From the human T2T-CHM13v2.0 reference genome, Homo sapiens: a stretch of DNA of 64,000 nucleotides. The notes under the pieces are model-generated. The model was given only the letters and a program-made list of their open reading frames with translations. It did no database searches and was not told the DNA's origin. Location of the stretch: the NCBI GenBank assembly GCA_009914755.4, contig CP068257.2:41824001-41888000 (forward strand), given 5' to 3'. Made by a program: the position numbers and the translations under genes. Position 1 is the stretch's first letter. The number at the start of each line of letters is the position of its first letter. Shown here in pieces: positions 1 to 64,000 of this stretch.

Positions 1-270
1 CACACACATCGCACACTACCTCACACACATACTGCATACCTCACACATACATTTCACACACACCACACACCTCACACACAGTGCACACACACCACACCCC
101 TCACACGTTTCCTTGCAGAGCCGTATTGTGTGTGTGTGTGGTGTGTTCATGTGTGTACTTGTGTGTATATGGGGTGTGTGGTATGTTCGTGTGTGTACTT
201 GTGTGTATATGGGGTGTGTGGTGTGTATATGTGTGTGGGGTATGTGTGTGTGTGGTGTGTGCGTGTCCTG
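1..270. repeat. Degenerate dinucleotide repeat. The block is CA-rich on the plus strand at 1-118 and switches to GT-rich at 121-270. It contains a 40-bp tandem duplication, 141-180 and 181-220.
   Basis: Direct reading shows cacacaca-type runs followed by gtgtgtgt-type runs. The string gtgtgtacttgtgtgtatatggggtgtgtgg occurs twice in tandem. Confidence 0.9.
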
Positions 271-3200
271 CTCATGCAGAGTGTCCGCAACCACTTCTCG
301 CCTCCTCTGTCCCACCCGCCCAACCCCCTGGCACTCCTGTGGACTATGACCCCCTGAAGCCACAAACCCCGAGCTGAGCTAAACCACTGCTCGAGGTGCG
401 GGGTGCGCAGCACTCCACAGCCCGTTGCATTTCCACGTCGCAAATCCTCAGGGAGCATTTCCTTGGAGATACAAGAAGTGCATCCACGTGTTCCCAAGTC
501 CTTTCGCTCAGGGAGTGCCGACTGGTGTCGGCCTTCCAGAAATGACTTTCTAAGCACTTCCATCCCACGCAGACCTGCTTCCTGAAGCCCAGCCTGGTCT
601 CTCTGTGCCCGTGTGTCATCCTTGCCCACTCTTACATGCTGCGAGGCTGGCTGTGTCTGCAGCCGCAGCCATCAGAGGCCTGGAGGTAGCAGAAGCAGCT
701 CTGGTGTGCGCTCAAAAGCTCCTTGCGGCTTGCTCCAGCCACTCACTTATCACCGTGTGGAGTAGAGGGTGTGTGTGTGAGTGCGGTGTGTGTGAAGCCA
801 CACCAAACTCATTCCCAGCCTAGGGAGTGAGCCTCCTCTGGCCCGGGCTTAACAAACTCTGGTCAATGTGACCCACGCAGACAGCAAGAGGAGGGACGTC
901 CACTCGCACAGACCCACTTGACCTGGGTGCAGCTGACTTCCTAGTCTTCCCTTCTATGAAACGATGACTTCTGTGGCATGCAGCCCTGCCCTGGCCCGCG
1001 GGGACACGCAAGCTTGGGACCCAGGAGAGCAATGACACCGGAAGGGCCAGGCCCTTTGCTGTCTTGGGGGTGCCAGGCCAGAACTCCAAGTCACCAAGCA
1101 AAGAGGGCCCCAGAGTCCCCTGTGGTCCCCAAACCTGGCCAAGGTTAGAGTCACCGAGGGGCCTGGACAGATGCCAGGGCCAGCCCAGGCCTGCCACGGC
1201 GGGGGAGACTGCCGGGAGGCGAGGCTGGGAGTCTCATCATCAAGCTTCCCGGGGCTCTTGCTGGCATCCCACCCAGGGTTTTAAGGGACATTTGGCAGCA
1301 GCTGGACTCCGAGGGAGGGGGTTGGGGGACGACCATGCATTTGTTCTGGGAATGCTCTTGCATGTGCCCGCATTGCCCCTCATGTCCCCATGTCCATGCC
1401 AGGTGGACAGCGTGTCCACCAAGGCCCTGACTGCACAGCCAGCTGTGCTCTCGGGAGCATGCCACTCGGCCGGCTCTCCGGCCCTGACTCAGCTCAGGCA
1501 GGGGCTCAGCGCCCAGTCTGTGCTTGCAGGTCGTCGCTCAGGCCGGAGCCGAGGAGCTTCGCCAGGCCTGAGATACCTAGACAAGAAGTGCCAGCTCCAG
1601 TGCCTGGGGAGGCCAGGCAGGGACGTACGCCACGAGGGATGACGCGGGGTGGAGATGGTGGTGAACGCACAGAGTCATAACGCAGTGGCTTCCCACCTTC
1701 GCCATGTGGGAATGTGGCTCCAGGGAACTAGACTGGTCTGTGGCACTTCCTCTTTGAAAGGTAGGCCATTCCTCTAAAAGAGCTGGAGGCGTGGCAGGCC
1801 GGCAGCACAGGCACTAACAAGGCAACCAGCCACTGTCAGAGCACACCACACCTCTGTTCTCACCAACCTTTCAACTTACAGAAGAGGAGACGGCCTCGAG
1901 ACCCAGTGTGCGTGACCAGTTCCACGTGCCACTAGCGCCAGCCGCCTAGAACTCCAAGAGAGGAAAGCAAGAGCTCCCTTGCCATGCGTTTGCTCAGAAC
2001 TTTAATTTTTTCTCCTCAAGGAAAGTAAAAGAAACAGGTCTTCCTTCCACTGTGCAGGCAGTCAGCGAGCTCCTGCAGGTCCTGCTCTGTAAGCAGAAAG
2101 CTGGAGGCTGCACCCCAGATCAAGGCCCTCACACCTCAAAGGTTCTCACGGAGGCCTCGTCTCTGCCCCGCATCTCCAGAATGTGCTTGCTGGTCAGAGA
2201 AGAGTCCAGTGTGGCTCAGACAAACACAATCACCTTTCCCAGCAGCCAGGTCCATTCTCTGACAACATCCCACTGGGCACAGCCACACTGACTCCTGCTG
2301 CCACTGCAGCCACACCTGGGCCTCTCCTCCCCTGCACCAAGCATGGCAACCCTCTAGGCCATGGCCTCACCTGCCATTACCCCCTGGCCCCATTACCCCT
2401 GCCCCCAGCTCCGCATGTCAGGTTTGCTGCCCTGTCCTGCCTAGAACGCTCCGCAGGCTGCTGTCTCTGTACCCCCTCCTGCCGAATAACGACTGTTGGC
2501 GGCTCTGTGGGTTCATGTGCTTCGGAATTAAACCACAGGGCCTGCTTCTCATTGCCACTGATGCTCGGCTTCCAAGCCCCCATCGCCACCCACCAATGGC
2601 TATTCAGTGTCCGCAATGACAAGAACACCCTGGATACTCCCAGATCGGCTGGCTGTGATGGTGCTCACAGGCCCAGGCAAGAGCCAGCCCCAGATGGGCC
2701 CATAGTGCTGCTCTGCTTAGAGCCAATGCCTGCACCAGGCAGCTACCCTGGAGGTGCCCCTGTGAGTGGGCATAGGCAGGTACACCCCCAGCAGTGGCAG
2801 GTGCAGCATCTCGGGCAGTCGGGGGGCATCCGCACAGGCCTGGGTGCAAACTGCGGCAAATCCCATGATTCTGCATACAAGAAGGGTGGGGACGTGTGTT
2901 TTCCAGGGGAAATGGTCCCTGTCGTGCATCAGATTCTCAAAGGGGTCCAGCACCCAAACAAGTGCAGGGGTCACTGGGGGACACTGGTGCAACAGAAGCA
3001 GCCCTGGACTGGGAGTCGGGGCCCCACTGCCGACCAGCTCCACCCTAAAAACTCATCACTCACCCTCGTGTTTCCTAGCAGATAGTGGGAAGAGATGCAG
3101 GCCCATCGTGTGCACAGAGGTTCAGAGTGAGCGCACTGTGAGTGGAAACTGTCACGCAAGCCTCGGGCATGACGTCCTTCCCAGACATTCTTTCCCATCG

Positions 3201-3476
3201 GGCTTCTCGATCCGGGGTGTTGGTGCCTCCCAGGGGTCTGCGGCACCTGTGAAGCAGCAGCAGAGCCACTTCGTCATGGTCCACTGTGATGGTTAGCTCT
3301 GTCTCCTCCTGGCTGGGGCTGGGATGCATGACAGCTGGGGAGATATTACTTCTGGGGGATCTGTGAGGGTGCTTCCGGGTGAGATCAGCGTTTGAACTGG
3401 CCTCAGGAAGCCAGACGCCCCTCCCGGTGTGGGTGGAATCATTTAACCCAGTGAGGGCCTGACTAGAACAAAAAAG

Positions 3477-3693
3477 GCAGAGGAAGGGAGAGCTGGCTCT
3501 GAGAGCTGAGACTTCATCTCCTCCTGGGATCAGACAGCAGCGCTCAGCTCTCAGGCCTGCTGCCGTGGATGGAATTACACCCCAGGCAGAGGAAGGGAGA
3601 GCTGGCTCTCAGAGCTGAGACACCATCTCCTGCTGAGCTCAGGTACTGGCCTCAGCTCTCAGGCCTGCGCCATGGATGGAATTACACCCCAGG
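3477..3693. repeat. Two tandem copies of a ~108-bp unit (ggcagaggaagggagagctggctct...ggatggaattacacccc)
   Basis: Copy 1 lies at about 3477-3585 and copy 2 at about 3586-3693, roughly 90% identical by eye. Confidence 0.8.
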
Positions 3694-4464
3694 CTTTCTT
3701 GGTTCTCCCACTTGCAGATGGCAGCTCATGGAATTTCTCAGCCTCTGTAACTGCATGCGCCAATTCCTGTAATAATGCCTCTTCTCTTAGGTATCTATAT
3801 CCATCTCTGTGTCTGCATCTCCTATAGGCTCTGCTTCGCTGGAGAACCCTGACTAGTACAGGCCATCTTCCTGGGGTACAGGCCATCTTCCTGTGTGGGA
3901 AGTCAAGGCAGGAGCAGAAGGTGGCTAAGTGAATATTTAACCACTATGCAACTATATTGAAACATATACACATCAAGGGTGGCAAGGGCAGGCAGGCCAC
4001 AAGGATGGCTGCCAGAGGCCACCATGGCACTTCCCCCCAATACCAGGAGCAAATGATGGACTCGGCCATACCCTACAACCATCCTGGGGTATGGGCTGGA
4101 ACCCCCAGGGAGAGGCGGGCAGCAGAAAGCCTGCAGGCCCCCAGCTTTGTACCATGAGAGGTGTGTGGGGCCCAGGTCCAGGTGAGCATCGTGGCTGTCC
4201 TCCAGGAGTGGCGCCTGGCCCGCTCGCTGCTCTCTCACTTCATGGTACTTGGGGAGGGGCAGAGAGCACCCTACAGAGACAACACTGGCTTCGGGACGCA
4301 CCCACAGCCACCCAGGAAAAGCCTTGAGAGCACAATGAGATGGAGACCACAGCCCCCAGGAGAGAAGACAAAACTTGAGATCTGGCTCTGACTGAATTGA
4401 CTGCCGCCAAAACAATGAACAGAAATCAACATTTTCCAGCAGATTTTAACAAGAATCTACACTA

Positions 4465-6659
<2,195 letters not shown>

Positions 6660-7130
6660 TAGAAATTTTTAAAACAAACAAACAAAAAAAACTGCTTAAA
6701 CAAAACAGGGAGGCCAGAAGACGATGGAACAATACCTTTTTTTTTCTTTTTTTTTTTAAATTATACTTTAAGTTCTAGGGTACTTGTGCAGAACATGCAG
6801 GTTTGCTACGTATGTACACATGCGCCATGCTGGTGTGCTGCACGAAGAATGAAAGGAGAAGAAGTCACCACAGAATCCTACATCCAGTGGAGACAGCCTT
6901 CAGGAATAGAAGCAAAATAAAGACATTCTCAAGTAAAGGAACTAGAAGAGAATTGTCACCAGCAAGGGAAAAGACCCCAGGGGGAAACACAGCACTTCTA
7001 GAATGAAGAAAGAGAAACAGAAATAGCGGATACCTGGGTAAATAGTTTTTAAACTATTTTTTCTTTTAAGTCCTTTAAAATATGTATGACTATTGAAAGC
7101 AAAAAATATACCATCATCTTGGCCAGGTGT

Positions 7131-7532
<402 letters not shown>

Positions 7533-10500
7533 CTAAGTGCTTCCAGCGCTTCCACACTTCACTCGAAGTCACAAAGCAGGATCTGCAGAAACTGTGAAAG
7601 GCTAGGTTTAGTATATTGTAATCTCTAAGCAATCACTTAGAAAAGATATACAGTAAAATAAAACTGAAAAGAGATTTAGCCAAAAAAGACAACAGATACA
7701 TTAAAATGGAAAATGGTAAAATATTAAAATAAGAAAAGGGAGCAGAAGGGACAATCAAAACCAACCGTAAGGCCAGACCTCAATGTTACAGTTCACAACA
7801 ATAGCACATATGCATCATAACCATCCCAGGACAGACCACAGTCGCGTATCAAGAGCGGCAGGACATAAGCCACCAGGAGCAGGAGGAAGGCAGAGAAGCC
7901 ATGGTGAAGACATGAAGAGACAGCCACCTTCACCCCTAACCCTGTACCTGTGGGGTCAAGCATGACATCTGAGCCTCTGTCCCTGGACTAGGGTAAACAA
8001 GGGGATCTCTGGGCCCAGGAAGGCTGGGGGCAGGGGCTGTGAGGAGCTGAGGGGCCTGCAGGCCACGCTGCCCTGGCACCCCATCTGGCACCTCTAGGTG
8101 GGTTCCCTCTCACTCCCGGTCAGGGAGCAGCATCTGACAAAACACTCTGCTGCAGGCCTCGGTCTCCCCCTCTGCTGAACGTCAGGCGGGTGCTGTCTGG
8201 GGCCTCCAGATGCTCCAAGGGGAAGACACGGCGCTGGAAGGCTCTGGGCGGTGGAGGGCTGTACAGGAGGGGCCATGGGCCTCCTGGAACTCCCCTGGGA
8301 ATGCTAGAAGGGGGCAGAGACAGCTCAGATGAAGCCCTGAGAGATTCCAATGGCATCCCAGGCCCCTCTCCCATCTCTCTCCCTCCCCCATCATCACTGC
8401 CTCTGAGGCCAGGGTACCCCAGGCTCTCCAACCCCACATATGGAGGCGGGCAGGCTCAGCTTCTGTCCAGCACCAGAGCAGTTGGAGAATGAAGTGGAAC
8501 CCAAACGTGGCTCCGTCCCCCAGGGAGACAAACCTGCAGACACCCTCCTGAGACTGGGACAGGGGGACGGGGAAGCCTGGCCCAGACAGAAGCACGAATT
8601 GGTGGCGTGGGCCTGGTGTTGAGAACAGGGTCCAACATCACAACCCCGCTCGGGAGGCCAGCGTCCGGGGCCTCTGCCAGCTCTGTCCCAGACGGAATTT
8701 GTTCTCACTCTGGACACCCCCAGGGGACCCCTGTGCTCACAGGCAGATCCAGGGGGCAGGAGGGGGGCCTTCCCATGCCAAGTGCAGTTGGATGATGAAC
8801 GACACCCCCAAAAGATTTGTCCAGGTCCTAACCCGAGGAACTGGAGAATGGGACCTGATTTAGAAAAGGGGTCTTTGCAGATAGATGGGATTAAGTTAAG
8901 GATTTTGAGATGAAAGCCTCCTGGATGAGGGTGGACTTGAGATCCAAGGACACGTTCTGAGAAGGGGGAAAGGTGCAGAGACACAGTCACGTGAGACGGA
9001 GGCAGAGAACTGGAGCGATGCGGACACAAGCCAAGGACTGCCTGGGCCACCGGAAGCTAGGAGCGGCAGGAAGGGTTTTCTCCTGGAGCCTTCAGCAGGA
9101 GGTGGCCCTGCCGACACCTTGATTTTGAAGTCTGGCCCCAGGACTCAGAGAGTCCACTTCTGCTGCATGAGGCCCCCCGCATGCAGTATCCTGTCATGGC
9201 AGCCCCTGCCTCATGCGGCCTGGATCTCATGAGGGGTCCACTCCCCTCGTCTCCCCGGTGGGGCGCGGCATCTTCATGCTGCCCTCTAAGGACAAGCGCA
9301 TGAGAGGCCAGCCTCCCCCACCAGCAGGACAGAATGCACGAGGCCTTTACCAGGCCACACTGGCGCCTGGCGTGGCTAGGACAGCAGTGCTGCTGCCCCG
9401 CTGTGGGGCCGAAAGAAGCCAGGGATGAGGGTGCGGGCGCATCTGTGGGTCCCGGAGGCTCCAGACCCCCAGGCCAACTGCACAGCCTGCAGGCAGCACT
9501 GCCTGGCCAGCCCTGTCATCCCTCTGTCCGTACATCTAACCACTTTCTCTCTGGGGCCGCCCCGCCCAGAGTCCCTTTCCTGCCGGAGGCTGGGGCTTTC
9601 CTGGCAGCTACTCACCACTCTCCCGGTGTTTGTTCATCGAGGTTTCCCGCTGCTGACGGTTGTTTTGACTTGCTCAGAGTTGTCATGCACCTTTGCCCTG
9701 GCTATGTAAGGAGAAGGAGCCTTTATGCAATCCAGGAAGCCCGCGTCAGGCCCAGGAGGTGCGCCAGCTCTCTAGGATGCTGGCCAAGGTCCCCCGCACT
9801 TGGCCGGATCCAGGCAGGGAGTGACGGACCTGCTGGCATCCTCCTGACCCCGGTTTCCAGCTCTCCCCTCCCCCTGTCGACAACCCAGGGTCAGAGGACA
9901 GGCAGCCACCTGGCCAAGGGGCAGGCCCCCTTGTGCCCTGGATGGTGATGGCCTCTGGGGCCAGAAAGAACAAGGTGGTGAGGGGACCATGGAAGACGGC
10001 CTGGACTTTAGTGAGGGTGGATGGCTTGCTGGGCGGGTTCCTCAGGGGCAGAGGCTGGGACAGGATTCAGGGTTACATGGCATGTGACCCCTGGCCACCC
10101 CAGGAGAAGAGAGGGAAGGAGCAGGGGTCAGGACAAAGGGGCAGGTGCCCCCTGGGGGACTCAGGGGGCAGGCACCCATGGGGTACTGGGGAGGCTGCAG
10201 AGACACCTGCAGAGTTGCCCCCGCCGGCAGGAGACACTTGGCTACTTATCCCCCACCTGCCGTCAGTCGCTGTCAAGGGGCTCCCAGGGACCCTGACTGC
10301 CCAGCATGTCTGGCCTGGCTGGAGGGAGTCCCCAGGTAGCGCTGAGCCATTGTACAGGCTGGAGGGACGAGGCTGTTACTGGCGCCCAGGCTTGGGGCCA
10401 TGCTGCAGCAGCCTGGGAGAGGCAGAGAGAGAGAGACACCGGGCCTTCCCCATGGCAGAGCCGGCCACTAGCTGAGCCTGGCTGAGAGGCGGTAAGGGGG

Positions 10501-12270
10501 CTGGGCCTGGCCCTGGAGCGAGCTCTACGAGGGGGTCTGGGGCTCACAGACAGGCCAGCACCATGCCTCCAAGAGTCAGAGAAGTGAGGCATCAGACAGG
10601 CTGTGGCCCAGTCCCACAGAAGAGGTGCCGTCTTGAGCCTCCAGTGTGCTCTGCACGGCCTGGAGGCCCGGACACGTTTTGGGTGGAGGGTGGGGGTCTC
10701 AGCCTGGGCCAGGCTCCCCATCTCACCCCTAAGAGTGGCATCGGCCCAGGGTCCGGCCAGGCCCTACTGATGTGTTCTCAGGGGCCAGGACATCAGTGCA
10801 ACAGGGCAGCCGCTTGCGACAGGACCCGGCCGACTGTCCCCGTCCCCAGAGCACTTTTGGCTGCATCTGGGAGCCGCATCCCCTGTTTGTTCTCTGGAAC
10901 CAGGAAGCCAGGGCTTTCCACTTCCTGGCTGCTGCAGAGGCCATGCTCTTTTTACTCTCCAAATAGGAAAGCTCCTGCAAGCCTCCTGCCAAGTGAGTGT
11001 GGAGAGCTGATCTCAGTGTGGCTGAGGTTAATGGACAGGAAGTGCCATTACCTAAATGGGCCAATAAGCTGATGAGAAGCCCGAGAAGAAAGCCTTTCCA
11101 GGCCTTGACCCAGAGAGCCGGCAGGAAAGCGGCAGGCGTCGCGGCCCCAGCAGGGAAGACCAGCTCCTGAGCTCGAGCCCCAGCTCCATCTGCAGCCTGG
11201 CCTCACCGCAGTGCCCTCGGACCTCTGCTCACCCTTCTCTGGCCTCCTCTGGCCTCCTCAGGGCTCCTGCACACACACCTGTGGGTCTACAAGGGGCAAA
11301 AAAGATCCCGGAACATCGGAGCAAGAGCCCCCCACCCGACCCCGTGTGCAAGCCCCCATTTACGTGTTGCACTCCCAGGGGCCCCTGAAGCCCTCCCTCT
11401 CGGCCTCAAAATTCCCATTGCAGACATGGTCCAGCAAGGCCAGCTGTCTGGCTTTCCGGCCGACGATCAAAACAGCAAGTCGGAATGATGATGGGCTGAT
11501 GGACGCGGGCCACCGACAACCAGGTGACCACTGAGAGCAAGGAAGAAGCCACACAGATGCAAGGCCCCCAAAGTGGGAAACCCCGTGGCAGGGGCCAGGG
11601 GCACCTAAATAACAGACGTCCCACGGTGTCACCTGGGCCCGGTACAGGATGGCGGCTAGCAAGGCCGTGTCACCAGGAGGCTGAGTCACGGGGAGGCTGC
11701 GCCACTGGGAGGCTGCGCAGACTGTTGAAGGGGGCACAGGAACGTGGAATTGGTGTTGGACCAAATGAAACTGCCAACACCTGCCCTCAAAACTGGGGAG
11801 TTCCCAGTGGCTGAACCGAGGATTTCCACAATGGGGGGCACTGTTCTAAAAAGAGAAGGTTGAGGGCCTAGACCGTTGAGTTGTAATCATTCACAAAACC
11901 TTTTCCATGGAATTCTGCAGCTGGCCTGGGAAGGCTGTGCACGGTGGCCACACGGTGCTGCGGTGAAGTCTAAGGGGCTGTTCAACGTAGCACCTACATT
12001 TGGGGAATTACAGATGCCACAGCCTGCAGGGAGGCACCCACAACTGTCTCCCCCAAGGTAAAGACGACTGTCCTTCACTTACGACACACCGGGTTCCTGC
12101 ACAGCGATGGCCTGGAGCATCCAGAGAAGGGTCCCTGCTCTCAGAGCCGGCCAGGCGGGCTGTGTACACGGCCACGGAAAGCACCCTTGGGGGAGGGTGT
12201 TGCTGTGATTTCTGCACCCCCACTTCCTCACGTCCTGCAACCTAGCTAGAATCTGCAATCAAAAGCTACC

Positions 12271-12493
12271 CAGCTTTGGAAGGCTGAGTGGGATCACTTA
12301 AGGCCAGGAGTTTGAGTCCAGCCTGGGCAACACAGCAAGTTCCCGTCTCTGAAAAAAAAAAAAAAATTAGGCAGGCGTGGTGGTGTGTCGCTGTGGTCCC
12401 AGCTCCTCAGGAGGCTGAGGTGGGAGGATCACTTGAACCCTGGAGTTCAAGGTTGCAGTGAGCCATGATCGCACCACTGAAGGTCAGCCTGGG
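12271..12493 (+). mobile_element. Alu SINE, 5'-truncated
   Basis: ggatcacttaaggccaggagtttgagtccagcctgggcaacacagcaag...; internal A-run; gccaggcgtggtggtgtgtcgctgtggtcccagctcctcaggaggctgaggtgggagg. Confidence 0.85.
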
Positions 12494-13022
12494 CAACAGA
12501 GTAAGACTCTATCCCAAACGGAATTTGTTCTCACTCTGGACACCCCCAGGGGCACCCTGTGTTCACAGGCAGATCCAGGGGGCGGGAGTGAGACCTTGCC
12601 ATGCCTGTCTCAAAAAAAAAAAAGCCATCAAGGATGCTTTGGGTGTCGGCCGCCGCAGGCCCCCATCTCTCTGCATCTAGCCACATCACTTGGCCCTCAG
12701 AATGGAGCAGGAATGCGAGTTCCAGGCCCAAGAGCCACAGGATGGCGGGAGCTCTCACAAAATGAGCGTGGTCTTGCTAGCGGGGCACAGGCTGTCTCCA
12801 GTGGACAGGCCACTCCCACACAGGCATGGAAGTGCAGGACGCGCTCTTCCCGTGGCCTAAGGCCCCTTGTTTCTGGAAGGATGGGTGAAAGCAGACACTA
12901 CCTGTGCCAACTGGAAAGCTCTCACAACGAGATGAAACACCCGCAGGGCCGTGCCCTGCCTGCAGCAGCTCCGGCCTCGCTGTGCGTTTTCAGGGGACCT
13001 TGTGCTGCGGGTGCAACTGTTA

Positions 13023-14222
<1,200 letters not shown>

Positions 14223-14420
14223 CTATTTCTCAGGCGGGAAATGGGTTCCAGCAGTATCCAGACCACACCCTTGGAAGGGCAGAACCAGGAGCCCCCGTGC
14301 CGGGGGGCTTCATAGCCACGGCCTCTCACTGCCCTACCAGCAGGGTCACTGCCCCATCACCAGGAGCCTCTCAAGGGGTGTCCCCACGCACACAGCAGAA
14401 AATCCCAAGGACTGGCAACT

Positions 14421-14473
14421 GCTTGAGCCTCCCGAAGTCCTGGGATTACAGGCGTGAGCCACCACGTCCGGCC
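14421..14473 (-). mobile_element. Alu fragment (antisense), covering only the first ~50 bp of an Alu
   Basis: gcttgagcctcccgaagtcctgggattacaggcgtgagccaccacgtccggcc. Confidence 0.8.
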
Positions 14474-14538
14474 CTGCCAGGGCTTTCGGTTGCCGTGTGT
14501 GCACGTCTCTGTGTGTGCACATGCATGCACAGGTGTTA

Positions 14539-14848
<310 letters not shown>

Positions 14849-14849
14849 T

Positions 14850-15460
14850 TGTCATCTCTGTCTCTCTGTTTTGCATTCTGGTCAAATTCCGTATTTCTCT
14901 CTTCTATTTCACTAATTCTCTTTTCAACTGTGTACTTCATCCTATCCCATCTTCTGAGCCTTTTGTCTCGGTGACTGTATTTTTCATTTCCAGGATGTGC
15001 CATTTTCATAACTATCTGTTCTTGTCTTGAATCTGCCATTCAGTTTTTGTAATGTATTTACTTTAATGGCTGTGGTCCTTTTTCTTATCTCTTTGGTAGA
15101 TTAAGTCTTTATTAGATTCCTCCATAAACTTTACTCCATCTGGAATGAATTCATGTTCTGGGTATGAATTTTGTTGGTTGTTTCTTTTTTAATTTCAATG
15201 AAATTAGGATAACGTAAAGTTAGCAATTTAAAAGTGTGCAATTTAGTGGCATTTAATACACTCAGGATGTTGTGTACCCATAACTGTTTCTTAACATGCA
15301 AAATCCCGTGCTTCTGAATTGGGGCTTGCAGACTCATTTTTAAAAGTTTAGTCATTGGATCAGGATATGGGAAATCAATTCTCTGAAAGTCAGTTCACAA
15401 AATGACCTTGATTGGTCAGTTTGCTGAAAATCAATTCTCTAAACGATACATTTTCCAAGA
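14850..15460 (-). mobile_element. Probable ancient LINE (L1-like) antisense fragment
   Basis: AT-rich sequence with the look of antisense L1 (ttttcatttccaggatgtgccattttcataactatctgttcttgtcttgaatctgccattcag...). This is a resemblance, not a match I can confirm. Confidence 0.3.
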
Positions 15461-15792
15461 CTTCAGACAGAAACTTTAAACCTTGTCTGGGCAGTTGGCC
15501 GCAGCCATTTGGCAACACAGGCAGGAGCAGGGGCTGAAAATTCCAGCAAAATACGTGAGCCAGGGTTAAGGGCACATTCAGAAGAAAAGACATTCAGTCG
15601 AGCTGGACCAATGCATATCAGGAAAAGTGGCCGCCATAAAACAGCGAGAAGCCTTTGGAGGCCATTTTTTTATTCACTAACTAGATCACTCCGTGAAGTC
15701 GGCTCGGGTCCACCCAGGTCTAGGCAAACAGAGTTGTAGCAAATTGATCTAATTCTGAAGACAAAGTGGCAAGTAGACGTCGAGGGCACGGT

Positions 15793-15915
15793 GGAGTCCT
15801 GGCTTTCCACAAAATTCTGCTAGCTGTGTGACCTCAGGCAAGTCGCTGAGCCTCTCTGTACCTCAGTTTGCCCCTCAGGGTTCCTGTAAGGATTAAATGA
15901 GGTCGCCTAGGTGTT
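15793..15915 (+). mobile_element. MIR SINE fragment
   Basis: ctgctagctgtgtgacctcaggcaagtcgctgagcctctctgtacctcagtttgcccctcagggttcctgtaaggattaaatgagg matches the MIR core/3' consensus (tagctgtgtgaccttgggcaagt...cctcagtttcctcatctgtaaaatgggg...gaggattaaatgag). Confidence 0.7.
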
Positions 15916-18810
15916 GGCGGAGGTTAGTAACCTCCTGGTGGGAGAGCTCTCCAGGCTGTCCAGGGCCTGCACCATCAGCCCTCAGGGCCCTTCCTGCTGC
16001 CCTCACAAGCTGATGCCACTCTGGGCCCTGGGTTTCAGGAGAAAATGACCTCTGTAGAAGCTCCCCCTGCCCAGCCCTGGGGAGGAGGCAAGCCAGGGGA
16101 GCTCTCGCGAAAGCCCCCAGGAGCACAGCTCTCCTCCCTTCCTTCTCCCTGATCGGTGGACCTATGCAGGGACATGACAGCAGCGTGTCACCCACCCTGG
16201 CCACCACTCCCTCCTGGCAGCCCCAGACTGACAGTCTCTGCCTTTCCTTCTTTCTAGTGGCAGCGTCTCTAAAGCAGCTTCTCTTTCGCCTGTTTCCGAC
16301 CTGACCCCATCACCGGCTGCCCGAGGCCACCCTGCAATCAGCCATATAGGCATTCCCAAAGCCCAGTGAACCCCTGATAGTACGGTGTCCGCCAGGAATG
16401 AGGTGGGCACTGGAAATCCATGCATGATAGGAACCAGAAGAGGGTTGGCCCTTCACCCTCCCCACCTTCTGGCCCCCAGACTGGTAGCTTGCCCCCGGGG
16501 CCTCCTCTGGGCTAGGGTCTGCCCACCAATGCTTGCTCCTGTGACAGGCAACAGCAACTCCAGATGTCCCATCACAGCTGCCCACCGGACACAGATATGG
16601 GGACACCAAGTGCGCAGGGGGCAAAGTCATCTGCGTTGTGCTCAGCTGCCGCCGCCACACAACAGCACCAGAAGAGCTCCCGCCGGGTGTGCTCACACCA
16701 CACGCTCTCACTGCACACATGCTGGGTTGGTGCCCCGTCCGCTGAAGGGACATGCCACCGAGCATGCCGGGTGCCACCGAGCTGCTGGCATGTTCGGTGC
16801 CTGCTGGCTGAACCTCGGAGTTGCGTGGCGGTGGCTTTGCTTCATCACTGTCTGGTTCACCGTGCTCTAAGTTCGGGAGCCCTGCGAGCAGTGATGCGTG
16901 GCCACGTCTACAGCCTCGCTGGCCTGTCACGTTCCCAGGTCAGGCTCTCAGCTCCAGCGGGAATCTCCCATTCCCCTACTGTCTTAGTCCATTCTGGCTG
17001 CTATAGCAAAATCCCACAGGCGGGCGGCTTCTCAGCAGCAGAAACCTATTTCTCACAGTCCTGCAGGCTGGAAGTCCCAGACCAGGTGCCCGCGTGGCCG
17101 GGCTCTGGCGAGGGCCCACCTGCGGCTTGCCCATGAGCGTCTTCTCACTGTGTCCTCACACGTGGAAGGAGCAAGGGATCTCTCCTTCCTAAGGGCACTC
17201 ATCCCAGCATGAGGGCTCTGTCCTTCAGGCCTAATCACCTCCCAAAGGCCCCACCTCCTAATGCCACTGCTTTGGGGGTGAGGATTTCCACCTGAGTTTT
17301 GGGGGAACATGAGCGTCCAGCCCTCAGCAGCTGTTACTGTGACCCGCAAACCTGCCGCCCCCCTGCTCTTGCCCAGCGATCCACAGGCACCCCAGCCCTT
17401 CCCATAGCAGGGACAGGAAAGGATTCAGATCCCACGAGGAAAGCCCAGTTCACACATCCAGCTCAGCCCTGCATGTCCCACGTCCTGCTGGGAGCTAGTG
17501 GTGTTCATCATAACTCAGCCCCAAGGCAGCCAGCAGCACAGGTGCCACCAACATACAGGGAAATCTGCATCACTTGGTGCCTGTCTGGTGTTCAGTTTCT
17601 AGGTGGCTGGTTCTACCCCTGCCATGCACGGGTTCCCACCCCCGCAGCTGCCTCTTCTATCCCCATGATCAGGGGTGGCCAGGCCCCCCCTCCCCTTCTT
17701 GGTGGAGCCAGCACTTCCTGCAGGTTCTGGACAACTGGCTGAGACTGGCCTGGGTGCTCAGGGTGCCAGGACTGCTCAGGCCACGCCACACCCAGGCTGG
17801 GAGCTGCAGCCGCCACAACAGCACCTCCCAGCTGCCCTCTGCTGCTGCAGCCAACATCACAATGTCATGTCACAGCAGGTGACACAAACCCCACACAGGC
17901 ACAGTCCACGCAGCCCCAGTCCCATCTCATCTCTCCTTCTCTGTCCCTGCTCCCAGCCTATTCAGCCTGAAAACCCACCCCCTCCCTGGCAGAGTCAGCT
18001 GGCCCCGGGCCCACTAGGGGGACCAGCACTGATGCTGCACACTGCCAAGTCACCCAGCAGACATGAGGGCAGGAGAGCAGGCTGGGCAGGACCACCCACT
18101 GACCTGTCCCCCTGCCTCCTGGGGCTTCCACGTCCCCACCTATGCATGGGATCTGCGGGGGCTGCACCCACAGGCTCGCTGTGAGCAGGATGAGCTCCAT
18201 GCGTGGTGAGGGGTCTCCACATGTTCCTGTTATTGCGGATACAGTGACAAGCCCTGAATTTCAAGCGCTCCCATCCAGCAGGAGCGGGGCAGAGAGTGGG
18301 GGCTGGGGCTTCCATGAGGGGCCGTCTCACCAAGCCCTAGGCTCGGGCACCAGAATCACACTCTGTACTGGGCTCCCTGTTTTGAGGCACTCCAGGGCTT
18401 CCCAGGGCCCTTCCAGGTGCCCTCCTGCCAAGGGTCCAGGGGTCTCAGGTTCCCTGCGCTTGCCTGTCTGGGAAGAAGCTGAGCTGATGGACCCCGCACC
18501 CCACAATACCACTGTCCTGGGGCTTTAACACTTAAGAGACCAGCACTCTCCCCACCGTTTTACTTTCTGAACCTTTCAAACACATGGCAATTTATTTAGC
18601 CAGTTGTGCAGTGAAGACCCATGCACTCCCAGACACTCCCATGCACAGCGCACTACACTTGCCTAGCCCAGGTCCATCCACCCATCTTACTTCTGATGCA
18701 TTTCAAAGTAAGTTATTGCAGCATTTCTCACAGAAAAAAACAAATCTAAAGATCCATCACTAGGCAAGACTAGTGAATAAACCACAGCATATCCATACAA
18801 GGGAATATTA

Positions 18811-19165
<355 letters not shown>

Positions 19166-20865
19166 TCAAGTGAATATGGAAAAGTACAGAACCGTGAACA
19201 GACAAAGCTACCATCTGTGCAAACATCTACACAAAGATCCTGCCTAAGCCGCAGAAAGTGGAGGCGGCAATCCCTGGGGCCGGCCTCGGCCAGGAGGGGT
19301 CCAGGTCCTCCCACAAATAACCCAACCTCCCGTCCTTCAGAGGCACAGCCCTTGGAGGTGCCTGGTGGAACTGAGCATGGCTGCTCTCCGTGGGAACCGC
19401 TCAGCAACTCAGCTGCACAGACTCCTTTCTTCCCACCTCTCCATCCCACTGCTCCCTCCTGTCCCCTCGGGCTTCCTGGGTCACCTCCAGGTAATCCACC
19501 TGCACCCAAGCCCCTGCCTCGGCTCTGCCTTCAGGGGAACCCAAACCAAGACACATCTCTTTTACATCAAATGCAGTGTGTTTTTCTGCTGATAGACATG
19601 GAAAGGCCCTCAGGGGAAACACAAGAATCTGGCGACAATGACCGCCTTTGGAGAGACACCAGTAGGAGACACCAGTAGGACGTTTACTACTCACTCTTCC
19701 TTTAGTTGCTTCTGTGCCTTCTGAAACTTGTTCCCTGGGCATATCTAACTTACTCAAAAACTTACTCTTTCATAAAAGACATCAACTCCTAGACGTCTGC
19801 GCGAGAGAAGCGGAAACACAAGTGCCGTGACGTGTTCAGCCACTTGATTCCCAATAGCCACAACGTGGGCACCCCAGCATCCATCAGCTGCTGGGCAGAT
19901 GCACAGGACACGCATACGATGAAACCTGTTCGGCCATGGAAAGGAGGGAGGCTCTGACTCACGCCACAGCACAGACAAGCCTCAGGACATGCTGCTCAGT
20001 GAGAGGCCACATCCTGTGACTCTGCTGCTGGGAAATATTCAGAGCAGGCGCATCCACAGGGACAGGAGCTATGCCAGGGCTGCCAGGGCCTGGGACAGGA
20101 ACGGGATGAGCCGTGAAGGGGCACACAGGGTCTATCTGGAAGGATGCAATGTTCCGACGGTGGATCGTGCTGGTGGCTGCATGATGCAGTGACAACTGCT
20201 GAATCGTACACCTGAGACTTGGGTAGCATGCAAACTCCACCTCAGTAAAGTTTTTTAAAAACAACAACAAAAAGGTGACTGACACCTCAGAACCTCCAAG
20301 TGGGGGCAGCGGCGGGCACTGCCTGCTCCTGCTGGCGGGAACTGGGTGGGCTGAGCCCCCGCAGGCAGTCCTCCCGGGAAGGCCTGGCTGCCAATGCCTG
20401 GACACAGCTATCTGGGTGACCGGGCTCCACGACATTTGCATAGGATGCAGCAGGGTAGCCACAGCACGCCCCTTTCTCAATCTCATTTCTGCAACTCAAA
20501 TAAGAAAATCTTAAACAAATAAACCAACAAAAGGAGTGACACACGGAGCTCCTGGCCGGGGTGCAGGGCTGTCTTGAGCCCCCAAGGATCTCTGTGCAGA
20601 CAGGCTCTTGGCCCACACCACTGCCCAATCCTCCTTCTGATGGGCTGTGACCCAGGGACACTTCTGTAGGCATCGTCCTGCACGGGTGGAATGGGAGGGC
20701 TGAGGCCAGGCCAGGCAGCGTCCTGTACACTCAGGAAGACCCCATGACTTCGCAGGGGGTGGCAAGGACCCAGGAAATGTCCATCCCCCATTTTATCCAC
20801 AACAACACTGAGGAGCCCTCAGGTCCTGGCTTTTACACCCCTCCCCCACGGGCCCATTGCCCCCT

Positions 20866-21266
20866 GTGGTAGGTAGGCCATTCTTGCATTGCTATAAAGA
20901 AACAAACTGAGACTGGGTAATTTATAAAGAAAAGGGGTTTGATTGGCTCAGGTTCTGTAGGCTACACAGGAAGCATGGCACTGGCATCTGCTTGGCTTCC
21001 GGTGAGGCCTCAGGAAGCTTTCAATCATGTCGGAAGGCACAGGAGGAGCCCATGTGTCGCACAGCAAGAGCGGGAGGGCAGGTGGCAGGTGGAAGATGCC
21101 ACAGACTGTTTCCCAGCTCTCTCGAGAGCTCACTGACTATCACAAGGACAGCACCAAGCCAGGAGCCACCCCTATGATCCAGCTCCTCCCACCAGGCCCC
21201 ACCTCCAGCACTGGGGACTACATCCCCACATGAGACCAGAGCGGGACATCCAAGCTATATTGCCCT
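20866..21266 (-). mobile_element. MaLR LTR (THE1/MST-like), antisense
   Basis: The plus strand reads ...ttgcattgctataaagaaacaaactgagactgggtaatttataaagaaaaggggtttgattggctcaggttctgtaggc...atgatccagctcctcccaccaggccccacctccagcactggggactacat... This is the reverse complement of the THE1/MST consensus (tgatatggtttggc...cccacccaaatctcat...taaattacccagtctcaggtat...). Confidence 0.75.
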
Positions 21267-21321
21267 CTTCAACAGGGAGGAGCAGAGGCTGCACACTGTG
21301 TGCTGCTCAGAGCAGCCAGAG

Positions 21322-21547
21322 ACCAACAGCAAACGAAAAGGAGAAACACCAACACCAAACGAAAAGAAGGAGAAACACCAACACCAAACGAAAAGAAGGA
21401 GAAACACCAACAGCAAACAAAAAGGAGAAACACCAACACCAAACGAAAAGAAGGAGAAACACCAACACCAAACGAAAAGAAGGAGAAACACCAACACCAA
21501 ACGAAAAGAAGGAGAAACACCAACACCAAACGAAAAGAAGGAGAAAC
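21322..21547. repeat. Minisatellite with about 8 tandem copies of a 29-bp unit (accaacaccaaacgaaaagaaggagaaac)
   Basis: Direct reading. The units are near-identical with a few substitutions (e.g. agcaaacaaaaaggagaaac). The run directly abuts the end of the MaLR LTR. Confidence 0.9.
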
Positions 21548-21632
21548 AGAGCCAGCACAAGGCGGGACCAACCCTGGGCGTGTTCAACAGAGCCCTGCAG
21601 CTCTATAATGTTTTAGTTATTAAAGTGAATGT

Positions 21633-21954
<322 letters not shown>

Positions 21955-22364
21955 TTAATGTAAGAATAAGGGGAACTTTGAAAAAGCAGTTTTCTTATCA
22001 TTTAAGGCTTATTGGTGTAACTACATCTCCTTAAACCATTAAAACCATAATCAATGATTTAGGGTGAGTGATTCTTCCAAACACCTTAAACTTCTTGAAA
22101 GCAAACAAAACACACAAACATATAAACTGGGTTCCACACAATCAGGGTTTGCGTCATCTATTTGTTTCTCTGCTTGTGTAAACCACCCTAGCTTATAACA
22201 CTGCCTGTTTTGAAGACTTCTTGGAGTTTAAGTAATATTACGTTCATACTTTGCTGGGGTTACAGAAGACCTTTGTGACCCAAAGGAAAAATGTTACCTT
22301 TTCAGCCTAATGGTGATTATGGGATGAATAATCCACCTATTGGCTGATTTTTAACTTAAAAAAA

Positions 22365-22648
22365 TGTTTTCGAGACAGGCTCTCACTCTGTCACCCAGGC
22401 TGGAGCGCAGTGGCACCATCCTGGCTCACTGCAACTTCAAACTCCTGGACTCAAGCAGTCTTCCCACCTCAGCCTCTTGAGTAGCTGAAACTGCAGGCAT
22501 GTGCTACCACACCTGGCCAATTTTTTCTTCATAGAGATAGGGTCTTGCTCTATTGCCCAGGCTGGTCGCAAACTCCTGGCCTCCAGTGATCCTCCCATCT
22601 CAGTCTCTCAAAGTGCTGGATTACAGGCATGAGCCACAGGGCCCGGCC
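22365..22648 (-). mobile_element. Alu SINE (antisense, older AluJ-like)
   Basis: gagacaggctctcactctgtcacccaggctggagcgcagtggc ... ctggattacaggcatgagccacagggcccggcc. Target-site duplication atttttaactt / aatttttgactt. Confidence 0.9.
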
Positions 22649-23488
22649 AATTTTTGACTTTTTATTAGGAAATTGCCAAATATATACCAACGGAAAGCAA
22701 AGTATACTAAACACCCTGTACCTGTCAGCCCTGCAGCCCTCATCACAGTGGCTGGTGACCAGTGGCCTCTCATCTGTACCCCATGGCACCCTGAGCCCCG
22801 TCCCCACGCGAGCACCACTGGCGTATTTTGAAGTAAATCTCTCCTTGCACCACCAACAGTGCAGCAGAATCTCTAAATGACAGCTCTTTCTAAAAAATAA
22901 TCACGATCCCATTATCACACCCCAAAATAAGTAATTCCTTCATACCACCAAAGTTCCCAACTGCCTCATCAATGCTTTTGGTAGCCTCTGTCTGTTTGGT
23001 TAGTTTATGACAATCAGGGTCCAGGCAAGGTCTGCGTGCTGTGTTTGGCGGCTAGAGCTCATCTACCTTTTTTTTAATCAACAGACAAGATTCCTTCTCT
23101 TTTTCCTTTCATTGATTTGTTGAGGACAGGACACCAGGTTGTTGCCGGGTCTCATGGCCTGTGTGTGGCTGGGTGCAGTTCAGCACATTCCCCTCTGTGC
23201 CTGGTACACCAGTGCGTAGAACCAGAGGCTGGCCTCATTCAGGCTGGTCCCAGTGGGGCCGTGTGATTCCCAGCACGTCCCATCCGAAGGCGCACGGCGT
23301 CTGGTTGTCCCTGTCCTTCTGATTAGATCGATTGGGGTCCATCTATGGCCAGCCTGCCTCACACCGTGAAGGCCCCCGACAGCCTGTCGCCTCCTAATTT
23401 CTGCAGCCATTGAGGACCAATGCCCACATCTGAGATTTCACTGGAAGTTGCAAAATGGCAATATTTTAATTCATTCTTCATTTATTAG

Positions 23489-23793
<305 letters not shown>

Positions 23794-25185
23794 TATTAGC
23801 TAACCGTCTATGAAGAACTTTCCATCATCAACTCTTTGTTTGCCAGGACAAGCAGGATACATACTTGATTCTGTCCCTTTATGAGTTTTCAGAATAAGGT
23901 GATCCCCCACCTTTTTCAAGGTGAAGGAGTTATTAATCACCTTTTAAAAAATACCCATGACGGCAAGCAGCGGTGCAGGCCATGCAGCATAAGGCAAGGT
24001 GGCCTGGGTGTGCAGAGGCCACAGCCACGGAGGGAGTCCAGGGAGGAAACCGCGCCATGGAGACCTCAATGAAGCCAGGGCCTGAGCCTGGCAGGAAAGG
24101 GGACGTCACGTACCAAGGTCCCGAGGCAGGGGGGACCTGAAGATGGACGTGTGGTACAGGTTACCTGGCACAGCAAGGGAGGTGGCTGGAGCCTGAGGGA
24201 CGGCCACACGGGCAGAGAAGACACTCGGGGCTCTCGTCTCGGCTCCCATTCTGCCTGCGCTGGAGCTGCAGCTGCTGCCCGGGGCACGGAGAATTCGAGG
24301 GAGAGGCTTTCCAGGCAAGTCCAGGGGAGTGAGAGACACAGAAGTTAAGGGTCCCTTGAATGGTGATTAACATGACAGCCATGCAACCTGAACAGAGAAG
24401 AGGGAAGGGAGGGCCAGGGCAACAGCACCCCAGGGCCATGGGAAGCCAGCAGGCGTTGTGGCTGAGCTGGGGAGAACAAACACCGTGAAGGGGCCACTGA
24501 GGGGCCCAGCCAAGGCAGCCAGGCTGGCTGGACAGTTCGGGAGGGCCTCATGGGCAGCTCTGAGGCAGGGGCGATGCGTGGCGGCAGCTTCACGGTCCCT
24601 GAGGGGCAGTGCCATCTCCCCAAGGCTGCGAGCCAGGGCTTCCCTGTGCCCCCCACTGTTGCCCCTTCTATGCCCCTAGCCCTTCTGATGAGTCAGCTGG
24701 TGCCAGGTAGGAGGGGGGATAATTTACAACCAACATTTGCATTTTAACAGGAACGTCCTTGAGACAATTTCCTAAAGCAAAAGAGCGACTGTGGTGTTAT
24801 CAGTAGCCACCATGTAGGCGTCAGCTCCTTAGTCCAACTGCCAGCCCCTGAGCCACTGTTTTCCCCTTTCGTGGAAGAGGAAACTGAGGCTGAAGGTTGA
24901 GCAGCATGCCAAGATTCCACGAGAGGGCAGCCGGAGCCCAGCCACCCTCCTCCAGTGGCTGCCACACCCTGGGGGACCTCACCAATCCCTGCCACTACCC
25001 CTACCCACTGCAGCCTAGCCCTTGGGTGGCAAGAGAGGGCAGGGTCAGCAGCATAGCTGGATAAACCGACCATCAGCAGAGACCCTGGGACCCCTCAGCC
25101 ATCGCCTGAGGGAGGCTCCTCCGGATGGGACCAGCTGGCCTAGTGGCTCTGGCCAGGGCTGCAGGGAACAGGATGCTCCCTCTCA

Positions 25186-25262
25186 GAAGCCGACTCAGCT
25201 CTGCCACGCGGCTCAGCTCTGCCATGTGACTCAGCTCTGCTACGTGGCTCAGCTCTGCCACA
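25186..25262. repeat. Short minisatellite with about 3.5 copies of a 21-bp unit (gctcagctctgccacgyggct)
   Basis: gactcagctctgccacgcggctcagctctgccatgtgactcagctctgctacgtggctcagctctgccacag. Confidence 0.8.
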
Positions 25263-26949
25263 GGGCACAGGATGGAATGCCCCAAGATGCCGCAATGCTC
25301 CTCCTGGTCCTCCAGTTACGCGGCCTCCCCTTGGATGTTTCTAACAGTATACGTGTGCTTGTTTCTGGGGCTCCCCCGAGTGGGAGCCTGGGAAGGACCA
25401 GCCGTCCACAGGGCCCTCGGTCTCTGCCCCAGCCGGTGGTAAAGTGTGGCTGCGGCTGTGCTACCACCTCCAGGTGAGGGGCCAGCCACAGGTGGTCTTT
25501 TGTGTGATGGGCTGTCTAGGGAGGCCCTGCTGCCCATGGGTGCCATCGATTTGCAGTGCAGGGGCCCATATGACCCTGGAGGAAGGACGTCCTGTGAGCC
25601 TTGAGCCTGTGCAGCAGCCCAGATCAGAACCACACACTGGAAACCCCCTTCAGCTAAGGTGGTCTCTCCCCCAACACAATCCCCCTGACCAAGACTTCCT
25701 GACGTCCTGAGGGTGCGTCTGCCTTCCAAGGCGAACATCTCACACCAACTCTGCAGCCAGCAAGTTTGCGTTAGAAGCTGGAAGCCTGCTGTTGGGGGAG
25801 CAGACCAGGACTCCTCACACCCCAAGAGTGGCTGCTAGACACTCCCTAGCATGCCCCGTGCCTGTCTGACCCCATGAAGCCTGACCCTGATCGCCGAGTG
25901 TGGCTGACTTTCTGAGCCCCTAAGGAAAAACTCCAGAGTGACCCTTAAACTTTGTAAAGGGCAAAGAGGCCTGTGGGCGGAGACGGGGGAGGGGTTTCTG
26001 CTGGGTCCTGCCTGAACAGGTCTGAGGCCAAAGGATCCCTAGGGCCGTCCTGGGTCAGAGTGAGGGGGGGCACACAAGCCCTCAGGACCCACCAGGCGAG
26101 TCCAGGGAAGGCCCATGAAGGTGGCCACCGTGAGCCTTGTGGTCCACAGGGCCAGGCTGGCACATGCTGTGTTCTCACCCAGAAAGGCCGTTCCAGCTCC
26201 TTCTGGACTCCTCCTCCTCCTCCCCAGTGTTCTCTGTCTCTCTGCCCACCCCGCTCTCTGTCTCCCTCACACACAGAGTATAGAATTGTGGGGAGATGAC
26301 TCTGTATTTCCTCATCGTGCATTTATCACAGTGACTCATCCATCTGTGGCTGCTGGGTGACTGGCAGGGTTTGCGTTGAGCTTCCGAGTGAGGTTGATTC
26401 GGAAGAGGAAGGCATGACTGCCTGGCTATTAGCAGAATGTCCGGCGTGGGCAGTGCCACCCAGCTGTCGACACTGACACCCAGGCTACCCTGACAGGTGG
26501 CCACAGGGGGATGTGTGTGTACGCAGAGTTTCTCAGGACTCAACCTTCTTAAAAAGGAGGTTTGCAGTGAAGAGCACAGGGGTACCCATCGGGAGAGGAC
26601 GGAAATGCTTCCATCAACCCACTGGGTTTGGGGAACAAAGCAGAAGTGTGTTAGGGCAGGTGTCAGACCACCTGCGAACCCTGGGCTGCTGGAGGCCTGG
26701 CCTCTTGCACGAGCCTCTATCCACTCAGATTCACGGCAGGATCTGCCCCCGACAAAGGACTTCACCTGGACCGAGCTCCTGGGCCCCAAGCAGCTGACAT
26801 TTGATTCTCGCAACAACTGTGCAGTAAGTGTGGTTACAGCCCCCACTCCGTGCCCAGAAAGTTCCACCATCTGACCAGGCAGGCGCAGAGACCCATGGCG
26901 GGGCAGGGCAGAACCCCCCGCCCGTGAACATCTCCCGCCCCAGCTTCCC

Positions 26950-27022
26950 TTTGCGGGGCGCCGCAGCACTCCTGGGTTCTCCCCCTCCGCGGGGCGCCAC
27001 AGCACTCCTGGGTTCTCCCTCC
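26950..27022. repeat. Tandem duplication of a ~36-bp GC-rich unit
   Basis: tttgcggggcgccgcagcactcctgggttctccccc followed by tccgcggggcgccacagcactcctgggttctccctcc. Confidence 0.8.
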
Positions 27023-27560
27023 AAAGGGGAAGAATGATGGAGACGGCGAGAATCTGCATGTGCCCGTGGCTGGCAACTGCTTGTGAGAAGGAGACCAAAG
27101 TCATCGGCTCACATCAGGACTTCCACCTGGCCTCTCCCGGAGGCCACCTCGCTTGGACAAACTCAAGTTTCCAACTGAACTAGGAGAAGAGCAGATGCTT
27201 GCTGGAAAGAGGGATCTGTCCCAGGCAGACTGGCCCACATTTCAGTGGCAGGGCAGCAGCCCTTCCTGAGATTCTCTCTGAAATGATTTTTTGACTAGGA
27301 TGTGGAGAAGACACACAGAAAGAGAGGTCTTTCCGAAGCAGTGAAATTTTACAACAATTCAAAGCTGCTACCACTTGCTTTGGCTGGGATCCAGCTACTG
27401 AAATCCAGAGACATCTATGAAAACACCCCTAATGTGAACCTGCTGCCCGAACTCCAGCTCACTCCCTTGTCCTGTGGAGCACGGACTCCCAGGAGTGGTG
27501 CTCTATAGCCCCAGAGAGCACCCAGGCCAGCCAGCTGATTTCACCCATCTCTCTCTCAAA

Positions 27561-27568
27561 CACACGTG

Positions 27569-27598
<30 letters not shown>
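27561..27598. repeat. (CA)n microsatellite
   Basis: cacacgtgcacacacacacacacacacacacgcacaca. Confidence 0.9.
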
Positions 27599-27599
<1 letters not shown>

Positions 27600-28146
27600 C
27601 ACTCCCCTGCCACACACTATCACTCACACATGCTGACACACAAAGGCATCCAAATTGGAAAAGAAGTAAAATCCTGTTTGTACACCGAAAACTAAAGATT
27701 ACACACACACACACATCTGCTAAAACTAATAAATGAATTCAGCAAAGTTGCAGCATACAAACTCAACCTGCAAAAATCAAGCTCATTTCTATACGCTAAC
27801 AAATGGCAACCCAAGAACAAATGAAGAAAGCAAGTCCATTTGTAGCATCAAAGTGAATGACACACTTAGAAATTAAACAAGGAGGTGAACGATTTCTACA
27901 ATAAAAACTACAAAATGTTGCTGAAAGACATTAAAAAAGACATTAAAAGACATCCCATGTTCATGAATTGGAAAACCTAATATTGAGATGTTAATACTAC
28001 TCAAAGCAATCTATAGATTCAACGCAATAACTACCTACCTAAATCCAACAGCACTTTTTAAAGAAATTTTAAAATCCATTCTACAATTCATATGGAATTG
28101 CAAGGGACTCTGAATAGTCAAGACAATCTTTTTTTATTTAAAAAAC

Positions 28147-28637
<491 letters not shown>

Positions 28638-28943
28638 CAAGGCAATCTGGAAAGAATAAAGTTGGAAGACTCACACTTTCATATTTCAAAACTTACTACA
28701 AAGCTACAGTAATCAATGGAGTGTGATACAGGCATGAAGACAGACATATGGACCAGTGGAATACAACAGTCCAGAAATAAACCCTGGCATGTATGGCCAG
28801 ATGATTTTTGATGAGAGTATGAACACCATTTAATGGGGAAAGGACAGTCTTTCCATCAAATAGTGCTGGGAAAATTGGAAATCCAGTTAAATTTTTTAAA
28901 AAAGTGAAGTTGGATCTTTACCTTACACCGTATACAAAAATTA

Positions 28944-29120
<177 letters not shown>

Positions 29121-29173
29121 TTACTCCGTTTTTAAAAGTAGGGAAATTCTGACACATGCTACAACATGGATGA

Positions 29174-29494
<321 letters not shown>

Positions 29495-31274
29495 ACAATG
29501 GTAAAATTTGTATTGTGTATTTTACAGTAATAAATATGCCAAAGGCTAAAAAAAATAAAGGTACAGTGGCCAGAGGAAGAAGGGCCCAACCTGGAATTGG
29601 AGCAGAGCTGTGGGTGGGTGAAGACCCCGTGGTAGGCAATGCATTTTAGCTGATGGGGTGCAGTAGTGTGTGCCGGGCAAAGCGGACAGTTCCAGCTCCC
29701 ACATCCAGGCTGCAGGGCCTTCATCCACCCAGCTGGGAATGCCTGCTCACTCTGCAGGAATGTGCAGCTGCTACTCACCCCGTCTTGTGACCACCAGCAA
29801 ATGGTTTGTTGGTGTTAAGCTGTGGCCTCAGCCACCTCAACAGGGCCCTGTCTGGCCATGGAGACGTTCCCCAAGTTCCAGTCATTGTCAGCTGCTGGGA
29901 CACTGCGGTACTGAATCAGCCCGTTGGAGTCATCCAAGTGTGAAAAGGTACCTGAATGAGGGCAGCCTGGGGACAGGAGAGCTTTCTGGAACATGGGGCA
30001 GGAAGGTAGCCTGGACTTCTGAGACACAGCCACTGGCCCTGGCCCTGGCCCTGGCCCAGTGCCCGGGAGCAGCCTAGCCTCCTCCTCCCAACACCCCTGC
30101 TCCCAGGCGCCAGGACAAGGGGCCAGAGGAGACCCAGATGGCCCAGATCCAATCCTTCCATGGTCCCCTGGGTGGGGCCAGTGCAGGGACCTCCCGGAAG
30201 CCACTGCTGTCTCCATCGCCACCCAGACTCAGGCCAGTCTGAGAACCCAGGATTAGGAAGTCATCTCTGAGATGGTCGGGTTAACACTTTCACGTGGTGG
30301 GTTAACATCTGCTGTTATAAACTTCACCGTAAACACACACTGTGCCTTAAGACGTTAGCTAATGAGAATACAACAAACACATAATTTTAAATGTACACAC
30401 ACACACACAAATAGCTGGGTGTGCAAACATTTTTTACACTTTACACAAAAGAACTTGGTGGCTTCTAGGCTGGAAGACGAGGCCCTCTGAGTCCTGTTGG
30501 GAGCGTGGGGTGTGATCCTGGGACAGAAGCCTTCAGCTGAAGGGGTGGGCAGGATGGAGGCCCTTCCACCAACAGAACCCTGAAAGGGACTTGGGACAAA
30601 TGGCCAGCCTGCCCGCAGAGGGCCTGGAAGGGCAGGCCGGGAGCAGAGGAGGCTGCTGTCTAAATATGAGGCGCTATTCCTGGCGGCCACATGTTCACAT
30701 TGCCCACAGAGCCCAGAGGGCAGCTCCGGACACAGCCAGGCCTGGGGGAGGGGCGAGCCTGGTATTATGGGAGAGGGTGGTCAGAATGCCACCAGCCAGG
30801 ACTGATGCAGGGTGAGGACAGGGGACCAGGCCTCCTCCCACCTGTGACTCTCCCTGTCCTGCCCACCCACCCACGGAACCACAGGAATGTGCTAGGGATT
30901 GCAGGGGATGTTGTGCCCACTCTGCTACCTTCCATCCCTGTGCACTGCCCTACCAGCCCCCTCCCCGCACCTGCTGCAGGGGCCCCGGGGGTGCCAGGGC
31001 CTGCCCAGGTCCCAGATCCAGACTTTCAAGGTGTGCAAATCACAGGATTTGTCCTAACAAGAGGGAGGGAAGCTTCCAATGTCATCTCCCTGCATTTCTG
31101 AGCCACCGAGGACTTCAGAATCACTTAAAGGTAGTGCAATTCACCCCCAAATCACTTACTTTTCCAAAAATTGGGGCCAGCTAGGGGGTGTCTGGGATGC
31201 AGCGGAAATCACCTATGGGGAAGTCAGTGCTGTAACAACAATGCTGGCTTGATCCCTTCCTGCCCCCCACCTGC

Positions 31275-31793
31275 TCACACACCACACACTCATACCACAC
31301 ACTTATACCACACTCACAGCATACACCACACTTATACCACACACGCTCACACCACACATGCACACTCACACCAAACTCATCACAGCCACATCACACACCA
31401 TACATGCATACACGCCACACTACATGCACACATATCACACACAGCACACATGTATACCACACGTGATCACACACTTATACCACGCTCACCCCACACACTC
31501 CACGCACCATACATGCACACACATCACACATATACCACACACACACCCACACACCACATTCACACCCTACACAGCCCACACACACGCTGACACCACACAC
31601 ACCCCAAACACACCATACATGCGCAGACACCACACAACATACATGCACACACCACACACTGCATTCACACTACACACATATACCACACACATACCCTCAC
31701 ACCACACACGCGCACACACACTCTACATACCACACATGCACCCCCCACCCCTCACACACACATGCATACCACCTCCCACCACCCTACACACAT
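31275..31793. repeat. Long degenerate CA-rich low-complexity block (cacacac / catacac / cacatgca motifs)
   Basis: About 520 bp composed almost entirely of C and A with occasional T/G. No higher-order period is evident. Confidence 0.85.
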
Positions 31794-32261
31794 AACAGGT
31801 TATTCATTCTGGGTGACGGGAATATGGGGGTTGCTCTTATTCACTGTACTTTTTGACTTTCCATACTTCTCCAAATAGAAATAAAAGAGGAGGGCGGAAG
31901 AGGAGGAGCAAATTGGGAGTAAAAGAGCAGGTGCTGGGAGCTTCCCGTGGCTCAGGGGTGGCTTCTGGAACGGGAGAGAGCAGGTGACAGCGATGAGGTA
32001 GGTCTGCAGAGGAGCCGTGTGCAGGAGCAGAGATGGAAGGGCCAGCGCGCAGGCAGCCTTCGGACTCGGCTGCCCAGCTGGGAGGGCTGTGTCTGCACTG
32101 ACACGGGTGTCAACAGCAGGGGCGACCTAGAGCGAGTCTGTAAGAAGGAAGGCCGCGACGCCTGCAGGGACCCAGGCCCTCCCAGCCTTAGCACAGCAGC
32201 GCTCCTGGCCAAAAACCCAAGTGCCTGCTGCTCACTGTCTCAGAACCCACTTCGAGTACAG

Positions 32262-32400
32262 AAACATGTCTGTGCATGCACGTGTCTACACAGGTGTGTT
32301 TCTGGGGTGTGAACACAGTGCATGTGTACACACACACGTGTATGTGTGTGCATCTGTGTGCCTGGTTCAGGATGTATGTGCACGGACAGCATATGCACAG
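32262..32400. repeat. GT-rich degenerate repeat (gtgtgt / gtatgtgtgtgc), opposite polarity to the CA block 470 bp upstream
   Basis: gcatgcacgtgtctacacaggtgtgtttctggggtgtgaacacagtgcatgtgtacacacacacgtgtatgtgtgtgcatctgtgtgcc. Confidence 0.8.
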
Positions 32401-32696
32401 GGAACACGCTTGTGCCTGAGTGCGCTGGGGTCAGTGGTGCTGGCCAAGTGAGAATGGGGGTGGGCATGAGGGTGCTGGGCGGGGCCAGGGCAGGAACTCA
32501 TGGAACTGGAGGCCTGTCTTCCCCCTGATACATTCCAGAGGCGGGAGGGGGTGGACAGAGTCTGGGGGCTACTTCTTCACCCCAGGCGCTGCCCTCTCAG
32601 AGGACCCAGTAGAAACCCACACAACACCCAGTCTCTGTCTGAGGGGAGGATGGGGTGGGAGGACCCCCTCTAAGTGCACTGTGACTTTGGGAAACA

Positions 32697-33577
<881 letters not shown>

Positions 33578-35224
33578 CTGGGCACTGTGGCTCCAACTGC
33601 TGTTCGTCTGTCATGTAGTGACTGACAGGGCTGACCTCATCTTAACCTGCTTACGTCGGTAAAGACCCTCTTTCTAAACAAGGTCACATTTACAGGCACT
33701 GCGGGTTAGGAATTCAGTATCAAGGGGATACAGTTCGATCCATAAGTAAGTAAATTCCCAAGTAAATATGTAACCTCAGATTGAGAAGTGCTCTGGAGAA
33801 AATAGGGGAATTCACCAAGGCAACCTAATTATGTTCCAAAATATTCAGAACACATTGCTATTGGAAGACCGTTCTCTATCCTTCCACCTGGACTGGCCTC
33901 TGTCCCTCTATCCTCAAACATCCCCTGAGGACTCAGCGTTTCATTCCTTGCTGCCCACGTACAGCCCTGGGGCTCTTTGCTCTGCTTCTGGGGTCTCACG
34001 CGGAACTCTGAGGAACATGGACGGCCGTCACAGGAACCTCAGTGAGCCCCGAGCAGGCTGGACAGCAAGGGCAGGGGACTGAGGCTCAACAACCAGCCCC
34101 TCCCCCAACAGGCCATGGCAGCTCAGCAGACACTCCCATGCTGCCTCCCAAGGCCAAAAGAGGACGTGTTTGCAAAGGGTGTTGTCCTTCCCCTTGCCTG
34201 CAGTGATTCAGCCAGCTGAACGAGAACTCGTGGTCACCTTAGGCAGCCACGCTGGACAAAAAAAACAACATGCAACCAAAAGTCCCCTTTGTCCTCGTTC
34301 ACAATGCTTCTTGCCTAAATTACCCACGTCTGCTGGAAGACTCGGGCGCATTTCGTCTGTACCGAGAGCAATCAGGAAGTTTGGGGTCTGTGGTGCTCCC
34401 CAGCACAGCAAGCCCCAGGGCTACAGGGGAGTCGTTAGCTCCCAGGCCAGGGCTCTGTGGACACTGCGAAGACCGGTGCCTGCTGCAGGTGGAGCAGCTG
34501 TGAGACCTCCTGGCTCGTCTTCCCAGGGATGCGGGCTTTAATTTTCCATCCTGGCTGCCGTCCCCTTCCATGACCTGCGCTTATGAATGGCCATGTCCAA
34601 CAAGTGGCATCACCCCCTCCCACTGTCTCCAAGGAGCCTGCTCTGGGGAACGCTATCTTGTTTTTCTAAAGAGCCACGTCTACAAGCAAAGAGGAAGGTG
34701 TGTGGTGCCTTCCAAAGTGCTAGCTGCCGGGAAAGGACACATCCCTCACACCTCCTTTTTGAGCTGCAGAAAATGCAGCTCAGAGATGCCAAGTGAGCAT
34801 CGCACTCAGGAATGCGCTGTGCCCTCCGTGGAGTCAGACTTTGGCCTCTTAAGCAAGAGCAGGAGAAGACGAGGGGGTGGGCAGCAGCCAGGGGCAGGCG
34901 CTGGCACAAACAGATGAGGATCTAAATCCACCTGCTGGTCACACAGCCCTGAGCTGGTGCCTCGCCCCTCACAGCCCCTGCTGCAGGTATATAAAGCTGG
35001 GCACGGGTGGACAGGACGCAAAGCAGTGATATGTGCCTCCAGTCAGCCCTGAAGGCCAGGGTGGCAGCTTCCCCTAAGAACAGAGGGCGCCTGGGTGGCT
35101 GCCCCAAGAGAACAAAGCAGTGCAGACCTGCAGCTCCCCCTGCAGTGAACAGAGCTCTCTGCAAACGTTCTCTGACAGCAATGTACCGAAATCTCTTCCT
35201 AACTCAAGTTTACAAAAATTTTGT

Positions 35225-35520
35225 TTTCTTCTAGAAATTTAATAGTGTTAGATCACATATGTGGGTCTACGATCTGTTAAGGTTCTGTATGCAGTGAAAA
35301 GTATGCAGTTCCACTTTTGTGCCAGTGGATACCCAATTGTCTCTGCTCCATTGTTAAAAAGACTTCCCTTTTCCACTGAATTGTCTTTGAATCTTTGTTG
35401 GAAATGTGTGTCTGTATCTGTGGGTCTATTTGTGGACTCATTGTGTTCCACTGATACACTGTCTATCCTAATTTCAACACCACACTGGGATTATGGTAGG
35501 TTTATGGTAGGGAGGCCTTC
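35225..35520 (-). mobile_element. L1 fragment in antisense orientation
   Basis: cttcccttttccactgaattgtctttgaatctttgttggaaatgtgtgtctgtatctgtgggtctatttgtggactcattgtgttccactgatacactgtctatcctaatttcaacaccacactggg resembles the widely seen antisense-L1 segment (ttttccactgaattgtcttggc...ctatatgtctatccttatgccagtaccacactgtcttgattactgtagc). Confidence 0.55.
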
Positions 35521-38500
35521 GCCTCTGGCCTGGGGTGTTGACGGAAGCTGCTCCCAGGCAGTGGTTCCTGGGGACAGTAGGGGCAGCAGGACCCCGCTGG
35601 CCCGCTCTGCACCTTGGGCCGCCTGCCTCTGCTTCCGCTTCCCGCCACCTTTGCTCCACAAGGTCACAGCCCAGGAGACGAGGCAGACTCCTCCAGATTT
35701 ATGTCCAACACCCAATCTGGGTTTCTGAAGAAACTTCTCTCGGAAACGCCCAGCTTCCCCGGTTTCCTTTGTTCCCAGAACCGGCAGGGAGCAGAGACAA
35801 GAATCATGAGCCTCCCAGCAGCCTGGGCCCTGGGGGAACGCCACCACCCTGCTGTGCTTCACATTCCCCAGCCACAAACGGGGACAAGTCTCCCTTCCCC
35901 TCCTGGATCCTGCACTCTGTCCTGGAACCTTCCAGAGAGAACAGGCCCAGAGCCTGCAGAACCTGTGTCACCCAGAACCCCCACTGGCTGCACGGGAGAC
36001 TCGCTGGGGCTTTTGAAGGCCTACACAGTTCTCTGGCTGTGGTGTGAGGAGTGGTGGAGGCTGCAGGAGGACTGAGGGCCTCCGCTGCGGAGAAACCAAG
36101 GAAGGAGGGGTGCTGCCTGCCATGAGGTGGCGCTCAGCCTGCCAGCGCCCACATCACAGGGGCTCCCATCCGCCCGCCTGCCCCGGAGCTCGCCCGGCCT
36201 CCATCTCCCCGTCTCGGGACATGGTGACTGCGCCCTCACCTAGTTGCTCTGAGGATAGAAAGCAATCCACCGAAGCCTCATGCAGGCACACAGGGTGGAC
36301 ACGCTCAGAACATAGGCCTGGCAGGCAGCCCCTACCAGAGCCAGGCATTCGTTCACACGCATCAGCCATTCTGGGGGAGGAAGGAGGAGAGGCCCCAACT
36401 TTACAAGCCCCGTGCCCGCAGATGAGGGGAAGAAGTAAAGATGGAGGCTGTGGGTCCCCATGTGGCGGGGCCCTCTGTACTCCTGCCCCGCCGTGGCGGA
36501 TAATGGGAAACCGCAAAGGAACACACTGTGGCCGTTTCTTCGGGATGGACCCGCGCGTCCTCACTGCCTTTCTCTCGGGATCCTGGGGCTCAAGTGAACT
36601 GATGCCATCCTTGGTTCATCGTTTGTTCATGTAAGGCTCCCTTGTATTTTCATCCGTTCATTTTAATAACGTGATGAGCACTTGTGAACCTACCCCACTC
36701 CAAGAAGTGGACAGCAGAGAAAGCAATCAACATGCTTCTTTCTCTCCCATTCCCACCCTGCCTGGCAACCTCCATCTGGAGTTTTCTCCTTCTCCTTTTT
36801 CTTAAAAGTTTTAACACATATACACACACTTGCTGAAAAACACACGGCTTGTTGTGCTTGTTTCCAAGCTGTATGGGACGGAGTCACACAGAGTCTTCGG
36901 GACTTGTCATTTTCACTCAGTCTTAACGCTATGCAGCACTGGTGCTGTCGCCGTGGCCTTCGCTCACCGTGGCCAGAGCTGTGTGGGGTTTCCGCGTGCA
37001 GCGCGCCATGAAGTGCTCCTTAACTCTGGGATGGCACTGGGCTGTGTCTGGCTTGGGGCTGCTCCCAACAGAACTGCCCTGAGATGTGAGCACATGCTCG
37101 AGCTTCTCCTGGGGGTGCCTGCAGGGAACCTGCTGTAGAAAGGGCACATGATGTTCAACGTCACACATAGTGCCAAACGGGTTTCCCAAATATTCAGACC
37201 GCTGCTCCCCCAGAAGCACTGGGAGAGAGCCACATCCCGCTCAGGCTCGACAGGTTGGACTTCCGAGGTTCGGCCAATCTGGTGGGTGCACAGTGGTCTC
37301 CTTACCATCCAGGTTTGCGTGTCCCTGGAGACTAATGTGGTTGACCATCTCTTCCCATGTTTGCCAGCCAAATCACTGAGAAATGCCTGCCAGTCACATA
37401 TGTATGTTTCTCCATTGGGTTGTAGGTCTTTTTCTTACTGATTGGTAGGATTTTTTTATTTAAATTTCTTTCAGGTGGTTTTGGTAAGCATGTGTTCTTA
37501 GCTGGCAAACTTTCAGATCGTACCAACCCTTTCCTCTTTGGCTGGCACTCTTGGGTCCTGTTGAAGACTCCTCGCTGCTGCAGGTCCGCGGCTATTCGCT
37601 TGGTGCCCTGCTCTGGGGAAAGGCAGCCCGGGTCTGCCCCACTCCTGCCGAGTGTGCCGGCTCTTCCTTTGCGGGAGAAACCCTTCCCAGAAAAGCACCA
37701 CTGGGGAGAGGCCCTGCCTCCTGCTCGTGACTTAGGACACACCACAAGCTCCAAGGGACCCATCTGCGCAAATGACAACCACAAAGGACACCTCTGTGGG
37801 GAGTCATTGATCTCACAAGGCAGGGAGGGGCCTCAAGGGGTACCCCAAAACAAACTGAGCAAATGCAAGCTGGACCCAAATGGCAGGGTTCTTCAGTGGC
37901 CCAAAGTGGACTGGGGTACCCAGCACTCAGGAGGCCAGTGTGCACCAAAGCCCAGGCTCGGGAGGACAGAGCGTTGGGCAGGGGCAGAGCCGGCCAGACT
38001 ATGGTGACCACAAGGCCAGGCCGGCCAACTGGCCCCTCACAGGCGCAGTCAGCAAGACACACATGTGGCCTGTGATGACACAGACCCTGGACTGGCACTC
38101 GAAGGTCAGAGCCAGGATAGGCCAGCCCTGTTCTCACAGGCCTGTGGCCAGCAGGACAGTGCAGCCTCAAGGAACAAGCGAACTGAAACACCAAGAACAG
38201 CCCCGTGGGTGCAGAAGCCCTGGGCAGCATCAGCGTCAGAACAGCTGCTTGCAGACCCACCGCCCCTCCCTCCCTCTCAGCCAAGTAACTCAGTGCTGCA
38301 GCATCTGTACAAGATAGAAGCACATCAGTGATGCCCCACAGCCACCGCAGGCCCCCGAGGCACACAGACATGGCCATTCAAAACAACCCACAAGGGCAGG
38401 CAAGGCTCTCTCCAGAAGACCACGACTAATCCCATCTAGACAGGCCAGGGCAGAAGCACAACACGCCAGAGGCAAGCACCCACCAAGACAGCCTGGCTCC

Positions 38501-40039
38501 ACCACCCCCCACTCCTTCTGCAGGCTGAGAGACGGCGACAACAGCACCCTGGCACTGCACCACCCTGGACCACTCCTTGCTGTGCCAGGCTAAAGGACAG
38601 CCGGTCCTGCCCTCACAGAGCACGCGTGGCAAGGTCTCCACTGCTGAGACAGCAGTCACCTGGCTCTTTCACTTTAAAACGCCTCTGTGAGACTGGAACA
38701 GGAATTAAAAGAAATTAAAGAACGTGTAAGCAGAAACTCAGTTGTAAGAAAACCCAACTCCCCCTGAGAAAGAGAAAGAGCTGGAGTCCTTTAAAAATTA
38801 ACTGCCTGTTTTTCTGTGGCTAGTGAGCTTTATCTCTCCCTTTCCCAGGCATTGTGGAGACCCTGATTCCCTAGCTGTGCAGCTGCAAGGTCACAGATAA
38901 ACTCAAGTCGCAAAACATGTTTCTCCTTAAAAAGTAAGAAATGACATAATGCATGTCTCAATTAATTAAATAACTGTCTTTGTTTCTCGCTTGTGTAATA
39001 TGCTTCCCCCTGTACAGATCTCCCCCCGCCCCATGAGATGCTTAAAAGGTAACTTAACTCTTTGTTTGGGACTCAGTCGTTTGGATGTTAATCCGACTGG
39101 GCTAGTGCACCTAAATAATAAATATCCTCCTGTACCCCATCAGTTTCTCTGATTCCTTAAAAAATCCCGCTACAAGACAGCGGCCGCTCTGGGCTGTGTC
39201 TTTCACACTGAGTTCTCTCCCACCCAGCCTGAGGGATCATCTCCCAACTGCTGTGAGCTGAGCCGGTGCTCACAAGACACCTTAGACCCTTCAGGCTTGA
39301 GGTCTGTGCACAGCTACCTTCAATGAAGAGCATAAGTCAAGCTGCTCTTCAATGAAGAGCAGATGCCTTTCACTGCTGAATTACCCAGAGAGGAATTCGT
39401 GGTTGTGCCCAGGATGGGAAAGGCTTCCAGGAGCCCCAGGGGTGAGGTGTACTCCATACTCAGTGCTGGAAGCCTGGGGCATCAGGAGGCCCCCACTCTG
39501 CCCCTCATCCCCGAGTTCCTGGTCGCAGATGCAGCGTCACACCTGAGAGCCAGAGGGAGGTTTCAGGGTGTAATCTAGCCTGTGTGACCCCTTGTTCCTG
39601 ATGAACACCTGGAACCCAGGCCAGCAGCCTCCCCTGTGCCCACGGAGTAGGCAGTTGCAAATGCACATGCAGGAAGAAGGAAGTCCTTTCTCTTAGATCC
39701 CACTCTGAGTTATTGCTGTGGCAACCATTCCTAACGCTCATCTCCTTTTCTCCAGCCCGTCTCAGAAACACGTGGTGAAGCTCCATGATGAAACGCTCTG
39801 ACCCACTCTGCAGGGTACAGCATTAGCGTTCAGGTCGGCTTCCTGAGCCCAGGAAATGTCCTGGCCCTGGCACAGCAGTGGGTGGCTGGTAGGGCCCTGA
39901 GCTAGGCAGGGAGGCCCCTCCTCAGGCTTCTCTGTTCTTTCCCAACCCTGGGAGGAACACCTGGATGGGGCCACCCTCTGTCTACCCCACTGGCCTCAAC
40001 AGAATGAAAACCAGACTCATGAGATGCTCAAACTCCCAG

Positions 40040-40362
40040 GCAAGGATCCCCAAGAACGGCAGAGCCCAGCAGGTGAGGCCTCCCATGAACAGCAGAGCCC
40101 AGCAGGAGAGGCCCTCAGGAACAGCAGAGCCCAGCAGGTGAAGCCCCCAGAACAAAGGTGTCTGGCAGGTGAGGTCCCCTGAACAACAGTGGTGTCCAGC
40201 AGGAGAGGCCCCCGAGGAACAGCGTTGTCTGGCAGGTGAGACCCCCAGGGATAGAGATGTCCGGTAGAAGAAGCCTCCCAGGGACAGAGATGTCCGGTGT
40301 CCAGTGTCCAGCAGGCGAGGCCCCCCAGGGACAGAGGTGTCCAGCAGGAGAGTCCCCCGACG
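40040..40362. repeat. GC-rich minisatellite with about 10 degenerate tandem copies of a 30-35-bp unit (gaacagcagagcccagcaggtgaggcccccag-like)
   Basis: Direct reading shows successive units: aagaacggcagagcccagcaggtgaggcctcccat, then gaacagcagagcccagcaggagaggccctcag, then gaacagcagagcccagcaggtgaagcccccag, and so on. The units diverge progressively. Confidence 0.85.
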
Positions 40363-43300
40363 AGCATCCTTCTGAATGAGTGCTCCAGAGGAGGCCCCTC
40401 TGGAGGTAGGTGGGTACAGTCTGGTGGCGACATCCTGCATGTGCACGCACAAGAGAAGAGCCCATGCAAATCCACAGGGCGAATGCAAAGTCCTGCCGAG
40501 GATCCTCTACTCTCTGCCCGGCCCAGGGGTATGTGGGGAAAGTAGGTGAGGTGGCTTTTCTTTCCTATGGACCAGACCCTGCTGTGGGTCAGAGCTAGGG
40601 CCTCAGGACAGCACTCCCTCCAGGAGGCAATTATTCTTGAGGAGTCACTCTTCCAGGGCTGTCTTCCCTAGTGTCTTCTGTGAAGCGCCGTTGCTGCTGG
40701 TGAGAAGGAGGGGAGAGGAAAGCCATCTTCAGATGCTCAAGAATCTGCCAGGTGTGAGAGGGACCAAAACTCGTCTCTGCAGCTCCCGAAGACATAGCCA
40801 GGATGACAGGGGAAGAGTAAGACAAAGGCGTTTTCAACTCCGTGCGGAGAACTTTAAACAGTGAGAACGCTCCAAGAACAGACAGGGTGAGCTGGAGGTT
40901 CCTCTCACCTGTGAGTCTTAGATCCACAGCTGCACATCATACTGTCCCTTTTCAGCCCTGTACTGTCCCCTGGGCACAAGAGCTTGCCATCTGCCCTGCA
41001 TCCTCACACCAGCTGGCATGACCTCCTTGGGACACCCTGTGGATGCCTTCCTTGCCACTGCACACTGTCCCCTGGCCGACGTCACTCTTGACTTTTATAC
41101 AAGCCTCGGGGAGTCCCTGAACCTCTGACACCTCTGTTTCCTTTACATTTCCTGCAAATTGAAAGTCTGGTCGGGATCAGTGATTCCCAACTCATGCTCC
41201 ACAGACTAGAAGGGGCTGGACTAGGGTGGCCCGATGGTCAGACGGGCCTGGGAAATGCTGGGCCAAGCAGAGTAAGCAGGTGTCTCTGCTGTGGATTTCT
41301 CAGAGCCTTTAACTGGCACCTGTTGTGAATCTCTGAGAGAGCAACAGGGCTTCTAGGCTCCTCTGCCCCTGGTGCCAACTGATCTGCAACATCAGGTAAC
41401 ATCCCTGTGGTGGGTGAGCAGCAACAATCTGGGCCGGTGGTACTGGGGTAAAAGAATTTACCAAGACAGTTGTAGGCAAAGAAAGGCAGATTTATGAGAG
41501 AAAGTATGAAAACGCATTCCAAGGTTGCAATGGGCAGAATCAGCAGAAGAGGAGCCAACTGCAAAGAAACAAAGGCTTGCTGGGGATTTTATAGGGTGGT
41601 TCTTAGGCTGCAGAGGGCGACGTGCAGAACTAATAACGCCAAGGCAGCCAGGAGCTAACTTGGAGGTGTCTGGCCATAGCTCGGCCCAGGAAGATCATGA
41701 GTTACCTGAGCAGGAGGCCTGCGTGTCCTGGACCATGAAGAAAGTCAACTCTATAGCTTATCTGCTTTCTCTTTTTGCTTGCCCTTGGTCCTGCCAGCCT
41801 GACTCCTTTTCCCTAATTAGGACTCCACAATCCCAAGAAGCTAACATTCACAGACACAGGCTGGGAGACATCGGCTGACGCAGTTGATGAGGGTCCCTTA
41901 CGGCACCAACACCGCTTGCTGAGGCTCTGCTGAGACTCAGAAGGTGCCCTTACATGGAGCCAGAGAACAAATCGAGGCCACAGGGGGAAGGCAGGAAGAG
42001 CTGCTTCAAAAGAGAAACTTCAGGCTCCCATGAGCCTTTTAACAGCCTCCCTGCAAGGCAGCCACTGACTGATACCAGCCAGGTGATCAGTACAGGAGAG
42101 GACGGGGCCCAGGATGGGGCTATCCATCCGGGAGAGGGGGGTGCTTTACAGACTTTTCCAGAAGGTCCCCAGGGGAACCTTCACAATTCAAGGGCAGAAA
42201 GGATGTGAGGTCTGGTGAGGTTCCAACAGCCAGAGAGGAGCCAGGCAGGTCTGTTCAGCTTGAGTGCTTGGCCCATCAGCAGCTTGCGTTGGGTCAGAGC
42301 CTTCCTCCCTCAGCCCCAACCCCCTCCCTGCTACAGCCCCAAAACAGACAAGTCTGAACAGGTGTGACTAGAGGGAGCCAACAGGCAGGGTCCTTGGTGG
42401 GTGACACATGCTCACTCCCGACACTGACTCAGACAGCAGCAGGGAAGGGAAACCCCAAACCATTCAGGCTAGCTGAGTCAGCAGGTACAGTGTGGCCCAG
42501 AGCACGGGCTCAGCCCAGCTGACTCCTGGTACCTTGGGGAGGCACTGGGAAGTTTCAGCCAGGGAAGGAATGACTGCTCTGATTTCTATTTCTAAAAGAT
42601 CCAACAAGCCACTGGAGAGAGAATGACTGAGGGTGGAAAAACAGTCTGGTGAGACAGAAACTGAAGGAGGAAACCAAATGGCTCTGCTGTTTCTGAGTCC
42701 ACAGGGCCTGGACACAGAACCCCGCTACTCAGTCAAACTCTTACTCTAGGAGTTGCTGGGAGGGCATGTGGTAGCTCCGGGTGACTTCAAGTAAAGGAGC
42801 TTGTCCTCAAACATCTGGGTGGACCTCCTGTCAATAGCTGAAGGCCTTGAGAACCACACGGAAACTTCCCTGAGGAAGGAGAGATTCCTCCCATGGACTC
42901 AGTGTCAGCTCCAGCCTGAGAGTTTCCAGCCTCCCGCCTGCCCTGGATTTCAGACTTGCCTAACCAGCACCCCCACAGTTGCATAAGCCAGTTCCTCGCC
43001 ATATATGATGCAGCCACATTAAGCATGAAACATCTGTTTAGCATCCAAATGTGCCAAAGAAAAAGATTTACACTGATCAGAATTTGTTGGCATTTGATGC
43101 TGGAGCTGAGTGTGGGGGCTGCTCTGGAGATGGGTCCAGCCCAGGGCAGTGCCCATAGTGAGATACCCAAGAAAGGAGGCCAGCGTGGTTGGAGGAGACC
43201 TGGGAGGGAGCTGGCTCAGGCGAAAGGAGGAGGAAGCACTGGTGCTGGGGGCAGGGGAACTTTGACCCCAGTGTATCCGAGTGTCAGGGGAGGCAGGGGG

Positions 43301-44065
43301 TGGCAGAAGGGGTGCTGGTATCCGAAGGGCAGGAGTGGACTGATGGGGGATGTGTGCTGTCAATGTTTCCTGAGATGGAGCAGCTGTTCCCAGCCACGGT
43401 GCAGCTGCATAGGACAGCCCAGAAGAGGCAGAGCTGAGTGACACCAGGGCCAGCTTTGCCAGATAAGCGCAATAGTGGGCAAGCAGTGAGAACATGAAGG
43501 GTGTTCCTAACAGAGTGGCTCTAACACGGTGCTGCCATGGAAGTTTTCTAGGGAGGAAGGGGGCCAGCCGGGGTGAGGCACAGGGGGCTGCTGTGCCAAT
43601 GGGCAGGACCAGCTGTGCCAGGTCCGGGTGTGGGGCCAGCTTGCTGGGATGTGGTCTTAGAACCAGTGAGAAGAAAAGTAGAAACATGCAGGCAAGGGGT
43701 TCCCAAAGGGACTTTTCAGAGGGGTGGCAAGGCCAAGGGGCTGGGCGGCCTGGAAGGGCCACCACCAGGATTAGTTCAGGTTGCCCAGAAGCTAGCACCA
43801 GGTGGCTGAGGCCACAAAGAGAAGCTGATGAGGGGCGACAGGGGCAGCCAGGGCATTTCCTTTCTGAACTGTCCCCACTCAGATGAAAGCACCATGACTG
43901 ACACACATCTGTGCACAAGGCGAGTAGCCATGGAGCAGCTCCTCCGAGAGCAGGCAAGGCACGAGAGGCACAGAGAACCCCATTTCAGAGAACCCCATGG
44001 TGGCACACTGGGAGAGAAGGCTCCTGACAGAGGGGCTCTGTGAAGCTCTCTGTGGAGTTGCAACT

Positions 44066-44180
44066 CGCACACGCGTGCACACATTCATACACTCATACAC
44101 GTGCACACACATGCACAAACCCCCACACACTCACAAGCCTATGTGTGTGCACACACGTGCATACACTCATACGTAAACGC
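44066..44180. repeat. Degenerate CA-rich low-complexity block
   Basis: cacacgcgtgcacacattcatacactcatacacgtgcacacacatgcacaaacccccacacactcacaagcc... Confidence 0.8.
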
Positions 44181-45323
44181 AGCCACCCCCACCCAGCACC
44201 AGGTACCCACCCTCGAACTCCAGAGGTTCCTGGGCACAGGTCCTCGAGCCTGTCCAGGGCCCCAGCTCCCAGCTATGCTCATCCCAAATCGCCCTCGAGA
44301 CTGCCCAGAGCATGACTCCGGCTAGGGCCCCTCTGGGGGCCTCCCTCAGCCTCCTCCAGTTCACAGACCCTTTCCTGATCCTCAGGGCCAGGGCAGATCC
44401 CAACCAGTGAACTGGAGAAGAGGGGCTTGGGACACAAGGGGATAAGAAACGAGTGCCCCAAAATGCTGCAGTAACCATTCGCCTCCAACTTGAATGGCCT
44501 ATCATCCTAAACGTGAAAACAGATGCAGGTGTCAAGCCGATGCTTAGGGAGATACTCAGCCCTCCCAAATCCCAAGAAAGGATTAGGCCTTCCAAAAAAT
44601 TCTAGTGACAACTTTCTAGGAAGAGCAGGCCTTTGGTGATGGCTGGTCTTGAGGGCTGGGAATGGATGGCTGAGCTCCAGGAGGAACTGAGCTCAGGTGC
44701 AGCCTGTCCAAGGGCAGTGGGAGGCTCCAGTATGATGCTAGAACATTCTGTTGCCAAGGAGAAGGTCCGCCCTCTGTATAAAGTTCAGACAGTGCCCTCC
44801 ACACAGGCTTCTGCCAGCCCTCATGACCTTGCAGCTGGCCTCTCTGTCCTCCCCATTCTTCACATCCAGCCAGTTTCTCCCACACACGGGGCCAGGGTTG
44901 CTCAGCCCTTTATACCCGGCCATAATGAGAGAAAAAGCATTTATGCTGAGGTGATTTTTGCCAAGAAAGAAGGCAACCATGGGCTTGTTTCTGTCATTCC
45001 TGCTGCACTAACCCTGTCAAAGTGTGACAGCCACTGCTTCCCAGGTGGCAAGACAAGAAATGCTGGGTTGAGAAGCTGGTCCAACGACCTTGAATTTCTG
45101 GAGAGAGAACTGGGAGGCCTTGCTCTTCTCCCTTTTCTGGGCTCACAACCCCAACACATACAATCCTTCTTCCACAATGTGGTGGTGAGTCATCCACACT
45201 GGGTGACCAATGGAGGCCTGGTCATTATCCAAACAATTAAGCCTCAACAGACCAATTTATCTGGCCATCCACTGTGAAACATATCTCAGACGTTCTAAAA
45301 AGATAGGAAAGAAAAGAAAAATT

Positions 45324-45600
45324 CAGCCTGTAATCTTAGTACTCTGGGAGGCCCTGGCTAGGAGCTTGAGACCAGCCTAGGCAACATAGTGAGACCCCCA
45401 TCTCTACAAAAAAATATTAAAATTATCCAGGTGTGATGGCACACACCTGTAGTGCCAGCTACTTGGGAGGCTGAGGTGGGAGGATCGCTTGAGCCAAGAA
45501 GTTCAAGGCTTCAGTGAGCTATGACTGTGGCACTGCACTCCAGCCTGGAAGACAGAGTGAGACCCTGTCCCTAAAAAAGAAAAAAACAAAAAAATAAGGA
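45324..45600 (+). mobile_element. Alu SINE (older, 5'-truncated, AluJ-like) with an A-rich tail
   Basis: gcctgtaatcttagtactctgggaggccctggctaggagcttgagaccagcctaggcaacatagtgagaccccc ... ccagcctggaagacagagtgagaccctgtccctaaaaaagaaaaaaacaaaaaaat. Confidence 0.85.
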
Positions 45601-60345: not shown

Positions 60346-61303
60346 AAGGCAACTCTCACCAATCATGGTGTCCATGAGAAATGAAGTGTATTCTCCCTTG
60401 CTCTCTGCCAGTGGCCTAGAAAACAAGCTGGATGGCAACCAGTAGGTAGATAACACAGACATGGCAGGGCCCTGGCATACAGGCACACCCATGCACAAAA
60501 AGGGAGCTGGAACTATCATTTCATTTATGGAATCTCAACTAACTGCATGTGTTCTAATCTATTATACAAGTTGTTTTTACAGCATTTGTTATAAGAAAAA
60601 TAGGACTTCTAAGTTTATAGCCAAAGGGCCCAGAACAGTTTAAGGAAGAGTTTTTTTTCCACCAACCAAGAGTAGCATGGTAATATGCAGAAATCTAACT
60701 TCCTAATATCAAGTTTAGATTTTAGACAGCAAGGGTCGTAATACAACTCTTCTGATTTTCTTTATTCAAAAATAAAAGAGGCACAAAAAATATAGAACTA
60801 AAATGCCCAATGTCATCCGAAATAGCAGGTTCACCAAAAGGTTATAAAAGTAAACTTGCATTTTGGGGGGATTAATTACAATTACTAGAGAGAGAATGAA
60901 TTGCTTTTCAAAGAAATGTATCTCAAGAAAATGCTGACTAATGGGGTAGATGGTTATTCAATTTCCCTGTTTTATAGGTGAACCTACAGGTCATGGTCTG
61001 CTGAGCAGCAAGAAGCTGCCCTAAGCAAGCCCTCTTCCAGCCAGCACAGACATGGACCACTTTTCCAGAAGGACAGGTTCTTTCATGGCCTCTCCTTTGG
61101 CAAGCTTAACCAACCACCTACAAGCACTCTCACTTCCAAGACAAAGTTATGTGGGATACATATCAATTCATGTCCATCTCTAGTCAATCACATTTTGCCA
61201 ACTCTAACACATGGTACATGGTGATGGTTTTGGAGTATCAAATGAGGGATCTGGGGAGAAGGGACACCGGCATTTTCACCAAAACCCTGGTGGCCGAGCA
61301 CAC

Positions 61304-61512
61304 CTACACATTATGCTCCAGAGTGCGGAGATCTTCCAGGAGCTCCTGGGCTGCGGTTTGCAGGCGGGGGTTGCGGCTCTTGGACATTGCCAGGATGCGT
61401 TGCAGGGGCAGGGAGCTCCGGAACTCAGAGGCCGACTTGGAGAAGACTTCAGGTTCCAGAACCACAGACTGGACAAGCCTCAGTACATGAAGGCACACCT
61501 CTGCATCTGGAT
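61304..61512 (-). CDS. Candidate terminal coding exon of an unidentified minus-strand gene. The coordinates cover the 3' part of a split codon, 68 codons and a TAG stop.
   Basis: On the minus strand the exon is preceded by cattacctcttttccctag, a polypyrimidine tract plus AG, at plus 61513-61531. The frame reads (D)PDAEVCLHVLRLVQSVVLEPEVFSKSASEFRSSLPLQRILAMSKSRNPRLQTAAQELLEDLRTLEHNV and the stop is TAG at 61304-61306. In-frame sequence further upstream is antisense Alu (…[12 protein letters not shown]…), which is intronic. The peptide has non-repetitive, helix-rich, HEAT/ARM-like composition. I could not match it to a protein from memory. Confidence 0.45.
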
Positions 61513-61547
61513 CTAGGGAAAAGAGGTAATGCTTCTGGTTAGAATAA

Positions 61548-61939
<392 letters not shown>

Positions 61940-62229
61940 TGAATAACACGTTTGACAGTTTAGAAAACTACAGGATAACCCAGAAACACAGTCACTGCTT
62001 GATATAAAAGCTTAGCTCATAAAAGCAGCATCAAAAAACTCAATAGTCTAATAACCATCATCTTCAAATATTACAGTCATACAATTTTAAAGTGTTAAAC
62101 TAGAAAGATGAGGGCTTTCTCTGTTTGCTAGTGAGGACTAAACTCTGATTTTTTTTATCTTGCCCAAATTCCTATCTAAGGGGTCTGGGGAGTCATGTCC
62201 TACAAATCACAAATTCTCATCAGATGGGT

Positions 62230-62831
62230 TTTATTTAACCCTATATATCATGACTTTCCAACCTGACTCTGGCATAACATTATGAGACAAGAAAGAAAAT
62301 AAAAATACTTTACCCCAAAATATGTTTCTTTGCCATATTTTGAAATGGCCCTGCAAAGCTGTTCTTTGTGGGGGAAAATCTGCATTTGTAAAGAATCTCT
62401 ACTAACATAGCTAGATCTTTTTCTTCGAGACCCTCCTAATCCTAAAGAGATTAACTAAGATCTGAATAGGAAACATCTGTCATCTATTGTCTCTAAGGCA
62501 GCCACCATAAGACTTCAAAAGAACTTGGATGTCCACAATCTTTACCTTAACCTGAACATTCCCTTTCTATCAATCCCAGGTCTTTATCAATCAGAAAATG
62601 TTTAAATTCACCTATAGCCTGGAAGCCCCACGCCCCCCAGCTTTGTCCCACTTTTCTGGACCAAACCAATGTATTTCTTAAATGTTTTTGATTGATGTCT
62701 CACACCTCTCTAAAATGTATAAAGCCAAGCCGCACCCAACTACCTTGGGCACATGTTCTCAGGACCTCACTCATATTTGGCTCAGAACAAATCTCTTCAA
62801 ATATTTTGCAGAGTTTGACTCTTTGTCGACA
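62230..62831 (+). mobile_element. LTR-like repeat copy 4, 5'-truncated
   Basis: ...agaaagaaaataaaaatactttaccccaaaatatgtttctttgccatattttgaaatggccctgcaaagctgttctttgtggggg...cctatagcctggaagccccacgccccccagctttgtcccacttttctggaccaaaccaatgtatttc...ctaaaatgtataaagccaagccgcaccc...ggctcagaacaaatctcttcaaatattttgcagagtttgactctttgtcgaca aligns to 57300-57924 of copy 3. Confidence 0.55.
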
Positions 62832-63824
62832 GTAGCATTCTGTCCACTTATAAGATTGTTTTAAAAAGTATTACTTCTTTTTCACTCCAATTGCAGCAAA
62901 TCCCTCAGGGACCACATACAGATACAGCACTTATCAGGGCCACTGAGTTTACACAATGTCACTGGGTATATAAAATTCACGTTGTTTATTTTCCATGGGA
63001 ATGGCCCCAGGACTTATAGAATCTGGTAGCCTTGCATACATTGTAGCAACCACTAAAAAATAGCTAGACAAACCCACTGGAAGCTTCAATCCATCACCAG
63101 AGTGGAGCCAACTTTCCTTACCATTCCTCTCTACTGGCAGCCTTTACGATGCCGTAAATTCACTCCTTGACTGGGTACTGCAACTGGAACCAGGCTCAAA
63201 ATCAGCACCTCTTTCTTAGCACATTTACTTAACAAATAAAAAAATTAAAAAAAAACCTTTTAAGATGTAGACTGAAAGAGCAGACTGAACAGTCTCTCAG
63301 TGGGAGCTGCCACAGCACTAAGCCCTAACAAGAAGCTTCTCACCTACAGAATCAGAAGACTGCTGTGGCCAGGGAAGATAAAAGGCAATCTGCTCTAGCC
63401 CTCAGGGAGGGTCCAGGAGCCATCTTAAGCCAGCCTGTTAGAGTCCTCCTACTTTGGGGGAAGGGAGGGGAACTTTCTCTAGTAGAGACCTGCCAAAGAT
63501 AAGGGGCAGCTAAGGCAGACACAGAGGCAAGGCCAAAAGCCATGGGTGAAGACGCTTTGGCAACTCAGCCCTCATCCTAAGCTCAAGGAAAGGTTAGAGG
63601 AATTTGAAGCCAGTGGGATGGAAGGTACATACACAACAACAAAACCCAGACCCACCTTAACTCCCCAACAATGAAAACCCAGCGGAAAAAGAGGAGTGGC
63701 CATTCCTGAATATAACACTATCTACCCACCTCATTCCCCTCTACAGAGAGGGTACGCATGGCCCAGAGGCCAAAGGTAGCCCATGACCCGTTTCTGTACA
63801 GCCTGCAAGCTAAGAATGGTTTTA

Positions 63825-63852
63825 CTTTTTTTTTCTTCTTCTTCTTCTTCTT

Positions 63853-63883
<31 letters not shown>

Positions 63884-63884
63884 T

Positions 63885-63920
<36 letters not shown>

Positions 63921-63932
63921 TCCTCCTCCTCC
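63825..63932. repeat. Composite T-run, (TTC)n, (CCT)n and poly-C microsatellite. It occupies the tail of the antisense Alu that follows.
   Basis: tttttttttcttcttcttcttcttctttcctcctcctcctcctcctcccccccctcctctcctcctcctcctcctcctccccccccctcctcctcctcc. Confidence 0.9.
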
Positions 63933-64000
63933 TTTTGGAGACAGGGTCTTGCTCTGTCTCCCAGGCTGGAGTACTCTGGTACAATCATGGCTCACTGCAG
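63933..64000 (-). mobile_element. Alu SINE (antisense), truncated by the window end
   Basis: ttttggagacagggtcttgctctgtctcccaggctggagtactctggtacaatcatggctcactgcag. Confidence 0.9.

What the first reader, a model, noticed from the sequence alone, without database searches (positions are those of the whole stretch)
61304..61531. Probable last coding exon of an unannotated or unidentified minus-strand gene
This is the only stretch in 64 kb that looks like genuine protein-coding sequence. A strong acceptor (cattacctcttttccctag|AT on the minus strand) is followed by 68 sense codons of non-repetitive, helical-looking peptide ending in TAG: ...DPDAEVCLHVLRLVQSVVLEPEVFSKSASEFRSSLPLQRILAMSKSRNPRLQTAAQELLEDLRTLEHNV*. 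The in-frame extension upstream is antisense Alu, so the ORF track entry 61304..61624 overestimates the exon. The rest of the gene would lie beyond the 3' edge of the window at higher coordinates. The first canonical minus-strand AATAAA downstream is at plus 60761-60766, implying a 3' UTR of about 540 nt.
Basis: partly seen in the sequence, partly recalled or inferred. Interest (0 to 1): 0.55.

Follow-up and report, generated by a model that had tools for sequence, protein, structure and literature searches.

The report
Last coding exon of human HSF2BP

Summary
On the minus strand, a 12-nt pyrimidine tract and an AG (61514-61513) are followed by 209 nt of coding sequence (61512-61304) ending in TAG.

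- **Identity.** The 69 encoded residues are 100% identical to the C-terminus (D266-V334) of human Heat shock factor 2-binding protein in PDB 7BDX and 7LDG (E about 1e-38).
- **Splice site.** Two spliced transcript contigs from other mammals stop aligning with the window at 61513. Upstream they carry the previous HSF2BP exon ("...PLLWWLLS|DPDAEV").
- **Conservation.** Eight genomic contigs from other mammals keep the AG, the reading frame and the TAG. Substitutions sit mainly at third codon positions, and dN/dS is 0.09-0.21.
- **3' end.** The AATAAA at 60766-60761 is conserved, but one transcript contig reads past it toward a second, partly conserved AATAAA at 59549-59544.

Two corrections apply. 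The gene is annotated and well studied, not unannotated. The upstream Alu is in sense orientation relative to the gene.

The exon encodes helices alpha10-alpha13 of the armadillo domain that binds BRCA2. Verdict: already known; interest very low.

The parts
61304..61512 (-). Coding part of the last exon of HSF2BP. It holds 2 nt of the split Asp266 codon (G|AT), 68 codons (P267-V334) and the TAG stop.
   Evidence: The peptide is 69/69 identical to PDB 7BDX_A and 7LDG_A, named Heat shock factor 2-binding protein. Coordinates and translation were checked. Against non-primate mammals dN/dS is 0.09-0.21, and the frame and stop are intact in all 10 loci.
61304..61306 (-). TAG stop codon
   Evidence: TAG sits at the aligned position in all 10 orthologous loci.
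61513..61514 (-). 3' splice-site AG of the last intron
   Evidence: Transcript contigs L001 and L009 stop aligning with the window at 61513 and carry the upstream HSF2BP exon instead. The AG is conserved in all 8 genomic orthologous contigs. The PDB protein has Ser before Asp266, whereas the genomic frame reads Leu.
61515..61526 (-). Polypyrimidine tract CCTCTTTTCCCT
   Evidence: Read directly. The aligned position is pyrimidine-rich in all genomic orthologues.
61538..61544 (-). Candidate branch point TTCTAAC, with the branch A about 26 nt upstream of the AG
   Evidence: Sequence. CTAAC or a near variant is conserved in L002, L003, L004, L005, L007 (CTAAG), L008 and L010. Its function is inferred from the consensus and was not tested.
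61551..61887 (-). Alu element with an A-rich tail, sense to the gene, inside the last intron. It supplies the spurious upstream part of the 106-aa ORF.
   Evidence: It is flanked by ATTTTATTCTA direct repeats at 61898-61888 and 61550-61540. It is absent from non-primate orthologous contigs, whose alignment jumps from about 61547 to about 61910, and present in the primate contigs L004 and L005.
61513..64000 (-). 3' part of the last intron of HSF2BP, truncated by the window edge
   Evidence: No tblastn match to upstream HSF2BP residues anywhere in the window. Patchy non-coding conservation with the orthologous genomic contigs L002, L006, L007 and L010.
60761..61303 (-). Proximal 3' UTR, up to and including the first poly(A) signal
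   Evidence: It aligns colinearly with the transcript contigs L001 and L009 and with the genomic orthologues at about 74-76% identity.
60761..60766 (-). First AATAAA poly(A) signal, 538 nt after the stop
   Evidence: It is conserved within the block TTTTGAATAAA in L001, L002 and L007, and as TAATAAAA in L010. Its use in human was not tested.
59544..59549 (-). Second AATAAA, 1755 nt after the stop, a possible distal poly(A) signal
   Evidence: It is conserved in L002 and L007 but not in L010. Transcript contig L001 runs past the first signal to about 59612.

Best explanation
This is the terminal coding exon and 3' UTR of the human gene HSF2BP (heat shock factor 2-binding protein, also called MEILB2), transcribed from the minus strand.

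The last intron is removed using the candidate branch point TTCTAAC (61544-61538), the pyrimidine tract (61526-61515) and the AG at 61514-61513. The G that ends the previous exon, which lies outside the window, is joined to AT at 61512-61511 to make Asp266. The exon then encodes Pro267-Val334 and stops at TAG (61306-61304).

These 69 residues form helices alpha10 to alpha13, the end of the four-repeat armadillo domain (aa 122-334). The positively charged groove of that domain binds a duplicated 23-residue motif of BRCA2. The exon contributes the contact residue Ser281 (helix alpha10) and the alpha10-alpha11 and alpha12-alpha13 loops.

The message most likely ends about 15-25 nt after the conserved AATAAA at 60766-60761, with a possible longer isoform ending after 59549-59544.

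Shown here: the identity, the exon boundary, the frame conservation and the conservation of the poly(A) signal. Inferred: branch-point use and poly(A) site use in human. Taken from the literature: the protein's function.
For: - **Identity.** 69/69 identity to the C-terminus of PDB chains 7BDX_A and 7LDG_A, 'Heat shock factor 2-binding protein', E 1.3e-38. With the whole 106-aa ORF as query, identity starts at DPDAEV and the protein has Ser where the genome frame has Leu.
- **Family.** 25 homologous fragments were found. One is named HSF2BP (Tupaia). All carry the precomputed Pfam domain PF28349, which is named HSF2BP_C.
- **Conservation boundary.** Protein conservation begins exactly at DPDAEV. 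Upstream sequence cannot be aligned except in four spliced fragments that share '...YISESPGFIPLLWWLLS'.
- **Splice junction.** Transcript contigs L001 and L009 align with the window only from 61513 downward. Genomic contigs continue to 61545-61549.
- **Selection.** Substitutions against non-primate loci fall mostly on third codon positions (for example 3/4/23 and 5/4/20 at positions 1/2/3), and dN/dS is 0.09-0.21. The frame and the TAG are intact in 10/10 loci. Identity is 82-89% in the coding part against 30-44% in the 100 nt after the stop.
- **Poly(A) signal.** AATAAA is conserved.
- **Numbering and function.** The ARM construct covers aa 122-334 and S281 in helix alpha10 hydrogen-bonds BRCA2 R2295/R2318 (PMC8322138). 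The 16th residue of the peptide is that Ser, and it is at least 90% conserved in alignment A1.
Against: - No human RNA data or genome mapping could be consulted. Use of the acceptor and of the poly(A) site in human is therefore inferred from orthologous transcripts and from the exact match to the human protein.
- The local Pfam copy returned no family for the peptide, apparently because it lacks PF28349. That is not evidence against the identification.
- Transcript contig L001 reads through the first AATAAA, so a single 540-nt 3' UTR is not established.
Confidence: 0.97

Rival explanations
1. The window holds a duplicated, non-functional genomic copy (a segmental-duplication fragment) of the HSF2BP last exon rather than the functional gene.
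For: Nothing observed points to this. The only reason to keep it is that the upstream exons are not in the window and the window could not be mapped to a reference genome, so a very recent duplicate cannot be formally excluded.
Against: - The peptide is 100% identical to the expressed human protein, with the stop and the splice signals intact.
- Intron and 3' flank are colinear with the orthologous genomic contigs of several mammals over about 4-5 kb.
- The primate contigs L004 and L005 share the same Alu and flanks.
Confidence: 0.02
2. It is a processed pseudogene of HSF2BP.
For: None beyond the protein match itself.
Against: A retrocopy would carry the upstream exon sequence ('...PLLWWLLS') directly joined to DPDAEV, as the cDNA contigs L001 and L009 do. 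The window instead has a pyrimidine tract, an AG, a candidate branch point and intronic sequence shared with the orthologous genomic contigs.
Confidence: 0.003
3. It is a chance open reading frame in GC-rich, Alu-rich non-coding DNA.
For: The window has 139 stop-free runs of at least 106 codons, so ORF length by itself means nothing. The upstream third of the listed ORF is Alu.
Against: E 1e-38 identity to a solved human protein. dN/dS of 0.09-0.21 with a conserved frame and stop in 10 loci. Spliced orthologous transcripts.
Confidence: 0.001

Closest known systems
Human HSF2BP / MEILB2 (334 aa; PDB 7BDX, 7LDG), terminal exon
   Same: Residues 266-334 are identical in all 69 positions. The C-terminal end and stop are the same. 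The BRCA2-contacting Ser281 is present.
   Different: Nothing detected. This appears to be the gene itself.
Mammalian HSF2BP orthologues (for example the Tupaia chinensis protein P0002, the transcript contigs L001 and L009, and genomic contigs L002-L010)
   Same: The exon boundary, the phase (G|AT), the length (209 nt; 212 nt in L009) and the TAG stop are the same. Protein identity is 75-99%.
   Different: The last 4-5 residues vary (HNV, HHV, RDA, RDV, QHHA). The Alu 35 nt upstream of the acceptor is found in primates only.
Armadillo-repeat proteins in general (such as beta-catenin and importin-alpha)
   Same: According to the structure paper, HSF2BP aa 122-334 forms four armadillo repeats whose concave groove binds a disordered partner peptide (PMC8322138).
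   Different: No generic ARM Pfam family reaches significance on this exon or on a 281-aa orthologue. The family has its own model, HSF2BP_C (PF28349).

Membership tests
HSF2BP / MEILB2 gene (human) | The encoded peptide matches the HSF2BP protein sequence | tested here: met
   69/69 identity to the C-terminus of 7BDX_A and 7LDG_A, E 1.3e-38.
HSF2BP / MEILB2 gene (human) | Carries the Pfam domain HSF2BP_C (PF28349) | tested here: met
   The precomputed PF28349 domain is present on all 25 homologues, including P0001, which is the same 106-aa ORF with one substitution. The domain name is given. The local Pfam copy returned nothing, apparently because it lacks this model.
HSF2BP / MEILB2 gene (human) | The exon is spliced to the upstream HSF2BP coding exon in mRNA | tested here: met
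   This was shown in orthologous transcript contigs L001 and L009, which read '...LLWWLLS|DPDAEV' and break from the window at 61513. For human it is implied by the protein sequence (Ser265-Asp266). Human RNA was not available.
HSF2BP / MEILB2 gene (human) | Purifying selection on the reading frame | tested here: met
   dN/dS is 0.09-0.21, differences are in excess at third positions, and there are no frameshifts or premature stops in 10 loci.
HSF2BP / MEILB2 gene (human) | The BRCA2-contacting residue Ser281 in helix alpha10 is present | tested here: met
   Peptide position 16 is Ser, which is residue 281 when the construct numbering 122-334 is applied. It is at least 90% conserved in alignment A1 (S53 of the ORF).
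HSF2BP / MEILB2 gene (human) | Genomic position at the annotated HSF2BP locus (chr21q22.3, minus strand; location from my own knowledge) | not testable with these tools
   No human reference genome or annotation is available among the tools.
HSF2BP / MEILB2 gene (human) | Expression in testis or germline, and use of the predicted poly(A) site | not testable with these tools
   No human RNA-seq or poly(A)-seq data were available. Only conservation of the AATAAA was tested.

The most novel reading that the evidence does not exclude
The most novel reading not excluded concerns the primate-specific Alu. It is in sense orientation and its insertion site, with the target-site duplication ATTTTATTCTA, overlaps the conserved branch-point heptamer 26 nt upstream of the last-exon acceptor. 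It places about 35 nt of A-rich tail directly against the branch point. This could modulate last-intron splicing or, together with the partly conserved distal AATAAA at 59549-59544, contribute to primate-specific or alternative HSF2BP 3'-end isoforms.
Probability: 0.07. Interest if true: 0.15.

Novelty: already known. Interest (0 to 1): 0.04.

Why it matters
It matters only as a calibration point. A reader without tools correctly recognised a 209-nt coding exon, its acceptor and its reading frame in 64 kb of GC-rich, Alu-rich non-coding DNA that holds 139 equally long chance ORFs.

Biologically, the exon is part of a well-studied gene. HSF2BP/MEILB2 binds BRCA2 and is needed for recombinase loading in meiosis. 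A missense variant elsewhere in the gene (S167L) has been linked to primary ovarian insufficiency (abstracts listed). The analysis here adds no new knowledge about that gene.

Tried and rejected
- **Local Pfam scans.** The 69-aa peptide, the 121-aa spliced fragment P0003 and a 281-aa reconstructed orthologue gave no significant family. The library copy seems to lack PF28349, so I relied on PDB identity and the precomputed Pfam tags instead.
- **Rfam.** A gathering-threshold scan of 58000-64000 found nothing.
- **Tupaia genomic locus.** The look-up for P0002 failed because the protein is not on record.
- **Other HSF2BP exons in the window.** tblastn with the upstream residues of P0003 and with 210 upstream residues from L009 found none.
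- **Other coding sequence in the window.** The ten longest ORFs (204-388 aa) have no Pfam hit. Their translations are rich in Pro, Gly, Ser and Arg, which is typical of GC-rich non-coding DNA.
- **Chance ORF and processed pseudogene.** Both readings were considered and rejected (see the rival explanations).

Full report
**Observation.** The sequence ...cattaCCTCTTTTCCCTag|ATCCAGATGCAGAG... opens a frame that runs to TAG. By script, the coding part is 61512-61304 (209 nt). It consists of 2 nt that complete a split codon, 68 sense codons (PDAEV...LEHNV) and TAG at 61306-61304. The mechanical ORF list gives 61304..61624 (106 aa), and its first third is Alu. The first minus-strand AATAAA is at 60766-60761, 538 nt past the stop, and the next is at 59549-59544.

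ORF length is not itself remarkable. The window is 43-62% GC and holds 139 stop-free runs of at least 106 codons. The evidence therefore has to come from homology and conservation.

**Identity.** The 69-residue peptide (Asp plus 68 residues) matches the C-terminal 69 residues of two PDB sequences named 'Heat shock factor 2-binding protein' (7BDX_A and 7LDG_A). Identity is 69/69 and E is 1.3e-38. When the whole 106-aa ORF is used as the query, identity begins at DPDAEV. The residue before Asp is Ser in the protein but Leu in the genomic frame, which is what an exon boundary within that codon predicts.

The structure paper states that the crystallised ARM construct is aa 122-334 of human HSF2BP (PMC8322138). 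The peptide is therefore D266-V334. As a check on this numbering, the paper's BRCA2-contacting S281 (helix alpha10) falls on the Ser at peptide position 16.

**Cross-species evidence.** A search of the large protein collection returned 25 fragments. One is named HSF2BP (Tupaia chinensis). All carry the precomputed Pfam domain PF28349, which is named HSF2BP_C. In the alignment (A1), conservation starts exactly at DPDAEV. Upstream, the fragments cannot be aligned, except for four (P0003, P0009, P0013, P0017) that share '...NVSINLKGLKYISESPGFIPLLWWLLS'. That pattern suggested spliced transcripts.

I fetched the DNA behind nine of the fragments. The tenth look-up, for Tupaia, failed.

- **Splice junction.** The contigs L001 and L009, both Logan assemblies of SRA runs, align with the window only from 61513 downward. 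The genomic contigs L002, L003, L006, L007, L008 and L010 continue to 61545-61549. The primate contigs L004 and L005 (95-98% identical) continue through the Alu.
- **Junction sequence.** The nucleotide alignment shows '...TGGTGGCT(T/C)(T/C)TGAGTG|ATCC...' in the two transcript contigs. All eight genomic contigs show a pyrimidine tract plus (C/T)AG|ATCC. The Asp codon is thus split G|AT and the acceptor AG is conserved.
- **Upstream exons.** Translations of L001 and L009 upstream of the junction give further HSF2BP coding sequence, a coiled-coil region and the earlier ARM repeats.
- **Selection.** Against human, the non-primate loci show differences of, for example, 3/4/23, 5/4/20 and 6/2/16 at codon positions 1/2/3. 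Nei-Gojobori dN/dS is 0.09-0.21. The frame and TAG are intact in 10/10 loci, with a single in-frame 3-nt insertion in L009. Identity is 82-89% in the coding part, against 30-44% in the first 100 nt of the 3' UTR.

**Rest of the gene.** tblastn with the residues encoded upstream of the junction finds nothing in the window. This holds for P0003 residues 1-48 and for 210 residues reconstructed from L009.

**Splice-signal anatomy and the Alu.**

- A heptamer TTCTAAC (61544-61538) lies 26 nt upstream of the AG and is conserved in most genomic orthologues. It is a plausible branch point, inferred from the consensus and not tested.
- Directly upstream lies an Alu (61887-61573, plus an A-rich tail to about 61551).
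- It is flanked by ATTTTATTCTA direct repeats at 61898-61888 and 61550-61540. The downstream copy overlaps the branch-point heptamer.
- Non-primate contigs lack the element. Their alignments jump from about 61547 to about 61910.

**3' end.** The AATAAA at 60766-60761 sits in a conserved block (TTTTGAATAAA) in L001, L002 and L007, and appears as TAATAAAA in L010.

However, L001 is demonstrably spliced at the acceptor, and it continues colinearly with the genome past this signal to about window 59612, where it runs into Illumina adapter sequence. A second AATAAA at 59549-59544 is conserved in L002 and L007 but not in L010. A longer 3' UTR isoform, or read-through in that species, is possible. 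Human usage cannot be decided with these tools.

**Function (from the literature, not tested here).** HSF2BP/MEILB2 is a BRCA2-binding protein required for meiotic homologous recombination. Its C-terminal armadillo domain (four repeats) forms a positively charged groove bounded by helices alpha1, alpha4, alpha7, alpha10 and alpha13. The groove binds a duplicated 23-residue BRCA2 motif. Helix alpha10, loop alpha10-alpha11 and loop alpha12-alpha13 take part in the interface (PMC8322138; related abstracts). The exon described here encodes the stretch from alpha10 to the C-terminus.

**Side-claim.** I made a limited check of that. The 21 ORFs of at least 170 aa have translations rich in Pro, Gly, Ser and Arg, and the ten longest have no Pfam match. 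This is consistent with the claim but is not an exhaustive test.

**Verdict.** Novelty: already known. Interest is very low. The finding's value is as a validation of the first-stage reading.

Noticed in passing
window 61540-61898 (-): A primate-specific Alu, sense to HSF2BP, sits 35 nt upstream of the last-exon acceptor. Its target-site duplication ATTTTATTCTA (61898-61888 and 61550-61540) overlaps the conserved branch-point-like TTCTAAC. The primate contigs L004 and L005 share the element, and non-primate contigs lack it.
   Followed up: partly
window 59021-59966 and 59544-59549 (-); L001:1370-1703: A block 1.3-2.3 kb downstream of the stop is conserved at 68-74% in L001, L002, L007 and L010. 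It contains a second AATAAA that is conserved in L002 and L007 but not in L010. The spliced transcript contig L001 reads through the first poly(A) signal into this block. This may reflect a long 3' UTR isoform.
   Followed up: partly
window 59967-60520: A 554-nt stretch is absent from the non-primate orthologous contigs. From memory, it resembles a MaLR (THE1/MST-type) LTR in reverse orientation (...TTTAATTGACTCACAGTTC...GGGGAAACCGCCCCCAT...). It was not checked against a repeat library.
   Followed up: no
L009:1-960: This transcript contig (SRR22936603) carries about 215 aa of upstream HSF2BP coding sequence. A frame-breaking insert sits between '...CTKLKV' and 'LMLMTLYNV...'. It could be an alternative exon or a retained intron piece, and would give a truncated isoform in that species.
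   Followed up: no
L001:1-200: The 5' end of this transcript contig departs from HSF2BP coding sequence just before '...VAAIACGREFLV'. This may be retained intron or an alternative upstream exon. The contig's 3' end is Illumina adapter (AGATCGGAAGAGC...), so the assembly was not adapter-trimmed.
   Followed up: no
window 21322-21548: A tandem repeat of a 29-nt unit (ACCAACACCAAACGAAAAGAAGGAGAAAC), 8 copies with 94% matches, which also scores as an 84-nt period.
   Followed up: no
window 1-48000: This part of the window is very GC-rich for human DNA (50-62% in 4-kb bins). Across the whole window there are 139 stop-free runs of at least 106 codons and 21 ORFs of at least 170 aa. None of the ten longest has a Pfam match.
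   Followed up: partly
window 63718-63999 (-) and 58404-58991 (+): A partial Alu at the window edge (63999-63933) is followed by a long purine-rich GGA/GAG/A tract that gives poly-Gly, poly-Glu and poly-Lys pseudo-ORFs. Two head-to-tail Alus lie on the plus strand at 58404-58690 and 58701-58991.
   Followed up: no
tool libraries: The local Pfam-A copy gives no hit for HSF2BP fragments, although the precomputed annotations list PF28349 (HSF2BP_C) and PF28368 for them. The scan library therefore appears to be older than those annotations.
   Followed up: partly
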